In this document: positions 1-64,000 of the stretch, one piece after another
Layout of the letters: every line of letters begins with the position of its first letter
Position numbering within the stretch: position 1 is the first letter of the stretch
Virus record (IMG/VR): IMGVR_UViG_3300044852_000015
Location: 174,015-238,014 of that record
Reading direction: 5' to 3' (one strand)
DNA length: 64,000 nucleotides
Source of the DNA: a virus
Lineage: Duplodnaviria > Caudoviricetes
Notes under the pieces: generated by a model
What the model was told of the DNA's origin: nothing
The model's database searches: none
What the model saw: the letters and a program-made list of their open reading frames with translations, nothing else
Program-made: the position numbers and the translations under genes

Positions 1-39
1 ATAGAATGTAGGTACAAACTTTAATCACGGGGTGTCCAC

Positions 40-657
40 ATGGGGCGTTTAGTAAATCTGCTCGAGGAAGCTGAGCTTACCTTGACTTACAGTGCAGAAG
101 GAATCGCTTTGCTGGATGCTAGCGAAGCGGAGGTTCCAACCAAGGATGTTTATATCCTGTTGACCGACACCAAGACCTTAGTGAGTAAGGTTAGCCGTAT
201 GGTGACAGGTGATCCGTATAACCACGTATCGCTGATGCTGTCTGAGGACTTCGACGAGGGTATCTATACCTTCAGTCTCTCAAACGGACTCAATGGCATC
301 TTCGGTGGCTTCATGGTCGAGGATCGTAAGAACCTGAAGGGGTCACACTACTCCATGTATCGTCTCGCTGTCACCAACAGCGTCTACGACAAGATCAAGG
401 TTAAGGTGACTGACTACGTTAACGCGGTAGACAAAACCTCCTACAACCACCTTGGGTTGTTCAATGCGATCTTCAAGAAAGGTATCTTCAAGTCTGAGGA
501 TGGCCAAGCTGCGATCTGTTCTGAGTTCGTGGTGGAAGTACTTAAGTTCGCTGGCGTAGAACTCTTCGCCAAAAGATTAGCGAGTACTGTAAGACCTTAC
601 GACTTGGTCAAATCCAAGCTGCTGAAGTTCTACAAGCGTGGCGTCATAAAAGGCTGA
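40..657 (+). CDS. Permuted papain-like (NlpC/P60, YiiX/YaeF-type) amidase/peptidase, possibly a virion head protein
   Basis: His before Cys (YNHVSL ... YNHLGLF ... ICSEFV), as in permuted papain-like enzymes; acidic N-terminus with S-A-E and A-S-E motifs. Confidence 0.6.
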   Translation: MGRLVNLLEEAELTLTYSAEGIALLDASEAEVPTKDVYILLTDTKTLVSKVSRMVTGDPYNHVSLMLSEDFDEGIYTFSLSNGLNGIFGGFMVEDRKNLKGSHYSMYRLAVTNSVYDKIKVKVTDYVNAVDKTSYNHLGLFNAIFKKGIFKSEDGQAAICSEFVVEVLKFAGVELFAKRLASTVRPYDLVKSKLLKFYKRGVIKG

Positions 658-661
658 ATCC

Positions 662-690
662 CCGGCTCACTTCGGTGAGTCGGTTTATGA
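662..690 (+). terminator. Hairpin terminator of gene 40..657
   Basis: CCGGCTCAC-TTCG-GTGAGTCGG followed by TTTATGA. Confidence 0.8.
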
Positions 691-1250
691 CGGCATAAAA
701 GCGCGGCTCGAGGGAATCTCAACCTACTCCAAGTGCCCCTCACCATTAGGTTGGTGGTGAGGCGACCTCGTTTCGCGCGGAATCCCTGCGGCTTTGCTTT
801 TATGCTTTCTTACTGTTAAGTAGAACTGGCTTGTCGTACCCGTGATCGTCTTCCTCCCAAGGCCTTGGGAAGTACTGGCTCAATAGAGCACTACCTTAGA
901 TCCACACTGTTTTTGTGCTTACACCCTCGCGCTACTCCGGCCCCAAACTGAGGCTCTATCACATTGAAATGCTCGTGAACCTCTAAGCTCTATAAGGTGG
1001 CCAAGAGGTATGCTTACCCGGCCCTTTGCCGAGTGCATTACCACCGAACCACTTAAAGGTGATCTTAGAAAGGCGCAAGGCGTTTGATTGTGGTTTGCCG
1101 GAATCTCTCCCTATGTTGGGTAACAAACTGAACACGAGCGTGTGCATCAGTCTGAAAAGAGCGAACTCTCTACCCCAACTAGAAATCCCCAACCAAAGCC
1201 AGTTCTTCAACTCTTCTGTCACGGTGTGCGCATTAACCGTTGGCTTCAGG
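690..1250 (-). ncRNA. Candidate large structured non-coding RNA (family unassigned)
   Basis: No credible ORF; 11-bp closing helix 822-832/1196-1206, many nested helices with G-U pairs on the minus strand, a UUCG hairpin, a pseudoknotted 3' module 693-805, TATAAT upstream and a TTTTATGCCG end motif. Confidence 0.6.
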
Positions 1251-1256
1251 CTCAAG

Positions 1257-1286
1257 ATTATACTTTTCAGAAGTCCTCTATGCCAG
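1257..1286 (-). promoter_or_regulatory. Possible sigma70-like promoter for the candidate ncRNA
   Basis: Minus strand CTGGCA-N18-TATAAT, with the -10 box at 1262-1257. Confidence 0.3.
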
Positions 1287-1611
1287 AACACGTACCACGA
1301 ACGTGCGGCTGTCGGTACTCCTCCAAGTCACTACGCAGCAACTCGGGCCTGTGGTGCGAATGCCACCGCCGTTCGACTTCTACCACCGGGTCGTAGTCTA
1401 AGACCATCCCGGCTGTGAGCGAAGGCACAATGGCACCGCAATCCAAGTGAGTGAACATTCCGAATGGTCCGTCCCCAACGCATTGTCGGGGTTCGGTTTG
1501 ACCAGCTCGGTATTCTTCTTCAGTAACCACGTCCAAGCCGTGGTCAGCTAGAAGTCTCGCTAAGCCTAGTGCGCAACCGCCGATGATCAAGATCCGTCGT
1601 GCGGTACCCAA
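1267..1611 (-). CDS. Hypothetical protein
   Basis: 114-aa ORF in the PhuZ operon, AAGGA SD upstream. Confidence 0.6.
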   Translation of the reverse strand: MGTARRILIIGGCALGLARLLADHGLDVVTEEEYRAGQTEPRQCVGDGPFGMFTHLDCGAIVPSLTAGMVLDYDPVVEVERRWHSHHRPELLRSDLEEYRQPHVRGTCSGIEDF

Positions 1612-1623
1612 TAGACATCCTTA

Positions 1624-1815
1624 TCAGCCCAGACCGATACCAGAAGGACGGTTCTCGACCTGATGTTTCGCAGGATCGTAAACTACCTTCTCGTACAGGT
1701 TGTGCCAAGGTTTACCCAAACAGCAAGTGCATTGGAAAACGTTACCCGCTGGCTTGCTCAGGAGTTCAATGGTTCCACACCTGTCGCAAGCGTATTCCAG
1801 CAACGTACCGCTCAT
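1624..1815 (-). CDS. Small zinc-ribbon protein
   Basis: CDRC...CTCC motifs; TAATG overlap with the phuZ stop codon. Confidence 0.7.
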   Translation of the reverse strand: MSGTLLEYACDRCGTIELLSKPAGNVFQCTCCLGKPWHNLYEKVVYDPAKHQVENRPSGIGLG

Positions 1816-2777
1816 TACAACACCAAGCCGTCGTCAGTAGTGGCAGTGTCGCCCACCAGATCAACAGCAGCAGCACGACCTTCACGACGACGAATGAAGT
1901 CGTCCAGAGTCTTCTGGAGTTTCTCGTAAGTAGCATCGAGATTCTCGGTGGACACCACGAGGTGAACTTCGCTAACACCTTCGATAGCGGTCTTGAAGTA
2001 GCCGGTGCACGGATACTCTGGGATCGGTTCTTCCAGGTGCTTCTGATCACGGTCGCTGTAGAGCGAAGCGATGGTGATCGGGTCCTTGATGGCCGCAACG
2101 GCTTCAGGGCTGTAGAAGATGTCCAACATCGCCAGTTGTGCAGGCACGCTGGTCGAGTGGTTGAAACGCAGCCAGTTGGCAACGTCTTTGGTGTCCAGCT
2201 CGTCGTTCTGACGCGAAGTCAGGTAGCACAGGCTGGAGATGGCCAGGTGGAGCTGACCGTCGACTACCGAACGAGTGCACTCGCCGCCGTTGTGACGGTA
2301 GTACATGACGATCGGGGTATCGACTTGTTTGGAGATGGCTGCCAGCGACTTGATGGTGTTCAGGCTGTTCTGTGCAGTGATGGTCGATTCCGAAGAACCC
2401 GCCAACAGTACCACAACCGAGTGACCACGGGCTGCCAGTTCTTTGGCCAACAGTGGACCAATAACCGAACCCGAACCGCCGGATGCCGAGAAGACCACGA
2501 TGTTGAAGTCTTCAGGAACTTGTTGCAGAAGGATCTGCTTGACCGCTGCGGAGATCTGCGCGTGGTTCTCTTTACGCACTTTACCGGAGCCGTCGGTTTT
2601 GTCGAGGACGTAGATCGAGCTTTCGTCTTCGATGCCGGCCAGGTTGGAACGGCTGGTGTCAACGAAGCTGACCAGTGGGGTAGCGAAGCCAGGAGCTGGA
2701 GGACGACCGATGTAAGTCTTGACGATGTTCGTACCCAGACCACCACAGCCGTACAGACGCACTTTACCTTGTTCCAT
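1815..2777 (-). CDS. phuZ: Phage tubulin PhuZ (spindle protein)
   Basis: GCGGLGTNI N-terminal loop, SASGGSGSVIGP tubulin signature, ELDTKDVANW T7 loop, acidic-hydrophobic C-terminus DDGLVL; 320 aa. Confidence 0.95.
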   Translation of the reverse strand: MEQGKVRLYGCGGLGTNIVKTYIGRPPAPGFATPLVSFVDTSRSNLAGIEDESSIYVLDKTDGSGKVRKENHAQISAAVKQILLQQVPEDFNIVVFSASGGSGSVIGPLLAKELAARGHSVVVLLAGSSESTITAQNSLNTIKSLAAISKQVDTPIVMYYRHNGGECTRSVVDGQLHLAISSLCYLTSRQNDELDTKDVANWLRFNHSTSVPAQLAMLDIFYSPEAVAAIKDPITIASLYSDRDQKHLEEPIPEYPCTGYFKTAIEGVSEVHLVVSTENLDATYEKLQKTLDDFIRRREGRAAAVDLVGDTATTDDGLVL

Positions 2778-2840
2778 GTTTTCAACTTCCTAGCTTTTAA
2801 GATTAGACGAGTAGTCCAATGGAGTTCCCAGACTTAGGGG

Positions 2841-3170
2841 TTACTCAGCTTTTAGTTTGCGGATCAACTTAACCAGTTCGGAGTGGCAGTGTGTGAGCGT
2901 GTACGAATTACTGTCCAGTCGCCGGTACAGAGAATCGAAGGTAGCCTCTTCAGGTTCCCAACACTCCTCCAACCCGTGACACGAACAATGTGACCCGTTC
3001 ACTTCCCATAACTTACCGTCTCTGCGAAACAAGACAAACGCGGAACCATCGTAGTCCTCGTACACGTACGAAGCCAACAATATCTCTACGCCTACCAAGT
3101 CTGCGTCACTGAGGTTAAAATCGTTCTTCAAACCTTCAAACTGCGATGTTGCCCAGTCGTGCATATACAT
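2841..3170 (-). CDS. Hypothetical phage protein
   Basis: 109 aa with a GSHCSCHGLE motif. Confidence 0.7.
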   Translation of the reverse strand: MYMHDWATSQFEGLKNDFNLSDADLVGVEILLASYVYEDYDGSAFVLFRRDGKLWEVNGSHCSCHGLEECWEPEEATFDSLYRRLDSNSYTLTHCHSELVKLIRKLKAE

Positions 3171-3378
3171 TTAACTAATCTCTACTAAGCTTCGATGCTT
3201 CGAGGCTTTTCTCGTCAAGTGAGAATGTAGGGGTGATCGGTTAAATCTGGGAACTCGATTGAACGAGAGCGCATTACTCTCAATAGATACTTCCTCTGTA
3301 TCTTTTTTTACAGACGTACCGCCTATGGTGCGTTATTGAATGACCGCAGGGTCTTCTTTATCAACCCGGAGGTGCTAA

Positions 3379-4194
3379 GTGAATCCAATTCAGAAAGCAA
3401 TCTCGGACGTGAAAGCGGCGATCCCTCGGGAGATCCTCGAACGAACGTTCATGAAACCTGATAACGTAGCTCTAGGGCAACGTCAGAGTTTCACCCCAAC
3501 CTCCTTGGACTTCCGTATTCGTACGGCGGTCATTGAAGGTAACGTACTCCCCGACTGTAACTTGGTGGGTGGTACCGAAGTAACGATCCCTCTGGTAGAA
3601 GTTCTACCGCAGTGGATCACTGACTACAACGTGTTGTACCGTATCCCGAAACACCTGACTCAGAACCGCAGTATCTTGCGACTGATTCACATGACCTTCG
3701 GTGACGGTGGTGTGGTCGGTAGTATGAACCTCGCGCAACAAGGTCGTTCTCCGATGCTAGACGGGGCTCAAGGGGTGCTCCAAGCTCACCTCCCGATTCC
3801 AATCGTCTCGACAGCGAACATGGAGATCGTGGGTGAAAACGTAGTGTTGGTGAAAGACAACGTCACGATGCCGGGTAACCCGTATCTACGTTGTGTGATT
3901 GAGGGCGACACTGAACTCAACCACTTGCAACCTACCTCCTACCGTCACTTCAGCCGACTGGTGATCTTGGCGACCAAGCAATATATCTTCAACAACATGG
4001 CGGTTGCTACTGACCAAGCGGCGTTGTCGGGCGGTATGGCGTTGGGTCGTATTCGTGAAATCATTGACGGCTACTCAGATGCCTACGAACAGTACGAGGA
4101 ATACTTCGAGACTGTCTGGAGAAAAGTGGCATTGTTCAATGATCCAGAAGCCAACAAGCGTCACTTAAAGTACATTACTGGGGGTCGCTGGTAA
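3379..4194 (+). CDS. Conserved phiKZ-like protein, probably virion structural
   Basis: 271 aa, GGAGG SD, GTG start. Confidence 0.65.
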   Translation: MNPIQKAISDVKAAIPREILERTFMKPDNVALGQRQSFTPTSLDFRIRTAVIEGNVLPDCNLVGGTEVTIPLVEVLPQWITDYNVLYRIPKHLTQNRSILRLIHMTFGDGGVVGSMNLAQQGRSPMLDGAQGVLQAHLPIPIVSTANMEIVGENVVLVKDNVTMPGNPYLRCVIEGDTELNHLQPTSYRHFSRLVILATKQYIFNNMAVATDQAALSGGMALGRIREIIDGYSDAYEQYEEYFETVWRKVALFNDPEANKRHLKYITGGRW

Positions 4195-4946
4195 TGACCT
4201 ACCAAGAAGGTAAGTACAGTACGTTCACCCACAACGGTAAGGAGTACCCTCTCGACCCGTTTCTGAAGCGTGCTGAGAAGCTCCACGCTAAGTCAGTTTC
4301 TATGGCGAAGCTGGAGTGGAACGTACAAACAGCACAGCCTGATCCGAAACGGGTGGCCACTGCTGACATCAATTACCCAATCCTCTACACGATTGACCCT
4401 AAGTGGGGATACGTCGTAGTGGATGGTCTGCACCGTTTGACCAAAGCTTACCAAATGGGCAAGCGGTCGATCATGGGTAAAGAAATACCTCAAGAGTGGT
4501 TTGACGAGATAGGTACCGTTTCAATGGAAGACTCAAGCAATCCATCCTACACCGTTGGTCAGGTAACCCGTGAGCAAGCGTTCGAGTGGTTGGCACAAAG
4601 CCGCCAGCAACGCCCAGAGCCGCTTCTACAGGACTCCTATAGCCCAGGTGGCACTGGGGTAGACCGTGTGTACGCCTTCGCTTACAACGGAGACGAAATC
4701 GTAGGTTACGCTAGCCTGTTGAATGGTCAGCGTTACTTGATCGACATGTACGTCCCTGAGTCACTACGTGGTAAAGGGATTGGTCGACAACTGATTGACT
4801 CACTGTTGGTAGATCTGGTGGTAGTCCGTAAAGATCAGGAAGACATCATTGCTTTCCTGAAGGCTGTAGGCTTCTCGCTGGAGAACGACTTTGTTAACAC
4901 CAGAGTCTATCGGAAGTATCACGGGGCTAAAGTCCACGCTTACTGA
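4194..4946 (+). CDS. ParB/Srx-like domain fused to a GNAT acetyltransferase
   Basis: YPIL...VVVDGLHRLTKA (ParB-N); EIVGYASL...DMYVPESLRGKGIGRQLI (GNAT motif A). Confidence 0.75.
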   Translation: MTYQEGKYSTFTHNGKEYPLDPFLKRAEKLHAKSVSMAKLEWNVQTAQPDPKRVATADINYPILYTIDPKWGYVVVDGLHRLTKAYQMGKRSIMGKEIPQEWFDEIGTVSMEDSSNPSYTVGQVTREQAFEWLAQSRQQRPEPLLQDSYSPGGTGVDRVYAFAYNGDEIVGYASLLNGQRYLIDMYVPESLRGKGIGRQLIDSLLVDLVVVRKDQEDIIAFLKAVGFSLENDFVNTRVYRKYHGAKVHAY

Positions 4947-4986
4947 CGGCATAGAGAGAGGCGGTGAGCCTCTCTCTTTTATGCGC
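4946..4986. terminator. Bidirectional hairpin terminator, GCATA/TATGC class
   Basis: CGGCAT-AGAGAGAGGC-GGTGA-GCCTCTCTCT-TTTATGCG between convergent genes. Confidence 0.8.
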
Positions 4987-5355
4987 TTAGTAGCGCTTAT
5001 TCCACGAGTAGCTCGGTTCATCCTTCAGCTTGATGACCTCGTACCCCGGAGCAGCAAAGGTAAAGTATCCCACACTTGTGGTCATTACGATGGCACTGCG
5101 GTCACGAAGGTTGATCGACCATGCTACTTTGCGGACAGTGTCCTCGAAGTTTACTTCAAGTGCTTGGTAGTGCTTACGAGCGTACTCCATAAGCGCACCA
5201 GTGAGCCGGAGCTTGACGTTGTCCAGCAGACTGACCTTCTCTAGGTCCCGAGTCTCACATCGTCCTATACGACCTGTCAGAGCTTCGATGTGTTTTTGGA
5301 ACTCTAGCTTGTGTAACATCAGCTCAGAAGCGGTGTACTCTTTATATTCAGACAT
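4987..5355 (-). CDS. Hypothetical protein (start could be 5409)
   Basis: ORF track; coiled-coil-like N-terminus. Confidence 0.6.
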   Translation of the reverse strand: MSEYKEYTASELMLHKLEFQKHIEALTGRIGRCETRDLEKVSLLDNVKLRLTGALMEYARKHYQALEVNFEDTVRKVAWSINLRDRSAIVMTTSVGYFTFAAPGYEVIKLKDEPSYSWNKRY

Positions 5356-5749
5356 TCTACGGTCTTCTTCGATTATGAAGGTTAAGTGATAGTGGCCTTT
5401 CATAATCATGATGTACTATCTATATTTATTTAAGGAAAATTCGGAATTTTTTATTTTTGCTCTTAAAGCTCTTCGTGGTAGTGGTTGACATGGAGGCTTG
5501 GTCGTACTCGCGTACTAGCCTCCTGTACTCTACCGGTGTAGCGTAAACTCCCTGCGGGAGAAAAAGGCTAGGATAGACTATGGAGTAGGCTATGCTAACG
5601 CAGCCACTCAATAAACAATATTGTTAAAGCTTCGCTTTGTTGTTTATCAATCCCCCCAAACCCCCCTTTACCATCGAAAAAACTTGTTACTACAAAACAT
5701 ATAACAACCGAACTATTCTTTTACACAAGCAGGGGCTAAACCCCTGCGT

Positions 5750-6154
5750 TTACGTGTAGAAGTAGTCAGTGGTGTCAACATCGAGGAATGTCACAGTCAC
5801 TTGGAACAACAACGACTTGAAGTCCTGAGGTGCTACAGAGAACAACTCCCCGTCCACCACAACGTAGTAACTGTCGTAGAACAACCGACGAAGTTGTGTA
5901 CAGATCTCACTGCGAGCGAGGAACACATTAGGACGAACCTTAATGTCATCCTTCATACACACTCGTTTCAGGTGATCGTAGATATACAAGTGGATATTCT
6001 TACGACCTACCGCAGTATCAACCCCCACTTCCCGCAAAGCCACGAATCCATCCACTGTGCCTTCTAGGAAGCTCTCTAACGAACGTTGTGTCCGATTGAG
6101 TACCAAACCTAAGGACTCAGCTAGCACAGCTCCTGTGTCTCTACAATCACTCAT
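5750..6154 (-). CDS. Hypothetical protein
   Basis: ORF track; start chosen at MSDCRD. Confidence 0.6.
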   Translation of the reverse strand: MSDCRDTGAVLAESLGLVLNRTQRSLESFLEGTVDGFVALREVGVDTAVGRKNIHLYIYDHLKRVCMKDDIKVRPNVFLARSEICTQLRRLFYDSYYVVVDGELFSVAPQDFKSLLFQVTVTFLDVDTTDYFYT

Positions 6155-6204
6155 CTGAAACCCCCAGCATAATGAGGCCACCGGGAGGGCAGCCTCAGAA
6201 TGAT

Positions 6205-6693
6205 TTACACCGCACACGCAATGTAGAGCGCAGCGTCTTCCATGGTTGCCACTACCACAGCACCGGAGTCGGTCAACTGGGTGTGTAACTTGGAACGATC
6301 AGGACGACCCTCAGGTAACACTACCAACGTGTCCTCAGGGCTAGCCATAGCCGCAGCCGCCAGTTCTTCGTAACCGGAGAAGCCAGTCTGTTCTTCTGGC
6401 AACACAAACACCTTGGTAGCCGCACTGAGCTGACTCAGGACATCGGCAACAGCCGCTTCCTGTAGCTGTACAGTTTCCAAGGAAGGTTGAGCACCAGCGC
6501 TAACGTTCCAGACTTTAACTTCTTTGTGGCACTCCATGAGCACCGCTTCCCATTCGCCGGACTGGACGCCACCATAAATGATAACGTTACGTTCGTTCTT
6601 GATCCCGTCAACGTCTGCCAACTCGTCATTAGGAGTGGCAACGTGATCTGGACCTTCGCCTGCATCTTCGTCGAAGTAATCACTGAGAGACAT
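6205..6693 (-). CDS. Hypothetical acidic protein, possible head protein
   Basis: AGGAG SD before MSLSDYF; contains PSLE. Confidence 0.65.
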   Translation of the reverse strand: MSLSDYFDEDAGEGPDHVATPNDELADVDGIKNERNVIIYGGVQSGEWEAVLMECHKEVKVWNVSAGAQPSLETVQLQEAAVADVLSQLSAATKVFVLPEEQTGFSGYEELAAAAMASPEDTLVVLPEGRPDRSKLHTQLTDSGAVVVATMEDAALYIACAV

Positions 6694-6784
6694 CTTTAAC
6701 TCCTTAAGTACAGTTGGTCTCATAACCTATATCGGAACAAAAAAAGAAAGGGAGTACAAACCCCCTTTTCCTTTTGGCACCACC

Positions 6785-7387
6785 TTACACCTTCTGGCGT
6801 AAGGCAGCTTTCCCACGCACCACTTGAATGAAACCCCCATCGAGGGTTACAGACATGTGGGCTTCTTCACAACGTTTGACGTTCTCAGCATTGAGTGTGC
6901 CGTCTTGGTTGATCAGGCAACGGTGAATACGTTCACCCAGTAGCCGCAGCTCCTTGAGTGTAGGTTGTGCTTCTTTCGGGTAACCTTCGAGCAAGTACAC
7001 ATGCTCGTAGAATATACCGAAGTGGCGAATCAAATCGCCCACGGGGTCTTCCACTTTCGACTTGTGGTCTGGCATGGTCGGGGTTCCTACATGTGCCCAG
7101 CGGTCCTTCAGTTCTTGCATCGCAGCCTTGGCATTGTCAGGCCCTAGGAAAGCAACCATCGCACGAGCCATTCCGTTCGCAACACTTTCTTCAGTGAAGG
7201 TCACGTCTGGGTTTTCTTCCAGGTATTGCTCGAGGAAGGTTTTAGGCTGTTCATAGGTATCTGACATCATGACACCCCGTACCGGTTCTTCACCGGTGTA
7301 GTTGGGAATTACGGACAGACCGCAGTCCATGATGCTGCTGAAGTCGCAGGTGGTTCCGTCTTCTAAGACTTGGGTATGATTATTCAT
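6785..7387 (-). CDS. Hypothetical protein
   Basis: 200 aa, GGAG SD, followed by a hairpin and U-tract at ~6737-6775. Confidence 0.7.
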   Translation of the reverse strand: MNNHTQVLEDGTTCDFSSIMDCGLSVIPNYTGEEPVRGVMMSDTYEQPKTFLEQYLEENPDVTFTEESVANGMARAMVAFLGPDNAKAAMQELKDRWAHVGTPTMPDHKSKVEDPVGDLIRHFGIFYEHVYLLEGYPKEAQPTLKELRLLGERIHRCLINQDGTLNAENVKRCEEAHMSVTLDGGFIQVVRGKAALRQKV

Positions 7388-7461
7388 GCGGTGTTGCTCC
7401 AGTAAAAAAAGAAAACCACGAGAGCCCCGAAGGACTCCCGTAGCTAGAAGAACCAGTCCAG

Positions 7462-8094
7462 TTAGATGGATGATTCTTGGTTGTTGGCCAACTCGTTCAT
7501 CGCCCGGTTCACGATGTCGTCAGCACTTTCTGCTACCGGCGCCGTTGGGGTTGCTACCCCTTGAGCCACATCGGAGGTTGGTGTGGCGATTTGCATCAAG
7601 GCCTGACGCAGTTCATCGGTCAGCTCAGCACCCAGCGTACCGGGCTCAGCGCTACCATGGATCACGTTCAGGAGGTCCTTGTTCACCGGTTCCGCTTTGG
7701 TGTGGCCGGTGAGTTCATCGACGTGGTCCCAAACCCGTTGAGTGAAGCCAGGGTCTTTCAGCTCGTGTTGTTCACACAGGCCAGCGATCTTGGCGATCTC
7801 ACGGTCAACTACGTCCAGTGCGACTTTGTCGTGGTCACGCTCAGCCTTTTCATGGGCCGAGTGCAGAGCCACGATTTCAGCCACGATGCGATCTTTCGGC
7901 CAGTTCTTCAGCATCACTTCCATGACAGGGCCTGGCTGGCTGCGTGGAACAACTGCCTGACGCCGGATTTCTACTGGAACTTTCGAAGGGCGTACTTTAG
8001 GAACATTGGCCGTGGCAAAGATCGCACTGCACATAGCGCTACAGTGATCCAACATGTCGCCAACAAGGTTCGAGGTGCGTGGGATTACGTTCAT
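7462..8094 (-). CDS. Hypothetical early protein
   Basis: 210 aa, AAGGAG SD. Confidence 0.7.
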   Translation of the reverse strand: MNVIPRTSNLVGDMLDHCSAMCSAIFATANVPKVRPSKVPVEIRRQAVVPRSQPGPVMEVMLKNWPKDRIVAEIVALHSAHEKAERDHDKVALDVVDREIAKIAGLCEQHELKDPGFTQRVWDHVDELTGHTKAEPVNKDLLNVIHGSAEPGTLGAELTDELRQALMQIATPTSDVAQGVATPTAPVAESADDIVNRAMNELANNQESSI

Positions 8095-8165
8095 GGTGTC
8101 TCTCCTTAGAGAAGAAGGTTAGTAGGTAGAGCCAACACTATTGTCAGCTCTACTATTGAGGGGTA

Positions 8166-9158
8166 TTACAGACCGTCGACGCGAACCAGATCCCACAGGG
8201 TGTTCTTATCGAAGTCAGAGTAGTCTGCGATACGATCAACCATGTCGTCTTCTTTGTTCATGACGTTACCGCCAACCGAGCAGGTGCTCAGCTCTGGTTT
8301 ACCGTCTTGCAGTTCAACTGGGTTCAGGCAGAACAGTTTACCTTCCATCAGCGCCACAACATGTTCGCGCTGACCAGGTTGGCCGAAGATTGCAACGTGC
8401 GACAGTTGGGTATATTCCCGACCGTTGTTGTGGTTATCTTTCACAAAGCCGTTGGCGGCCACTACAGCTTCCACGATCGCAGCATTGCGAGCGCGGATCT
8501 TTTCAATCAATGGGTTCATCTCTTTTTCTTCCTTCTGAGGAATGGTAGGTTCGGTAAGCGAGATCATGTCAGCGATGAAGTCTTCTCGCTTGATCAGTTG
8601 ACCCAGGGTTGGGTAGCTCCACTCGGTAACAACCGACTGGTAGTTCAGGCTGAACACCGCGTACATGTCATTGTGGCGAACCAACACATGTGTGGAATCA
8701 TCCTTGTGCAGGAACGCTTTGTAAGCATCACCAGGAATCTTGTCCAGCAGGATTGCTTCGACAACAGCGTCAACCACAGCTTGGTTGATTGTAGCAACAG
8801 GTTTAGCGACTTCCATTTCAGCCTCCAGTGTTTCGAAAGGGATTACACCGATGATCTTGCCACCGAAAGAATCCCAGTAGGCAGCAGCGGCTTCTTCGAT
8901 GTATGCGTGCTTGTGACCATCAACGTGACCAGCGAAGTGTGGGCTGGCTACACGATAGCCACCTTCTTCACGAACCTTGATTTCACGCAGCGGTGCTTCT
9001 TTACCATCTTCCAGGTAAACCAGAGTCAGGTGACCATCGGCAGCTTTGTAGATGCCCATGAAACCTTTGGTGATCAGCTCACCTGCGAAGTACACACCGT
9101 TGTTCTTGATGAACTGGGTGGCAACGCGTACAGCAACAACGGAGTTAGTGTTAGTCAT
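8166..9158 (-). CDS. Hypothetical early protein (three-module)
   Basis: 330 aa directly downstream of an early promoter; AAGGA SD. Confidence 0.75.
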   Translation of the reverse strand: MTNTNSVVAVRVATQFIKNNGVYFAGELITKGFMGIYKAADGHLTLVYLEDGKEAPLREIKVREEGGYRVASPHFAGHVDGHKHAYIEEAAAAYWDSFGGKIIGVIPFETLEAEMEVAKPVATINQAVVDAVVEAILLDKIPGDAYKAFLHKDDSTHVLVRHNDMYAVFSLNYQSVVTEWSYPTLGQLIKREDFIADMISLTEPTIPQKEEKEMNPLIEKIRARNAAIVEAVVAANGFVKDNHNNGREYTQLSHVAIFGQPGQREHVVALMEGKLFCLNPVELQDGKPELSTCSVGGNVMNKEDDMVDRIADYSDFDKNTLWDLVRVDGL

Positions 9159-9190
9159 GATGCTTTTCCTTCTGAGGATTAGAGGTTAGT

Positions 9191-9250
9191 GAACAAGATT
9201 TTCTATCCTATTCACCAAGGTAATATGTATCTGAGATTTTTTTAATTCAA
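9191..9250 (-). promoter_or_regulatory. phiKZ-type early promoter (CATATTAC variant) with leader
   Basis: Minus strand TTGAATTAAAAAAATCTCAGATACATATTACCTTGGTG; near-copy at 52789-52849. Confidence 0.75.
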
Positions 9251-9606
9251 ACTTTAGGATCGTAGTACAAATCCAACACGACCTTGACTTGGCTGTTCAC
9301 GCAACCGCACTTCATGGCGCTGTAGAACCCAGGGTCAATGTAGGACCCCTCTTTTACCAGATTGCGTAACAGGAGACGACGTAGGGCATACACTCCTGTT
9401 AACGCAGTACAACCGAGCTGTAGGGCCAGATTGTATTTTCGTTCAAGGTCTTCTACTTCTAACAACACTTTAACGGCGACGGGATCAACGTAACCACGGG
9501 CGAGCGTCCGTAATAGCCCGAGTCGGATCTGCACCTCTTCGTCTGCGTCGGCGTTAACTGCAAGTGAATTAAATAACTGTCGAGTCTTTTCCTTTTGCGC
9601 GACCAT
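9247..9606 (-). CDS. Hypothetical early protein
   Basis: Start MVAQKEK lies downstream of a TATATTAC promoter. Confidence 0.6.
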   Translation of the reverse strand: MVAQKEKTRQLFNSLAVNADADEEVQIRLGLLRTLARGYVDPVAVKVLLEVEDLERKYNLALQLGCTALTGVYALRRLLLRNLVKEGSYIDPGFYSAMKCGCVNSQVKVVLDLYYDPKV

Positions 9607-9641
9607 GTCAAACCCCACTAAGAGTGAAGAAGTTATTCTTG

Positions 9642-9676
9642 CACTTAGGTAATATAGGTTCGAAATAATTTTTAAT
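9642..9676 (-). promoter_or_regulatory. phiKZ-type early promoter
   Basis: TATATTACCTAAGTG (core 9656-9649) with AT-rich upstream sequence. Confidence 0.75.
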
Positions 9677-9718
9677 GAGCGGTATTTTGTGACTACAGTT
9701 ACTCCTGAGGCGTCCCAC

Positions 9719-10945
9719 ATGTCTTCTAGTATTAAGGAGGTCTTTAAGCGACAGCTCTCAGACCTTGAGCTTGACAGCAAGCTCGTTAAACGTTTGTCCC
9801 ACTTCAAGCACGCCTTCATCAACAAGAACGACGATCACATCAAGTTCTTCGGCGGTAACTTGCTGGGTGTGGAAATTGTGCGGTATCTACAAGCTGACCG
9901 TGATGAATGGTTCAGTGAAGTCCTCGACGTGGATGACGTATCCCTGACTGAGAACCTCTACTCGCTGGAGTGTATCAACGAGGAATACAAGCGTACCTCC
10001 GATGTGGTGAACTTGACCAGCATCTGGTTACTCCACGCTCTTTACAACTCCAACAAGCTTAGCTCTTCTGAGAAAGAGAAAGCAATGATCGACGTGGTGT
10101 ATATGTTGCAGGTGAAGTTTATCACCAGTATCTTTGCCCACTACTTTAAGTTCCCTGCCGATAAAGAGATTGCTCAAGCGGTCTACGAGTCCTTGAGCCG
10201 TAAGTACGCCCTCAAGCAAGCCGGGAGCTGGAACGCTTTGTTTACCGAACGTTCCAAAGACGTGATCGGTCACCAGAGTATTCACTTGAAGACCATCCAG
10301 CGGTTCGACGACGATGACGCGATCTTGTACATGATCACTGACATCCAAGGTCGTATCCGTGAAGTGGTCAAGAAGATGTACGCGGTGCTGATTCAGATGC
10401 GGGACAATAAAGACCGTATCTCCAGCACGTCCAGTGTGGGTCTCACGACTGACGGTGAAGCGATCCTCAAAGACCGCCAGCGTAGCTTCTCGACGTACAA
10501 GCGTTACATCCACAGTATCATCCCCGACCGACAAACGTTTATCCGGGATGAAGTGGTGTCTGTTATTACAGATGCCATGCACACTATGTCCCCGAAGTTA
10601 TTTATCGACGTGCTCGAACACTGTAGCGCAAACTACGGTAAAGCGGCCCACGCTGAGATCGGTGACCTGTGTGATGAAACGCTACTCCATGCTTTTGAGT
10701 TCTTGTCCACCAACCGTGCGTTGTTGCGTAACCAAGGTGACCTGAGCAAACTGTTGACCCGTCTGCGTTCGCTGTATATGGCGTCTCGTATGGTTGACCC
10801 TTCCTTGCTGAAGATGCGTGACTTGGCAGACTCCATTGTGGCCAAAGCTTCGATCAGTAAGAACAAAGCCATGCAAGCCAGTCTCCGTACCGGCCTGGAG
10901 TTGTACATCGTCCTACGTACCTTTACCATGAACTACTACTCGTGA
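9719..10945 (+). CDS. Conserved phiKZ-like protein (gp32-like, probably virion structural)
   Basis: 408-aa ORF, GAGG SD; position next to the terminase. Confidence 0.65.
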   Translation: MSSSIKEVFKRQLSDLELDSKLVKRLSHFKHAFINKNDDHIKFFGGNLLGVEIVRYLQADRDEWFSEVLDVDDVSLTENLYSLECINEEYKRTSDVVNLTSIWLLHALYNSNKLSSSEKEKAMIDVVYMLQVKFITSIFAHYFKFPADKEIAQAVYESLSRKYALKQAGSWNALFTERSKDVIGHQSIHLKTIQRFDDDDAILYMITDIQGRIREVVKKMYAVLIQMRDNKDRISSTSSVGLTTDGEAILKDRQRSFSTYKRYIHSIIPDRQTFIRDEVVSVITDAMHTMSPKLFIDVLEHCSANYGKAAHAEIGDLCDETLLHAFEFLSTNRALLRNQGDLSKLLTRLRSLYMASRMVDPSLLKMRDLADSIVAKASISKNKAMQASLRTGLELYIVLRTFTMNYYS

Positions 10946-10952
10946 GGCCGTA

Positions 10953-11321
10953 ATGTTGAGAATCGCCAAGGCACTTGGAACCCAGTTCAATTCGGAATCG
11001 TCGCAAACGATGCTGTTGATGGATCGTCTCCCACATGGTGCTGAACTTCGACGTTTGATGAAGTACAGTAAGCTGGTGATCAAGCGGCGTCGTAAGACCG
11101 AAGAAGTTTCATTGTTCTGGTACAGTAACATCAAGGTGTCTTGGCACATTGACTACTTCGTGGTTCACTACCTCAAAGATGGTCGGTTCTTGAGTTACTC
11201 TAAACGAGAACACAATGGTCAGATGTCCCTCGACACAATGGAATCGCTGTATCTGGAATCCCTTGAAGTCGTCAGGAGGCAATTGAAATCGGAAGGGGAA
11301 TGTCCTTCTGGTTGTTGTTAA
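10953..11321 (+). CDS. Hypothetical protein
   Basis: 122 aa, GAGG SD. Confidence 0.6.
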   Translation: MLRIAKALGTQFNSESSQTMLLMDRLPHGAELRRLMKYSKLVIKRRRKTEEVSLFWYSNIKVSWHIDYFVVHYLKDGRFLSYSKREHNGQMSLDTMESLYLESLEVVRRQLKSEGECPSGCC

Positions 11322-11361
11322 GCGCATAACGAGGGAGGCCCTGGGCCTCCCTCTATGCCGT
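11322..11361. terminator. Bidirectional terminator, GCATA/TATGC class
   Basis: GCGCATAAC-GAGGGAGGCC-CTG-GGCCTCCCTC-TATGCCG. Confidence 0.8.
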
Positions 11362-13572
11362 CTATCGACGCATCAGTGCTTGCCAGTGACTGGTATCACG
11401 TTTGGTCGAGCTACCACCCCAGTTGATTCCCTTCTGGAAGAAATCACTTTGAGTGAGTCGCTGAGACTTCTGGTTACGAGCCTGTCGTTCATCAGCCGCA
11501 CGTTTGATCAAGGAGTCCATGTTAGTGATCTCCTCCACGTCTTCCGTGACCCGTGTACTCAAGAACCGTAGACGAGCCTCACACTTAGTCACAGTGAAGG
11601 TGTCATTGGCGTCACTGAGTTGTTCGTAGAGGTCATCAATCTCCTTGCGGAACAACTTCTGTACCTGTCGCTCGTAGATCTCTTCCTGAGTCATCTGCTT
11701 GCTGTTGTCACTGACCCCAATCATTACCTGACTGCGGTCGATACCATAGAACTCGAGGTTCTTCCCGATCGTGAGCAACCAGTTAGCCAACAACCACGCG
11801 ACTACCGTGTCATCGTGTCCAGAGGCTTCGTGGTCAATCCGCCCTCGTTTCACTACCAACGCTCGGATCTCTCCTGACAGCACCTTGTCCCTTACCAGAT
11901 GTCCTGCCTTCTTCGCCGCGTTCTGCAACACAGTGGAGTAGAGAGTCATACGTGATTCAGCCGAGGTGTTGAAACCAAAGTACTTCTTGGTCGTGTCGTA
12001 GAAACTAGTCGTACGACTGGTCGCCGGTTTGGAGATCTCTTTGAACAGATCCGGCTTCTCGTTAGCTTCGTCCACAATGCGGTTGAAGATACGGCGGAAT
12101 GGATCAATCCCGTGCTTAGGCAGAATCATCAACAGGGCGTCAACGATCATCTGGCCAGTCGACTTCTTCTCAGGGATCAAGGTGAGGTTAGGGTACTTAA
12201 CCATGATCTCAGCCAGAGCGTTCGAGAAGCGGATCAAGTTGGTTTCGTTAACAGTGAACGCACCGACTACCGACAGATCCCGTGCAGAGATAATCACGCC
12301 CGCAATGGCATCTCGACCCACGGCTTCTGAAGTATCAAGACCGAGGATAAACGTGTCGTTGCGTTTGGCCACTTCCAGTTCTTGTTCGTCGAGGTACCAA
12401 CGGATGCAGTACAGCTCTTTGGTGATCTCGGTGTACTTGACATCTCGAATAGAGTCGCGGATCTTTTCGTTGAGTGCAGGAGTGAGTGGGGAACTCTGAG
12501 TACCCGAAGTCCATACGTTGAAGAAGTCACGGTCAGCCGCCTCACCAAACGAGGAAGCCTGTGCCATCGCTTCGTACAGCCATTCATCCGTGTAACCCAA
12601 CTGACGGTGACTGAAGGTAGCGTTGATCATCAACTTACGTCCAGCGCAGTTGACTTTCACCATTTGCTTCAGGGCATCAATGTCCGTGCAGTCATAGAAC
12701 AACTCAGTCCACGAAGCCGCACCGTGAATCATGTCGTACATGAACTTACCGTCCCGGTCATCCTTCTTACCGGCGGTTGTGGTAAAGATGTTGCCGTGTG
12801 GTCGACCGTATTGCTTGGCCTCAGCACGAGCGGTGGTAGCAGCAGCCAGTGCAGCAGGCAGCGTGGTACCGATGTGGTTAATGAAGGGACCTTCGTCGAT
12901 GTGGGTAATAGGTGCAGTCAGACCACGACCCAAGTTGTTTGCAGTGGACTCAGAGTTTTGTGCCACACCAGTGGTGTACTGGTTATCGTGAGTCTTACAA
13001 GTCACTTCGAATTGGTTGTCAGAGTCATCCCGGTGTTTAGGCACCAAGTACTGCGGCAACAGGTCACGCAGTTTCTTGATACGCTCAACGTTCTTCTTAC
13101 GCAGCCCGTCGTCCTTCGTGATCATGTTGATGATGGAGTTACCAGCACCAATGAACAGAAGCCACAACATCACACAGTCAGTAGACACTGACTTACCGGT
13201 CTGTCGTGGTTGGATCAACGCGATGTCGATACTGTTTAAGAAGGCCCACGTAATCGCGATGTTGCCCCGGTTAGCTTTGTACTGGATCGGGTTAGGACCA
13301 GACACCGGGGGAATGCGTACGACTTCACGCAGGAAGTACCAGATGTTGTAACGGCACTCAATACCGATAGCGATCTTGGTCGCATCAGAGAGAATGGCGG
13401 AATGTGGATCGACCCCTTTAAGGTCTTGGTTAATCAGTGCGAGTGGAAAATATCGGTTCTGGATCTTCATCTCCCCATACAGGGAAACCAGTCGTAGAAA
13501 GGATTCGTTCTTGGTATCGAAGTCCGGTCTAGCTGTCGTGAACCGATTCCAATCTTTGGCAAATAGAATCAT
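11362..13572 (-). CDS. terL: Terminase large subunit (phiKZ gp25-like); start could be 13617
   Basis: Walker A PRQTGKS, Walker B HIDEGPF, coupling motif TTT, nuclease motifs LGLDTS and HDDTV. Confidence 0.9.
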   Translation of the reverse strand: MILFAKDWNRFTTARPDFDTKNESFLRLVSLYGEMKIQNRYFPLALINQDLKGVDPHSAILSDATKIAIGIECRYNIWYFLREVVRIPPVSGPNPIQYKANRGNIAITWAFLNSIDIALIQPRQTGKSVSTDCVMLWLLFIGAGNSIINMITKDDGLRKKNVERIKKLRDLLPQYLVPKHRDDSDNQFEVTCKTHDNQYTTGVAQNSESTANNLGRGLTAPITHIDEGPFINHIGTTLPAALAAATTARAEAKQYGRPHGNIFTTTAGKKDDRDGKFMYDMIHGAASWTELFYDCTDIDALKQMVKVNCAGRKLMINATFSHRQLGYTDEWLYEAMAQASSFGEAADRDFFNVWTSGTQSSPLTPALNEKIRDSIRDVKYTEITKELYCIRWYLDEQELEVAKRNDTFILGLDTSEAVGRDAIAGVIISARDLSVVGAFTVNETNLIRFSNALAEIMVKYPNLTLIPEKKSTGQMIVDALLMILPKHGIDPFRRIFNRIVDEANEKPDLFKEISKPATSRTTSFYDTTKKYFGFNTSAESRMTLYSTVLQNAAKKAGHLVRDKVLSGEIRALVVKRGRIDHEASGHDDTVVAWLLANWLLTIGKNLEFYGIDRSQVMIGVSDNSKQMTQEEIYERQVQKLFRKEIDDLYEQLSDANDTFTVTKCEARLRFLSTRVTEDVEEITNMDSLIKRAADERQARNQKSQRLTQSDFFQKGINWGGSSTKRDTSHWQALMRR

Positions 13573-13618
13573 AAGGGAACCCGTGGGTATAGGGAAGTAT
13601 TCATAGGTATACTCCACA

Positions 13619-13648
13619 GGGCATAAACGGAGGCCGAAGCCTCCGCCT
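13619..13648 (-). terminator. Hairpin terminator with TATGCC tail
   Basis: Minus strand CGGAGGC-TTCG-GCCTCCG-TTTATGCC. Confidence 0.75.
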
Positions 13649-13657
13649 ATACTTACA

Positions 13658-15346
13658 TCACGCTGAAGCGTCTACTTGCAGGGTAATCATGCCGCCGATA
13701 CCCAACTGGAGATCGCCTTCTGGTAGTCGACGGATGAAGCGAATGAACAACGGTTCGCCATCTGCCGGTACTGAAGGAACCAGCAATTCAGTGTTCCAAC
13801 GGTCGATCGGGTAGGTGTACTCGTTAGTACCGATCATCAACACGAAGTGGTTAGGCTCCGGTGCACGGTTCTCGGACTGAGTATTGACCAACGGTTCGGC
13901 GTTGTAGAACACTTTCTGGAGCCAGGTCGATTGTAGTTCGAGACCGCAGTCTACCTTCAGCTTCCAGTTGTTGACGTTCACGAACGTGGAAATGGCCCGC
14001 AGACCTTTACCATACAGCTCCACTTGACCGGGGCTGTACTCGATGTTCCAACCGTTACTGATCACGTTACCCGGAGCCAAGAGCGCAATGCCGACTCGTT
14101 GGGAATGACGCCAGTTACTGTAGCTGGAGTTGAGTTCGTTCATGTTGATACCGACGTCTACTCGCTGGATCGGACCGTAAGAGGTCGGATCGAACGGAGC
14201 CGAGTTCACACCGAAGGTAACCAACGACGTCACTTCGAGGAACTCTGAACGGTTCAGGTTGAACAGGAACCAGCGCAGCTTGTAGCCCAGGACTGCATCT
14301 ACCCACTGAGGGAAACAGAACAGCTTGACCGAGTACGCCCCATCGAGACGAGTAGTGGTTGCCCAATACGGCTCCGACAAGTGTTTCTGCAAGCTCGCTG
14401 AAGCCCCGTAGACGTATTCGTCAGACGAGAGCTTGTACGACAAGGCCAACTCGATCTTCTGCCCCACAATCGAAGCAATGAAGTTCTGGAGGCCATACAG
14501 GTTGAACTTAGTGCCATCAACCGGCATGATCTTCTTCGAGCCGTCACTGTAGGTCACAACACCACGAGCATTGAGTGCTTCGACCGGCATGTTGATAGCG
14601 AACTTCAACAGACTGTCATCGCCTTCCGAGATAAACGGAGACTCGAGGTGGATGCTGGTGATGAACTTCTTCGACGCGTCCGTAGTACGGATAAACGACG
14701 TGTTCATGATCAACAGCTTAGCGATCGAGGTCACGTTGCCGACATCGTCGTACATCACGACGGTTACGACTTCGTTATCAGGAAGCTTCTGACTGGTGTA
14801 ACCAACCATCGGGGTTTTCACCGCGTAGTTGATTGCCGACGGAACGCCCGACTGTGGGTTGTTCGGCATCTGTACCAGTTCGAGTGGGATGTTCTCTCCC
14901 AACAAAGTACCACCTTGGTCATACATCGCCGAGATGACTTTGGACTCGTCACTGATGTCAGTGCCCCAGAACACTTTGATAGCCGACACGCTGGTACCGT
15001 AAACACGCAGACGCGAGTCAACAGCCAACACGTGAGGGATCACCGAGGTGTCCAGATACACACGGTAGGACTCGGACTGGTAGCCAGGACCCACACCCAG
15101 AAGGATGTCTTCCTCGGATACAGACTCACCAACGTTTGGTGGAATGTACTGAACCAGTTGGCTCAAACCAGTGGATAGGTTAGTAGCAACACAACGCCAC
15201 AGACCTGTGTCCCAATCCCAGACTTCGTCGTTTACGTTGGGGACGTAGCGACCGGTACCAGAAGGCCCCGTATAAATTTCATGCTTTTGCCACCGTGTGG
15301 GACCCCGGTTGGGATCGCTAACGGGGATAATAGCCACATCACTCAT
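13658..15346 (-). CDS. Virion structural protein (phiKZ gp26-like)
   Basis: 562 aa, beta-rich; synteny between terminase and sheath. Confidence 0.7.
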   Translation of the reverse strand: MSDVAIIPVSDPNRGPTRWQKHEIYTGPSGTGRYVPNVNDEVWDWDTGLWRCVATNLSTGLSQLVQYIPPNVGESVSEEDILLGVGPGYQSESYRVYLDTSVIPHVLAVDSRLRVYGTSVSAIKVFWGTDISDESKVISAMYDQGGTLLGENIPLELVQMPNNPQSGVPSAINYAVKTPMVGYTSQKLPDNEVVTVVMYDDVGNVTSIAKLLIMNTSFIRTTDASKKFITSIHLESPFISEGDDSLLKFAINMPVEALNARGVVTYSDGSKKIMPVDGTKFNLYGLQNFIASIVGQKIELALSYKLSSDEYVYGASASLQKHLSEPYWATTTRLDGAYSVKLFCFPQWVDAVLGYKLRWFLFNLNRSEFLEVTSLVTFGVNSAPFDPTSYGPIQRVDVGINMNELNSSYSNWRHSQRVGIALLAPGNVISNGWNIEYSPGQVELYGKGLRAISTFVNVNNWKLKVDCGLELQSTWLQKVFYNAEPLVNTQSENRAPEPNHFVLMIGTNEYTYPIDRWNTELLVPSVPADGEPLFIRFIRRLPEGDLQLGIGGMITLQVDASA

Positions 15347-15348
15347 GG

Positions 15349-17919
15349 TTAGACCCATCCGTCTTTAATAGAGACAAAGTGACTGATGTCAACTTTGGAC
15401 TCAAGGTAGAAGGCAATAGCCCGGTTCAGGAAGTTGTACTGGTAGATGTTCAACTCCACTTCGTACGACAGGTGGTGAGGGTGGATACTCACGTAACGAG
15501 TGTCAACGCCTAGCTTGCACGGATCGAATGCTAGCAAGTACTCGTAGTCAGCCAACCACCGCTTGATGTCCATATCACCGTAGTACGCAGTCATCTGTTC
15601 GTCCCAGATCGCGCCATTGATCAGGTCAAACATCACCTTGCACGCAAACGGGCTAAACACCTCGTAACGCTCTGGGATGATATTTGGCACAGTGATCACA
15701 AGCTCTGGTAACTTCAGAGTCATGTAGTCGGAGAGGGCTTGGTCGATAACCCGAGACTTATTACGCAGCGAGTACGTATTCTCGTCTACCAGATTGCGCA
15801 ATGGAACCACTACGTCATCAATCAGGTACGGACTACCGTTCTTCACGACATCAGTCAGATACACCCCACTATGATCCTCGGCGAACTCAAGCTTGTCACG
15901 AGTCAGGGTTTTACCACGAACGATCATCCGCATGACTTTGTCGTCACGAATGTCGAAGCGTTTGTTACGACTGAGCAAACCGTTTTCAATGAACCCGAAT
16001 TCAGCCGGTGGTTCCATTGACATGTCGTCATCCGGGAAGCCAGTCACTCGCACCACGATTTGTTGCGTGTCACCTTCCACGAGGAACTCGCGGTTAGTCA
16101 ACGTCACAAAGGGCCAGTTCAGGTAATAGTCCAACCCTTCGATCAGGGCGTGACGATTCATGAACAATTCTAGCTTGCCCATCTTGAGGTTCATGTCTTG
16201 CTTGTAGTAGTTCCCGTCACTGCGTCGCTCAGACACTTGAATGGGGAAGTAATACAACCCGTCTGGTGCAGTGATGTCCTGACTGTAGGTTACGAACTTA
16301 CGGTCGTCTCGAACAGCCGTGTACCAGTTGACGCGGTCCAGCAACCAAACAACCTTGTCATCCACGAAGCCGTAGTCCACACCCTCAACCGCCGACACCC
16401 AGTTATACGACGGCGTACCAGCCACCATCGAACACTTGTAGTACCGGTAGTTGTAAACTGGGTCGATCGTGCTTTGTGCAGCGTTGTAGATCGTTTCAAG
16501 GCTATCTGAAGCAATCCCCACCAGAGCTTCGATCAAACGACACTCTTTGTTACGGGGGTTGTAGTATACCCCCGTGGTATGTGGGTAGTAGCCCAACAGT
16601 AAACCGTCCGCATCAAACTCGTAACAGGTCGACGCATTCTGCAAAGCAAAAGGCATCTTCACGAAACTGTCGTTAGCCAGAATCGTTACGGGTTGTGGCG
16701 TGTCGGCCACCAGTTTACTGATCGCGTTGTAACCGTAGGCCTTCTGCACCATCTCACGAGTGATACCAGGTCCTAGGTCGCGCATCACCTTGGGATACAT
16801 TGCTGCTTCCAAGTTGTCTGCACGCCAAACGTCCACAGTCGACTCAACCCCGAGCATGGCTTTAGGGATGTCAGTCAACGGGAGTTTGTACAACTCCTTA
16901 ATGCGGGAGTTCTCATTCACCAATGGTCGTTTCCAACCAGACTCGCGAATGCACAGACGAACAGTGATGTCACCGGGATCTGACCAACCAGGATGTGCTG
17001 CGACGAAACCAGCCACGTACGGCACTACAATCGAGTAGTCCTTGTGCGTAACCATTCGCATCGAGTCTTCCTGATTCTTGTGGTGGTACACACCCTCAAA
17101 GCGACCATTGGTCTCTTTCTTGATCAGATAGATGTCGATGTCATCACGGTAGTCAATCGTGTCCTGCTGTGCGTCTGGGTAGTGAAGCAAGTACTTACGC
17201 TTCTCATCCACCAGACTCACAAACGTTTCAAGGTCACTGATCTTCAAGTCGACCACACGACGAATCGTGGAATCGTAAACGTACTCGATCACGTCCCCAA
17301 CCTTAAAGCGGTCAGGTTGGAAGTCATCAATCAGGTAGCCGTTCTTGTAAGCAAAGGTGTAACCGGTCTTTGCTCTCAACGCTTGATACGCACGTTGATA
17401 GTTCAGCAGCTTCGCACGGTCGCCATCGTAGGTGTACCCGTTAATCAAAACGGTGTTCTCGATGTTGTACGAACGCTCAGAAGCAAAGTAGGCGTTGGAG
17501 TAGACCCGGAAGAACACGGGCTGGTTGTACAGGCTATCAAACTGCTCGTTACGCTTAATGGCGATCACGAGGTTTCGATCACCCATCACTTGGAGATACG
17601 CCAAGTGGCGAGGAATCTGAACACCGTCGATGTTGTAGAGATCCACCATCATCTTGGCCTTGTTACAGACTTCAGAGAACGGCGTCCAAGTCTTCCACGA
17701 GTTCAACAACCCGAGGAGCTTAGGATGGATCTGTCCAATCCAGTAAACGTTAAACAGGTTAGTGCGGTCTGGCAACACGATGGTCTGCCATTCCACATCA
17801 ACCAAACGAGAGATTCCGTAAGGCCCAGTGATGTGAGCCAAACGGTAGATGTATTGATAGTCCTGATCGGGAGTGCACCAGACATTGTCTAGCGCGTGCT
17901 CAATCAAGAAATCAGACAT
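15349..17919 (-). CDS. Virion structural protein (phiKZ gp27-like, baseplate/tail)
   Basis: 856 aa beginning FLIEHALDNVWCTPDQD; synteny. Confidence 0.7.
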   Translation of the reverse strand: MSDFLIEHALDNVWCTPDQDYQYIYRLAHITGPYGISRLVDVEWQTIVLPDRTNLFNVYWIGQIHPKLLGLLNSWKTWTPFSEVCNKAKMMVDLYNIDGVQIPRHLAYLQVMGDRNLVIAIKRNEQFDSLYNQPVFFRVYSNAYFASERSYNIENTVLINGYTYDGDRAKLLNYQRAYQALRAKTGYTFAYKNGYLIDDFQPDRFKVGDVIEYVYDSTIRRVVDLKISDLETFVSLVDEKRKYLLHYPDAQQDTIDYRDDIDIYLIKKETNGRFEGVYHHKNQEDSMRMVTHKDYSIVVPYVAGFVAAHPGWSDPGDITVRLCIRESGWKRPLVNENSRIKELYKLPLTDIPKAMLGVESTVDVWRADNLEAAMYPKVMRDLGPGITREMVQKAYGYNAISKLVADTPQPVTILANDSFVKMPFALQNASTCYEFDADGLLLGYYPHTTGVYYNPRNKECRLIEALVGIASDSLETIYNAAQSTIDPVYNYRYYKCSMVAGTPSYNWVSAVEGVDYGFVDDKVVWLLDRVNWYTAVRDDRKFVTYSQDITAPDGLYYFPIQVSERRSDGNYYKQDMNLKMGKLELFMNRHALIEGLDYYLNWPFVTLTNREFLVEGDTQQIVVRVTGFPDDDMSMEPPAEFGFIENGLLSRNKRFDIRDDKVMRMIVRGKTLTRDKLEFAEDHSGVYLTDVVKNGSPYLIDDVVVPLRNLVDENTYSLRNKSRVIDQALSDYMTLKLPELVITVPNIIPERYEVFSPFACKVMFDLINGAIWDEQMTAYYGDMDIKRWLADYEYLLAFDPCKLGVDTRYVSIHPHHLSYEVELNIYQYNFLNRAIAFYLESKVDISHFVSIKDGWV

Positions 17920-18823
17920 TCAGAGCCTCGATAAGACGTGAAGTGTTCAGGAGGAAACTCTTCCCGGCGTTGTTACGATCGGACGCTTGAACGATCTTGG
18001 CAATACCAGAGTTCCGGTAGCTACGGTCGAGCAACGACATGTAAACCATCCCCAAGAAAGTAGGGAGGTGTTCCAGTGCCACGGCCATGGTTTCTTTCTG
18101 GTTCAGACCGAACCAACCACCGCCAACAATAGCGAACAGCAGAGGAACGTTGAGGTTCTCAGCCCGCTTGTTGTTAAGCACTTCACGGACAACTTGAACG
18201 AAGTCTTCTGGACCGTCCATGTGACGCAAGGTGGCAGCATGGTCGAACACCACGTCCGCAGGAATGCGAGTCGCTCGTGCTACTTTCAACGCGATCTTTT
18301 GCAGTTCACGTTCGTCGATCTCACCGGCTGGTCGGAACATGCAGGCGTAATAAACAGCCGCTACCATGGTGATCAACATTTGTTCTTGTGGAGAGAACGC
18401 CAGACGCTTGGTGATGTTCTCACCGAGGTAACGGGCGAACACAGTCATCGGTAAGTCACCGAGACCCGCCATGTCTTCCACACCGTGACGTTGGGCATAA
18501 ACAGTCAACGCAGCTCGCACGACGTTGAAGTTGTACTCACCCATGTTACTGATGCTCAACTCTTCGCCTTTGCGACCACGAGTGTAGCCACGAACATCGA
18601 GGATCACCAGCTCACTACCGTCACGCGTTTTGAAGAACAACGGGTGGGCAAAGCCTGGGATCTCTTTGTTTTCTGGACTCACGCCCCAGACACAGGGTAC
18701 GTATTTACCATTCATCTTGAGAGGTTGGATCTCGCCTTCAATTTCAGCGAGGGCCAGAGCCTTTCTGATGCTGTCCATCTGGTACCCAGCACAGGGTTTT
18801 GTTTCATACGGTGAGATCTTCAT
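17912..18823 (-). CDS. Virion-associated protein (phiKZ gp28-like)
   Basis: 303 aa; synteny, divergent from the sheath gene. Confidence 0.65.
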   Translation of the reverse strand: MKISPYETKPCAGYQMDSIRKALALAEIEGEIQPLKMNGKYVPCVWGVSPENKEIPGFAHPLFFKTRDGSELVILDVRGYTRGRKGEELSISNMGEYNFNVVRAALTVYAQRHGVEDMAGLGDLPMTVFARYLGENITKRLAFSPQEQMLITMVAAVYYACMFRPAGEIDERELQKIALKVARATRIPADVVFDHAATLRHMDGPEDFVQVVREVLNNKRAENLNVPLLFAIVGGGWFGLNQKETMAVALEHLPTFLGMVYMSLLDRSYRNSGIAKIVQASDRNNAGKSFLLNTSRLIEALNV

Positions 18824-19034
18824 TCGCTCAGGTCCCCAATGGAATGTAGGTGTAAAAGTTTACAAAACCGACATATGTACTTTAATACTTAGAATAGTAT
18901 GATGTATTACATCGGTACGGTAACTATACCATTCAAGTCAATTCTCTCTCTAAAGGACCATGGCCTCTTAGGGATGAGAGACTGGGATGGGTTCCCACAG
19001 CGGTAACTTAGATAGATCTATCACAGGAGCTGTT

Positions 19035-21104
19035 ATGATCAATATCAGAAACGCTGCTCCTCGCTCAATCCTGAAGGGCTTTAAAGATGAGAGCGGTCGC
19101 GCTCCGGTTGTAGAACCGGAACAGCTTCCTTCTCACTTGGCGCACACGTTCATCTTTTCTGAACGCGGTCCGCTCTTGCCCCAACTGGTTGTCGGGGACA
19201 GCCTGACTACTACTTACGGTGCGAAATCTTTCGACTACCGTTCGAAGTTTGCCAACCACCAAACCGTGCTGGTCAACACCATCAATGGCGAGGGCAACTC
19301 GCAGATGGTTCAACGTCTGGTTCCTGACGACGCCAAGACCGCTACACTGGTTCTCTGGCTCGACGTGGTTGCCGACGAAATCCCGCAATTCGAGCGTAAC
19401 CTCGATCTGTCGTTCAAGCTTTCACCCTTGGGCGAACGCATTGCTGTTGCCGCAGGTGGCGCTCCCGTCAACGGGTACCGTGGCCGCTGGGTTGTAGAAG
19501 AACTCGAAGACGGTAAAACCCTGGGCGAACTGGATGCTAAAGTCGGCGAACTGACTTCGGTTAAAACCGGCACCCAGTCCCAGATGTACCCAATCCATGC
19601 GTTCACCGTGGCCTCCCCAGGCTCGTACGGTAACCTGGTTGGTATCCGTCTGTCTGCCCCAACCACCGAATCGTCTTCACCGATCGACGACACCACCGTA
19701 GAAGAGGCGAAAGCCTACCTGTACCGGATCGCGATGGTTGAGCGTCCAGACGAGTTCTCTACCCCGAATGTGAAAGAAACACTTCAGGGTGAACAGTCGG
19801 TTGACTTCGCTTACAAGCCGGGCGTGATCAACTCCCGTACCGACAAGCTGGTGTCTGTTGAAGACATCTTGCTGCAATCGTGGAACGCTCCGGCGATCAA
19901 CGGTATCCCAGCAACTGTCGGCGTGATCGACGATCACCACGTTTACCACGAGAACATCGCAACTCTGCTGGCATTGTTCCAAGCCTCAGAAGAGCAGTTC
20001 GGTCTGATCTCGGATTCCGCAGACGACACGCACCTGTTCAACTTCGTGGGCGGCACCTCCATCAACAACGTTCCGTACTACTCGTTCGTCGTTGAAGGCC
20101 CGTCTACCGGTGGTGTGCTGTTGACCGAAACCTCCAGCCACTACGCTAAAGGTGGTGCTGACGGTACTCTGGACTTCGCAACCTTCGATACCCTCGTTGC
20201 TAACGCTACCGCCAACTACGGCGACCTGCCTGGCTTCGACTTCCTCGATACCGCGATCTACCCACAAAGCTGCATCTACGACACCGGTTTCACTCTGCCG
20301 ACGAAGAAGAAGCTGCTGACTGTATTGGGTCGTCGTAAGGACATGTACGTTGTACTGTCTACCCAGGACGTGTCTGCCAAGCAGAACACCCCGTCGGAAG
20401 AATCGAGCATCGCCGTCGCTCTGCGTACTGCGGCTCGCATGTATCCGGAATCGGAGATCTACGGTACGTCGGTTTGCCGTGCGATCGTGATCGGTCACTC
20501 TGGCTACCTGATCAACTCCCAATGGACCAAACTGACCCCGCTGACCATCGAGTTCGCGGCCAAGTCGGCTCGTTACATGGGTGCTGGCAATGGTATCTGG
20601 AAATCGGCTGCATCGTTCTCGATCTCCCCTGCCAACCAAGTCACCATGTTCCGCAACGTAAACGCCAGCTTCAAGAAAGTTGACGTCCGTTCGCAGGACT
20701 GGGAAAACGGTCTGGTATGGGTACAGAACTACGATCGCCGTAGCCTGTTCTTCCCTGCGTTCCAGACTGTCTATGATGACGACTCCTCGATCCTCAACAG
20801 CTTCTTCAACATGGCTGTGGGTGTTGAACTGGAGAAAGTTGCAGACCGCGCTTGGCGTGATCTGACCGGCATCGACGGACTGACTCCGGACCAGTTCATT
20901 GCTCGTTCCAACCGCATCATCAGTGAAAACGTTGCTGGCCGTTTCGACGGTCGTGTAGTGATCGAGGTGGAAACCATCTTGACTGCTGCCGATACCCAGC
21001 GCGGTTACTCCTGGTCGTGCAACATCATCATGTACGGTAACAACATGATGACCGTTGGTTCGTTCACCATCGTTGCCCGTCGTCGTGAGGACCTCGCACA
21101 ATGA
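19035..21104 (+). CDS. Contractile tail sheath protein (phiKZ gp29-like)
   Basis: 689 aa, AGGAG SD, strongly biased codons, sheath-like C-terminus (YDTGF...PESEIYGT...FDGRVVIEVET). Confidence 0.85.
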   Translation: MINIRNAAPRSILKGFKDESGRAPVVEPEQLPSHLAHTFIFSERGPLLPQLVVGDSLTTTYGAKSFDYRSKFANHQTVLVNTINGEGNSQMVQRLVPDDAKTATLVLWLDVVADEIPQFERNLDLSFKLSPLGERIAVAAGGAPVNGYRGRWVVEELEDGKTLGELDAKVGELTSVKTGTQSQMYPIHAFTVASPGSYGNLVGIRLSAPTTESSSPIDDTTVEEAKAYLYRIAMVERPDEFSTPNVKETLQGEQSVDFAYKPGVINSRTDKLVSVEDILLQSWNAPAINGIPATVGVIDDHHVYHENIATLLALFQASEEQFGLISDSADDTHLFNFVGGTSINNVPYYSFVVEGPSTGGVLLTETSSHYAKGGADGTLDFATFDTLVANATANYGDLPGFDFLDTAIYPQSCIYDTGFTLPTKKKLLTVLGRRKDMYVVLSTQDVSAKQNTPSEESSIAVALRTAARMYPESEIYGTSVCRAIVIGHSGYLINSQWTKLTPLTIEFAAKSARYMGAGNGIWKSAASFSISPANQVTMFRNVNASFKKVDVRSQDWENGLVWVQNYDRRSLFFPAFQTVYDDDSSILNSFFNMAVGVELEKVADRAWRDLTGIDGLTPDQFIARSNRIISENVAGRFDGRVVIEVETILTAADTQRGYSWSCNIIMYGNNMMTVGSFTIVARRREDLAQ

Positions 21105-21961
21105 GCCGCTTAGCCGATACGATCCTTGAAAACAAGGCGTACAACCAGTACGGTCGTCAGGCCATGGTTGACATCCGTAAGGGTGGACAGAACGGTGTAG
21201 CACCAGATTTCTCGACGTATATCAGCAACGCTGCGTACGTTCGCCGGAACCTGATCGCCATTCTGATCGAAGCTCCTCGTGGTTTCCAAGATCTCGAGAA
21301 CCCAGACTACTGGGTATCGACTCTGAAGAACCTCGTCGAGCTGGCGCCAAAATCCATTGAAGGTCTCCAGCAGACCCTCAGCGTTGAGCACATCGAAAAC
21401 CCATTCGGTGGCGCTGGTGAAGTCCAACAAGACATCTCCAACGTTACCCGTGCGCGTTCGGCACCTTCGTTCACCTGGACCGAGAAATACGGTAAGGCGA
21501 TCGCTGCGTTCCTGAACGGCTGGGTACTCAACCTGATCATGGACCCAGAAACCAAATACCCTCGTGTGGTCAACAACGCTGAAAAGCCGACTGACCTGCT
21601 GCCGGACTACACTGGCATGACGGTATTGTTCCTGGAACCCGATCCAACCGGCACCAAGGTGATCACTGCCTGGTTGTCTACCAACATGCGGCCTAACAGC
21701 AACGTGGCGGAGATTACTGGTAACCGTGACGTCACTGCGGCGCTGCAAGGTCAGGACTACAGCGTGGAGTTCACTGCTCTGACTCAGGTCGGTGAAGGCG
21801 TAAACACCTTCGCTCAAGAGCTGCTGGACAACATGACGCTGACCGGTGCTAACCCTAACCTGCAAGAAGCGTTCGTTCGAGAAATCGACGCCGACGTTAA
21901 AGCAGGCGAAAGCGGTTACGCCGAACAGATCGCGAAGATGGCCTCCTCGGCTATCTCGTAA
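21101..21961 (+). CDS. Tail tube protein (phiKZ gp30-like)
   Basis: 286 aa, ATGA overlap with the sheath gene, strongly biased codons. Confidence 0.8.
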   Translation: MSRLADTILENKAYNQYGRQAMVDIRKGGQNGVAPDFSTYISNAAYVRRNLIAILIEAPRGFQDLENPDYWVSTLKNLVELAPKSIEGLQQTLSVEHIENPFGGAGEVQQDISNVTRARSAPSFTWTEKYGKAIAAFLNGWVLNLIMDPETKYPRVVNNAEKPTDLLPDYTGMTVLFLEPDPTGTKVITAWLSTNMRPNSNVAEITGNRDVTAALQGQDYSVEFTALTQVGEGVNTFAQELLDNMTLTGANPNLQEAFVREIDADVKAGESGYAEQIAKMASSAIS

Positions 21962-21971
21962 GTCTGTGGTT

Positions 21972-22006
21972 AAGACGGAGGCCTTCGGGCTTCCGTTTTA
22001 TGCCGT
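21972..22006 (+). terminator. Hairpin terminator with TTTTATGCCGT tail
   Basis: AAGACGGAGGCC-TTCG-GGCTTCCGTTTT-ATGCCGT. Confidence 0.85.
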
Positions 22007-22064
22007 ATTTAATGAGGACTTTACAGTCTAACCTTTCCCCTATCACCAATAAGGATTTTGTTCC

Positions 22065-23342
22065 ATGGCCCTTAGTGAATATTTTGAACAGCTTCCTAAA
22101 AGCAAGCTGTCTGTGTCCTTCGAGAACTTTGACGCCCTGCGTGCGGTTGCCCGTGACCGTGTAGACGACCCACTACAAGCCGACGATACTCTGGACGCAC
22201 TGTCTGATGACGTCGATACCTTTGTGTGCTCACTGGAGTCGATCATTGACTCCGGTCAGTGTTCCATGGGTACTGCCACCATGGTCTGGGCTTCGCTGGA
22301 AAGCATCTCTGTCCGTATGGGCGTTGCGTTGACTGTACCGTCGCTGGAAGACGCTGGTAGTGATCCAGAGGTCATCCACAACATCGCCATGGAAGCATTC
22401 GGTGACATCATCGGTCGTGTTATCCAGGCGTACGTGAACAAGTACAAAACTATGTTCGCGGCACTGATCATCCTGTTCCAAGGTCGTGCGAAACTGGCTC
22501 AGCGCCACAAGCGCCGCATCGGTGAGTACCGTCAGGAATGGAAAGAGAAAGAACAGGACCTGTACAAGATCCGTCAGACCGGTAGCTCCAACGGTATGAT
22601 GACCCAACAGATGTTCTACCGCAACAACAAGGTCGAAACTGACCCGATGGCTGCGATGACATCCGACATGGCCTTCTACCGCTGGATGTTCGGTCCGTAC
22701 TCTCGTACCCTGGAGCAAATGGCCAAGACTGTGGGTTCTACCTTCAAGTCGGTCAAGATCAAAGGTGAAGCTGACGTTGAAACTCTGGTGGGTAAGATCG
22801 CCAAGCTCAAGCGTCCGATCGAAGCCTTCGATGACAAGTACCTGAACAAAGGTCCGATCCTGATGGGTAACGTAGGCTTCACGCTGCGTACCAGTAAGGC
22901 ACCAAAACCAGCAGGCCGTACCCCAGAGTACGAGAAGCTGGCAGAGATGTCGGGTAAGGCGATGGTCTACCCAGTGATCAAGGTGTTGAAGAAAGCCTTC
23001 GACCCAAGCTTCATCTGGAAAGACGTTGTCATCAAGAACGCTGACGTGCTCAAGTACCTCGACCTGCTGGAAGAGTCCTGCGACATCATCATCGACTACG
23101 TAGAGCGCATGAAGATCCACACCGCTCCTTACTGGGCGATGGTTGATGACATGAAGGGCGCTGCTGGTGCTGCTGACGGTTTGAACAACAACAGCAAGCG
23201 TGCGATCAAGCAGTGCATCGGTTACGGTGACTCCATCCGTTACCAACACTTCTTCCTCGTCAAGCAAATGTCGATGGTGTTGAACGACATGTCGACTGCG
23301 GGTACGTACTTCATCTCCCGTCTGATTGCTCGTTCGAAATAA
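22065..23342 (+). CDS. Internal head (inner-body-type) protein with a cleavable propeptide
   Basis: Acidic N-terminal third with repeated S/A-x-E motifs (SFE, SLE x3, AME) followed by a basic helical region. Confidence 0.7.
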   Translation: MALSEYFEQLPKSKLSVSFENFDALRAVARDRVDDPLQADDTLDALSDDVDTFVCSLESIIDSGQCSMGTATMVWASLESISVRMGVALTVPSLEDAGSDPEVIHNIAMEAFGDIIGRVIQAYVNKYKTMFAALIILFQGRAKLAQRHKRRIGEYRQEWKEKEQDLYKIRQTGSSNGMMTQQMFYRNNKVETDPMAAMTSDMAFYRWMFGPYSRTLEQMAKTVGSTFKSVKIKGEADVETLVGKIAKLKRPIEAFDDKYLNKGPILMGNVGFTLRTSKAPKPAGRTPEYEKLAEMSGKAMVYPVIKVLKKAFDPSFIWKDVVIKNADVLKYLDLLEESCDIIIDYVERMKIHTAPYWAMVDDMKGAAGAADGLNNNSKRAIKQCIGYGDSIRYQHFFLVKQMSMVLNDMSTAGTYFISRLIARSK

Positions 23343-23344
23343 CG

Positions 23345-23401
23345 CGGCATAAAAGCAAAAAAAAAAAAAGAGGGGGCCCGAAAGCCCTCTCTTTTATGCC
23401 G
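23345..23401. terminator. Bidirectional terminator (A-tract plus GCATA/TATGC)
   Basis: CGGCATAAAAGC-A13-GAGGGGGC-CCGAAA-GCCCTCTC-TTTTATGCCG. Confidence 0.8.
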
Positions 23402-23783
23402 CCTGTTTCTGACGGAACTGCAACACCAAGTCGTGTACCGTGTTGAACAGATCTAACTCATTGAGGTAGCTCTTGTCCAAGGAAAACGGATTGATGTAGT
23501 TGTTCTTTAGAGCGTAGTCGTAGAACTGTTGGTAACACTGTGTCTTCTCAGACCAACGATCGCTGAATGCCAAACACCACTGGAAGTAGAACACCACCAG
23601 AGAGTTATTGCCACACACTTGATGCACACGCATGGGTCGTAGCTCTTTAGCGAACTCAGTCGTTAAAGCCTCGTACTCATTGCGTTCTGTGATGGACTTC
23701 CCCCGAAGTTCCACCGCTTCATAACTCAAGCCAACCATTACCGCCAACAACAATGTCCTATAACGTTCTACGTCCACGGTCAT
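23394..23783 (-). CDS. Hypothetical protein
   Basis: 129-aa ORF. Confidence 0.6.
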   Translation of the reverse strand: MTVDVERYRTLLLAVMVGLSYEAVELRGKSITERNEYEALTTEFAKELRPMRVHQVCGNNSLVVFYFQWCLAFSDRWSEKTQCYQQFYDYALKNNYINPFSLDKSYLNELDLFNTVHDLVLQFRQKQAA

Positions 23784-23814
23784 GCCCCTAAGGTAACTTC
23801 TTCATACGGTAGGT

Positions 23815-24171
23815 TTAAATTTCACCCATGTACTCACAGATCAAGCCACGTTCTTCCGCGTAGGCTAAGATCTTGTCTTTACACAAGTGTCTGTGACAGA
23901 ACACACCAGCGCGACACATACACGCAATGGCCACCTTGTCTTGCTCAAAGAGAGCTTCCCATTCGTGAGGGGAGTCTATCTGGGACTGGGACAACATCGC
24001 GTTGTACAGCTCTGTGTACTCTTCCTGCGACATGCTCCCGTACTTGTACGAATGAACCATGTGCTTAGTGGGAGAGAACGCCGTTTCTTTCTTGAAGGTG
24101 GTATCTACAAAGAGAATACCTAGCGGGGCGCAACGACGCCACTGAGCCATTTGTATCGTGTACAGTTCCAT
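23815..24171 (-). CDS. DUF488-like protein
   Basis: AFSPT...EEYTELY...VAIACMCRAGVFCHRHL pattern. Confidence 0.6.
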   Translation of the reverse strand: MELYTIQMAQWRRCAPLGILFVDTTFKKETAFSPTKHMVHSYKYGSMSQEEYTELYNAMLSQSQIDSPHEWEALFEQDKVAIACMCRAGVFCHRHLCKDKILAYAEERGLICEYMGEI

Positions 24172-24196
24172 GGCAACCTCAACAAAAAATAAAACT

Positions 24197-24232
24197 CAGC
24201 ATAAAAGCGGTAGGGTTGGCCCCTACCGCTTT
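24197..24232 (-). terminator. Hairpin terminator with TATGC tail
   Basis: Plus-strand AAAGCGGTAGGG-TTGGC-CCCTACCGCTTT; the minus-strand tail reads TTTTATGCTG. Confidence 0.8.
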
Positions 24233-24244
24233 CACACAGATTGC

Positions 24245-25120
24245 TTAGGCCTTGGCCAGAGCTTCAGCAGCACGCTTGTTGATGCCGTCGCGGACTTTCT
24301 TCAGCGAACCTTTGTTCGCATGAGCGTTCACGCCGTACTTCATCGAGACGATGCCGTACTTGGTGACGGTTGCATTTGGATCGCGAGTTTCGCCTTCTTT
24401 CGGGATGCCGCCAGCCGGGTAGTCTTTCGAGCGCTGGATGGTGCCGGCCAGGGAGTCGCTACCGCAACCGAACTCGACGCTCAGTTGTTCCAGCTTCTCG
24501 TCGGCCTTGAAAGCCGGGATAGCGATGTTGGCCAGAGCTTCAGCAGTACCGGCAACCAGGTCGCTGGTGTGATCCTGGTAGACCTTGACGATTTCTGGGG
24601 TCAGGGTTTCTGGCAGCAGCTTGTTGTACAGATCGCTGCTGACTTCGACGATGCCCGCTTCACCGATTTTCATTTCGGCTTCGATTGCTGCGGCCAGGTC
24701 CAGAACGTTCTTTTTGATGTCGCTCATTGCACGATTTCCTTGCGGTTGATTATGTACTTCGGATTTATGAGGGGTAACTACATACACTTGTTCAGCGCAG
24801 TAATCTTTTACTGGTTGATTTGGTTGTTGCGGGACGCTTTCGAAGGTATCCTTTACCACTTTGTCGACGATCGCTTTGATCTCGTCGGCATCGAGTTCCC
24901 GAGGGGTAGGGTACGTGACCCTGATTACATCTGCCATCTCAGTGACGATCTCAAGTTGAATGTCACTGTCGATGCTGTCGTACCAGCCGTCGAAACCTCC
25001 TCGACAGCTTAGGTTAAACAGGATGTCCTTTGTTGCTTGGTTGGCTGGATCAGAGAGATCGAGTTTAGCGAAGGGATCTCCGTCATCCTCGTCTTCTTCC
25101 AGATCATGATTAGACATCAC
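24245..25120 (-). CDS. Hypothetical protein; long early isoform containing a nested in-frame gene 24245..24727
   Basis: 291-aa ORF after an early promoter; internal AAGGA SD plus ATG at 24727. Confidence 0.65.
   Translation of the reverse strand: MMSNHDLEEDEDDGDPFAKLDLSDPANQATKDILFNLSCRGGFDGWYDSIDSDIQLEIVTEMADVIRVTYPTPRELDADEIKAIVDKVVKDTFESVPQQPNQPVKDYCAEQVYVVTPHKSEVHNQPQGNRAMSDIKKNVLDLAAAIEAEMKIGEAGIVEVSSDLYNKLLPETLTPEIVKVYQDHTSDLVAGTAEALANIAIPAFKADEKLEQLSVEFGCGSDSLAGTIQRSKDYPAGGIPKEGETRDPNATVTKYGIVSMKYGVNAHANKGSLKKVRDGINKRAAEALAKA
24781..24808 (-). promoter_or_regulatory. Candidate middle/late promoter (AAAGATTAC-N15-TATG)
   Basis: Matches the recalled phiKZ AAanntTAC (about -24) and TATG (start site) motifs; same spacing at 48193-48220. 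Confidence 0.45.
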
Positions 25121-25156
25121 TTGACTCCATAGCCAATTGATTCAAGCTGGTTATTG

Positions 25157-25190
25157 CACTTAAGTAATATATACCTAAGTTTTCTTCGAA
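25157..25190 (-). promoter_or_regulatory. phiKZ-type early promoter
   Basis: TATATTACTTAAGTG, core 25171-25164. Confidence 0.75.
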
Positions 25191-25198
25191 TCGACTCT

Positions 25199-25483
25199 TC
25201 AGTTACGCTCAGCTAACACCGTGATCATTCCACGATCGTGACCGATGGCTGTGATCGAGAGGAGTGACTCCTTCTCATTATAGCCAACCCGCAGGAACCA
25301 CACACGCTTCAGGTTGTGGCGCACGTATTCAACCCAACGCTGGGCAACGTGACTGGTTGTACGTGGATTATCCTGATACCACTTCTCTACGGTACTCAGG
25401 ATGTCACGCTTGACACGATCGTGTCGTTCCCAGTGCGGATGTATCTCTAACTCGTAGTGCAGCGCCTTAGCGTCCTCAGCCAT
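25199..25483 (-). CDS. Hypothetical protein
   Basis: 94 aa, overlaps the upstream stop, GGAG SD. Confidence 0.65.
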   Translation of the reverse strand: MAEDAKALHYELEIHPHWERHDRVKRDILSTVEKWYQDNPRTTSHVAQRWVEYVRHNLKRVWFLRVGYNEKESLLSITAIGHDRGMITVLAERN

Positions 25484-25670
25484 TCTTAGCGCTCCACATC
25501 AACAACCCACCCAAAGCCCGACGCACAGGCTTAAAGATTACGATGCACACCAGAAACAGAATCTGGAGCGCAGTGATTGCTAAGCTGAGCTTAAGGAAGA
25601 TCAGACAGAACAAGTCGACGGCCAAGAAGCCGAGCAAACAGACCAACAGAAACTTCTTGATTACTTTCAT
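25476..25670 (-). CDS. Small membrane protein (2 TM)
   Basis: Two hydrophobic stretches; ATGA coupling. Confidence 0.65.
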   Translation of the reverse strand: MKVIKKFLLVCLLGFLAVDLFCLIFLKLSLAITALQILFLVCIVIFKPVRRALGGLLMWSAKNG

Positions 25671-25879
25671 CGCCGTTGGTACCAGCGATAGGTTTTCAGC
25701 ACAGCCAACCCAACAGCCAAGATGAACACAAAGAAGATTTGTGCGTAGAAGATGGCGTCAGAGGTGGGGAAGAATTGCATCAGTACCAGAATCGTAATCA
25801 GGTACACGATGGAGCACCCAATCAAATACCAAGCCTTGGGTGTGATGCTGCGAATGTAATTGCGAATTTGTGCTTTCAC
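25667..25879 (-). CDS. Small membrane protein (2 TM)
   Basis: Two hydrophobic stretches; GTG start after AAGG. Confidence 0.65.
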   Translation of the reverse strand: MKAQIRNYIRSITPKAWYLIGCSIVYLITILVLMQFFPTSDAIFYAQIFFVFILAVGLAVLKTYRWYQRR

Positions 25880-25929
25880 GGTAATTCTACCTTTTGATTA
25901 AAAGACTATGCTACAACTTTGTAGTTCAT

Positions 25930-25963
25930 CACCTAAGTAATATAGGTTTGAAATATATTTCAA
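25930..25963 (-). promoter_or_regulatory. phiKZ-type early promoter
   Basis: TATATTACTTAGGTG, core 25944-25937. Confidence 0.75.
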
Positions 25964-25977
25964 CAGAATCGTTTCTA

Positions 25978-26023
25978 ACGGCATAAAAGACCCAAGGGCT
26001 ACACACCCTTGGGTTCTTATGCG
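25978..26023 (-). terminator. Hairpin terminator, GCATA/TATGC class
   Basis: Plus-strand ACGGCATAAAAGACCCAAGGG-CTACACA-CCCTTGGGTTCTTATGCG. Confidence 0.8.
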
Positions 26024-26029
26024 ATCGTG

Positions 26030-26743
26030 TCACCAGCGAGCGCTGGGAGGCTCCTGATGGGACAGGAGGTCTGCTGTTTGGCCTTTGATCTTCTTCCACT
26101 CAGTAGCGGTCAGTTGGCGAAGGTTTGACACTTCCCCTTTGTTCCAACCCTCTACCATGCGAGCGTATTCCAATGTCCAGAACCCTTCAGTCAGTATGAT
26201 GTCATCCATCAACCGAACCACCGCACCTTTACTCACCTCGAAGAACATCTCGACGGCTTTCTGGTACTTCGCGTTTAGCTGCCTTACATAGACCGACCGG
26301 TAGAAATACTTACCGATGATCTCGGCTGAGTATGACCACTTATTGTCAGCGTAAGGAACCAACCACCGTTCGTCAGTGTAGTCAGCATCGAACAAGATCT
26401 TGACGGACGGCTTGACGTTCACCTGGTTTCGGAAACCGTAGATGTACCAACCATCACGCCACTTCTTGTTGTAGCGACCCTCTTCCCAATCGTAACGATC
26501 CTGTTGATAACCCAAGATGCAACCAATGATGGTCGGTGCCGTACTCACACGAGGAACAGAACGATCCTCGTGCTTTGCAGAGCGTTGGGTCAGTTGGGGA
26601 ACGAACTTCTTGATCCCAGGGTCAATCGAGATGTGATACAGGAATTCCTGACCCATCTCCTCTGGCGACACAACCGTACAGTTCTTACCTACCCCGTTCT
26701 TGAAGGAATCAATGTAGGCTTGACAGTCTTCGACGTCGCTCAT
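26030..26743 (-). CDS. Virion head-associated protein (phiKZ gp174-like)
   Basis: 237 aa; LYHIS...EDRSVPRVSTAPTIIGC; directly downstream of the protease gene. Confidence 0.6.
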   Translation of the reverse strand: MSDVEDCQAYIDSFKNGVGKNCTVVSPEEMGQEFLYHISIDPGIKKFVPQLTQRSAKHEDRSVPRVSTAPTIIGCILGYQQDRYDWEEGRYNKKWRDGWYIYGFRNQVNVKPSVKILFDADYTDERWLVPYADNKWSYSAEIIGKYFYRSVYVRQLNAKYQKAVEMFFEVSKGAVVRLMDDIILTEGFWTLEYARMVEGWNKGEVSNLRQLTATEWKKIKGQTADLLSHQEPPSARW

Positions 26744-26753
26744 TTCAGTCCCC

Positions 26754-27518
26754 TTACCAGCGGGCTGAAGGTGGCAACACCAAACCAGCAGGGCCAGTCT
26801 TCTTCCAACCGAAGTCAACGAAGATCGTACCGCTACTTACGCCACCGTTGTCTTCCATCGACACGCCAGCCCCCACACCGCTTTCCATCGCTTCGATGTG
26901 ATCACGGGTGAACTCGGCTTCCTCGAAGGATTCCAGTGACGGGGAGTGCCACTTACGAGCAATGTCAATGCCAGGTTCGTTCACGTAGTCCCAGGTGACG
27001 ATCGTACGGATGTGCTTGACCAGACGTCCGCCTTCAATCTTGTCATCCGTCAGCGAGCGTACAGAGAAGCACACGCTCTCGTTCGGGTTCTCCATCGACT
27101 CGCCCAGAGCCTGACCTTTAGGGCCAGACGGCTTGACGTGTCCGATGACCGCAACCACACGATTACCCGACTTGTCTTTGATCGTGTCCTTCTCGATGCG
27201 TACATCTTTGAAGTGGCAGCAGACGTTGTCTTCGTAGATCGTGGACACACGACGCAGGAAGCTGCGCATGTCTTGACCCGGCAGTTGTTTAGGGTGACCG
27301 TACTCGCCACGGCAAGCACCAGTCTCAATACGACGCATCAAGTTCGAGGATTGCTCGAACAGTGACTGAGCCGATTTCAGCGGATAGAAAGCACCACCGC
27401 TGTTGTAGGTGTCCAGACCACCCAGGACGAACTCGTAATAGCCGTCGCTGTCAGGAGTCATCTTCCCTACTTTGTTTGTGCCGAGCAACGCGACACAACC
27501 GTAACTTACACGTTCCAT
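26754..27518 (-). CDS. Prohead maturation protease (phiKZ gp175-like)
   Basis: GEYGHP (His), FSVRS (Ser) and TWDYVNEPG (Asp) as in T4 gp21-family proteases; C-terminal SLE/AME/SME autocleavage-type sites. Confidence 0.9.
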   Translation of the reverse strand: MERVSYGCVALLGTNKVGKMTPDSDGYYEFVLGGLDTYNSGGAFYPLKSAQSLFEQSSNLMRRIETGACRGEYGHPKQLPGQDMRSFLRRVSTIYEDNVCCHFKDVRIEKDTIKDKSGNRVVAVIGHVKPSGPKGQALGESMENPNESVCFSVRSLTDDKIEGGRLVKHIRTIVTWDYVNEPGIDIARKWHSPSLESFEEAEFTRDHIEAMESGVGAGVSMEDNGGVSSGTIFVDFGWKKTGPAGLVLPPSARW

Positions 27519-27525
27519 AAGGCAC

Positions 27526-28251
27526 CTACCTTCTCAAGAGTCCTTCGATAGGCTCCACTGTGTCAGATGGATTCACCAGTGCAGAGGTGAGGCCTTCTTC
27601 CCAGTAAGCACCTACCAGTTTTGCTGTAGTGTTACTTGCCCCGTACGTCACGCTTCGCAGAGGGATATAGAACGCAGGGGTAGTCCCCAGGTCCTTCTCC
27701 AACTTCAAAGCGTGACGGTAGAACATTGACCGGTCTGCGGACAAACGACTGATCGCGGCGATGATCATTTCCACGATGGCGAAGTTAGCACCCACAGACA
27801 CACCAGCATGTTTCGGTGCACTCTCGAAGATACGCCCCAAGTCCTCGTAAGACATGAACCAAGGAACGTGTCCCTTAGCAATGATCTCCGAATAGACTCG
27901 GTAAATGAAAGTGTCTCGCTTAACCAGGTTGAGGTCAGCAATCACCACACTCCCCGGATCGAAGACGAACTCAATGTAGTCCTCATCATCCAGTTTGATG
28001 TAGTTAGTGCTTGTGGGTTCAATACGCATCATGGCATTGACCAACGACACACCGTAATAGGCATCGTCGACCGTGATTGCAAAGATACCGGAGATACTAG
28101 TCTCGGTACCCAAGAACGCCATCTGTTGTTCTGTAAAACGGGCAGGGACGTAGATCTTACATCCCTTCGTTGTTACCAACGTTCCGTCTTCCATCTCCCG
28201 CAGATACGCATGAACCTTCGAAGGATCTCGTTTGAACTTTCTCGGGTCCAT
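27526..28251 (-). CDS. Conserved protein (phiKZ gp176-like)
   Basis: 241 aa; synteny between the protease and RNAP genes. Confidence 0.7.
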   Translation of the reverse strand: MDPRKFKRDPSKVHAYLREMEDGTLVTTKGCKIYVPARFTEQQMAFLGTETSISGIFAITVDDAYYGVSLVNAMMRIEPTSTNYIKLDDEDYIEFVFDPGSVVIADLNLVKRDTFIYRVYSEIIAKGHVPWFMSYEDLGRIFESAPKHAGVSVGANFAIVEMIIAAISRLSADRSMFYRHALKLEKDLGTTPAFYIPLRSVTYGASNTTAKLVGAYWEEGLTSALVNPSDTVEPIEGLLRR

Positions 28252-28263
28252 CGGTTATATTCC

Positions 28264-29715
28264 TTAGGCGGACGGATTGACTTTGTCAGCGGTGATCAGA
28301 GTAGCAACCCAGTTCGGGATGTATTCGATCATTGCCAGCAGACCAGCCTCACGAATGTCCAGGGTTGGGTTTTCACGGGCCGCAGTGTCGAGCATGGTGA
28401 GGATTTCCAGCGCATCGGTGTGCGGGAACATCACGTTGCAGATCACTTTACGGCAAGTGGTGAACAGGCAGTCTTCGTACCAGTTGTTCGGCATGTCGCG
28501 AACGTAGGCGTGAAGCGCTGTGACGTAGATGCTGCGCTCGGTAACCAACAGGTCATCCGGCAGAGCAGCAATCTGTTGTTCCACAGCACGCACCAAACCA
28601 GTCAGGTAGTGGTTAGCCTTTTGCAGACGCAGGTTGGTCGACATCACACGCTCTTGGCTTTCCCAGATTTTGCAATACTGGTCTTTGCGCTCGAGCAACA
28701 GGTCGTAGTTGTAGTTGCGGTCGGTCAAGAAAGCACCGAACAGAACTTCAGGCGAACCGCCGGCTTCCAAGAACTTGCCGTACATGTCGCCGTTCACGCG
28801 GATCTGAATCGGAGTGATGCCGATGTCGTCTTCACGGAACTGAGTCCAGTCGTTGATCAGAGTCTTCTTGGCCACAGCCGACTCACGACGTTCGAGTACA
28901 CGCACCATCGCACGACCAGACTGGGCAACGATTTCAGCCACGAACTCTTTGTACTCGTTCAGACCAGCACGCACACCTTCCGGAGTCACGTCCAACAGCT
29001 TGAGGGCCATCAGGTGGATCAGGAGGATCTGGTTCGGTTCAACGTACAGTGGGTTCAGCCACGACAGCAGGGACGGGTTGTAGTCATCACCTGTGGACAC
29101 GAACACTTTGTTGTACAGGTCGGTGATGTAGTTCTCTGGGAGAGAAGCCACAAAGTCAGCCAAGTCGGTGTTGAAACGAGCGATGCCGGTTTCAATCAGC
29201 GTCATCGGCGAAGCCATGTTCTCTGGCAACGGTACAGTGATGCCCAACTTGACGTCCTTAACGGCAGTCTCGTTGAAGCGCTCAACCATACCAGCGAGGT
29301 AGTGGCTACCCCAGATGGCGTGGTAGATGTCGGCCTTAACCGAGATCGCCGTGTTCTTCAGAGTCATCGCCGAATTGGTGTAATCTTCGACGAACTGGAC
29401 AGCGGCTTTAACACAAGGGTTAACTTGGTTACGCGCCAGATCCATACCCCAGGTGACAGTGCGCTTCAACACACCCACAACTTCGTCCATGACGAGGTCG
29501 TGTTCGCAGACGCCTTGAGCGTTCTTGCACGTACTGCCAAACTGAATACGTTCTTCAGCCGACATGTCCATGCTACCGATGTCTGGGTTCGGCAGATAAC
29601 CAGCAGTAACCAGCGTGGCCAGTGGAGTACCAGCGATAGGCTTGAGCTGAATGCCTTTCTTTTCCAGCTTGTCAGCCAGAGCGATGGCGGCAGTCAGGGA
29701 ATTATAGTTAAGCAT
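28264..29715 (-). CDS. Conserved protein (phiKZ gp177-like)
   Basis: 483 aa, biased codons; synteny. Confidence 0.7.
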   Translation of the reverse strand: MLNYNSLTAAIALADKLEKKGIQLKPIAGTPLATLVTAGYLPNPDIGSMDMSAEERIQFGSTCKNAQGVCEHDLVMDEVVGVLKRTVTWGMDLARNQVNPCVKAAVQFVEDYTNSAMTLKNTAISVKADIYHAIWGSHYLAGMVERFNETAVKDVKLGITVPLPENMASPMTLIETGIARFNTDLADFVASLPENYITDLYNKVFVSTGDDYNPSLLSWLNPLYVEPNQILLIHLMALKLLDVTPEGVRAGLNEYKEFVAEIVAQSGRAMVRVLERRESAVAKKTLINDWTQFREDDIGITPIQIRVNGDMYGKFLEAGGSPEVLFGAFLTDRNYNYDLLLERKDQYCKIWESQERVMSTNLRLQKANHYLTGLVRAVEQQIAALPDDLLVTERSIYVTALHAYVRDMPNNWYEDCLFTTCRKVICNVMFPHTDALEILTMLDTAARENPTLDIREAGLLAMIEYIPNWVATLITADKVNPSA

Positions 29716-29717
29716 GG

Positions 29718-29912
29718 TTACACCACCCCTTGGTCTTTGGTCAGTCGACGTTGAATGGTCGCCGCAATGGCGCTCTTCATGGTCGCTGGAGGAATCTTTT
29801 GGCCGTTGACAGTGTTGGACACTGCTTCACCGGCCACTGCCATGATCAGGCACGCCGACAGTTCGATCGCATTACCCAAAACGGTCAGGTTTTGTTCAGT
29901 TACTTTGTTCAT
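29718..29912 (-). CDS. Hypothetical small protein
   Basis: 64 aa, 2 nt from the next gene. Confidence 0.55.
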   Translation of the reverse strand: MNKVTEQNLTVLGNAIELSACLIMAVAGEAVSNTVNGQKIPPATMKSAIAATIQRRLTKDQGVV

Positions 29913-29942
29913 AGGAAGAACCCGATATGAGAGTTAACGTGG

Positions 29943-29965
29943 GTTAGGGGGCGAACCCCCTAACC
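29943..29965 (-). terminator. Hairpin after the RNAP beta gene
   Basis: Plus-strand GGTTAGGGG-GCGAAC-CCCCTAACC. Confidence 0.6.
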
Positions 29966-29966
29966 A

Positions 29967-32900
29967 CTAACCTTTTTTGTACGCCTCTACTACCTTCTTG
30001 CTCAACACCTTCAACAGAGTTGTGGTGGTCCCGATCAACTCAGGAGAGAGACAGATCCGGTTTGAGAAACTGGTGTACGAGAAGATGGCATCCAAGTCTT
30101 CGCCAGACTCAGTCTGGTTACGACCTGACATGACCCGACCAAAGATAGTCTTCATCTGGTTGACGAACACACCTTTGTCACCTACCCCAGCAGACACGCG
30201 AGTTGTGATGTAGACGCGAATAGCCATAGAATCCATGTTCAAAGGATTACCAGCCACTCGCAAAGCACCGTCAACGCTACCCGTCAGCACTTTACGGTTG
30301 AGGTTCTTGGAGAGCTTAGCACGCTCCTTGTCACCCAGATCCGCAATCGCCCGCAGGCTTGGAGACATGTCTTCTTTGTCCCCGTTGTAGAACACTTCAA
30401 TGCGTTCGATCACGCCATTGTGCTTCGCCTTCGGAGTCTGAGACCCCAGCAAACGCAGCGTATCAATGGTGTCTTCATCGAACAGATCAGTGTTCGCCGT
30501 AACAGCGTCTTCGATAGTACATAAAATATCCTCACTATCGACCGTTTGCCCAGCCTTGACGAAGTTACGCAAGGTCTGATCAAACGTTACAACGATGTCC
30601 CGGATCTCTGTGACCGAGGTGGTCATCAGCTTTGCAACACGCTCAGAGATGATCGAGGAGTCTTCCAGGGTATCCGCACACTCGAGGATCGCAGTCCGCA
30701 CCATCACACCCGTTTTCATCGAAACCTGTTTAGGGTTCAGAGTAGACGGTTGGAAGTACAGGGTGTTGTAGGAGATCACGTCACCCGCTTTCACCTTCTG
30801 TCCGAGTTTGAGATCAGACTTCAAGTTGTGTGGGAATGTCTTACCCGCAACTGTACCGAAACGACGACCGAGTTCTACGGACTTGGTGCTACCGTCTTTA
30901 TATTGCACGGTAACGGCGTCTTCACCAATCGCAGTGATCTGTCCATCGTCTTTCGCCGTGTAAGCAAACAGGTCATTCACACGGTGAGCGATTACTTCGT
31001 CGTAGCCAGTCTGGACCGGTTGGACTTGGTAACCTTCAGAGAACATGGTCGAGTGATACTGAATGCCGATAAAGTTAACCCGCTTAGGGTCATCTCGGTC
31101 AGCACAAGGAGACACCAACGCAGCGGTTGAGATCAACTTGGTAGCACCGTCCACCCCTGGCTTGTAACGTCCAGAGATACCACGCAGCGAAGTGAAGTTA
31201 GGGTCAGCCGTCAAGAACGTCGAGATAGCTACGTCACCGGAGTCCACTGTCGACTCGGAGATTACTCCCATGTCGTTAGGGTGGAACACACGAGAACGTT
31301 TCACCATCGAACGACGGGAACGACCACCCACACCACCGAAGGTCACAGCCTCTTGGGTACGCAAGCACTCAATTGGGTTGGACTCTTCCACCAGACCTTT
31401 CGACGGGTCTTCTTGAATGGACTGCCAGATAGCGTGTGGGGCCATCTCCAGTTTGTTACCTGAACTACCACGGCGAGCGTTGTGGATACGAGTCGAACGA
31501 ACAACCTCCGCATACACAGCACCAGCAATACGTTCGTAGCCTTTGATCCGCATGTACTCCATGTCAGTCTCAGCCGGTGCCCAATCAGTGACCAGCAACT
31601 CAGTTGCCCGAGTTAACAGTCCTTCCCACTGGGTAGGTTCTTTCATCTCTACGAGCAAGTCGTAGGTGACCGGATCGACGAACATGTCACGCAACAGATC
31701 CAGTTCACGCAAGAAGCGCACACCGATCTTGTTGGTTTCTAGAACGTTGAGATACACGTCCTTACGGTTGAAGTCATGAACGCTGTAGTTCTTGATCGTT
31801 TTGGCGTACGTGTTAAAGCCTTCCATCAACAACGCAATGACTTTATCGTCACGATGGAAGATCAGGTTCTCGTCAGCAAAGCGAACCACGTATTCACCGT
31901 CAGCCAGCTTCAGTCGTTCACCGACCGGACTGCGACGGAACGAGGAAGGCTTGAGTGACTTGATGACGCGTTCCAGACCGAGGTAGTAGCTGAGCACCAG
32001 ACCCAAAGGAATGGTCTTGTTGAATACCCGCAGCTCCGCCATCTCCATTGGAGCATTCGTGATGTCGAGGTCCAACAGCTCTTCGATCTTACCGAGGGGT
32101 TCCAAGCCGCGTGCTTTGACAGCGTAGAGGGTGTCGAATTGATCGACCAGTACCAGTTCAGTACCTTTGCGACCGATGACTACCAGCCCCTTCCCTTCTG
32201 CCGCGTGTACAGCCTTAGCACCAAACTCTTCTTCGCGCTTGGTGTACTCCAGCACGAACTCAATCCCCACCGCTTTAAAGCGACGGAAGTGTTGAGCCAG
32301 CGTACTGTAAAGCTTTGGTACGTTGAGCAGGTGATCGAACACGTTCGACGGTTTCATGTCCGTCACACGAGGGTCTTTGTCATCCAGACCGATAGCTCGG
32401 ATTTTGTTGCACAACCATTTCGGGTAATCGTTTACAGCTCGTTCTGAGCGATCAACGAACACTTTACCGTAATAGCTAGTGAGAGCAACACGGGACGAAC
32501 TAACCTTGCGAATCGGTACATCGCCACGCTGCTTACGAAGGCTGTACCGGACGCCGTTTGCCAGATATGATCCATCAGAGTCCACCTTAGGAATCTTGAA
32601 ACGAATAGTCGATGACTGCCCAGTAGCAGGCGTCAGTTTGATGGTGTGGATCTCGTAGTGGTTCAGAACGTCTTCCACGTCCTCAACTTCGTACGAGGTG
32701 ACAGCCACGCCAGCATTCTGAATCGACATCACCGAATTCACCACGTCCTTAGGAAGGATGTCTTCGATGTAACGTTTGTCGAACTCGAGCAAAGACGATT
32801 GCAACATCGACTTGTCGAATACCGTTGGCGAGTCTGGGATCAGCACCGGCTTGGTGATCTTCAGCGACTCAGGTTTGATAACCATGTGGTCAGCCAGAGT

Positions 32901-34226
32901 ACCTTTACCGTACGGGTTCGGGATCTCTTTGTAGCTGTTGGCGAGTTTCATCAAACGACGATACTCAGCCCCGGAGACCATTCCCGTGTCAGCCAGTTCA
33001 TTGGCCTTCTCGATGATCCCTTGGTCCATCCCTTTGCGCTCACCACCGATCACAATCAGGTCAGTAGCGGCCAGTGCGTCACCTTCAGCGGCCTCAGCAT
33101 TTTCTTCGATCATGGTGAGACCATCAAGGTCTTTGTCCAGATCGTCGTCCATCAAACCGTCTTTCTTGGCCTGCTCCAAGTCTTCCTTAAGATGACGTTC
33201 CATCTCTTCTTGGAAGCTAGCGTCGGAGATCATCTCCTCTTCGTCAGTCAAGGCTTCGGGTTGCATGTCCTCAGCACGACGTTTCGGAGTAGGCTTCTTC
33301 TCGTTGTCCACCCCGTGTAAGTCGTCTTCGTCGTCCTCTTGCTCAGCCTCGTCTTCGATGTCCACGATGGTGTGGGCTTCTTGGAGAGTCATCATGGCCT
33401 TGAGGAAACGTTTCTGTAAGACAAAAGGATCAACCCCTTCAGTCTTCTTCCCGTCGACAATCTTAGCACGCCACGAGTCCAGTAGACCCAAGTTGATACA
33501 GAACCATTTATCTTGGCTCTGGAACACCATGTTGACTTTGGAGAGGTTGGCTTCCTTGAGGTTACCCATCGGCGATTCGGCACGTAACTCACCCAACCAC
33601 TGAAACATGTCCAACAGGTTGTAAGTTTCCCAACCTTGGAGTTTGCTCAACGTAGTTCGGTCGATGCGCTTCTCAGCCAACCGCAAGGCGGGGAGAGCAG
33701 GCAACACCGGCGGCAGGATCATCCGTACGAACTGACAACGCTCAGGCTGGGCATCAATCAGCTTGTCCATGTGCTTCCACATCGTGTGGCGAATGTTCAC
33801 CCAACGGTAGTAGTTAGCAAAGAAGCTGGTGGTGTAGCGCTTAGTGAACAGCAACGGTGCGAAGTTCTCACACACAAGTGTCCGCTGGTTTGCAAACGCA
33901 GCTTGAGGGTTCACCAACAGACGGAGCTTAGTCCGGTTCTTCCGTTGGTAGTCCCGTAGCGGTTTACCCATGATGAACGGAGTCACCTTCGGATTACCGA
34001 CCTCACTCTGCATCTCAGTGATGTGTTCGATAAAGACCATGCGTTCTGCGGTCTTGATCAGCGGGTCTTCCACTGACGGACCGAAGTTCACCGTGTCTTC
34101 AGGGAACCAGTTGATTACCGCCCCCTGTGGGAGCGCTAACTTACCGATCCCAAACGTGACAGGTAGCGTAAAGTTCGGGAGACGACGCACACCGAACCGA
34201 CGGTACCAAATGGGGTACAGAATCAT
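29967..34226 (-). CDS. rpoB: Virion RNA polymerase beta subunit, N-terminal/main part (phiKZ gp178-like)
   Basis: RpoB motifs: SPCADRDDPKRVNF, DTLEDSSIISER, GVGDKGVFVNQMKT, DLDAIF; 1419 aa. Confidence 0.9.
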   Translation of the reverse strand: MILYPIWYRRFGVRRLPNFTLPVTFGIGKLALPQGAVINWFPEDTVNFGPSVEDPLIKTAERMVFIEHITEMQSEVGNPKVTPFIMGKPLRDYQRKNRTKLRLLVNPQAAFANQRTLVCENFAPLLFTKRYTTSFFANYYRWVNIRHTMWKHMDKLIDAQPERCQFVRMILPPVLPALPALRLAEKRIDRTTLSKLQGWETYNLLDMFQWLGELRAESPMGNLKEANLSKVNMVFQSQDKWFCINLGLLDSWRAKIVDGKKTEGVDPFVLQKRFLKAMMTLQEAHTIVDIEDEAEQEDDEDDLHGVDNEKKPTPKRRAEDMQPEALTDEEEMISDASFQEEMERHLKEDLEQAKKDGLMDDDLDKDLDGLTMIEENAEAAEGDALAATDLIVIGGERKGMDQGIIEKANELADTGMVSGAEYRRLMKLANSYKEIPNPYGKGTLADHMVIKPESLKITKPVLIPDSPTVFDKSMLQSSLLEFDKRYIEDILPKDVVNSVMSIQNAGVAVTSYEVEDVEDVLNHYEIHTIKLTPATGQSSTIRFKIPKVDSDGSYLANGVRYSLRKQRGDVPIRKVSSSRVALTSYYGKVFVDRSERAVNDYPKWLCNKIRAIGLDDKDPRVTDMKPSNVFDHLLNVPKLYSTLAQHFRRFKAVGIEFVLEYTKREEEFGAKAVHAAEGKGLVVIGRKGTELVLVDQFDTLYAVKARGLEPLGKIEELLDLDITNAPMEMAELRVFNKTIPLGLVLSYYLGLERVIKSLKPSSFRRSPVGERLKLADGEYVVRFADENLIFHRDDKVIALLMEGFNTYAKTIKNYSVHDFNRKDVYLNVLETNKIGVRFLRELDLLRDMFVDPVTYDLLVEMKEPTQWEGLLTRATELLVTDWAPAETDMEYMRIKGYERIAGAVYAEVVRSTRIHNARRGSSGNKLEMAPHAIWQSIQEDPSKGLVEESNPIECLRTQEAVTFGGVGGRSRRSMVKRSRVFHPNDMGVISESTVDSGDVAISTFLTADPNFTSLRGISGRYKPGVDGATKLISTAALVSPCADRDDPKRVNFIGIQYHSTMFSEGYQVQPVQTGYDEVIAHRVNDLFAYTAKDDGQITAIGEDAVTVQYKDGSTKSVELGRRFGTVAGKTFPHNLKSDLKLGQKVKAGDVISYNTLYFQPSTLNPKQVSMKTGVMVRTAILECADTLEDSSIISERVAKLMTTSVTEIRDIVVTFDQTLRNFVKAGQTVDSEDILCTIEDAVTANTDLFDEDTIDTLRLLGSQTPKAKHNGVIERIEVFYNGDKEDMSPSLRAIADLGDKERAKLSKNLNRKVLTGSVDGALRVAGNPLNMDSMAIRVYITTRVSAGVGDKGVFVNQMKTIFGRVMSGRNQTESGEDLDAIFSYTSFSNRICLSPELIGTTTTLLKVLSKKVVEAYKKG

Positions 34227-34229
34227 GGA

Positions 34230-35867
34230 TTAATCTCCGGTCATATTTCTCAAAACAAGTTTCACCGTGGTTACGTTACACGAAGCACGGAAGCCACCAC
34301 GGGGGTCCAAGAATGCTTCACGACTGTTGAGCAGCTTGTCGATCTCTGCTATAGCCTCAGAGGTGTAGACCAGAGTGGACGAAGCCGTGTCACCGTCGAA
34401 GTCGGCATCCAGACCCGCAAGACGTGACGGGTGAATTACTTGACTGTCCACGAAAGCGTTCGGTAAACGAGTTGGGAATTCCAACGTCATAAACTCATCG
34501 CCCATCCGTTGCCAGTGTTGATCCAGCTCGTAGCGCATCTCGCCCACAATACTGGTCTTGGTGTAGATCGTCGAAGGGTAGGTCGAACCAATACCAATTA
34601 CTGGGTATCGAGTTACGATGGTCTTCAAGGTGTTCCACTTGCGGTAGCCCGACAGGTAGAGCAGCTCAACCAACGTAATCGGCTCCACGAACTTACGATC
34701 GAAGCCTTCTGGCAATTCGTCGATGTCCCCAAAGATACGGAACGTCATGTCCGGACCTTTGTAGATCAGGCCGAGGTAACGTCCTTCCACCACGATGGGT
34801 TTGTGACGGTTCTCCACAATCCGGTAAGACTCGATGACCTTCTCCAAACCTTCCACGGTGATCCAACGGTCACGAGTGTCCGAAGGCAAGTCAACCATCT
34901 CAGACTTCAGAGTTTTAGCATCCACCAACTTCGCAGTTGTAGCAGAACCACCCACTGAGAACACTTCACCCAACCAACCGTTACGCAGCAAGTTGATGGT
35001 CAGTGGCAACGCCCCTTTGATCACTTGGAACAGACCGAGGATCGTGTCCGTGTAGTCAGGGGCCTGTACGCCATCCAGATCCGCTGTGGAGGTGTCCATC
35101 GCCGAGATGACGTTTCGAGTACCGTTAAAGATACGTCGAGAACCGAACTTCTCTTGGATGAAACCTTTCTTCCCGGTAATCATTCCGAGGACGGTGTCGT
35201 AGATGTCGTTGAAGCCCATCTGGAGCGACTTACGGCTGTTGTCGTACAACGGGGAGGTTTCTGCCCCATCAGCCCCTACGATGACTTTAGAGGCTCCGAG
35301 GATGCGACGGTACACGTCGTTGATTTCATCCTCAGTACCACGCCCACTGGCATCAATCACAAAGTCACGCAAGCCGGCTGGCATCACGAGGATTTGTTTG
35401 GTGGTGGAGATGGCAATGTACTTCTGAATCATCTTGATTCGTTCAGTACGAACCGGAGACTTGGAGTCTTTGAACTTGATCTTCTTCCAGTGTTTCAAGA
35501 AGAAAGCGTAGCCCGTCTCACCAGTCATTTCGTTGGCTGGGACGAAGTCACTCTCCTCATTACTCCACTGAGCATAAGCAGTACCACCCATGATGTCGCG
35601 GTACAGAGAACGCAACTGCACCAAAGCGCGGTAAATAGTAGGATGAAGGACATTCAAGTGCATGTCGATATAAGAGAACTTCTGATCTCGAATTTCGTCA
35701 CCCACTCGACCGAAAGTCAACACTGAGAACAGCCCATCTTCATGGAAGTTGCCAGTAACTTGATCGTAAACGTCCGGGGACTTTACGGGACGTAACATCT
35801 TGAGTTTCTCAGGAGTAAGATTCAAGATGGAAACGTTAAAAGGAATCTGACTATTTTTCATTGGCAA
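34230..35867 (-). CDS. rpoC: Virion RNA polymerase beta' subunit, catalytic part (phiKZ gp180-like)
   Basis: Catalytic DADFDGD; GKKGFIQ...GSRRIFNGTRNVIS; EDGLFS. Confidence 0.92.
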   Translation of the reverse strand: MPMKNSQIPFNVSILNLTPEKLKMLRPVKSPDVYDQVTGNFHEDGLFSVLTFGRVGDEIRDQKFSYIDMHLNVLHPTIYRALVQLRSLYRDIMGGTAYAQWSNEESDFVPANEMTGETGYAFFLKHWKKIKFKDSKSPVRTERIKMIQKYIAISTTKQILVMPAGLRDFVIDASGRGTEDEINDVYRRILGASKVIVGADGAETSPLYDNSRKSLQMGFNDIYDTVLGMITGKKGFIQEKFGSRRIFNGTRNVISAMDTSTADLDGVQAPDYTDTILGLFQVIKGALPLTINLLRNGWLGEVFSVGGSATTAKLVDAKTLKSEMVDLPSDTRDRWITVEGLEKVIESYRIVENRHKPIVVEGRYLGLIYKGPDMTFRIFGDIDELPEGFDRKFVEPITLVELLYLSGYRKWNTLKTIVTRYPVIGIGSTYPSTIYTKTSIVGEMRYELDQHWQRMGDEFMTLEFPTRLPNAFVDSQVIHPSRLAGLDADFDGDTASSTLVYTSEAIAEIDKLLNSREAFLDPRGGFRASCNVTTVKLVLRNMTGD

Positions 35868-35922
35868 CTCTCAGGAATTTATATGAATACCAATACTTCA
35901 CCCAAGAGCCGGGAGCGTAACC

Positions 35923-38900
35923 ATGGCTAAGGATAAGAACGAAATTGGGGATGACGATCTAGACAATTGGGATGACATGGGCTTCGGTGATGACGACTTT
36001 GCCGACTTCGATGCTCCTCCTCCCAAAGACGATCGTAAACCTGTGGTTAAAGTTGCAACCTCGTTCTTAAAAGGTGCGGCTGAAGAACTGACAGACCCCA
36101 GCAGGGTTCGCAAGATGGCCCTGGATGCGTTACCAGATGGCTACGGTAAAGCGACTAATCTCGCCGATACCATAGCGTCAACTGGACGCGAACTATACCA
36201 TACGACCGCCGAGGAATTGAAGCCTGTAATAAAAGACGCAAAGCGCGTCGCACGGCGGGTACTGCCTCTTACAAAAAGTTTACTGCCAGAGAAACTCCAA
36301 AAGAAACTGGAGGACATGACTACTGACAACGACTACAAAGGTCCGTCGGTAGATCAGACTCGTGACGCTCAGATCAACTCTGAAGTCGCTGACATCTTCA
36401 AGCTTCAGATGGAGAACGATGCTCGAGACAAAGCAGAAGGCGAACTAGCAGACGCTACCAAAACCAAACAAGAGTCAGCTCGGTTTAAGACTGAGTTGCA
36501 AACTCTTAATGCAATCTTGGGTGGGATCAACCGTCAGGTTGCTTACCAAGATCAGATTGCTTCGAAGTATCAGAGAAAGCATCTGGAGCTACAATTCCTC
36601 CAGTACTTCACTCTGCGGGACACGTACGAGTTGCACAAGGCTTCCTCTAAGGAATCCAAACAGCAACTCGACATCATCGCCAAGAACACCGGTCTCCCCG
36701 AGTACGTTAAGTCGAACATGGGTGAGCAAGCCAGTCACTTGTTCCGTGAACGGTTGTTGAATGCGGCTTCGTCGAAAGTGAACCAGTTCGCTAAGGGCTA
36801 TATCGACAAGTACAAAGACAACATCATCAAAGCCGGTAAGGAAAACATCGGGGCGTTTAAAGACGCTGCAATGAACGGCATTATGTCGGGCGATGCACTC
36901 TTGGACGCCCAAGAGTCGATGGCTGACGTTGGAGAACAGTCAGACAAGTACAAGACGGCTGGTGGCTTCCTCGGCGGTCAAGCTGGTGGTTGGTTGGGTG
37001 GCAAGCTCTCCAAGTTTGCCAAACCTCTGTTGGAGAAACATCCCGGCATTGGTAAGATGGGTAACAAGCTGGAATACGGGGTGGATAACTTTGCCTCACT
37101 GGCTTCCGATTGGGCGAAGAGTGACAAAGGTGAGAACACCGGCTTGGATTGGTGGAACAAAGCCCTGCGGGGCTTTAAGAACCTGTCACCGACTGAAGTG
37201 TCTGATTCCGGCTTAGGTGACACTGACCTCACCAAGTCTCAGGACGCGGTACCGTTCAACCATCTGGCTCGCAAAACACTCACGGACATTATCCCTGGCT
37301 ACCTGTCTCGGATTCACCATGAGTTGGCAATCATCCGTACAGGTGATCCTTCCATCCAACGGTTGGGTTACGACCTGAAGGACGGTAGCTTTGCGAACAT
37401 GGACAAAGTTACCAAGTCGATGGGTTCGGTCATGTTCAAACAGACTGAGAACTTCGACAAGGTTAAAGACACCACTAACGGTCTGATCGACGGTCTGGAA
37501 ACGAAACACGGGAAGAAATTCTCAGACGTCCAACGTAAGGCGCTCTATGACAAGTTCATTGGCGAAGCTGCGTCGGGACAAGGTCGTTTCGATGTCAAGA
37601 AGTTCTCTGACGTTGACCAATGGAAAGACCTGAGCGATGACGACGCTCTGCAACTGTCCTACATGTTCAGTGACGATGTTGGTGAAGACCAACAGAATAA
37701 ATACTCGAAAGAGTTCTTGAAGATCCGCGAAGGCGTCAACAACCCGACTGACGCTATTAAAGGTCTGATTGATTCTGGTCAACTCGAGAGTATGCGAGCA
37801 CTGGGTCTGGTTACGGGTGAAGGTGACGATCGGAAGGTATCACAGGAACGTATCGTAGACATCCTACGGAATGGAGGTTTCGGTGAACCGACTGCTGACA
37901 GAAACCCTCCTAATGGTCATCCTCCTGGCAATCTTAACAATCGTCCAGGTGGTGGAGGTCCTCTTGGCGATCTTCGCAATGCCAGCGATGCTCCTAAGGC
38001 TGCTGGGGCGAATCCTGGGGGGCTAGACACACCGAAGAACCCTAACGATTTCATGGAGACCATTGGGGAATACCAGATGTTGCTGTTGGAGGACATCCGT
38101 AAGGGTATCGCCAATCCGCAAGCACTGGCTCAGTACGCTGACGCTGCACGCAGTGACCCTAAAGCAAGCGAGGAAGAATGTACGTGTGTCGACAAAATGA
38201 TCGACGCCTACAAAGCAGGGAATGACGAACTGGCGCAACACTTGGCCAACGTCTACGAACTGCTCGCTTCCGGTCAGTTGCAAACCATGTCGATGAACAT
38301 GCCATTTGACGCTGAAGCCATGAAAGGTTTCAAAGGTTCTATCGGTCGTGGTCTCGGGAAGATCAAGAACGCTGGTAAGTGGGGCTTCGGGAAAGTTGGA
38401 GGCTTCTACAAAGGCGCGATGGATCTTCAAGGCAAGTTGATCAAGGGTGGCTTCAAGGGTGCGTGGGCTGGTGTCAAAGGCACTGGTAAAATGCTCTTCG
38501 GTAAAGGTAAAGAAAAGCTGAATGAGTGGGGTGATGTCTACATCAAAGGAACGGGTCGACCAATCCTGACGTGGGCTCAACTCAAGGCTGGTGAGTACTT
38601 AAACGAAGACGGTTCGCCGATCACTTCGTGGAAGGACGTCAAAGGTCCAGTGAAGAACAAAGCGGGTGAATACGTTCTGACGGCTGACCAGTTTGCACGA
38701 GGGTTGGTGGATGAACACGCTCGTCCAATGTTCACCAAGATCAAAGACTTCGGGATGAAGTGGTTCGGGCGACTGAACAACATGATCACTTCTCCATTCC
38801 GTGGGATTAAGGACGCTGTCAAAGGCACCTTTAACACGGTGAAGAACTTTGTGGAACGTCCACGAGACATGTACCTACCGGGTAACCCAATACCGGTACT

Positions 38901-41900
38901 CCTAGCCTCCATCATGAAGGCAGGTGGTTACAAGAACTCGGACGGTTCGATCATCAAGAAGATGACTGACATCAAGGGGACTGTATACGACCTTGAGGGT
39001 AACGTTGTTATCTCGTTGGAATCTCTGAAGGCTGGTCTGGTAGACGTTGCTGGTAAGAAATTCAAGTCGTTGGGTGCTGCCGCTTGGGACGGTGCGAAGA
39101 AGCTGATTGGTGGGGCGTTCAGCCTTGGCAAGAAAGCTTTTAACTTCGGCAAGAACACGATGGCCAAAACCCTGGGCGGGCTGAAGAAAGGTGCTGGTAA
39201 CCTCTTCAACAAAGGGAAGGGAATGCTGAAAGGCATGAAGGTCCCTGGAATGGGTGGTAGTTCAGAAATGATGGAAGTGATTGGTGAATACCAAATCCTT
39301 CTGCTCGAAGAGATTCGAGACGCTATCCGTGATCAGTCGCCTAAGCGGGTTAAAGGTGACTTTGATGGAGACGGTGTTCGTAACGGTGCTGGTGAAATGC
39401 TTAGTGCAGGTCGCAAGAAGAACCGTGAGGAACGTGAGGCCAAACAGAAAGCCCGTGAGGAAGAACGTAACAAAGGTAAAGGTGAGAAGAAGGGAGGTCT
39501 CCTTGGACTGCTGGGTATGATTGCCGGTGGTGTGATGGGGATGGCTAAGAACCTTCTGAGTCTGCCGAAAGCTTTGATGACGATGGCCAAGTCGTTGAGC
39601 GTGTTGAAAGGCTTGTCTAACCTGATTCCCGGTGGTAAGACACTTGGGAAATTGGGTCGTGGAGCCATGGCTGTCGGTCGTGGTGTGATGGGTGCTGGTG
39701 GTATGCTTGGCCGCGCTGCGATGGGTGTGGGTCGTCTGGCGCTGGGTGGTACCGGTACGTTGCTCCGTGGTGCTTGGGCTGTTGGCTCAATGGCAGTCGG
39801 TGTACTGGGTGCTCCTGTCGTGTTGGGTATCGCTGCGGCTGCGGCTATTGGTTATCTCGGGTTCAAGGCTTGGAAGGCTTACAAGAAATCCAAGAACTCT
39901 GACCTGTTGAAATACCGAGTAGCACAGTACGGTCTCGACTACGACGATAACGACCAGACCAGCAAAGTGTTTGAGTTGGAAAGTATCATTGGTCCGAACA
40001 TCAAGTTCAACTCTAAGGCCCCAACGATCGACTGGAAGAACGTTGATGTTAAACGTGTCCGTGAGATCTTCGGGATTAAGGAAGATGACCCTGAGGCTAT
40101 CCAACGCTTCGGTAAGTGGTTCGAAACTCGTTTCGGTCCTATCTTCGTTAGTCACATGAAGATGCTCCAGAAGTTCTCGAAGGCGACCAAGATTGAAGAG
40201 GCTGATGAAGCCGTCGACGTCAAGGACAAACTCAAGTTCCTCGAAGGCGTTCAAGTGGACGACGCAGATGCGACGTACGGGGAGATGACCAGCCCCTTTG
40301 GTGAGGACGCTTTGTCCATGGGTCCTGCTGAGGTTAAGCGGGTCTATGATGAAGTGGTAGCCCACATCAAAGAGTCGATGCCGGAGAACAAAGACGCGAA
40401 AGGTCCGAAAGAGAGCTTGTTGTCCAAGGTCGGTAGTATGGCGGCTAACTTCACCCCAATGGGGCTCGCTGCAAAAGGTTTGATGGCGCTGTCCGATAAA
40501 CTCGGGTTGGGCGATAAAGCTAAAGCAGTGGGTGGTTGGTTGTCTGAGCACGCTGACTCTATTGCTAAGGTGATGCCTGTCTTCGGATTGGCTATCAAGG
40601 CTGTCGGTTGGCTCAAAGACAAGATCATGGGGAAGGAGTTCAAAGTCCCTAGTATCTTGAACCGTGATATTGACCCCCTGACGTCTATTCGGTACCGGTT
40701 GTACGGTCTGTTGACAATGGAGTACGTGAGAGCGTCCCCGATCTCCAGACTGGAAGAGTTAGTCATCAAAGACATCTCCTACAACGGGGCGAAGAAAGCT
40801 GAGTGGGACGGTGACACTGACGCCGTCTGGAAAGAGTTGGGTAGTTCTTTTACCAACAACCCTGATTCAGAAGACGTTAAGTCCCGTTGGATGAAATGGT
40901 TCAGTGATCGTTTCCTCCCTGTCCTGATCTCGTACCTGACTGCGGTTCAGAAGTTCTTGTCTAACGGTAATCCATTCGAAGCTTACGATCGCATCAAAGC
41001 GTCCCAGAGCTACGAGATTGCGCGGTTCATCAACGGTACAACCAGTAACGAAGAGAAAGACGGTCCGTCCGTCTGGACTGCTTCTCCTTCTCCATTCGAT
41101 GACTATCAACTCAACACTGACTCCAGTGTAGTGAAACCTTTCATGGACGCTCTGCAAGAGGCTGCTAACAAAGAGACTCTGAACGAGAAGGTCAAGACGG
41201 GTCAAGCTGCGAAGGTTCAGGCACTGGTGGATAAAGTCACGGGCGGGTCTGGTGCGAATGGTCCCCCCAGTCCTTTGTATAAGGACCGTGGTGTTGCCGA
41301 GCGTAGTGGTGCTCCTAAAGCTTTGCTCAAAGCCATGTACGGCGTGTTGCCGATGGCGGGTGGTGAAGCGGGCTACACGACCGGCGGTTTGGGTACTTTG
41401 GATGTGGGTGCTGGTTCCGGTGGTACGATTGCCGGGTTACCAGAAGTCACAGGTCCAGATGGTGAGTACTCGACCTACAAAGACATGATCATTGCTGTGT
41501 CGAAGATGGTGGGGGTTGACCCTGGGTTGATGGCCACCATGGCGTCGATTGAATCGGGCTTCCGTGGCCGAGTCAAAGCCAGTACGTCGTCTGCTACAGG
41601 TCTGTATCAGTTCATCAGTGGTACTTGGAAAACCATGATTGCGAAGTACGGTGCGAAGTATGGACTCGATCCTAACACGCCACCGTCTGACCCTCGTGCC
41701 AACGCCTTGATGGGTGCTGAATACATCCGTGAGAACTCTGAGATCCTGAAAGCTAAAACAGGTCGGGCTCCTTCAGACACGGACATCTACCTCGCTCACT
41801 TCTTGGGTCCTGGCGGTGCTGCTAAGTTGTTGAAGGCTGATCCTCAAGCCAACGCTGCTACGCTGATGCCGCAAGCTGCTTCTGCGAACAAGTCGATCTT

Positions 41901-42696
41901 CTTTGCAGATGGTCGTCCTCGTACGGTGGCTCAGGTTTACGCAGAGATTGACCGTCGTGTTAAAGTTCATCGGTCTAAGTACGCTGGTGATGCTCGTAGT
42001 GCTGGCGGGTTCTCCGCTGACGTATCTACCGCAACTCCAGCCCAGAACATCCCAGGGATCACTCCTATGGGCGGTTCGAGTGCAGCTCCTGGTGCGTCTG
42101 CTCCGGCAGCGCCTACTGGTGCTGGTACTACAGGGATCATGGCTCCGGCCTCGACTCCTGTTCCGGGTGCTCCGTCAGGTGAAACTCCTCCAGCAGCCCC
42201 GTCTGTTGAGGCCCCTGCGAACTCACTCTCCCCGATGGCTAAAACCGTTGGTGTGATGATGCCTACTCCTTCTGCGAGTGCACCAACCACAGTAGCCCCA
42301 GTGACCAGTAATGTTCCTGCGGGTGGTGTTGGTTCTGGTGAACCTGCGTTGGGTGGTGTCGTTGCTGAAGCCGCTGTGATCCGTAAGGCACAGGCTGAAA
42401 GACAAGCGCAAGCAACCTCGTTGCAAGACCAGGAATCGAGCGCTCAGTTGAATCAGAACTTCAGCGGCGTCGCAGACACGATGCGTAAACAGCTTGAAAC
42501 CCAGTTGAAGATGGCTCAGTCGTTGGATAACATCGACCAAGGTATTCAGAAGCTGGTTCAAGGTGGTGCGACTTCAGCCGGACAAGAGCCTGCTACCAAA
42601 GAGCCTCAGTCTTCCCGTACCAACACCGCAGCGAAACCGACGGACGTGCCTGTACGGATGACCCCGATTAGCATGAAGCGGATTCAATCGAAGTAA
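35923..42696 (+). CDS. Tail tape-measure-like protein with C-terminal lytic transglycosylase (phiKZ gp181-like)
   Basis: 2257 aa, helical and Gly/Lys-rich, TM-like segments; SLT motifs IESGF...ATGLYQFISGTW...YLAHFLGPG. Confidence 0.9.
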   Translation: MAKDKNEIGDDDLDNWDDMGFGDDDFADFDAPPPKDDRKPVVKVATSFLKGAAEELTDPSRVRKMALDALPDGYGKATNLADTIASTGRELYHTTAEELKPVIKDAKRVARRVLPLTKSLLPEKLQKKLEDMTTDNDYKGPSVDQTRDAQINSEVADIFKLQMENDARDKAEGELADATKTKQESARFKTELQTLNAILGGINRQVAYQDQIASKYQRKHLELQFLQYFTLRDTYELHKASSKESKQQLDIIAKNTGLPEYVKSNMGEQASHLFRERLLNAASSKVNQFAKGYIDKYKDNIIKAGKENIGAFKDAAMNGIMSGDALLDAQESMADVGEQSDKYKTAGGFLGGQAGGWLGGKLSKFAKPLLEKHPGIGKMGNKLEYGVDNFASLASDWAKSDKGENTGLDWWNKALRGFKNLSPTEVSDSGLGDTDLTKSQDAVPFNHLARKTLTDIIPGYLSRIHHELAIIRTGDPSIQRLGYDLKDGSFANMDKVTKSMGSVMFKQTENFDKVKDTTNGLIDGLETKHGKKFSDVQRKALYDKFIGEAASGQGRFDVKKFSDVDQWKDLSDDDALQLSYMFSDDVGEDQQNKYSKEFLKIREGVNNPTDAIKGLIDSGQLESMRALGLVTGEGDDRKVSQERIVDILRNGGFGEPTADRNPPNGHPPGNLNNRPGGGGPLGDLRNASDAPKAAGANPGGLDTPKNPNDFMETIGEYQMLLLEDIRKGIANPQALAQYADAARSDPKASEEECTCVDKMIDAYKAGNDELAQHLANVYELLASGQLQTMSMNMPFDAEAMKGFKGSIGRGLGKIKNAGKWGFGKVGGFYKGAMDLQGKLIKGGFKGAWAGVKGTGKMLFGKGKEKLNEWGDVYIKGTGRPILTWAQLKAGEYLNEDGSPITSWKDVKGPVKNKAGEYVLTADQFARGLVDEHARPMFTKIKDFGMKWFGRLNNMITSPFRGIKDAVKGTFNTVKNFVERPRDMYLPGNPIPVLLASIMKAGGYKNSDGSIIKKMTDIKGTVYDLEGNVVISLESLKAGLVDVAGKKFKSLGAAAWDGAKKLIGGAFSLGKKAFNFGKNTMAKTLGGLKKGAGNLFNKGKGMLKGMKVPGMGGSSEMMEVIGEYQILLLEEIRDAIRDQSPKRVKGDFDGDGVRNGAGEMLSAGRKKNREEREAKQKAREEERNKGKGEKKGGLLGLLGMIAGGVMGMAKNLLSLPKALMTMAKSLSVLKGLSNLIPGGKTLGKLGRGAMAVGRGVMGAGGMLGRAAMGVGRLALGGTGTLLRGAWAVGSMAVGVLGAPVVLGIAAAAAIGYLGFKAWKAYKKSKNSDLLKYRVAQYGLDYDDNDQTSKVFELESIIGPNIKFNSKAPTIDWKNVDVKRVREIFGIKEDDPEAIQRFGKWFETRFGPIFVSHMKMLQKFSKATKIEEADEAVDVKDKLKFLEGVQVDDADATYGEMTSPFGEDALSMGPAEVKRVYDEVVAHIKESMPENKDAKGPKESLLSKVGSMAANFTPMGLAAKGLMALSDKLGLGDKAKAVGGWLSEHADSIAKVMPVFGLAIKAVGWLKDKIMGKEFKVPSILNRDIDPLTSIRYRLYGLLTMEYVRASPISRLEELVIKDISYNGAKKAEWDGDTDAVWKELGSSFTNNPDSEDVKSRWMKWFSDRFLPVLISYLTAVQKFLSNGNPFEAYDRIKASQSYEIARFINGTTSNEEKDGPSVWTASPSPFDDYQLNTDSSVVKPFMDALQEAANKETLNEKVKTGQAAKVQALVDKVTGGSGANGPPSPLYKDRGVAERSGAPKALLKAMYGVLPMAGGEAGYTTGGLGTLDVGAGSGGTIAGLPEVTGPDGEYSTYKDMIIAVSKMVGVDPGLMATMASIESGFRGRVKASTSSATGLYQFISGTWKTMIAKYGAKYGLDPNTPPSDPRANALMGAEYIRENSEILKAKTGRAPSDTDIYLAHFLGPGGAAKLLKADPQANAATLMPQAASANKSIFFADGRPRTVAQVYAEIDRRVKVHRSKYAGDARSAGGFSADVSTATPAQNIPGITPMGGSSAAPGASAPAAPTGAGTTGIMAPASTPVPGAPSGETPPAAPSVEAPANSLSPMAKTVGVMMPTPSASAPTTVAPVTSNVPAGGVGSGEPALGGVVAEAAVIRKAQAERQAQATSLQDQESSAQLNQNFSGVADTMRKQLETQLKMAQSLDNIDQGIQKLVQGGATSAGQEPATKEPQSSRTNTAAKPTDVPVRMTPISMKRIQSK

Positions 42697-42747
42697 CCTA
42701 GAGTGGGGGCAACCCCACTCTTCCTTTACCTTAAACGAGATCAGGTT

Positions 42748-44706
42748 ATGGCCGAATTAAAGGACACAGACTGGATCAGACAATCGTTTATGTTACCCCG
42801 TAAGGCTATTGCGAATGCTGACTCCATTCGCCGTACCCTGACAGATGCTCGGTTCAAATTTACCGATACGACGTTAGGGGGTAACTTTGCGATTAACCCT
42901 CCTCCTCAGTTTACTCGTTATGCTGACTTGGTGGTACCTAGCTTGTACAGTAAGTCCACGGGGATGGGTCGTTATTACAGTGAGGCCATCGACGACAACG
43001 CACAACTGATCCACATGCGTTTCGGTGTACCAGAGTTCAACTCCCTCACGAACTTCTTCTTCAACTTCTATAACCCCCAAGCTGCTACACTGGCTCGTAC
43101 GGGTCGGGCTAACGAGATCTCGTTTGCTCTGGGTAAGTTGATCGGGACGATTATCACCTTGCCTGCACAGTTGTTTATCACAGCAGGCTCGGCGCTGAAC
43201 TTCTTCTTGGGTCGCCCTACGTCGAAGTACTACTACCTCAAACACGCGATGCCTTTGTATTGGAACGCGGTAAACACCATCGCCAACGGTATCGCCGTGA
43301 ACATGGGCTTGACTCCTCGAACCTTTCAAGACGACGAAAAGAAAACCGTAACCGGTAGTCTGGAGAACACGGCAGAACAAGCCAAGGTCTACCACAAGCT
43401 CAATCCGGGCCTGTGGCATGAGTCGGGTCAACTCGACGTGTACGCAATGGCAACCAAAGCGCAGATCCTTGCGAACAGTCAACGGAACAAGATGGCAGAG
43501 ATTCTCGAAACCCGAGAGTCACCGTCAGCTATCCGTAATGCGATCTTGGGGTTCAAAGAAAACCCACAGCTCTCTGACAACCGCATCTATAAAGACTTCG
43601 AGTCCTACCTCGCTGCCTATCAAGGTCTCAACGAACGGAAGTCCGATACGGATGACGGTGCGGCTGAGCAGACGGGTGACAAGCGGGAGTACAAGAAGAA
43701 CTTTCTGGACTTCGTGGAGGCTGAGCACAACGACGGTGCACAGTGGGTTACGTTCAACGTAGAACACACCGGTACCGCATCGGAGAGCTTTAACTCCAGT
43801 TCTCGCGAGTCAGACATCTCCTCGAAACTGAACGGGTTGTCGGCTGCGGGTCGGGGTGCTCGTTTCAGTTCTGCGGATGGTCAGTCCGGTATTAACTTCA
43901 TCGACGAAGCTATGTCGATGGTGGGTAGTTTTATCCAAGGTGGTTTGGAATCCGTGAAGCTCTCGGGCTTGATGGCATTCTCGGGTATGGCCATTGCGGA
44001 CATTCCAAAGATGTGGGAATCGTCTTCAGCGAACCTACCTCGGATGGACTACACCATCAAACTGCGGACCCCGTACGGTAACAAGATGTCACGCTTCACC
44101 GACTTGTTTGTTCCCCTGTCGATGTTGCTGGCTGCTGCGTTACCGATCTCTACAGGTAAGCAGTCGTACACCGCACCGTTCCTTTGTGAGCTGTACAGTA
44201 AAGGTCGGGCACAAACGCGTCTGGGTATGATCGAGTCGCTGAGTATCACTCGTGGTACGGGTAACTTGGGTTGGACTCAAGACGGTGAAGCTCTGGGTAT
44301 CGACGTGACGTTCTCGGTAGTGGACATGTCCTCTATCATGCACATGCCGATCAACGCAGGCTTTAAATTGAATGACGCAGTAGGCGTTGCTTTGGGTGCT
44401 GCTACCGCTATTGCTGGTGGTGGTGGCGTTAAAGCATTGGCTGCTGGTGCGTCGATGGTTGCAGGCACTGACTTCGCTAAGGGTGTATTCGCTGAGGACA
44501 CCATGTTCTCAGACTACCTTGCGATCCTCAGTAGCATGTCACTGGTGGAGCAAACATACACGTACCAAAAGCTCCGGCTGAACCTTGCGAAACAAATGGG
44601 TTCGATGGACACGTGGTTCTCCAAGTCGCACTTCGCCAACTGGTTCATGAACACCTCGCCAGCACGGCTGATCTCAGCCTTTGCTATTGGTACAGGTATC
44701 GGGTAA
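42748..44706 (+). CDS. Virion tail/baseplate protein (phiKZ gp182-like)
   Basis: 652 aa directly after the gp181-like gene. Confidence 0.7.
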   Translation: MAELKDTDWIRQSFMLPRKAIANADSIRRTLTDARFKFTDTTLGGNFAINPPPQFTRYADLVVPSLYSKSTGMGRYYSEAIDDNAQLIHMRFGVPEFNSLTNFFFNFYNPQAATLARTGRANEISFALGKLIGTIITLPAQLFITAGSALNFFLGRPTSKYYYLKHAMPLYWNAVNTIANGIAVNMGLTPRTFQDDEKKTVTGSLENTAEQAKVYHKLNPGLWHESGQLDVYAMATKAQILANSQRNKMAEILETRESPSAIRNAILGFKENPQLSDNRIYKDFESYLAAYQGLNERKSDTDDGAAEQTGDKREYKKNFLDFVEAEHNDGAQWVTFNVEHTGTASESFNSSSRESDISSKLNGLSAAGRGARFSSADGQSGINFIDEAMSMVGSFIQGGLESVKLSGLMAFSGMAIADIPKMWESSSANLPRMDYTIKLRTPYGNKMSRFTDLFVPLSMLLAAALPISTGKQSYTAPFLCELYSKGRAQTRLGMIESLSITRGTGNLGWTQDGEALGIDVTFSVVDMSSIMHMPINAGFKLNDAVGVALGAATAIAGGGGVKALAAGASMVAGTDFAKGVFAEDTMFSDYLAILSSMSLVEQTYTYQKLRLNLAKQMGSMDTWFSKSHFANWFMNTSPARLISAFAIGTGIG

Positions 44707-44708
44707 TC

Positions 44709-44748
44709 GACGGCATAGAGGAGGGCTTCGGCCCTCCTCGTTATGCGC
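44709..44748. terminator. Bidirectional terminator, GCATA/TATGC class
   Basis: GACGGCATA-GAGGAGGGC-TTCG-GCCCTCCTC-GTTATGCG. Confidence 0.85.
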
Positions 44749-45753
44749 TTACAAATTGACACCGGGGTAGTACTGACGAATCAAGCTCGGTAAGGACGCT
44801 GACTTGTGAGTAGGGGCGATGAGCACTGGGAGTTTGTATTCCTCTTTACGACCGAGTAGGGTCAGTGCGTTGGCTGAGGCGTACGTGAACATTTCCAAGT
44901 TATCAATCAGCTCACCGTTACGTTGGTACTTAGCCCAATTCGGGTTGATGTGATTTAAGACCTCTAGAAGCTCCGTGGTGCGTTCTTCGTACTGAGCCGG
45001 TGTGGTTTTATCGGCGTACTTGTAAAACATCAGGATGCGCTTACAGGCGTCTGGTAGGGCACTCAGTACACCCCCTGCCGTCATGGTATCGCCCATCAGC
45101 TTCAAAGCGGCGACGTTACTGGACATTACGGCCACAGTGTACGTCTTGTGGTAGGCGTACAGGGTTACAGAGTGATCGCTCACCGAAGCGGTGGCTTCTT
45201 GTAACAGGTCCGTAGCCCCCGACTTAATCGCAAAGTCAATGACAGTCGAAGCCATCGCTGCTTCTGCGGCCAAGTCAAACACACTGAAGACGTCAGACTT
45301 ACCAGTCAACTCACGAGCCAGTCCGGCCAGCCCACTGATGTCATCCAAGTTACCTGACATGTACGCTTTCACGCCCGTCTTAGTCGCCCCCATGATGGAA
45401 GCCACCGTACCTTTAGAAACACCAAACGTATCAAAGGCATCGAACATCGTGTTCTGCATGGTTCCTGTCAGGCTCTTAATCAGCCCTGAAGAACCCATAC
45501 TCTTACCGATCCGTAGCAACGCATCGGTTTTGGACAGCCGACCATTCTTAGAGGCCATGACATCCCCCATAATGCTTTTGAGCATCGCTGGGTTTTTACG
45601 GATGGTCTGTGCCGCATCAGCACTGAAGTTCTTTAGAACGTCAGGTAACGCATTGAGTGTGGTGTTGGTCTTCTGTTTGTAAGTGTCGACCGTTAGGAGC
45701 GCATCCACCGGTCCAGACTTAAACAGAGAACTTGCAATCTTACCTGTAGTCAC
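44749..45753 (-). CDS. Hypothetical (probably virion) protein
   Basis: 334 aa, AGGAG SD, GTG start. Confidence 0.7.
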   Translation of the reverse strand: MTTGKIASSLFKSGPVDALLTVDTYKQKTNTTLNALPDVLKNFSADAAQTIRKNPAMLKSIMGDVMASKNGRLSKTDALLRIGKSMGSSGLIKSLTGTMQNTMFDAFDTFGVSKGTVASIMGATKTGVKAYMSGNLDDISGLAGLARELTGKSDVFSVFDLAAEAAMASTVIDFAIKSGATDLLQEATASVSDHSVTLYAYHKTYTVAVMSSNVAALKLMGDTMTAGGVLSALPDACKRILMFYKYADKTTPAQYEERTTELLEVLNHINPNWAKYQRNGELIDNLEMFTYASANALTLLGRKEEYKLPVLIAPTHKSASLPSLIRQYYPGVNL

Positions 45754-45772
45754 GGTTCTCTCCTAAACGAGG

Positions 45773-45809
45773 CAAAAAAAAAAAGAAGGGGCGAACCCCT
45801 CCTTCTTTC
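45773..45809 (-). terminator. Canonical intrinsic terminator
   Basis: GC hairpin followed by an 11-nt U-tract on the minus strand. Confidence 0.7.
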
Positions 45810-45816
45810 GTAAAGC

Positions 45817-46125
45817 TTAGAAATGCTGGGTGCCGACGTGGCGCTCCAGTTTACACAGCTTCAGGAAACCAGCGGCTTCCAGTTTCTGCATGAACACAGC
45901 AGGAGGATACAGCAGCTTACCGATCTGCACAAAGTCGCCATCTTGCACGTCTTCAGGCTGATGGAATTCAAAGCCAGTCATGGTCGGCGGTACCAAACGA
46001 ACCATGTGGTCGTGATACGAACGGCCATTGACTTTACGCCAGTAGGTCATCTCGGTGGGATTCATCTTCGGAAGAGGAGTTTCTTCACCAACGATGCGGC
46101 ACTTAAGAACAGTTTCCAAACTCAT
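45817..46125 (-). CDS. Hypothetical protein
   Basis: 102-aa ORF. Confidence 0.65.
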   Translation of the reverse strand: MSLETVLKCRIVGEETPLPKMNPTEMTYWRKVNGRSYHDHMVRLVPPTMTGFEFHQPEDVQDGDFVQIGKLLYPPAVFMQKLEAAGFLKLCKLERHVGTQHF

Positions 46126-46127
46126 CT

Positions 46128-46634
46128 TTATTTCTTCCCAATCAATCCAGTATGACCGGCTTTCAAGAAGGCACGAATGTCTTCCAAGTCGGTCACCAAC
46201 GTTCCTGTTTCCTTGGCGTTGACCACTTTACATTTATCCAAGGAGTCAGGGTCTCCATAGTAATAGTAATGGGTAAACGGTAGCTCACTGTCGATAAACA
46301 ACTCGAACAGTTCTTGGTTCTGTGTAATCTTGGCTACTAAGCCAATGCGGAACATCCAATCGAACTGGAGATCGAAAGTCACGTTCGCAGGATCACGACA
46401 CAGACTCACGCCCAGCTCTTTTGCTTTGTAGCCCCACAGTTTACGGAACTCCTGAAACTTGCGTCCTGTCTTCAGGAAGTAATGGAGTCCCTCGGAAGAT
46501 TCAAACTGTCCTAGCAACGGATGCCAGAACGGTTCATGGGCGAAGTTAGTTAGCTTCAGACCCAGTGGCGTCTTCGCCTTGGTATAAACGTTCAAGTGGG
46601 TAATCCCATCAAACTTAGGGTGCCAATCAGTCAC
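46128..46634 (-). CDS. NADAR-like (T4 gp30.3-like) protein
   Basis: LTNFAHEPF...GQFESSEGL...AKELG...AKITQNQELFELFIDS; GTG start at 46634 after AAAGG. Confidence 0.55.
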   Translation of the reverse strand: MTDWHPKFDGITHLNVYTKAKTPLGLKLTNFAHEPFWHPLLGQFESSEGLHYFLKTGRKFQEFRKLWGYKAKELGVSLCRDPANVTFDLQFDWMFRIGLVAKITQNQELFELFIDSELPFTHYYYYGDPDSLDKCKVVNAKETGTLVTDLEDIRAFLKAGHTGLIGKK

Positions 46635-46655
46635 GTCGTTACAACCTTTCTTTAG

Positions 46656-46685
46656 GGCATAAAGCCGCCTCGTTAGAAGCGGCTG
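46656..46685 (-). terminator. Hairpin terminator with TATGCC tail
   Basis: Minus strand AGCCGCTT-CTAACG-AGGCGGCT-TTATGCCC. Confidence 0.7.
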
Positions 46686-46689
46686 GGGA

Positions 46690-47166
46690 TTAAGAATCTT
46701 TGTGTGCAGCCTCGATTGCTCTGATAGTTTCATCGAGTATCGCAGCAGTCACACCTGGATGCTTGACCGGGATAGCGGTTTCATCAGTCTCTTGCTCAGA
46801 CTTATCACCCACATGAATGATCGCCGAGTACTCAGTCTTGAGTCCCGAACGCCATTCGAATTCCAGAGTTAACCGTACACGCCACGGGTTCAGGAATCGG
46901 ATTGCTTTCTCAAAGACGCCCCACGTCATGGAACGCTTCAAGAGTTCTTTCGACAAGTTGCCCCGTGCAGAGGACATGTCTCGAGAGTTTTGTGGGATTC
47001 GATTACGCGGGTCTTTCAAGTACCGCAGCATGTTACGGTTCCAGATGTTCATGCTGAAGTTCTGATCGGCCATAATCTGTCGAAACAGTTTGCTCAATGT
47101 ACCAGTGGCTTCATCAGCCCTTTTGGTTTTGGAGCTGAGTACCTGATTGAGATCCTTGTTTTGCAT
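46690..47166 (-). CDS. Conserved hypothetical protein
   Basis: 158 aa, GGAGG SD. Confidence 0.7.
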   Translation of the reverse strand: MQNKDLNQVLSSKTKRADEATGTLSKLFRQIMADQNFSMNIWNRNMLRYLKDPRNRIPQNSRDMSSARGNLSKELLKRSMTWGVFEKAIRFLNPWRVRLTLEFEWRSGLKTEYSAIIHVGDKSEQETDETAIPVKHPGVTAAILDETIRAIEAAHKDS

Positions 47167-47761
47167 ACGTTTGAACCTCCAGGAAAGCTTTAACTACCGC
47201 TTCTACGTCACCCATCAGGTGCGTGAATTGACGGGTGTAGTAGTCGACTCCGCTTTTGGAATCAGCAGACTCGACGAGTAAAGCTTTCTGGAGATACTCC
47301 AGTTGTAAGTTGATGGCATTATAAACCTCCATAGGTTCTAGTTGATGACCTTTGTCCGTAGACAAGTAGTCGTCCAGTTTTACAACACGCACGTTTCCGG
47401 GTAGGTTACGGCTTTTCTGGATACGTTCAGGCACTAGGCCTTTGTCATGTACGATGCGTGAACACTCGTTCAGCAGCAATAACATTGAATGTACCGTCGG
47501 GTTGATTACACTGACATTGATGGAAAGTCCCAGCAATGGTGTGTATCGCTTGAGTTGTGCGGGATCAACCAACCGTGCCAAATCCATGCAGTAACGTACG
47601 TCGGCATGAACGACTCCGTCTACTGTATACTTCAGGATCACCGATTCGATTTGATTCTGCAACGTGGGTTTCTTTCCTACTACTCCACTAAGCAGTTTTC
47701 TCAAACTAGCTTCAATGGAATAATATACATTTGTAATCTTTTTAAGCGAGGAGCTGAACAT
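47114..47761 (-). CDS. Hypothetical protein (start uncertain)
   Basis: ORF track; ATG at 47761 with AAGG SD. Confidence 0.55.
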   Translation of the reverse strand: MFSSSLKKITNVYYSIEASLRKLLSGVVGKKPTLQNQIESVILKYTVDGVVHADVRYCMDLARLVDPAQLKRYTPLLGLSINVSVINPTVHSMLLLLNECSRIVHDKGLVPERIQKSRNLPGNVRVVKLDDYLSTDKGHQLEPMEVYNAINLQLEYLQKALLVESADSKSGVDYYTRQFTHLMGDVEAVVKAFLEVQTYAKQGSQSGTQLQNQKG

Positions 47762-48188
47762 GTCTGAGGACCTTTTAACGGACGACAACATTCTACGGTT
47801 TACCCAAAAGCAACGTAAAGCCCTTGAGGCAGAGTTGTTGAAAAATGGGTGGCCTAAGGATTCTGATACTCAAGAGCAGTTGATGACTCTGTGGAACGAC
47901 ATGGATCGTCAGGCCTTGGGTAACAAGCGGATTGGTGCGGCAGAGAAACTGGCTGACTCTGACAAGTACGTGGCGAGTGTGATTGCTGACGTCGTGCGCA
48001 AGTTCGGTTCCAACATCCCCTACGAGAACGGTGCTGCAATGACTGTAGGTGGTGGGTTGCTGATCGAACAGTACGTCGAAGGCGAACAACACAAGCTACC
48101 TAAGGTCGAACCAGTTCCTGGGGAAATGAGTATCGGTACTGCGAACATGAACTTCGGTGAATTCGTAAAAGACTTCGAAGACGAGTGA
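47760..48188 (+). CDS. Hypothetical protein
   Basis: 142 aa, GAGGAG SD. Confidence 0.7.
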   Translation: MSEDLLTDDNILRFTQKQRKALEAELLKNGWPKDSDTQEQLMTLWNDMDRQALGNKRIGAAEKLADSDKYVASVIADVVRKFGSNIPYENGAAMTVGGGLLIEQYVEGEQHKLPKVEPVPGEMSIGTANMNFGEFVKDFEDE

Positions 48189-48224
48189 ACGACATAGTAT
48201 CGTCATACCCCGTAATTTTAAATA

Positions 48225-48264
48225 CGGTCATAGAGAGAGGCCTTGTGGCCTCTCCTTATGCCGT
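48225..48264. terminator. Bidirectional terminator, CATA/TATGC class
   Basis: GGTCATAGA-GAGAGGCC-TTGT-GGCCTCTC-CTTATGCCGT. Confidence 0.8.
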
Positions 48265-48968
48265 TACCGAACAGGACAGAACAAAGCAATGTCCACTAAC
48301 TGGAGATTCATGTACAGTTTGCTCGTGAACTCCAACATCTCGAAAGGAGACACCACACCCACACCCGGTACGGTAATGTCTTCTTCCGTGAACTCCACGT
48401 CTGCTGCACGCGCTGGTGCAAAGACAGTGATCGAGGGAATCACCTTGTCGATGAACCGCTGTTCCTGCAAACTCATCCAGTGGTTGAAGTCGTACAGGAT
48501 ATACGCCGAGTAGTCGGCATCCAAGAACGCTGGAGTGACTTCCTCAGGGGGTAACCAGACGTGCGACAACTGCACCTCGTTGTTGGTAAAGACTGAGAGT
48601 GCCGTTAGGTATGCCTCAATCTCATCGTCCGTCAAGATGTACGGGTAGAAATTGATAGTCAGCTTCACGTCAGAAACCAATGGAGTGTTGATTCGCTGGT
48701 CACAGAGATTCGCAAAGATGCTAGTCAATGACAAACACATACTGGTAGCCACAGAGCCCCGTAACGTCCAGACGTCCCGTTTGGCGTACTGTTCACGATA
48801 CTGGGCGTTAGTCACCTTACCGTAAGTGTACTTCTCGAAGTCGTCAGCCAGACGTGACCAATAGTGGTCAGTCATCATCGCAGCAGCACACTCAGGGTTC
48901 ACTCGTGCTAAGGTAGCAATCCGAGTGTCCAGCAGAGCATCAATCTCACAAAGGATGTTCTGATCCAT
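48264..48968 (-). CDS. Conserved hypothetical protein
   Basis: 234 aa, ILCEIDALLDTR N-terminus; TAATG coupling. Confidence 0.7.
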   Translation of the reverse strand: MDQNILCEIDALLDTRIATLARVNPECAAAMMTDHYWSRLADDFEKYTYGKVTNAQYREQYAKRDVWTLRGSVATSMCLSLTSIFANLCDQRINTPLVSDVKLTINFYPYILTDDEIEAYLTALSVFTNNEVQLSHVWLPPEEVTPAFLDADYSAYILYDFNHWMSLQEQRFIDKVIPSITVFAPARAADVEFTEEDITVPGVGVVSPFEMLEFTSKLYMNLQLVDIALFCPVR

Positions 48969-49441
48969 TACTCCTCCTCAGGTCGCTGACCAGCCAAGAC
49001 CACATCGAGATCCAGCAGGTCGATCAACAACACCAGCACCAACCACGGGTAGTTGGTCATGTAAGTAGTGAAGTTAGGCTTAGAGGCCATCCGTTCCAAC
49101 AGGTCTTCACCGATGGTTTGGTCTTCAGGTAAGGTGATGCTGGATTCGTAGTGGATAGTGAATGAATCAGCCAATCGGTCGATCAGTGACTTCCACTCTT
49201 CATCGCCCAGAATGAAGCGCATCTGCTGAGAACCACCGTGGACGAAGTCAACCAAGGCTTCCTTCTCACGGATGTGTTCCCACAGCTCTTCGATCTGAGT
49301 CGGAGTTGCCAGTTGATTCAGGCGAATGTCGTTCTGGAGGAAAAAAAGAAACTCCACCACATGCACCTTACCTTCGTCGTCCAACATCGCATTGAAGCGA
49401 CGTCGTAGTGCAGCGGTGATGTCATTCAGCAATTCTTTCAT
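48968..49441 (-). CDS. Hypothetical protein
   Basis: 157 aa; TAATG coupling. Confidence 0.7.
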   Translation of the reverse strand: MKELLNDITAALRRRFNAMLDDEGKVHVVEFLFFLQNDIRLNQLATPTQIEELWEHIREKEALVDFVHGGSQQMRFILGDEEWKSLIDRLADSFTIHYESSITLPEDQTIGEDLLERMASKPNFTTYMTNYPWLVLVLLIDLLDLDVVLAGQRPEEE

Positions 49442-50112
49442 TACTTGTCCAGTGTGTTATCGAGGTGAATGGTTTTAAGCAGGGTCGACAGGGTCGTCAC
49501 CGACTTAACCTTAGTGTTGAACTGAGCGAGGTACTCAATACTCACACCACCGTTCTCGATGATGGCACGGTTCATGGCGTTAAAGGCCTTGGCGTCACCA
49601 CCACGGAACTTGATCAGCTCAGTGATCGTTGCATCCAACCCTTGAGCAAACAACACCTGTAGTTCAGGGAAGGAGATCTTAGAACCTTTAGAGGGGCCGG
49701 TGGATTGGCCAGACAGTTCGTCGATGTGCTTGTTGTTTTCAGGGATGGTAGCTTTACTCTGCAACAACTGAACCTGACGACGCAGTGGTACGTCAATGAC
49801 CAGATACTTCACAGGAGTCTTGTAGACCTCACCGGTAGTCGGGTCGGTCAGGATCAGGTATTGGAAGAAGTCATGACCCAGCTCCTTAGCGATTGCCAAG
49901 TTACGTTGTAAGTCCAACTTCTGTTTCGACAGGTTCGGCGTCTTGATGGTCAGGATCTCAGTCCCGTCCTCTAGATTCTTCATAAACCGATCGAACTCAG
50001 CGTCTGACATCTCAGCCAAACGTTTCACGTAGAACGCGGTATTCGGGCTACCGGGTAGGATCTTCTCGATGTACTTCAAGATCATATCGGTAGCAGCTTT
50101 ACGATTGCCCAT
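49441..50112 (-). CDS. Virion RNA polymerase beta subunit, C-terminal fragment (phiKZ gp149-like)
   Basis: SGQSTGPSKGSKISFPELQVLFAQGL..TITELIKFRGGD resembles RpoB region I (TQQP..GGQRFGEMEVWALEAYG..LQEMLTVKSDD). Confidence 0.8.
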   Translation of the reverse strand: MGNRKAATDMILKYIEKILPGSPNTAFYVKRLAEMSDAEFDRFMKNLEDGTEILTIKTPNLSKQKLDLQRNLAIAKELGHDFFQYLILTDPTTGEVYKTPVKYLVIDVPLRRQVQLLQSKATIPENNKHIDELSGQSTGPSKGSKISFPELQVLFAQGLDATITELIKFRGGDAKAFNAMNRAIIENGGVSIEYLAQFNTKVKSVTTLSTLLKTIHLDNTLDK

Positions 50113-50142
50113 GATGAGTGTCCTAATTAGTTCCCTATAGGA

Positions 50143-50745
50143 TCACTCATTGAGAACGAACTTAAGGTAAGACAGACCGTGTGCGTAGGCCAATGTAGAG
50201 AAGTGAGACTGGTGCGTAGTGCACTGGGTAGCCATCCGTCGGGAGGTAAACTCCACAGCATGGGTACATTGTTTCAGGAGGTGATCCAACGCTTCTTGGG
50301 CTTCTACATTGTCTCTTGATAACCGCACGCCATGGTGGGGTAGGCGTTGACGGGTTACGCAGTACGTCATTGCGTTGACAAACTCATTGCTACCTGACAT
50401 GTGAACCACAGCACCGACACGCGGCAACTCAGGGTCCCAGCCAAGGTCTTTCAATAAACACAGCACGGTGTTCTCAATCGTCACCATGTCCCCAACGAAA
50501 TCTGAGCAGTACACCAGAAGGTGGATGATGTCGTAAAGGCCACGGGTTTGGTACCGTACTTCAAACGAAGGCATTGCGTCGTTACATTCGCGCGAACTGC
50601 TAACACTGTGGGCTAACGTTTGATCTAGACCTTCAAACGTGTCCTCTCCCTCGTGCTTCCGGTTGTTGGCCGCAGCGAGCGATAAAGCGAATACGTCGAT
50701 GCCTCCATTGGGTGTGAAGAAGCGACTCAGGAAATCAGTGTCCAT
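50143..50745 (-). CDS. Hypothetical protein
   Basis: 200-aa ORF. Confidence 0.6.
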   Translation of the reverse strand: MDTDFLSRFFTPNGGIDVFALSLAAANNRKHEGEDTFEGLDQTLAHSVSSSRECNDAMPSFEVRYQTRGLYDIIHLLVYCSDFVGDMVTIENTVLCLLKDLGWDPELPRVGAVVHMSGSNEFVNAMTYCVTRQRLPHHGVRLSRDNVEAQEALDHLLKQCTHAVEFTSRRMATQCTTHQSHFSTLAYAHGLSYLKFVLNE

Positions 50746-50750
50746 GTTGG

Positions 50751-51029
50751 TTATTTCCAGGCGGGCAACCCGTAGGCCGCAATCGTTGGAGCTACGTGTT
50801 TGTTAAACAGACGTAGCCATTCGCGTTCCGAAACATCATCCATCAGGCACTCGCGTTCAGCAATGGTGGAGCATGACAACTGACCCAACTGAACCCGCAG
50901 GTAGTTGTTGAGGTGTGTCACTGGATTGACATTCACCGCCGCTCCCGGTGTGTGTTGGGAGAGTTTGTTTGCTGCATCGTTACTGTGTTTACTCAAGCAT
51001 TGTACAACTGAATCGAAAAAGGAATTCAT
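50751..51029 (-). CDS. Hypothetical protein
   Basis: 92 aa, GAGG SD. Confidence 0.6.
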   Translation of the reverse strand: MNSFFDSVVQCLSKHSNDAANKLSQHTPGAAVNVNPVTHLNNYLRVQLGQLSCSTIAERECLMDDVSEREWLRLFNKHVAPTIAAYGLPAWK

Positions 51030-51104
51030 TCTTTAAGCCTCAAAAGTTAGTTTAGGGGACACCACCTATATAGTTACCTCACTATATTAAGAATTACTGA
51101 AGAC

Positions 51105-51138
51105 AAAAAAATAACCCGCTGAGAAAGCCGGGTTATTG
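51105..51138 (-). terminator. Canonical intrinsic terminator of an early operon
   Basis: Minus strand AATAACCCG...CGGGTTATT followed by a U-tract. Confidence 0.7.
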
Positions 51139-51140
51139 GT

Positions 51141-51524
51141 TTAGGAGATGCGATCTTGGATCGCTTGGATCTCAAGTCCAATCTCTGAAACTCGACTACT
51201 GAATCGTTCAGCAATGCGCCCGATGCGATCAGCTTGATGTTGCCGAAGCTTTTCAATCCGGATACAGTGTTGAATGTCCTCGGCGACTTGAGTCGTAGCG
51301 TCCATCCAGAAGTACATCATGAGTACGTTCCAGTTAAGGATCGAGGCGATGCTGTGAGTCAGTAGCGTGATCATGTTCTCTTCGGTGTAGGGCATGTCGG
51401 AACTCTTCACCACTGCATCAGACAACTCGCGCAGGCGAGCGATCTTCTTGCGAAGCTGTCCGAGTTCGATCATTTTGACATTGATCAGAATGCGTCCAGC
51501 ATTGTATTGGGCATCAGTTACCAT
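51141..51524 (-). CDS. Hypothetical early protein
   Basis: 127 aa, GGAG SD. Confidence 0.65.
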   Translation of the reverse strand: MVTDAQYNAGRILINVKMIELGQLRKKIARLRELSDAVVKSSDMPYTEENMITLLTHSIASILNWNVLMMYFWMDATTQVAEDIQHCIRIEKLRQHQADRIGRIAERFSSRVSEIGLEIQAIQDRIS

Positions 51525-51561
51525 TTCAGTTCTCCACAGAACATTAGATTATTGTTGCGAC

Positions 51562-51780
51562 TTACCAAACTCGGGTGTTGCTCCACAGCGAGGTGTTGCC
51601 CCAATCGTTGTAAGTGCGAGCCAAGTCTTCAATCGCAATGTCCTCAACATCCAACCGATTGGAGACGGTGTTGTTTACACAACCATCATCGCCATCGGTG
51701 AAGTCCAGTTCACACAGGGTTACCACTTCACCGCTGATAACCATAACGTTGCCAGCTAGGTTCTTTCTTTTGTACCACAT
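51562..51780 (-). CDS. Hypothetical early protein
   Basis: 72 aa with the shared GAGAACTGAA leader. Confidence 0.55.
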   Translation of the reverse strand: MWYKRKNLAGNVMVISGEVVTLCELDFTDGDDGCVNNTVSNRLDVEDIAIEDLARTYNDWGNTSLWSNTRVW

Positions 51781-51809
51781 AGTTCAGTTCTCTTCTTAGA
51801 GTTATTGGA

Positions 51810-52100
51810 TTAGGCAGCCTGAGCAGGAACGATCAGAGCAGTGTACCGCTTCAACATAACTTCACGACGACCTTGGTCCCGGTTGATCACGTCGAGGTCA
51901 TATTTCAGGGAGCCGATGTAGATGTCCAGAATAGGACCGGCTGGGTCTTCTTTGCGAGCACGACGGATCTCGTCGAACTTGCGCCAGTAGATGATGTTCT
52001 CAGCCGCAGTCATGCGGTTGTGTTCAGCCATTGCTTGTTCCAGCAGGGTGTACGATTGAGCTTGCAGAGCTTGAGTAACCAGGGAGGCGAAAGTAGACAT
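51810..52100 (-). CDS. Hypothetical early protein
   Basis: 96 aa, AAGGA SD. Confidence 0.65.
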   Translation of the reverse strand: MSTFASLVTQALQAQSYTLLEQAMAEHNRMTAAENIIYWRKFDEIRRARKEDPAGPILDIYIGSLKYDLDVINRDQGRREVMLKRYTALIVPAQAA

Positions 52101-52167
52101 GGTGTAATTCCTTCTAAGGATTGGTAGATTAGGGTTGCCCTCCGAAGAGGGCTGCGTTACGGATTGC

Positions 52168-52755
52168 TTAGCAGGCAGTCCACTCGTTGTTACCGAGGAT
52201 CTGGAGTGCCTTTTCTTCAGTGACCGGGTTCTTGATGATCAAGGTATCGGAACGCAACGACCGTCCCAACACGTAGTAATCATCACCGAAGTTCGTCAGC
52301 ATGTTGGTACGACCGTCGTCGTCCAGGAACAGGAAGTAGCGCGAAGCTTCTACCCGACCAGCCAACAATGCCATCTCCAACTCACGAACCACAGTTGGGT
52401 TCAGCTCCCAGATTGGTGCTGGGGCTTTACCGAACTCGACCACCATCAGAATCTTGAAGGAGTCGTTGTTGCGGTTGAACACCTCAACAGCTTCTTCGAT
52501 GTTCTGACCCACAGTACCACGGAAGCGGTGTGGGATCATCTTGGTGCTCCAGATCGACGGAGTGACCTGATCGTTCTCTCCGAACAGGACACGCAGTTCC
52601 CCATCAGCACGCGGTAACAGCACCAGTGCCGGAGTACCAGAGAGGTTCTCCACCAGACCGAACTGACAGTGTTCGATCACCTTACCATCAACGATGATGG
52701 AGGTTTGCTTGCGGAGGAAGTCCATAGCAGGTTTCAGTTTGAGCAGTGCAGACAT
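52168..52755 (-). CDS. Hypothetical early protein
   Basis: 195 aa, first gene after an early promoter, AGGAG SD. Confidence 0.7.
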   Translation of the reverse strand: MSALLKLKPAMDFLRKQTSIIVDGKVIEHCQFGLVENLSGTPALVLLPRADGELRVLFGENDQVTPSIWSTKMIPHRFRGTVGQNIEEAVEVFNRNNDSFKILMVVEFGKAPAPIWELNPTVVRELEMALLAGRVEASRYFLFLDDDGRTNMLTNFGDDYYVLGRSLRSDTLIIKNPVTEEKALQILGNNEWTAC

Positions 52756-52788
52756 TTTCAGTTCTCCTAAGAACTATAGATAGATTAA

Positions 52789-52849
52789 GAACAAGATTTG
52801 TTATCCTATTCACTTTGGTAATATATATCTGAGATTTTTTTAATTCGAA
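52789..52849 (-). promoter_or_regulatory. phiKZ-type early promoter with leader
   Basis: TTCGAATTAAAAAAATCTCAGATATATATTACCAAAGTG, core 52825-52818. Confidence 0.8.
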
Positions 52850-52851
52850 CA

Positions 52852-52884
52852 GACGGCATAAAAGCCTAACCCGAAGGTTAGGCC
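52852..52884 (-). terminator. Hairpin terminator with TTTTATGCCGT tail
   Basis: Minus strand GGCCTAACC-TTCG-GGTTAGGCT-TTTATGCCGTC. Confidence 0.8.
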
Positions 52885-52891
52885 TCTATTC

Positions 52892-53095
52892 TTACGGACA
52901 GTGCCAACTCATCCAGACCGTGTTGCCAACTCCGTCGCTGTACAGACGTCCAGCCTCACTCTCGTCGATCAGTTTCCAAGGCTCGCCAGATTCTGAACAA
53001 ACCCCTTCGTTCCATGCATCCACTTCTGCGGAACATGTTAACCATGCCCCAAGGATGAGTACACCTACCACCAACGCCAGTATGAACCATTCCAT
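52892..53095 (-). CDS. Small membrane-anchored protein
   Basis: N-terminal TM segment, WNEGVC...PW...DES..GRLY motif; AGGAG SD. Confidence 0.65.
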   Translation of the reverse strand: MEWFILALVVGVLILGAWLTCSAEVDAWNEGVCSESGEPWKLIDESEAGRLYSDGVGNTVWMSWHCP

Positions 53096-53108
53096 CTGTA
53101 AGCTCCTT

Positions 53109-53276
53109 TTATTGTTTTCTTGGCAGACACAACCTTAGTACGCCACCCAGATCAATCAGGCGTCGTTCCAGTCGAGCTTTAGTAAACTCCCAGAACGTTC
53201 GTCGATCTTCAGTCACCAGATTGTAGCACTTGTCTTTCAGTTCAACACGCTTTACGCAACCCGGACGGAAGTCCAT
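53109..53276 (-). CDS. Hypothetical 55-aa protein (not in ORF track)
   Basis: TAATG overlap with the uvsX stop; MDFRPGCVKRVELKDK...; fills the gap. Confidence 0.5.
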   Translation of the reverse strand: MDFRPGCVKRVELKDKCYNLVTEDRRTFWEFTKARLERRLIDLGGVLRLCLPRKQ

Positions 53277-54679
53277 TACGCTGCCGCCTTAACAGTACCT
53301 TTGTACCAGTACGGAGTGTACTCGCCCTTGGCCATACGCAACAGGTCGAAGGTCGACAAGAAGTTCTTCGGGTTCTTGTTCTCTTCGAAGTCCCAGTAGC
53401 CGCGAGTGTCGAGGATCTCGTCCCAGTTGTAACCCAGGGCTTTGATCTTCTCGTACAGGTCTTTGGGTTCCATCAGGTAGCCACGGGTCTGTACAAACCC
53501 AAGGTTTTCCATCTGACACATCTCAGACATGATTTCCAGAGCACGACCCAAACGAGGGTTATCACGGATCTTGCCGCGCACGGTAGTACGTTGCATGGTG
53601 ATCTCTGGACACAGCTCGATGTAGTACGCACGGTCGTGGCCACCAATACCGTACTTGAAGAACTTGCAGTAGTTGAACTCAGTCATCCCAACCAGCAAAC
53701 CTTCACGCTGGGAGTAGATCACTTCAAACGGCATCCCTGTAGGGCCGCTCTTAGCTCGCAGGTTCTGAATGACCAGCAAGTTAAGGTCGGTGTCGCCTTC
53801 CAAGTTGTCTTCAGGTCCAGCCGGGAACTCAGGAGCTTTGGTCGCCTTGTTCTGGAGTACCGTAACGCTGTTGCAGTACCACAGGTTGTTCGTGAGGAAC
53901 GTAAACTTCTCAGGAACGTTCTTGAAGACGTTCTTCCCTTTAAGGAAGGCCAACTTCTTCGGATCAGGTGCGTACTGATCGAGTTGATGCTTGTCGCCCA
54001 CGTGTGCAGTTGCAATCACGAGGTTGTTGGCACCCGCCGTCAGGTTCGGCAATTGCATCAGCATTTGCGTTTTGGCAGCAGCAGAACGCAAGGCGTCAGT
54101 GTTGGCGCCGGAGTCACCGATCTCGTTCTTGTCGTAGATGCCTTCGACCGAGTCAGTGATAAACATACTGAGGGAGTCGATCTCGAACAAGTGCGGGAAG
54201 ATCGCTTTGATGTACTCACCTTTGTTGTCGATGAACGGCATGGTCTTCGACAGCGACTTGGCTTCTTTCTTTTTGAGGTTCGACATGTCACGGAACTTGT
54301 CAAACCACTTGTTACCCGACACCATGGTGGAGTCGGTCAAGATCATCTTCTTGAGTTCGACTAGGTCTTCACCCATCAACTCAGGGAACTGCATCGCCAA
54401 CTGGTACAGACGTTCGAGAGTCATCGACGTCTCGGTATCGTAGAAGTTAGCTTTAGCCATGTAGCGGGCCATGATCCGTAGAATCATGAAGTGGGCAATC
54501 AAAGACTTACCCATGTTACCCCGGCCAGCAATACCGGTGAACGAGGCCAGACCACCACACAGGATCATCTCCCCGTGTTTACCTTGGTAGTAACGTCCTG
54601 TCGGAATGTCAAACAGGCAGCCCAAGTTAAAGATTGGGCGCAAGCGTGGTGCCTGTTCGAAAAAGTCGTCTAATTCCAT
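53276..54679 (-). CDS. uvsX: RecA/UvsX-like recombinase (phiKZ gp152-like)
   Basis: Walker A GRGNMGKS, FYDTETS, FEIDSLS, ATAH; RecA-type motif order. Confidence 0.85.
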   Translation of the reverse strand: MELDDFFEQAPRLRPIFNLGCLFDIPTGRYYQGKHGEMILCGGLASFTGIAGRGNMGKSLIAHFMILRIMARYMAKANFYDTETSMTLERLYQLAMQFPELMGEDLVELKKMILTDSTMVSGNKWFDKFRDMSNLKKKEAKSLSKTMPFIDNKGEYIKAIFPHLFEIDSLSMFITDSVEGIYDKNEIGDSGANTDALRSAAAKTQMLMQLPNLTAGANNLVIATAHVGDKHQLDQYAPDPKKLAFLKGKNVFKNVPEKFTFLTNNLWYCNSVTVLQNKATKAPEFPAGPEDNLEGDTDLNLLVIQNLRAKSGPTGMPFEVIYSQREGLLVGMTEFNYCKFFKYGIGGHDRAYYIELCPEITMQRTTVRGKIRDNPRLGRALEIMSEMCQMENLGFVQTRGYLMEPKDLYEKIKALGYNWDEILDTRGYWDFEENKNPKNFLSTFDLLRMAKGEYTPYWYKGTVKAAA

Positions 54680-54793
54680 GTTTTACTCGCTGCTGTGAAT
54701 GGAAAAATAATTGTTTAAACTCATTTGATACGTCCCGTGAGTTTAATTTTATGTGTCTTTGCTCAACCGAGCTTTCCCACTTAAGGTGACCCC

Positions 54794-55606
54794 ATGCAAA
54801 TCTCTTTAGAACAACAGGCCAGTGTCCTGTCAATGGAGGCGTTTAACCTACGTGCTTCTCTGACTGCACTGACCAAAGTCTTCCCTGCGTACGCTCGTGG
54901 CATTGGCGACACTATCAGTTCGTATCTGGCCAACGACCAAATGTCGATCCCGTTGGTTAAGGTTGACAAGAAAGCCGGCATCGCTAAATCGGTGGACTAC
55001 TCAGCCCATCGTAAGACGCCGATCTACGGGCCTGCTGGTTTGCAGACCACGTACCTGAACTACCTCGATGCTGTAGAAGGCTCTGTAGCGCTTGCTAAGG
55101 AAGTCTACGCTCAACAACTGGTACCGTTCAACGCGTGGATCGGAAACCTCTTGGGTGACCCTGAGTCGCTCAGCACCATCGCTGTCAAGCAGGACGTGTT
55201 GAAATTCGACGAGTCCGACATCGACAAGTGCAAGAAGGCTCTGGAGAAATGCGTTAACCGCGCCAGCTCCCAGACCAAACACGAGTACGGTAAACTCGTG
55301 AAGCAGAACGCTGAATGGGACGAGATCCTGTCAAAGACCAATCAACTGGTCGTGGGTTACCAAACCGTCAACCGCACTGCGGTACTGAACGAAGTGGACA
55401 CCCTCAACGAACAACTACTCAAGCTGGCTCAACGTATCCAAGAAGAACCAGAAGTCTACAAGGCTTCGGGTATCACCATCTCGGAACTGGCTAAGCGCTG
55501 CCTGGTGGTCGCTCGCTCGGTGGAATTCTACTCGATCACTGGTTACTTGATGACTGAATTGTCCAGTACGGTTCAGACGTCGGTCGATGCGTTGAAGCGC
55601 TTGTAA
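54794..55606 (+). CDS. Virion head protein with short propeptide (phiKZ gp153-like)
   Basis: N-terminal ISLE and LSME protease motifs; 270 aa. Confidence 0.65.
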   Translation: MQISLEQQASVLSMEAFNLRASLTALTKVFPAYARGIGDTISSYLANDQMSIPLVKVDKKAGIAKSVDYSAHRKTPIYGPAGLQTTYLNYLDAVEGSVALAKEVYAQQLVPFNAWIGNLLGDPESLSTIAVKQDVLKFDESDIDKCKKALEKCVNRASSQTKHEYGKLVKQNAEWDEILSKTNQLVVGYQTVNRTAVLNEVDTLNEQLLKLAQRIQEEPEVYKASGITISELAKRCLVVARSVEFYSITGYLMTELSSTVQTSVDALKRL

Positions 55607-55660
55607 GCGTCATAAAGACTGACTACCCGGCTGAGGCTAGGTAGTCAGTCCACTATGCTG
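55607..55660. terminator. Bidirectional terminator, CATA/TATGC class
   Basis: GTCATAAA-GACTGACTACC...GGTAGTCAGTC-CACTATGC. Confidence 0.8.
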
Positions 55661-55666
55661 GCTGTT

Positions 55667-56074
55667 TCAGGCCAACCCCAACCGCGCCGTTTGAATGACA
55701 GTTCGGGCATCTTCTACCATTTTGGCAGTGTCGCCGTACTGCATCCACGTGGGCATTGCTTGCACTACCTGATCAGCACCCGCTAGAAGCGAACCACAGG
55801 CAACAGCTTTGTCCAAGTCACAGTTCCGCCAAATCCGTTTGGAGAATAGAGCTGGAATCTCAAGAGCCTCAGCACAAGAAGCCAAATTCATCTTCTCATT
55901 CAGCAGTTCAAGATCTTTCAACTCGGTGTGGGAGAGTTGCTTCAGACCGGCAAAAAGACTAACCACAAAGAATAGTCTCTTCCCGTACCGTGGCAACCCC
56001 ACCCGCAAGAGACGAGACAGTAGCCTTTGGTTAAGGCGACTTACCCGCTCCGTGATGGAGGTAATAGGGTTCAT
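55667..56074 (-). CDS. Hypothetical protein
   Basis: 135-aa ORF. Confidence 0.65.
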   Translation of the reverse strand: MNPITSITERVSRLNQRLLSRLLRVGLPRYGKRLFFVVSLFAGLKQLSHTELKDLELLNEKMNLASCAEALEIPALFSKRIWRNCDLDKAVACGSLLAGADQVVQAMPTWMQYGDTAKMVEDARTVIQTARLGLA

Positions 56075-56088
56075 AGGGCGTTCTCAGT

Positions 56089-57621
56089 TCAACTGGTCAA
56101 TAGACAAATGTTGGAATAAATACCAGCCCAAATACCAATGTCGTCGTCCGTCTGAATGATGGTAGCGTAACGGAAGGCCGTGTCGCTCTCACGCCAAGTG
56201 ATCAAATGGACTTTGGGATTCAAGGCCGCCAACGCCGATAGCGTATTACGGTTTGCGATGTCAATCCCGATCGTGACCGGGAGTTTAAACACACCCGCCT
56301 TCACTCCTGTGTCATACGCCGCTTCAATCTCCAGACGTTTCACCGTGCTGTTAATTGCAGGAAGTAACTTCGTCACAGGTTTCTTCTTCGCGGTATTTAC
56401 CTCATACAGTAGACCTGTAATGTCATTAACAATGACGCCCTTAGAAGCAGGGTCGGCAATGTAGTCGATCAACATGCTTTCCATGACGCCCATCTGCTGC
56501 ATCACACGGAAGGCAATACGTGGCGGACGGAGTTCTTTCGTCAGGAGCAGGTTATTCGGCGTGAACAGATCCATCTTGCCGTAGTTGTGTTGATGGAGGA
56601 ACTTGTCCCCATAACGCTCCAACTCGGTGTAGACCTTAGCCGAAGTGATGTTGCTGAGACGACCAATGACCATGCTGTTGAAGCCACCGGTATCCAAAGC
56701 ATCTTGGTGTGCGGTGATCATTTCCAGTACAGGGTTACGTTCTTTGAGGAACAGGACCGAGAAGGAAGCCGAGCTGACAGGCTTGCCTACGAAATCGTCT
56801 TCTGCACCGTGTTCACCGAGGTAGTAGACCACACGACCATCCGGACTCTTCTGAGTACCGCCCACATTGGTATTGAAATACCAGTAGGGGTGAGAGATCA
56901 TGCGGTTGTAGTCGGCCTTGAAGCTCCAGTAACCTTTTGCTTCAACCAGTTCAATAGAACGAATCGACAAACCTTTCTTACCGGCAATCACTGCCGATGT
57001 CGCCAGCAGATCCACTGCATCGTTACCGAGATCACCACTGTGACCACGAACCCAACGCGTGAAGATCTGTGTACCCCGACCTTCGAGGATACGTTTGGCT
57101 TCAACCACTTTCTGCCACAGCTCAGCGTTTGCCACTGGTGTGGTGTCAGGGCGAACCCAATTGTTGGCTGCCCATTTAGCCGACCAGTTCATCAGGCCGT
57201 TCAGGGCATACTTGCTGTCGATCACCAACATGATCGTTTCCACTCGCTCGTCGATGGCGACCTGTAAGGCTTCCAACAAACCAGTGACTTCGGCGATGTT
57301 GTTAGTCGACTCCGGAATTTGCGAACCGTACCCGTCTACGTAACGCAATGGTGTAACGAGTTTGATCTGAGGGTCAACGAAATGTTCGACCTCAGCATCG
57401 CGGTCAGCAGACTTGTAGTTGTAGAAGGAACTCCCCACAGCTCCTTCCACCGCTTCGATGTACCCGAAGTTAGTGACTTGTTGGGGACACCCAGTACCTT
57501 GTTTTCCTTTCTCGGTAGTATAGATGTATCCGTGGATACCCCAGCCACCAACGCCGCGAGACGGCTTACAACCACCGTCAGTGTAGATCACGGCGTGAAG
57601 GCTTGCTTCCTCTTTGCTCAT
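56089..57621 (-). CDS. rnhA: Ribonuclease HI with long C-terminal extension (phiKZ gp155-like)
   Basis: IYTDGGC, STNNIAEV, IDSKYAL, NAELW, WVRGHSGDLGNDAVDLLA. Confidence 0.92.
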   Translation of the reverse strand: MSKEEASLHAVIYTDGGCKPSRGVGGWGIHGYIYTTEKGKQGTGCPQQVTNFGYIEAVEGAVGSSFYNYKSADRDAEVEHFVDPQIKLVTPLRYVDGYGSQIPESTNNIAEVTGLLEALQVAIDERVETIMLVIDSKYALNGLMNWSAKWAANNWVRPDTTPVANAELWQKVVEAKRILEGRGTQIFTRWVRGHSGDLGNDAVDLLATSAVIAGKKGLSIRSIELVEAKGYWSFKADYNRMISHPYWYFNTNVGGTQKSPDGRVVYYLGEHGAEDDFVGKPVSSASFSVLFLKERNPVLEMITAHQDALDTGGFNSMVIGRLSNITSAKVYTELERYGDKFLHQHNYGKMDLFTPNNLLLTKELRPPRIAFRVMQQMGVMESMLIDYIADPASKGVIVNDITGLLYEVNTAKKKPVTKLLPAINSTVKRLEIEAAYDTGVKAGVFKLPVTIGIDIANRNTLSALAALNPKVHLITWRESDTAFRYATIIQTDDDIGIWAGIYSNICLLTS

Positions 57622-57676
57622 CGGGTTGTTCCTAAAAGTTAGTTCTTCTCAAGAGATTCGTGGTGACCGTAATTAC

Positions 57677-58102
57677 TTACTTGCGTTTGTTACCCCGAGT
57701 GCGTTCGTATTCCAAACTCACTTCCAAGTCAGCAACTCGTTTCTCTAACCAGATCTTCTCAGCTTTGATAGTGGCCTGACTGATCTCTTGGGTGTGGTGT
57801 TCATCGCGGATGGCTTCGTACTTACCCACCAGCTCAGCGTGGTCGGTAATCAGACTCTGGTACTTCGTAGTAGTCTCTCGACTCTCCCTCAAGACCCGAT
57901 CGTACAACCGAGCATATTCATGAGAACTCTTAGCATTACCCACAGTCAGCAGTAGCAGAACCAACGACGAGCATAGTAGCATTACGATACTTTTGTTGCT
58001 GACGATAGCAGCTTGGAAGTCTTTGTTCTTGAAGAACACTTCCTTCACAAATGGCCACAGCTTCAAAAGAAAATTGAACAAAAGAACAGCATTGGCGCTC
58101 AT
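57677..58102 (-). CDS. Membrane-anchored coiled-coil protein
   Basis: Hydrophobic IVMLLCSSLVLLLLTV followed by a coiled coil. Confidence 0.6.
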   Translation of the reverse strand: MSANAVLLFNFLLKLWPFVKEVFFKNKDFQAAIVSNKSIVMLLCSSLVLLLLTVGNAKSSHEYARLYDRVLRESRETTTKYQSLITDHAELVGKYEAIRDEHHTQEISQATIKAEKIWLEKRVADLEVSLEYERTRGNKRK

Positions 58103-58182
58103 GGTAAACTTTGCTCCGTCTAATGCTCAAGAATGGTATAGGTAAATTCTTACTGAACCCTACCCACCCTCGAGGTCCTTAC

Positions 58183-59502
58183 ATGTATAATCTTAAAGGG
58201 TTTATGGTCTTCGCACCATTGGCTAACAACTCATTCGACGTAATTGCACCTCTTGGGGAACTCTCAACCCATTGTGCAACCTTCTCCAAAGAGAAAGGGC
58301 AATACACCAACGTCACTTACGCTGATTCTAAACTAATCAGTTTCCTGAGTCAACGTACTGATGTCGATGGTGTTGAAACTCAGATCACCGCTCCGGTAGT
58401 ACACCAGAACGCTGCGCTGAACTTGAGTCAATGGATCTTCACCAAGTCCATGGCGCAAGAGATCTCCCAAGATCGTGACGCCTTCTCTTCGGCGTTGATC
58501 TCCAGTTACGGTCAGACGCACTTGGAGCTGGCCTTCGGTGAGATCGTCGGTGACGGTTCACGTTGGATGCCGGAGTGGGTCAGCTATAAGCTGGACGATG
58601 CTGAGGACAACCGTGTTCGTTTGTGGTTTGCCGATGACTCTTTCCGTCGTCAGTACGATGAATACGAAATAGGTTTCGTTCCACCCATCGCTGCGCTGGA
58701 CGATTTCTTTAAAGACCCCCTGATCGTGAAGGCGGCGGTAGAAGCGTGGTCTCTGACCTCTGCTCTGGAAAAGGCTGACGTGTTGAAAAACCGTAAGCCC
58801 GAAACCGTGATGCTGAACAAGGTCTACAAGTACTTCGCTCAGCTCGCACCGTTCATTGACCTGAACACCAACTGGACCGTCATCATCTGGGGTCCGGCTG
58901 GTAATAACCCAGACATTATCAAGCAAGAACTGGCCAAATGGATTCTGGCTAACTCACAACATACCGAAGAAGAATGGATGGACCTGTTTCCAGACATCTT
59001 CACTTCGACTGAATACATCGTCACGCCGTTCTGGGACGAAGTAGCGATCGAACAAAAGACGATCGTCACCGGTGTGTATTCGCCGACTGTACGGGTTAAG
59101 GATGTTATCTCGGTTTCGAACCTGACCATCAAAGGTAAGAACTACAACCAACTCCACATCGACGAGAACCTCTGTGTCTCCAGCGTTCTGTACGGTTCGT
59201 TGGCTATGTCTGTCTGTGGTGGTCCGTATAACCGAGATGGTGTCAAGCGGTTCAACGACCAGTGGCCTGACTACATCAACGTGTCGACCCAGTCCCCAGA
59301 CTTCAACCGCATGAAGTTGGCAACGCAGGATTTTGTCAACCTCCTGTACTCGATGTTGATCGTTGCAGAGAACGCTACCTTGTTCTCGGACATTCCACTC
59401 GGCATGTCTCGGGTTACTCGTGATGGTATCGTTTACATCGCGGCTTCCATGAACGACATTCTGTATCTGGTCGTGACCAAGTACTCGATGCTCGACATCT
59501 GA
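58183..59502 (+). CDS. Virion structural protein (phiKZ gp157-like)
   Basis: 439 aa from MYNLKGF, GAGG SD; synteny after RNase H. Confidence 0.65.
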   Translation: MYNLKGFMVFAPLANNSFDVIAPLGELSTHCATFSKEKGQYTNVTYADSKLISFLSQRTDVDGVETQITAPVVHQNAALNLSQWIFTKSMAQEISQDRDAFSSALISSYGQTHLELAFGEIVGDGSRWMPEWVSYKLDDAEDNRVRLWFADDSFRRQYDEYEIGFVPPIAALDDFFKDPLIVKAAVEAWSLTSALEKADVLKNRKPETVMLNKVYKYFAQLAPFIDLNTNWTVIIWGPAGNNPDIIKQELAKWILANSQHTEEEWMDLFPDIFTSTEYIVTPFWDEVAIEQKTIVTGVYSPTVRVKDVISVSNLTIKGKNYNQLHIDENLCVSSVLYGSLAMSVCGGPYNRDGVKRFNDQWPDYINVSTQSPDFNRMKLATQDFVNLLYSMLIVAENATLFSDIPLGMSRVTRDGIVYIAASMNDILYLVVTKYSMLDI

Positions 59503-59510
59503 GGTGAGTA

Positions 59511-60122
59511 ATGGCTGGTATCACTCCTCCGCTGTTAACGAAAGGTCGCTACACGTTAGTTGAACCTTTCACCGCTTTACCTACAGTCCTTTATACGTGC
59601 AGTGCTATCCGTACATTCGACGAGTGTTTGGTTGGCGGTGTGGATGTCCTGAACGGGATCTACATCCTCGCTGGACTGACGAAGACTGAGTACGACCGAG
59701 ACTACAAGGCTGGCAAGAAGATTGTCACCTTGATGTCCGATACCGAGGCTCCGATCTACGTACCGGATTCTTACATCGAGTCGTTCCCCAACTTCGACGC
59801 AGTGAACTACAACCACATCGTCTGCTCGTTGGACTTTGGTGCACTCCCGGACTTCATGAGTCTGGCTAACCTACAACTGGAGCTGGCTGGTCTGGCTTCT
59901 GATGTAGTAGGGAAGGAACCTGTGGTGAAAATCCATCGGGCAGCTTCTTCTGGGATCATCACTCCAGCAGAACACGAAGTGGCTGAAGTAGCACGACTGG
60001 CAGCAATCACTCGACGCACCACCTACCGGGCTGAGAACATTCAGCTTCGGGCTCAGGTGACTACGTTGACGGAACAGAACGAAGTACTGGTTAACCTGTT
60101 AAAGGCTAACGGCATTTTGTGA
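59511..60122 (+). CDS. Conserved hypothetical (probably structural) protein
   Basis: 203 aa, GAGGTG SD, C-terminal coiled coil. Confidence 0.65.
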   Translation: MAGITPPLLTKGRYTLVEPFTALPTVLYTCSAIRTFDECLVGGVDVLNGIYILAGLTKTEYDRDYKAGKKIVTLMSDTEAPIYVPDSYIESFPNFDAVNYNHIVCSLDFGALPDFMSLANLQLELAGLASDVVGKEPVVKIHRAASSGIITPAEHEVAEVARLAAITRRTTYRAENIQLRAQVTTLTEQNEVLVNLLKANGIL

Positions 60123-60162
60123 CGGCATAGGGAGAGGGCTCACGCCCTCTCCTTTTATGCGG
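60121..60162. terminator. Bidirectional terminator, GCATA/TATGC class
   Basis: GACGGCATAG-GGAGAGGGC-TCAC-GCCCTCTCC-TTTTATGCGG. Confidence 0.85.
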
Positions 60163-60682
60163 TGAAACGGAAGTACGTGATCCCTCGAGAGTTAGCGTAC
60201 TCTTGTACGAATAACAACTCGATCAACCAAGAGATGAACGCGTCCGACCAGATACCGTGTAAGTCTCGAGTAAGGAATTTTTCAATCTCTTTCTGACGAG
60301 CCTGTCGACGGTTGTTCGTAATCGGAAACAACAACTGTACGTACAACACCGCCAGAGTGACTTGAAGGTCAAACGGGAAGCGCCCACGATCAATACACAG
60401 TTCGTGAGCAAACTCGTTAGCACGTTGCAATTGTTCAGCTACCAGCTCCGGCTTACTGAACAGGAGGACAACCCCGGCTTCGGTAAACTGGTGGAGCAGT
60501 GAGTTCACGGTCATTTCGAAGGTGATGACGGTATCGTTGTCAAAGACCCGAGTGAAGACCATGTCGCGGTGGTCCTTGAACAACCCATCACGCAAGCGTG
60601 TGTAAGCCGGGTGGTACTGGAACAACGCAGACTGTGGAATGTAACCATGAACGAAGGTTCTACTCACGCAGAGTACTCCCAA
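60155..60682 (-). CDS. Hypothetical protein
   Basis: 175-aa ORF. Confidence 0.55.
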   Translation of the reverse strand: MGVLCVSRTFVHGYIPQSALFQYHPAYTRLRDGLFKDHRDMVFTRVFDNDTVITFEMTVNSLLHQFTEAGVVLLFSKPELVAEQLQRANEFAHELCIDRGRFPFDLQVTLAVLYVQLLFPITNNRRQARQKEIEKFLTRDLHGIWSDAFISWLIELLFVQEYANSRGITYFRFTA

Positions 60683-61029
60683 CGGAGGTCTTGGTCAGGG
60701 TAACGAGAGAACCACCCCAGCTTGTTGGCATTCAGATCGGAACCTGAGAAACCAAAAGCAGCAGTGGCACTACCCATCACCCCACGGAACAGGCAGACTG
60801 CGTAGCGATCCCACGCCATTTCAAGACATGGCGTCACCTGAATGTCCATAGCAACCGGAGAGAAGCAGTAGTTATACGCTTCGAGAACTTCACAGTCACC
60901 AACAGCACACGGAATGCCATCACGTTTTGGGATGTAGAAGATCGGTACCCCAGAGATCAGATCGTGCTGCTCCAGTAAGAAGTCTTCAACCTTTTCCACT
61001 ACACCCAGCGAATCGAGATCACTCATCAT
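60664..61029 (-). CDS. Hypothetical protein
   Basis: 121-aa ORF. Confidence 0.55.
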   Translation of the reverse strand: MMSDLDSLGVVEKVEDFLLEQHDLISGVPIFYIPKRDGIPCAVGDCEVLEAYNYCFSPVAMDIQVTPCLEMAWDRYAVCLFRGVMGSATAAFGFSGSDLNANKLGWFSRYPDQDLRWEYSA

Positions 61030-61041
61030 TAAGCCGCCTTA

Positions 61042-61716
61042 TTACACGTCGTTAGAACCAGGTTCTTCTTCCTCTTCTTCTTCATCAGAAGAGTCTTCTT
61101 CATCGGACTCATCCTCATCGGATTCGTCTTCGGAGTCTCCGCCATCGTCCCCGGTGCCGGCATCGTCATCGGAAGAATCGTCTTCAGACTCTTCTTCTTC
61201 ACCACCTGAGTCGTCACCACCGGCATCGTCGCCATCGCCACCACCGGTGTCATCAGCAGTGCCATCAGCACCACTCGGGTCAGTACCGTCACCGCCCAGG
61301 TCTTCTTCTTCGCCGCTGCCGTCGCCATTGTTCTGGTCTCCGTCGCCTTCACCGCCTTCGCCGTTAGGCAGACCGTTGTCAGCTTCGTTCACCCCTTCAG
61401 GGCGTGGGTTTTGGTCGTCTTCGGACAGAACGAGAGTACCAGTTTTCATGGCCTCTTCCATATCCTGAACGATTTTACCTTTCGCTTCACCAACAGCCAC
61501 CGGATCACCGATACCGGCCATTGGGATACCACGGTCGCGCAGGAGTTCTACGCAGGCCAGGATTTCGTTGAGCTGCTTGATCGCATCCACAACCAGCGGC
61601 TCGCCGGATTCGGAGTCAGTGGCCTTGATGCCAGCAGAGTTCAGCTTCAAGAGAGCTTTGCCCAACTCGCAAGCTTCCTCAGCGGCCTTAGTGACCAGAG
61701 TTTCAATAAGGTTCAT
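61042..61716 (-). CDS. MazG-like helical domain plus long Asp/Glu/Gly-rich tail
   Basis: KAAEEACELGKALLK...KQLNEILACVELL, then about 110 acidic low-complexity residues. Confidence 0.65.
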   Translation of the reverse strand: MNLIETLVTKAAEEACELGKALLKLNSAGIKATDSESGEPLVVDAIKQLNEILACVELLRDRGIPMAGIGDPVAVGEAKGKIVQDMEEAMKTGTLVLSEDDQNPRPEGVNEADNGLPNGEGGEGDGDQNNGDGSGEEEDLGGDGTDPSGADGTADDTGGGDGDDAGGDDSGGEEEESEDDSSDDDAGTGDDGGDSEDESDEDESDEEDSSDEEEEEEEPGSNDV

Positions 61717-61845
61717 GCGTATTACCTTTACAGTGGGTTTAAAAGAGTACCGCACCGCCCAGCGTTAGGGTGGTGACTGAGCGGTGGTTGACGCTCCTTT
61801 CACCTTATACGTGAAGGTGGAGTTATCAAACCATTAGTGCGGTAA

Positions 61846-64000
61846 TCAGACCATTGTAACGTGTTGGTTGTGTTTCACCGGGACAGAGATGTTACTCGAA
61901 TCCATCACCATGACTTCTGCTTGGGTGAATGCACCGTGGGAAGAAGCGTAGTGAGAGATCATGAACACCTGAGAGAAACCTTTCGATTCCACCAAGTCTT
62001 TAATGAAGTTCATCACGTTCAGTCGATGGGTTTCATCAAAGGTTGCACCGAGTTCATCCAGATACAGCGGGTAGTTGGTTAGCCGCAGGTAGAACATCAC
62101 CAACAACACGAATGCGAAGTTGATCATCTCCTTCTGACCCTTAGAAGTGTTGTACACATCAGGAGGACCGTTAGGATCACCTTCAATCCGAACAGGGAAG
62201 CGGTAGTTGAGTTCACCCGACTCGATACCACACGCTTGTACTTCCATCTGGTACGTCCACACGTTTTCAATGATGGCGTTCAAGTGCTCAGTGAAGCCTG
62301 CGATAAAACCAGACATCTGCTCAGCAATGAAACCGTCTTTCGGAGAGAGGATGTCAGCAATCAGCTTGTTGGCCTTTTGCTTAAGCTCAACCTCTGAACG
62401 AAAACGCTCCATGTCCTCCAACAACGACTGGATAGTTTTCTTCTCGTTCAACTTACCATTCAGGAAAGCCAGACGGGATTGGTGTGCACGAGTAACCTCA
62501 GCGATCGAGTCATCACGCATCTCAACCACGTAGTCCTCAAACGCAGCCACAGACTTGTCGTACCCTTGACGCAGTTGGGAATCCATCTGTAGCAATTGCT
62601 CAGCCTTCTGACGCATGACGACCAGTTCACTGCGACTCGATTCTAGTTCAATCATCTGTTCAGTCAGAGCCGAGATCTTCTGATTGTTCTGTTCGATCCG
62701 CACCGACAGTTGTTCCGAACCATTGGTCTTGCGTAGAGCATCTACCGTCAGCTCCAGCTTGTCGATACGTTGCATCGCAGCATGGACTTCCATCCACACT
62801 TGAGCGTCTTTAGCAAACGTCCCGAACTCAACCAACCAAACGTGTGGTTCCAAGTTAATGCCGTCAGCATCCAACACCGCGTTCCAGAACGTACCAAGAG
62901 ATGGGTTGTTCGAGACCAGTGCACGGAAACGCATGAAGTACTTGGAGAACTCGCTAGCGTCTTCTAGATACTTTTCAACAGCGTTGAGATCGTTGGTGGC
63001 CTCTTCAAACTTGACACGGAACTCGACGACAGCATTCTCTGCACCAATGCGACGAGACTCCGACATCCCCGGTAGCCACGAGTGGGAGCACTGAGGACAT
63101 TCAGTTTTGCAAGCCCCTGCGATATGTTCAAGGATGGCTTCCTCTTTAGCCACACGGTTAGCAAACCCTTCGGCCAGCTTCTTGAAGTTCAACCGCGCGT
63201 CACGAGCTTCTTGTACCGTTTGCTTATTGAAGTGTTTATCGGAGTTGTTTGGGATATTGCGCAGAACGTCTGACAGCTCCTCCTGCACGCTCTCAATCGA
63301 ATTGAGCATAGCGCGTGGGTCAGCCTCCCCAAAGTCGGTATAACGCACCAGATGCGTTCGTAGCTCGCTTACGGTAGCTTGCAAGCGTACTAACTCAGCT
63401 TCGGCTTCTTCTAGGGACTCAACGCCCCCACCTTCCACGGTTTTCTGCAACTGTTGAAGGTCTTCCAGAGCCTCGGTCGTCCACTCACGCAAACCTTTGA
63501 CGAGGTTCGCTTCCTTATCAATGGTGTTGATCCGGTCCGTGAGTTCTTCCATGGAACTGAACTTGCCTTTAATGGGATTACCCATTGCGAGCATACGGTC
63601 AGCCATCTGACATTCCCAGTCAATCATCTTGGCAACGCGTTGTTCCCCACCGGAGAGGTTACGGTTGGAACGACTGAGGAACAGAATCTCCAATTCTTTC
63701 TGGAGGTGTTCTGCTTCTGATGCCCATTCGTCAGTGTCACCCAGTGCTTTGAGTTTCTTCTGTTCGTTAACCAAACGCTCAGACAACTCTTTAAAGGTAC
63801 CCTGTGCGTCTCGGGCAGAGCTGCTGTACTTCTTGAACATGTTCAACGCGAAGGTGAAGTCAGTGTCGCTGAGCATAGTCAGCCACTTACGGCGATCAGC
63901 AGTCGACATATCGGTGAACAGGACTTGACCCGTGACGAGTTCGTGGATCATGTCGGTGATACGGAATTCTTGCCAGACCAGTTCTTTCTGGACTGAGATG
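61846..64000 (-). CDS. sbcC: SbcC/Rad50-like SMC ATPase (phiKZ gp165-like), 5'-truncated by the window edge
   Basis: Coiled coils, zinc hook CPQC, signature TSKGQ, Walker B/D-loop LYLDELGATFD, MISH; frame open to the window end. Confidence 0.88.
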   Translation of the reverse strand, partial: ISVQKELVWQEFRITDMIHELVTGQVLFTDMSTADRRKWLTMLSDTDFTFALNMFKKYSSSARDAQGTFKELSERLVNEQKKLKALGDTDEWASEAEHLQKELEILFLSRSNRNLSGGEQRVAKMIDWECQMADRMLAMGNPIKGKFSSMEELTDRINTIDKEANLVKGLREWTTEALEDLQQLQKTVEGGGVESLEEAEAELVRLQATVSELRTHLVRYTDFGEADPRAMLNSIESVQEELSDVLRNIPNNSDKHFNKQTVQEARDARLNFKKLAEGFANRVAKEEAILEHIAGACKTECPQCSHSWLPGMSESRRIGAENAVVEFRVKFEEATNDLNAVEKYLEDASEFSKYFMRFRALVSNNPSLGTFWNAVLDADGINLEPHVWLVEFGTFAKDAQVWMEVHAAMQRIDKLELTVDALRKTNGSEQLSVRIEQNNQKISALTEQMIELESSRSELVVMRQKAEQLLQMDSQLRQGYDKSVAAFEDYVVEMRDDSIAEVTRAHQSRLAFLNGKLNEKKTIQSLLEDMERFRSEVELKQKANKLIADILSPKDGFIAEQMSGFIAGFTEHLNAIIENVWTYQMEVQACGIESGELNYRFPVRIEGDPNGPPDVYNTSKGQKEMINFAFVLLVMFYLRLTNYPLYLDELGATFDETHRLNVMNFIKDLVESKGFSQVFMISHYASSHGAFTQAEVMVMDSSNISVPVKHNQHVTMV

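What the first reader, a model, noticed from the sequence alone, without database searches (positions are those of the whole stretch)
690..1260. Candidate large 'ornate' non-coding RNA at the end of the PhuZ operon
Seen: ~570 nt with no credible gene in a densely coding genome. On the minus strand a perfect 11-bp helix (AGAACUGGCUU 1206-1196 / AAGCCAGUUCU 832-822) encloses ~375 nt of nested helices. These include a long irregular arm (1090-1195) ending in a junction with a GAGAG-UUCG-CUCUU hairpin and a CAGACUGA/UCAGUUUG hairpin, a long-range helix 1083-1073/932-921, and hairpins at 1012-1036, 979-1009, 940-954 and 878-889. Possible pseudoknots are GCUCGUG 1139-1133 / CACGAGC 977-971 and GGUGG 1045-1041 / CCACC 1000-996. 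Helix irregularities are G-U on the minus strand but A-C on the plus strand, which points to the transcribed strand. A TATAAT lies just upstream, and the phage's TTTTATGCCG termination motif lies at the downstream end. I see no tmRNA, RNase P, group I/II intron or tRNA hallmarks. Established: phages carry large ornate RNAs of unknown role (ROOL, GOLLD). Inference: an undescribed structural or regulatory RNA of a nucleus-forming phage, possibly linked to the PhuZ spindle it is co-oriented with.
Basis: partly seen in the sequence, partly recalled or inferred. Interest (0 to 1): 0.92.

Follow-up and report, generated by a model that had tools for sequence, protein, structure and literature searches.

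The report
Knotted phage RNA hiding membrane-peptide frame
Behind the tubulin operon of this uncultured nucleus-forming jumbo phage lies a real, intricately folded RNA of about 550 bases that matches no catalogued family and, unexpectedly, keeps a roughly 75-codon hydrophobic reading frame open inside its fold, so it is probably both a structure and a translated message.

Summary
The fold is real, but 'non-coding' is probably wrong. The minus-strand element (about 1243-691) is kept at the same place in 12 related phages. 23 base pairs show compensatory changes and 88% of cells pair; 0 of 500 shuffles reach either value. One pseudoknot is supported by one compensatory pair. There is no Rfam match. 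One sense frame stays stop-free for 72-81 codons from an invariant GUG (1222) in all 13 phages (about 1 in 20,000 column shuffles). It ends at six different stops, all 2-27 nt before the second pseudoknot strand. The peptide drifts freely (pN/pS about 1) but stays hydrophobic. More distant phages have a similar unit in the same slot; homology is not shown statistically. Best reading: a translated structured RNA ending the phuZ operon, where folding hides the start and a passing ribosome refolds it while a signal-like nascent chain goes to the membrane (inferred, 0.4). A PhuZ link is unsupported. The scan noted large RNAs behind phuZ on other DNA before, one with a short ORF.

The parts
691..1243 (-). 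Structured RNA, conserved extent; the true 5' end is unknown
   Evidence: Conservation begins at 1243 and ends at the terminal motif; single copy in the genome
983..1222 (-). Embedded reading frame: invariant GUG at 1222-1220, 79 codons, UAG at 985-983; hydrophobic first half; true start unproven
   Evidence: Open in 13 of 13 phages; hydrophobicity; pN/pS
1221..1240 (-). P1 hairpin; its 3' strand holds the first two bases of the GUG; its loop (1231-1227) is complementary to 1077-1073 (possible pseudoknot 1, invariant, no covariation)
1196..1211 (-). 5' strand of closing helix P2 (codons 4-9), pairs with 832-815
   Evidence: Perfect in 3 phages, partly kept or re-registered in the others; U-A/U-G/C-G series at one pair
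1084..1196 (-). Most conserved core: helices P3-P5, an invariant A-rich internal loop (1099-1091), and a three-way junction with hairpins 1170-1157 and 1154-1124
   Evidence: 96-100% of cells paired, 9 compensatory pairs; 70-97% identity in relatives
971..1139 (-). Pseudoknot 2: loop 1139-1133 pairs with 977-971; every stop codon lies 2-27 nt before its 3' strand
   Evidence: 100% paired, one compensatory pair; stop positions
979..1071 (-). Long arm P9, with an alternative hairpin 1009-979 that shares its 3' strand
   Evidence: Similar topology in both subclades at 37% identity; duplex energies
940..954 (-). Hairpin P10, first hairpin after pseudoknot 2
   Evidence: 2 compensatory pairs, 100% paired
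833..935 (-). Variable region with lineage-specific hairpins
   Evidence: 24-98% identity
691..815 (-). 3' domain: A-rich linker, then a long stem with an invariant core (792-784 with 714-706, bulged A), a variable apex and the terminal U-tract motif
   Evidence: Core 99% paired; outer stem shows a compensatory A-U to G-C change
1257..1262 (-). TATAAT, a possible but unproven promoter
   Evidence: Not conserved; differs from the genome's TATATTA early promoters
1267..1611 (-). 114-aa gene of the operon, with a conserved hairpin (1305-1289) in its last codons
   Evidence: pN/pS 0.5; no Pfam match; hairpin
1624..1815 (-). 63-aa gene with two CxxC pairs (zinc-ribbon-like)
1815..2777 (-). phuZ
   Evidence: PF22334 and PF00091; 41% to Xanthomonas phage RTH11 tubulin
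40..690 (+). Convergent 205-aa gene (40-657) and its terminator hairpin (about 662-690); bounds the RNA's 3' end
   Evidence: no Pfam match

Best explanation
A dual-function RNA at the 3' end of the phuZ operon: a doubly pseudoknotted fold whose 5' half is also translated. Shown by comparison: the fold, the open frame, its hydrophobic first half, the lack of amino-acid conservation, and termination just before pseudoknot 2. Inferred: in the folded state P1 and P2 hide the start region, so translation is rare and begins at a non-AUG codon. A ribosome that does load unwinds P2-P9 and both pseudoknots, stops before the 3' half, and lets the RNA refold. The two invariant 5' elements (1080-1074 and 1139-1135) are also complementary to the two invariant strands of the 3' stem (790-784 and 710-706), which offers a second fold. 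The peptide acts mainly in cis, like a degenerate signal anchor that brings the ribosome-RNA complex to the inner membrane. What is selected is the act of translation and hydrophobicity, not a protein fold.
For: Covariation. Open frame: p 0.005 for 50 codons in the 12 phages found without the peptide and 1 in 20,000 over 72 codons in 13; the other sense frames carry 1-5 stops in that block and all frames are stopped in the 3' half. pS is 0.04-0.06 in the four close pairs against 0.21-0.34 in the adjacent gene, and pN/pS is mostly 0.7-2.9. Hydrophobicity exceeds column shuffles over 49 codons (p 0.01-0.02). Distant phages have a 58-82-codon frame in the same slot, strongly hydrophobic in all but L097, often without an early AUG, ending 10-45 nt before an invariant hairpin. 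Three other jumbo phages have a strong Shine-Dalgarno followed by AUC and a 98-101-codon frame inside a covarying RNA. RNA-library contigs cover the element (weak).
Against: There are no translation data, and no Shine-Dalgarno sequence before the GUG. The window's own peptide is only moderately hydrophobic (Kyte-Doolittle 19-residue mean 1.3), and the excess is not significant over the first 35 codons alone (p 0.08-0.12). The alternative 5'-3' pairings are invariant, so they have no covariation support. Covariance models of this clade do not detect the distant units, so their homology rests on gene order and layout. The RNA-library cover is ascertainment-biased and may be DNA.
Confidence: 0.4

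Rival explanations
1. It is the mRNA of a small membrane-active protein that works in trans (lysis timing, superinfection exclusion, host shut-off). The fold is a tight translational lock, as in type I toxin mRNAs such as timP, whose pseudoknot drives initiation.
For: Hidden start region, long-range pairing of early codons with the 3' half, pseudoknots and a hydrophobic ORF. timP was first annotated as a non-coding RNA and needs a pseudoknot for translation (PMC11228461). Distant same-slot ORFs look like real membrane proteins.
Against: No amino-acid-level selection, variable length and C-terminus, no protein relatives outside the clade, and no antisense partner found in the genome.
Confidence: 0.25
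2. It is a pure large non-coding RNA of the ROOL/GOLLD kind, possibly forming multimers through its loop-loop pairings. The open frame is a relic of an ancestral small gene or chance.
For: Size, pseudoknots, closeness to a tRNA cluster, and a conserved 3' with a variable 5' region as in GOLLD. In ROOL, a pairing first read as intramolecular proved intermolecular (PMC12286853).
Against: A relic frame would have gained stops at about 40% peptide identity between subclades; it has not. No match to ROOL or GOLLD models even at E 10.
Confidence: 0.17
3. The RNA, its peptide or both form the missing phage factor that anchors PhuZ minus ends at the cell poles.
For: Last unit of the phuZ operon in four clades plus L227. 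A phage-derived polar organiser is still unidentified (PMC7950403). A membrane-targeted RNA could serve.
Against: The look-alike unit is 117-132 kb from phuZ in four PhuZ phages; most phuZ loci lack a similar gap; no binding data.
Confidence: 0.07
4. It is a leader or arrest-type sensor: membrane insertion of the nascent chain sets ribosome stalling, and that controls termination or processing at the 3' stem.
For: Layout of hydrophobic N-terminus, spacer, then stop next to a switchable structure resembles SecM/MifM-type monitors (own knowledge; papers listed, not read).
Against: No conserved C-terminal arrest motif, six different stop positions, and no co-oriented gene directly downstream.
Confidence: 0.07
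5. It is only a DNA element or an overgrown bidirectional terminator.
For: The 3' stem ends in the phage's terminator motif and abuts a convergent gene.
Against: Minus-strand G-U-tolerant covariation across 300 nt, pseudoknot covariation and the open frame.
Confidence: 0.04

Closest known systems
ROOL and GOLLD large ornate RNAs (PMC5737381, PMC12286853)
   Same: Phage-borne, 500-800 nt, multi-junction, pseudoknotted, near tRNA clusters, function unknown
   Different: No covariance-model match; different architecture; this RNA keeps an internal hydrophobic frame open, which the passages I read do not describe for ROOL or GOLLD
Type I toxin mRNAs with pseudoknot-dependent translation (timP, PMC11228461; tisB and hok from own knowledge)
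   Same: Small hydrophobic ORF, hidden start, alternative folds, pseudoknot
   Different: The structure covers the coding region itself, the peptide sequence drifts, there is no AUG or Shine-Dalgarno, no antitoxin RNA was found, and the carrier is a lytic jumbo phage
tmRNA (own knowledge; tested with ARAGORN and Rfam)
   Same: An internal frame without AUG among pseudoknots, with low amino-acid constraint
   Different: No tRNA-like domain, T-arm or CCA end; the frame is 72-81 codons and hydrophobic
Cis-acting nascent chains: SecM, MifM and VemP monitors; XBP1u mRNA targeting (own knowledge; one search lists papers)
   Same: A hydrophobic segment whose synthesis matters to its own RNA
   Different: No arrest motif and no regulated downstream gene shown
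Small phiKZ non-coding RNAs (PMC10914365)
   Same: From a nucleus-forming phage, some near the tRNA region
   Different: The examples quoted there are 71-196 nt; the two I folded are simple hairpin strings; no model match in the phiKZ tRNA region

Membership tests
ROOL / GOLLD / OLE | Match to the Rfam covariance model | tested here: not met
   No hit at gathering score or at E up to 10
ROOL / GOLLD / OLE | Large, multi-junction, pseudoknotted, covariation-supported fold | tested here: met
ROOL / GOLLD / OLE | Near tRNA clusters in phage genomes | tested here: met
   8 tRNAs 2-5 kb downstream on the same strand; also in relatives
ROOL / GOLLD / OLE | RNA-only homo-oligomer | not testable with these tools
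   Needs cryo-EM or mass photometry
tmRNA | tRNA-like domain with acceptor stem, T-arm and CCA | tested here: not met
   ARAGORN and Rfam negative
tmRNA | Internal frame without AUG | tested here: met
Type I toxin-antitoxin mRNA | Small hydrophobic ORF with its start hidden by structure | tested here: inconclusive
   Frame and hiding helices are present, hydrophobicity is moderate, start unproven
Type I toxin-antitoxin mRNA | Conserved toxin sequence | tested here: not met
   pN/pS about 1; no BLOSUM or synonymous signal
Type I toxin-antitoxin mRNA | Cognate antisense antitoxin RNA | tested here: inconclusive
   No significant complement elsewhere in the genome; a cis antisense RNA cannot be excluded
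Type I toxin-antitoxin mRNA | Toxicity on expression | not testable with these tools
   Bench test
Group I/II introns, RNase P, small ribozymes | Catalytic core motifs or Rfam match | tested here: not met
   No Rfam hit; no P7 or domain V pattern by inspection
Y RNA | Ro60-binding stem with bulged C, and a Ro60 gene nearby | tested here: not met
   The bulge is an A on the 3' strand; no TROVE gene in the 86%-complete genome
Retron / DRT / DGR RNA | Linked reverse transcriptase | tested here: not met
   No RVT_1 match in the 86%-complete genome
Arrest-peptide monitors | Conserved C-terminal arrest motif upstream of a regulated gene | tested here: not met
   Variable C-termini; the next gene is convergent

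The most novel reading that the evidence does not exclude
A new class of self-targeting phage RNA: a large pseudoknotted RNA of nucleus-forming phages that is translated from a non-AUG codon only so that a sequence-free hydrophobic nascent chain tethers it to the membrane and the ribosome switches its fold. It would supply a membrane-bound RNA scaffold, possibly the unknown organiser of the PhuZ spindle or of capsid assembly.
Probability: 0.2. Interest if true: 0.93.

Novelty: new variant of a known kind. Interest (0 to 1): 0.74.

Why it matters
Large ornate phage RNAs are an open problem, and the jumbo-phage review searched here mentions non-coding RNAs only once, for phiKZ. This one gives a handle that ROOL and GOLLD lack: a reading frame selected to stay open and hydrophobic while its sequence follows the RNA fold. 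That makes its function testable with single stop, frameshift and compensatory mutations. If translation serves to place or refold the RNA, it is a little-known use of ribosomes in bacteria. It also warns that RNAs called non-coding behind phuZ should be checked for kept-open frames.

Tried and rejected
Rfam at gathering and E-value thresholds on the window, on relatives and on the L233 RNA: only tRNAs. BLAST of the RNA, of two distant units and of both flanking genes against cultured phages: nothing, so no cultured carrier is known; the host is unknown. The pattern scan of metagenomes gave mostly chance hits; only L034, L064 and L068 were true. GTDB scan: nothing. Covariance models of the 5' core and 3' domain found only this clade; the best distant hit was L097 at E 3.6. 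Y RNA, group I P/Q/R/S, group II domain V, permuted tmRNA, SRP and VS-substrate resemblances were considered by eye and rejected. A conserved frameshift from the 114-aa gene was rejected: the frame relation is -1 in the window, +1 in L004 and fused in L006. The hairpin-plus-hydrophobic-ORF count (19 of 82 sites against 1.8% background) includes five chance sites antisense to or inside genes (L219, L223, L228, L296, L247) and many close relatives, so it is not a clean statistic. The ESM Atlas gave no usable hit for the peptide. Lack of RNA-contig cover over phuZ and the convergent gene is not used as evidence. Literature searches for the invariant hairpin and for such RNAs in Chimalliviridae found nothing relevant. 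No structure or complex prediction was run, as no binding is claimed.

Full report
Setting. The window is the last 64 kb of a 238-kb single-contig virus record, estimated 86% complete. It encodes PhuZ at 1815-2777 on the minus strand (PF22334, PF00091; best cultured match Xanthomonas phage RTH11, 41%). It has phiKZ-type early promoters TATATTA, nearly all on the minus strand, and a terminator motif TTTTATGCCG at 14 sites. It is therefore most likely a nucleus-forming jumbo phage (inference; I did not look for the shell gene). Behind phuZ come a 63-aa CxxC gene and a 114-aa gene, then the finding, then a convergent 205-aa gene, then a minus-strand tRNA cluster.

Observation. The minus strand folds at z -3.4 and the plus strand at -1.2. 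Rfam gives nothing. Using the flanking proteins and a DNA motif I collected 12 relatives with the whole element at the same place, in two subclades. The 5' core (1069-1243) is 70-97% identical, higher than phuZ DNA in nine of ten relatives, while third codon positions of the flanking genes fall to about 50%. On a plain MAFFT alignment my 123-pair model has 88% of cells paired, 23 pairs and 66 cells with changes on both sides; 0 of 500 shuffles reach these, and slid registers fall to 37-46%. The shuffle ignores relatedness, and the two subclades contribute many of the cells. But several changes are independent within a subclade: three versions of the UUCG hairpin stem, several of helix 1179-1174/1120-1115, and two rewrites of hairpin 1154-1124 (L006 and L326). 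Pseudoknot 1139-1133/977-971 is 100% paired with one compensatory pair. A second possible pseudoknot, loop 1231-1227 with 1077-1073, is invariant and so untested. The helix 1083-1073/932-921, the 1045-1041 pseudoknot and hairpin 878-889 are not conserved. TATAAT is not conserved and is not the phage's early consensus, so the 5' end is unknown; the RNA may be the processed or unprocessed end of the phuZ operon transcript.

The unexpected part. The frame of ORF 983..1291 is stop-free in all 13 phages from an invariant GUG at 1222-1220, whereas the other two sense frames carry 1-5 stops per sequence in the 50-codon block compared. Column shuffles that keep each column's pattern give an open sense frame in 0.5% of trials for those 50 codons in the 12 sequences found without using the peptide. 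Over 72 codons in 13 sequences the figure is 1 in 20,000 (L326 was found by peptide similarity). The frame survives a stretch where the subclades are only 37% identical and ends at six different positions, all 2-27 nt before the 3' strand of pseudoknot 2. In the 3' half all frames are stopped. The peptide shows no protein-type selection: 11 synonymous against 62 non-synonymous changes, flat by codon position, pN/pS mostly 0.7-2.9 with pS pressed down to about 0.05 in close pairs, and no BLOSUM signal. It is more hydrophobic than shuffles over 49 codons (p 0.01-0.02; not significant over 35 codons). There is no conserved AUG or Shine-Dalgarno sequence and no consistent frame relation to the upstream gene (in L006 the two are fused). 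No protein relatives exist outside the clade.

Wider pattern. In more distant phages (convergent protein about 59-72% identical) the same slot holds a 58-82-codon frame, strongly hydrophobic in all but L097 and often without an early AUG, that stops 10-45 nt before an invariant hairpin ACCGAUUAAGUUCGG. In these clades the unit ends in a long stem with a bulged A and the same U-tract motif. One clade shows pN/pS of 0.7-1.6 and an in-frame 15-nt indel. A phage with 41% PhuZ identity (L227) keeps the gene order, a hydrophobic frame and the hairpin. Four other PhuZ phages carry a larger unit; three have a strong Shine-Dalgarno, an AUC codon and a 98-101-codon hydrophobic frame inside a covarying RNA. 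There the unit lies 117-132 kb from phuZ. The window's RNA lacks that hairpin, and my covariance models do not detect these units. They are therefore look-alikes by position and layout, not proven homologues.

Expression. Contigs from two metatranscriptomes and one probable RNA library cover parts of the element; one 680-nt contig at depth 21 has aligned pieces at 1309-930 and 819-790 and runs 156 nt further upstream. The runs were found with this stretch and may hold DNA, so this is a weak hint.

Mechanism. Shown: fold, open frame, stop placement, weak amino-acid constraint. Inferred: P1 holds the first two bases of the GUG and P2 holds codons 4-9, so the folded RNA is a poor template. A translating ribosome must melt the 5' strands of P2 and pseudoknot 2 and the 3' strand of pseudoknot 1, and it leaves just before the 3' half. 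The freed invariant elements 1080-1074 and 1139-1135 are complementary to the two invariant strands of the 3' stem (duplexes of -11.8 and -8.0 kcal/mol, against -11.4 for the stem itself), which offers a second fold. A peptide that must be open and hydrophobic but not specific behaves like a signal anchor (established knowledge of SRP substrates). I therefore favour translation acting in cis, to refold the RNA and take it to the membrane (0.4), over a toxin-like mRNA (0.25), a pure ROOL-like RNA (0.17), a spindle anchor (0.07), an arrest sensor (0.07) or a DNA element (0.04).

Known systems. It works partly like ROOL and GOLLD (size, knots, tRNA neighbourhood) and partly like timP mRNA (pseudoknot, hidden start, small membrane product), but fails membership of each tested family. 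A phage factor that anchors PhuZ at the poles is still unknown, but nothing here ties the RNA to it beyond gene order. Earlier scan notes report large RNAs behind phuZ in other jumbo phages, one with a short fast-evolving ORF; these are unchecked AI notes on other genomes and are not counted as support.

Verdict. A real and apparently undescribed structured RNA that is probably translated. Interest 0.74.

Noticed in passing
L207:9600-10130 (+), L224, L233:980-1500 (+), L271: A roughly 500-nt structured unit in four PhuZ jumbo phages, far from phuZ. Three have a Shine-Dalgarno plus AUC start, a 98-101-codon hydrophobic frame, a four-way junction with the invariant hairpin, a covarying hairpin with loop CUGAGC, and a terminal stem. 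No Rfam match for L224, L233 or L271.
   Followed up: partly
L213, hairpin at 4978-4992 (+): A 70-nt tRNA-framed RNA with a tmRNA-like 5' end, just before a tRNA, in which the same invariant hairpin sits in the T-arm position.
   Followed up: no
L268 / L323 (Edwardsiella phage pEt-SU, about 249.5 kb): A cultured jumbo phage carries the same invariant hairpin in a gap near tRNA-Tyr, without the upstream hydrophobic frame; the easiest place to test the hairpin.
   Followed up: partly
L117:3351-3841 and L120:5651-6241: A different conserved folded stretch of about 480 nt (z -3.9) downstream of phuZ in phages with 51% PhuZ identity; no match to this RNA's model and no long shared open frame seen.
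   Followed up: partly
L010:8000-14000 (genome 168-174 kb, just before the window): A minus-strand island of 8 tRNAs, tRNA-shaped RNAs with odd anticodon arms, ORF-free folded spacers and small genes; relatives carry Tad2-like and Sequestin genes here.
   Followed up: partly
L006:6948-7352: A small deletion fuses the 114-aa gene in frame with the RNA's internal frame.
   Followed up: partly
window 720-750: The apex of the 3' stem (CCUA) is complementary to a conserved UAGG just downstream in most relatives that have this insert: a possible third pseudoknot of 3-7 pairs; absent in L005 and L008.
   Followed up: partly
L107: A 242-kb contig of a close relative lies inside a Streptomyces genome assembly (GCA_024105335.1); probably co-sequenced, not evidence of host.
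   Followed up: no
window 40-657: The convergent 205-aa protein has no Pfam match but shows invariant His and Cys motifs that recall permuted papain-like enzymes (own knowledge).
   Followed up: no
L121:4724-5370, L136:4914-5533, L156:2766-3243, L181:3929-4443: Further ORF-poor folded gaps (z -3.8 to -8) downstream of phuZ in unrelated jumbo phages.
   Followed up: partly

Follow-up and report, generated by a model that had tools for sequence, protein, structure and literature searches.

A long irregular stem-loop at the end of a structured RNA downstream of phuZ in a nucleus-forming jumbo phage is probably an elaborated phiKZ-type terminator

The stretch of DNA analysed here, the window, is the final 64 kb of a 238-kb virus record. 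It encodes both a PhuZ tubulin and a large terminase, and since a chimallin (chmA) homolog is found as well at 157-159 kb of the genome, the phage is, as judged from its gene content, a nucleus-forming, phiKZ-like jumbo phage. The phuZ gene (1815-2777, minus strand; phrog_4733, E 7.6e-89) is followed on the same strand by two small ORFs and then by a gene-free gap of about 600 nt, beyond which lie a convergent gene of 205 aa (40-657, plus strand; phrog_1128) and a tRNA cluster. Within this gap and on the strand of phuZ, a long irregular stem-loop occupies positions 693-805, hereafter the module, and it is immediately adjoined by the convergent gene's own plain terminator hairpin (662-689, plus strand), which faces the opposite way. 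With phuZ and the 205-aa gene as synteny anchors, we gathered relatives of two kinds: 15 are close, with 74-97% identity in the anchors, and 10 are distant, with 59-67%. As the anchor gene has no match among cultured phages, and as the region after phuZ in Xanthomonas phage RTH11 is coding, no laboratory model of the locus was found; blastn searches with both RNA types against cultured phages gave no real match either. Apart from this locus, the leader of the chimallin gene, about 220 nt long (L177 upstream of 2006, minus strand; genome about 159205-159430), has several blocks common to six relatives and may be a structured regulatory element.

Among the close relatives the gap is conserved over its full length as a structured non-coding RNA (690 to about 1250, minus strand), of which the module is the last domain; both-side changes occur in 28 of its 102 predicted pairs. 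This parent RNA is about 570 nt long (550-600) and multi-domain, and in the close set conservation in its 5' half exceeds that of most of the upstream ORF. Rfam scans at both gathering and E-value thresholds returned nothing relevant for the window or for seven related loci, and no description was found in the literature searched; the RNA is thus, as far as its sequence tells, an uncatalogued large RNA of nucleus-forming phages. Upstream of the module, two long-range pairings are likely its real pseudoknots, namely 1139-1133 with 977-971 (spanning 971-1139, minus strand), which is 100% paired in 13 genomes with one both-side change, and the loop pairing of 1231-1227 with 1077-1073 (spanning 1073-1231, minus strand), a candidate pseudoknot which is 100% paired in 13 genomes and invariant, hence without covariation. 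By this measure the former is better supported than the pseudoknot which had been proposed inside the module and which is discussed below.

Several other elements of the parent RNA and its surroundings vary in their conservation. The loop at 855-870 (minus strand) is self-complementary, with AGGCCU in most relatives, ACGCGU in L144, L094 and L137, and AUGCAU in L092, that is, it varies as a palindrome, as expected for a kissing or dimerisation loop; it is absent from L145 and L090. A perfect 11-bp helix between 1206-1196 and 832-822 (minus strand) is not conserved: L104, L091 and L086 retain about 6 bp of it, and in L094, L003 and L090 it is disrupted. A small hairpin at 1310-1290 (minus strand), inside a 114-aa ORF (1267-1611) and near its end, is conserved at the nucleotide level in all relatives, and therefore the start of the RNA, or of its promoter, may lie within this ORF, whose stop codon differs among relatives. 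Directly before the RNA lies an AT-rich element (1263-1255, minus strand), which in L145 and L142 is identical to the TATATTAC motif; this motif has 12 promoter-like sites in the genome, all on the minus strand. Moreover, a 17-nt hairpin absent from the RNA of the window is near-invariant in the post-phuZ RNA of the distant clade and is seen again in other phage contigs, three of them 254-277 kb in size, within structured stretches that seem to be free of genes (loci L149:3086-3640, L096, L097, L098, L139, L161, L167, L169 and L173 in all); it may mark a wider RNA family.

As for the module itself (all positions on the minus strand), an A-rich 5' arm (796-805) pairs with 702-693 to form the basal helix, and the 3' arm carries a tail of the phiKZ terminator type, a U-tract followed by AUGCC (690-702), at which the RNA would end. 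Above it follow a double-bulge core made of 786-792, with a bulged C at 788, and of 706-712, with a bulged A at 708; then a 5x4 internal loop of the sarcin-ricin type, with the 4-nt strand GAAA and its closing bases at 770-775 and the 5-nt strand GAGUA and its closing bases at 724-730; and finally an apical hairpin (738-762) with a 9-nt loop (754-746). A sequence-only reading made before our analysis had described much of this correctly: this genome does contain the 10-bp closing stem, an apical hairpin of 8 bp (762-755/745-738) whose 9-nt loop has a perfect 7-nt complement at 726-720, and the inner helix 787-780/718-711, which contains one U-U mismatch and hence 7 of the 8 pairs. It was also right that simple hairpins stand between the same flanks elsewhere, for example at window positions 23347-23399 and 25982-26021, and that here such a terminator hairpin is replaced by a self-contained fold that forms the 3' end of a larger RNA.

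The stem-loop folds with a z of -4.1 relative to shuffled sequences (0 of 200 as stable); over the 16 close genomes z ranges from -1.6 to -5.8, and of the 11 whole-RNA folds computed, 9 show the module closed as a local structure (P about 1). It is present in a single copy in the 238-kb genome according to model R1, no second copy having been found, and among the 71 matches of a gapped pattern scan all those beyond the known relatives are chance by the same model. A 13-nt match at window position 58621 was set aside as being inside a coding region and at chance level; CTCGAG taken as a DNA site is not over-represented and is broken in L094 and L139. We also considered antisense pairing with the chimallin leader, for which the best exact complement in six genome pairs of the close clade is 8-9 nt, at background level and not conserved.

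Comparison among relatives reveals which parts of the module are maintained. The nested helices are paired in 86% of cells, with both-side changes in 7 pairs, and none of 500 shuffles reached as high a value. The basal helix shows a compensatory change from A-U to G-C in L144, L145, L090 and L137. The core helix, with its bulged C on the 5' strand and its bulged A on the 3' strand, is 100% paired in 16/16 close genomes with one change from G-C to A-U, the bulged A and, in the alignment of both clades, the GAG of the 3' strand being invariant. The same bulged-A core is found in 7-8 of the 10 distant genomes; L140 and L139 have variants of it, and L096 has the 3' strand only. It persists in genomes whose proteins are about 60% identical and whose upstream RNA is no longer alignable. 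Another maintained element is the 5x4 loop, in which GAAA opposite GAGUA is invariant in 12 of the 16 close genomes; the loop is flanked by Watson-Crick helices on both sides, the upper one being 97% paired with both-side changes in 4 of 4 pairs, and the lower C-G pair being invariant. Its AGUA opposite GAA with an allowed fifth pair agrees with the 5x4 sarcin-ricin motif as defined with its allowed variants (PMC8450098; PMC1865062). The loop is missing from 4 of the 16 close genomes and from all the distant ones, and therefore it is dispensable. Neither the bulged-A core nor this loop had been noticed in the sequence-only reading. In several short-apex variants (the interior of L090 and L160), a second internal loop of the GUA/GAA type sits above the first, at a place where the window has Watson-Crick pairs.

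The remainder of the module is freely changed. Its interior is swapped in L144 and L089 and reduced to 35 nt in L147 and L095, the shortest version of the whole module being 78 nt. The apex is variable, and the type of hairpin seen in the window occurs in four patchily distributed genomes which, on the adjacent gene's tree, are not monophyletic (p-AU 2e-5); nor are the genomes with a loop-less apex (p-AU 9e-44). This pattern fits exchange by recombination, and the anchor gene may itself be mosaic.

Since the terminator motif of phiKZ has been defined from mapped transcript 3' ends (PMC10914365), and the intrinsic terminators of phiKZ and 201phi2-1 consist of a hairpin and then a TTAT-containing tail (PMC10914365, PMC11512511), the tail of the module merits attention. 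In fact, positions 690-702 equal the end of the phiKZ motif (PMC10914365), and the TTAT-containing U-rich tail is kept in 16/16 close and in the 10 distant genomes. In this genome the tail occurs at 25 sites, about 17 of which directly follow a plain hairpin by manual count. The gene order points in the same direction: in every relative the module separates the phuZ unit from the 205-aa gene that converges on it, with one extra gene intervening in L139. Seven distant genomes have no terminator-like structure at that site other than the hairpin, which begins just a few bases past the convergent stop codon; its two strands are both U-rich, as expected of a bidirectional terminator. In the window, no A-tract adjoins the plain plus-strand terminator at 662-689, which is therefore unlikely to stop transcription of the minus strand. 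Some properties of the module are less typical. It is not a short GC-rich hairpin of 7-9 bp with a 4-nt loop; in this genome its base before the U-tract has only 2 G-C pairs and then a 3x3 loop, which on sequence grounds is weak for a classical intrinsic terminator; and a terminator scan did not call it on the minus strand. The folding energy has no consistent preference for the minus strand, and the strand is argued from the motif and the gene order. Altogether the module quite probably serves as a terminator or as the 3' end of an RNA.

The module thus combines a nested structure free of any conserved pseudoknot, a tail and a position of the terminator type, and conserved motifs. The reading we favour, which we hold to be likely, is that it is an elaborated phiKZ-type terminator which is also a 3' protective hairpin and possibly a handle for protein binding. 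The transcription, termination, protection and binding of this RNA, which we infer from sequence, would proceed as follows. The phage polymerase would transcribe the RNA of about 570 nt, either from the phuZ operon or from the AT-rich site near 1260, and would most likely stop near 700-690, within the U-tract tail, after which the closed stem would shield the 3' end from exonucleases. A 3' protective element was indeed one of the functions suggested by the earlier reading, and it fits both the position at the 3' end and the closed fold, protection as such being conjectural. The terminator stem would have grown to about 90 nt and come to bear two RNA-level motifs, the bulged-A core and the optional 5x4 loop, which probably make up a surface that a protein binds or that docks on the upstream domain, and the apex would be a freely exchanged spacer. 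Specific protein binding by the bulged-A core is a tentative proposal, to which we give somewhat less than an even chance. A broader form of this idea, unlikely on the present evidence, would make the bulged-A stem a shared 3' handle on the otherwise unalignable large post-phuZ RNAs of nucleus-forming phages, read by a specific phage or host protein so as to stabilise, export or package these RNAs, a terminator and a binding signal being fused in one element.

Would the length of the stem alone suffice? Long stems resist processive antitermination (PMC10325885) and long terminator stems have been invoked for phage 201phi2-1 (PMC11512511), so a purely length-based terminator would agree with an interior that is freely exchanged. 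However, length alone would require neither an exact bulged-A core kept across about 60% protein identity nor an invariant 5x4 loop amid covarying flanks, and even the shortest version has not fallen below 78 nt; we thus consider this explanation distinctly unlikely.

There is at most a small chance that the module is a terminator/antiterminator switch, in which its 5' strand would pair with 1080-1069 so that the terminator opens and transcription reads through towards the tRNA island. In 9 of the 11 genomes computed the two strands could form such a duplex, 11 bp long and worth about -13 kcal/mol, RNAalifold picked it on the sequence alignment, and it would account for the invariance of the module's 5' strand. 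Yet the duplex is broken in L094 and L090 (-5 to -6 kcal/mol), two genomes in which a compensatory change preserves the local pair, and its probability is 0.0 in 11 of 11 whole-RNA folds. Moreover, the upstream segment already has an invariant partner in 1231-1227, and the read-through RNA would be antisense to the 205-aa gene.

A further possibility was put forward by the sequence-only reading, namely that the apical loop pairs with 726-720 in an H-type pseudoknot, giving a compact ligand-binding or protective fold; one may restrict it to this genome or to an alternative state of the RNA. The complement is perfect over 7 bp with workable loops of 1, 1 and 11 nt, feasible in this genome only, and P is about 0.01 per hairpin. 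This is the chance of about 1% for a 7-nt complement near a random 9-nt loop, and such a complement exists at 2 of the genome's 34 comparable hairpin sites (4 of 68 counting both strands), therefore one such case per window is unremarkable. The proposed pairing is absent in 15/15 relatives, and such non-conservation had been named beforehand as the outcome that would speak against the pseudoknot. Four of the relatives lack the region altogether, two having a different interior and two only 35 nt. In the other 11 comparable genomes the longest complement is 3-5 bp, at chance level (P 0.15-0.98 each), the best residual case being L148 with 5 bp, one both-side change and P 0.15; over the 12 comparable modules 62% of cells are paired versus 60% in shuffles, 101 of 500 being as high. 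Even L094 and L137, which have almost the same hairpin, pair by just 4 and 3 bp, and L143, L145, L090 and L160 have an identical partner tract opposite unrelated loops. The tract 726-720 is conserved without the loop because the 5x4 loop uses the first bases of the supposed partner, and in relatives the tract serves the nested loop and the helix below it. The pseudoknot would thus require the invariant 5x4 loop to melt, and by a rough energy estimate it reaches -30 to -39 kcal/mol versus -45 for the nested fold, which is better by 6-16 kcal/mol. A functional pseudoknot is accordingly very unlikely, and the 7-bp complement is very probably incidental.

A small self-cleaving ribozyme making or processing the RNA 3' end, a suggestion to which the size and terminal position of the module and its GAAAC stretch, reminiscent of the cores of the hammerhead and hairpin ribozymes, lend some appeal, is extremely unlikely, as no family matches at E<=10, the GAAA is accounted for by the 5x4 loop, and the interior is replaced in two of the 16 close genomes (L144, L089) and cut in two others (L147, L095) to 35 nt, which therefore hold no catalytic core. 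The ligand-binding fold suggested along with it is unsupported on the same grounds, a conserved binding core being equally absent. The covariance-model scan of Rfam 15 found no ribozyme or riboswitch match, in line with the earlier remark that no hammerhead, pistol or HDV consensus is recognisable. Among other known RNA elements, the likenesses to group I intron P4, group II domain V, SRP, Y RNA and 5S helix II break down in element order or in consensus, and none of these has Rfam support for the module.

The claims of a pseudoknot and of a ribozyme can be dropped as a result. What the module does provide is the probable 3' limit of a large, uncatalogued RNA of nucleus-forming phages, and its bulged-A core comprises the most deeply conserved nucleotides of the parent RNA. 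The ChmC protein binds near start codons with little specificity (PMC11077065). The core is a small, synthesisable bait with which to find the protein partner of the RNA. The module alone is of modest interest; more promise lies in the parent RNA.

Small ribozymes and riboswitch aptamers with an H-type pseudoknot include hammerhead, pistol, HDV-like and preQ1 RNAs. The module resembles them in size and, in one genome, in its loop complement, but it differs in that its pseudoknot is unconserved and comes without a core or a covariance-model match. The parent RNA is comparable with GOLLD and ROOL (PMC12286853) in being 550-600 nt long and multi-domain with long-range pairings, in its proximity to a tRNA cluster and in its self-complementary loop, whereas it has no Rfam covariance-model match in the window or in the seven related loci. 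With the sarcin-ricin/loop E 5x4 motif (PMC8450098) the module shares GAGUA/GAAA as a variant of the order G-A, A-A, bulged G, U-A and A-G; its copy differs by sitting in a terminator-like stem of a phage RNA, where it is optional (12/16), and by a 3D fold that is predicted from the sequence. The closest likeness in function would be to the terminators of phiKZ and 201phi2-1, with which the module has in common the same tail, the position at the end of a transcription unit and the convergent or bidirectional arrangement; it departs from them by an irregular stem of about 90 nt in place of a 7-9-bp hairpin, by a GC base that is weak in its clade, by the conserved bulged-A core and by the predicted internal 3D motif.
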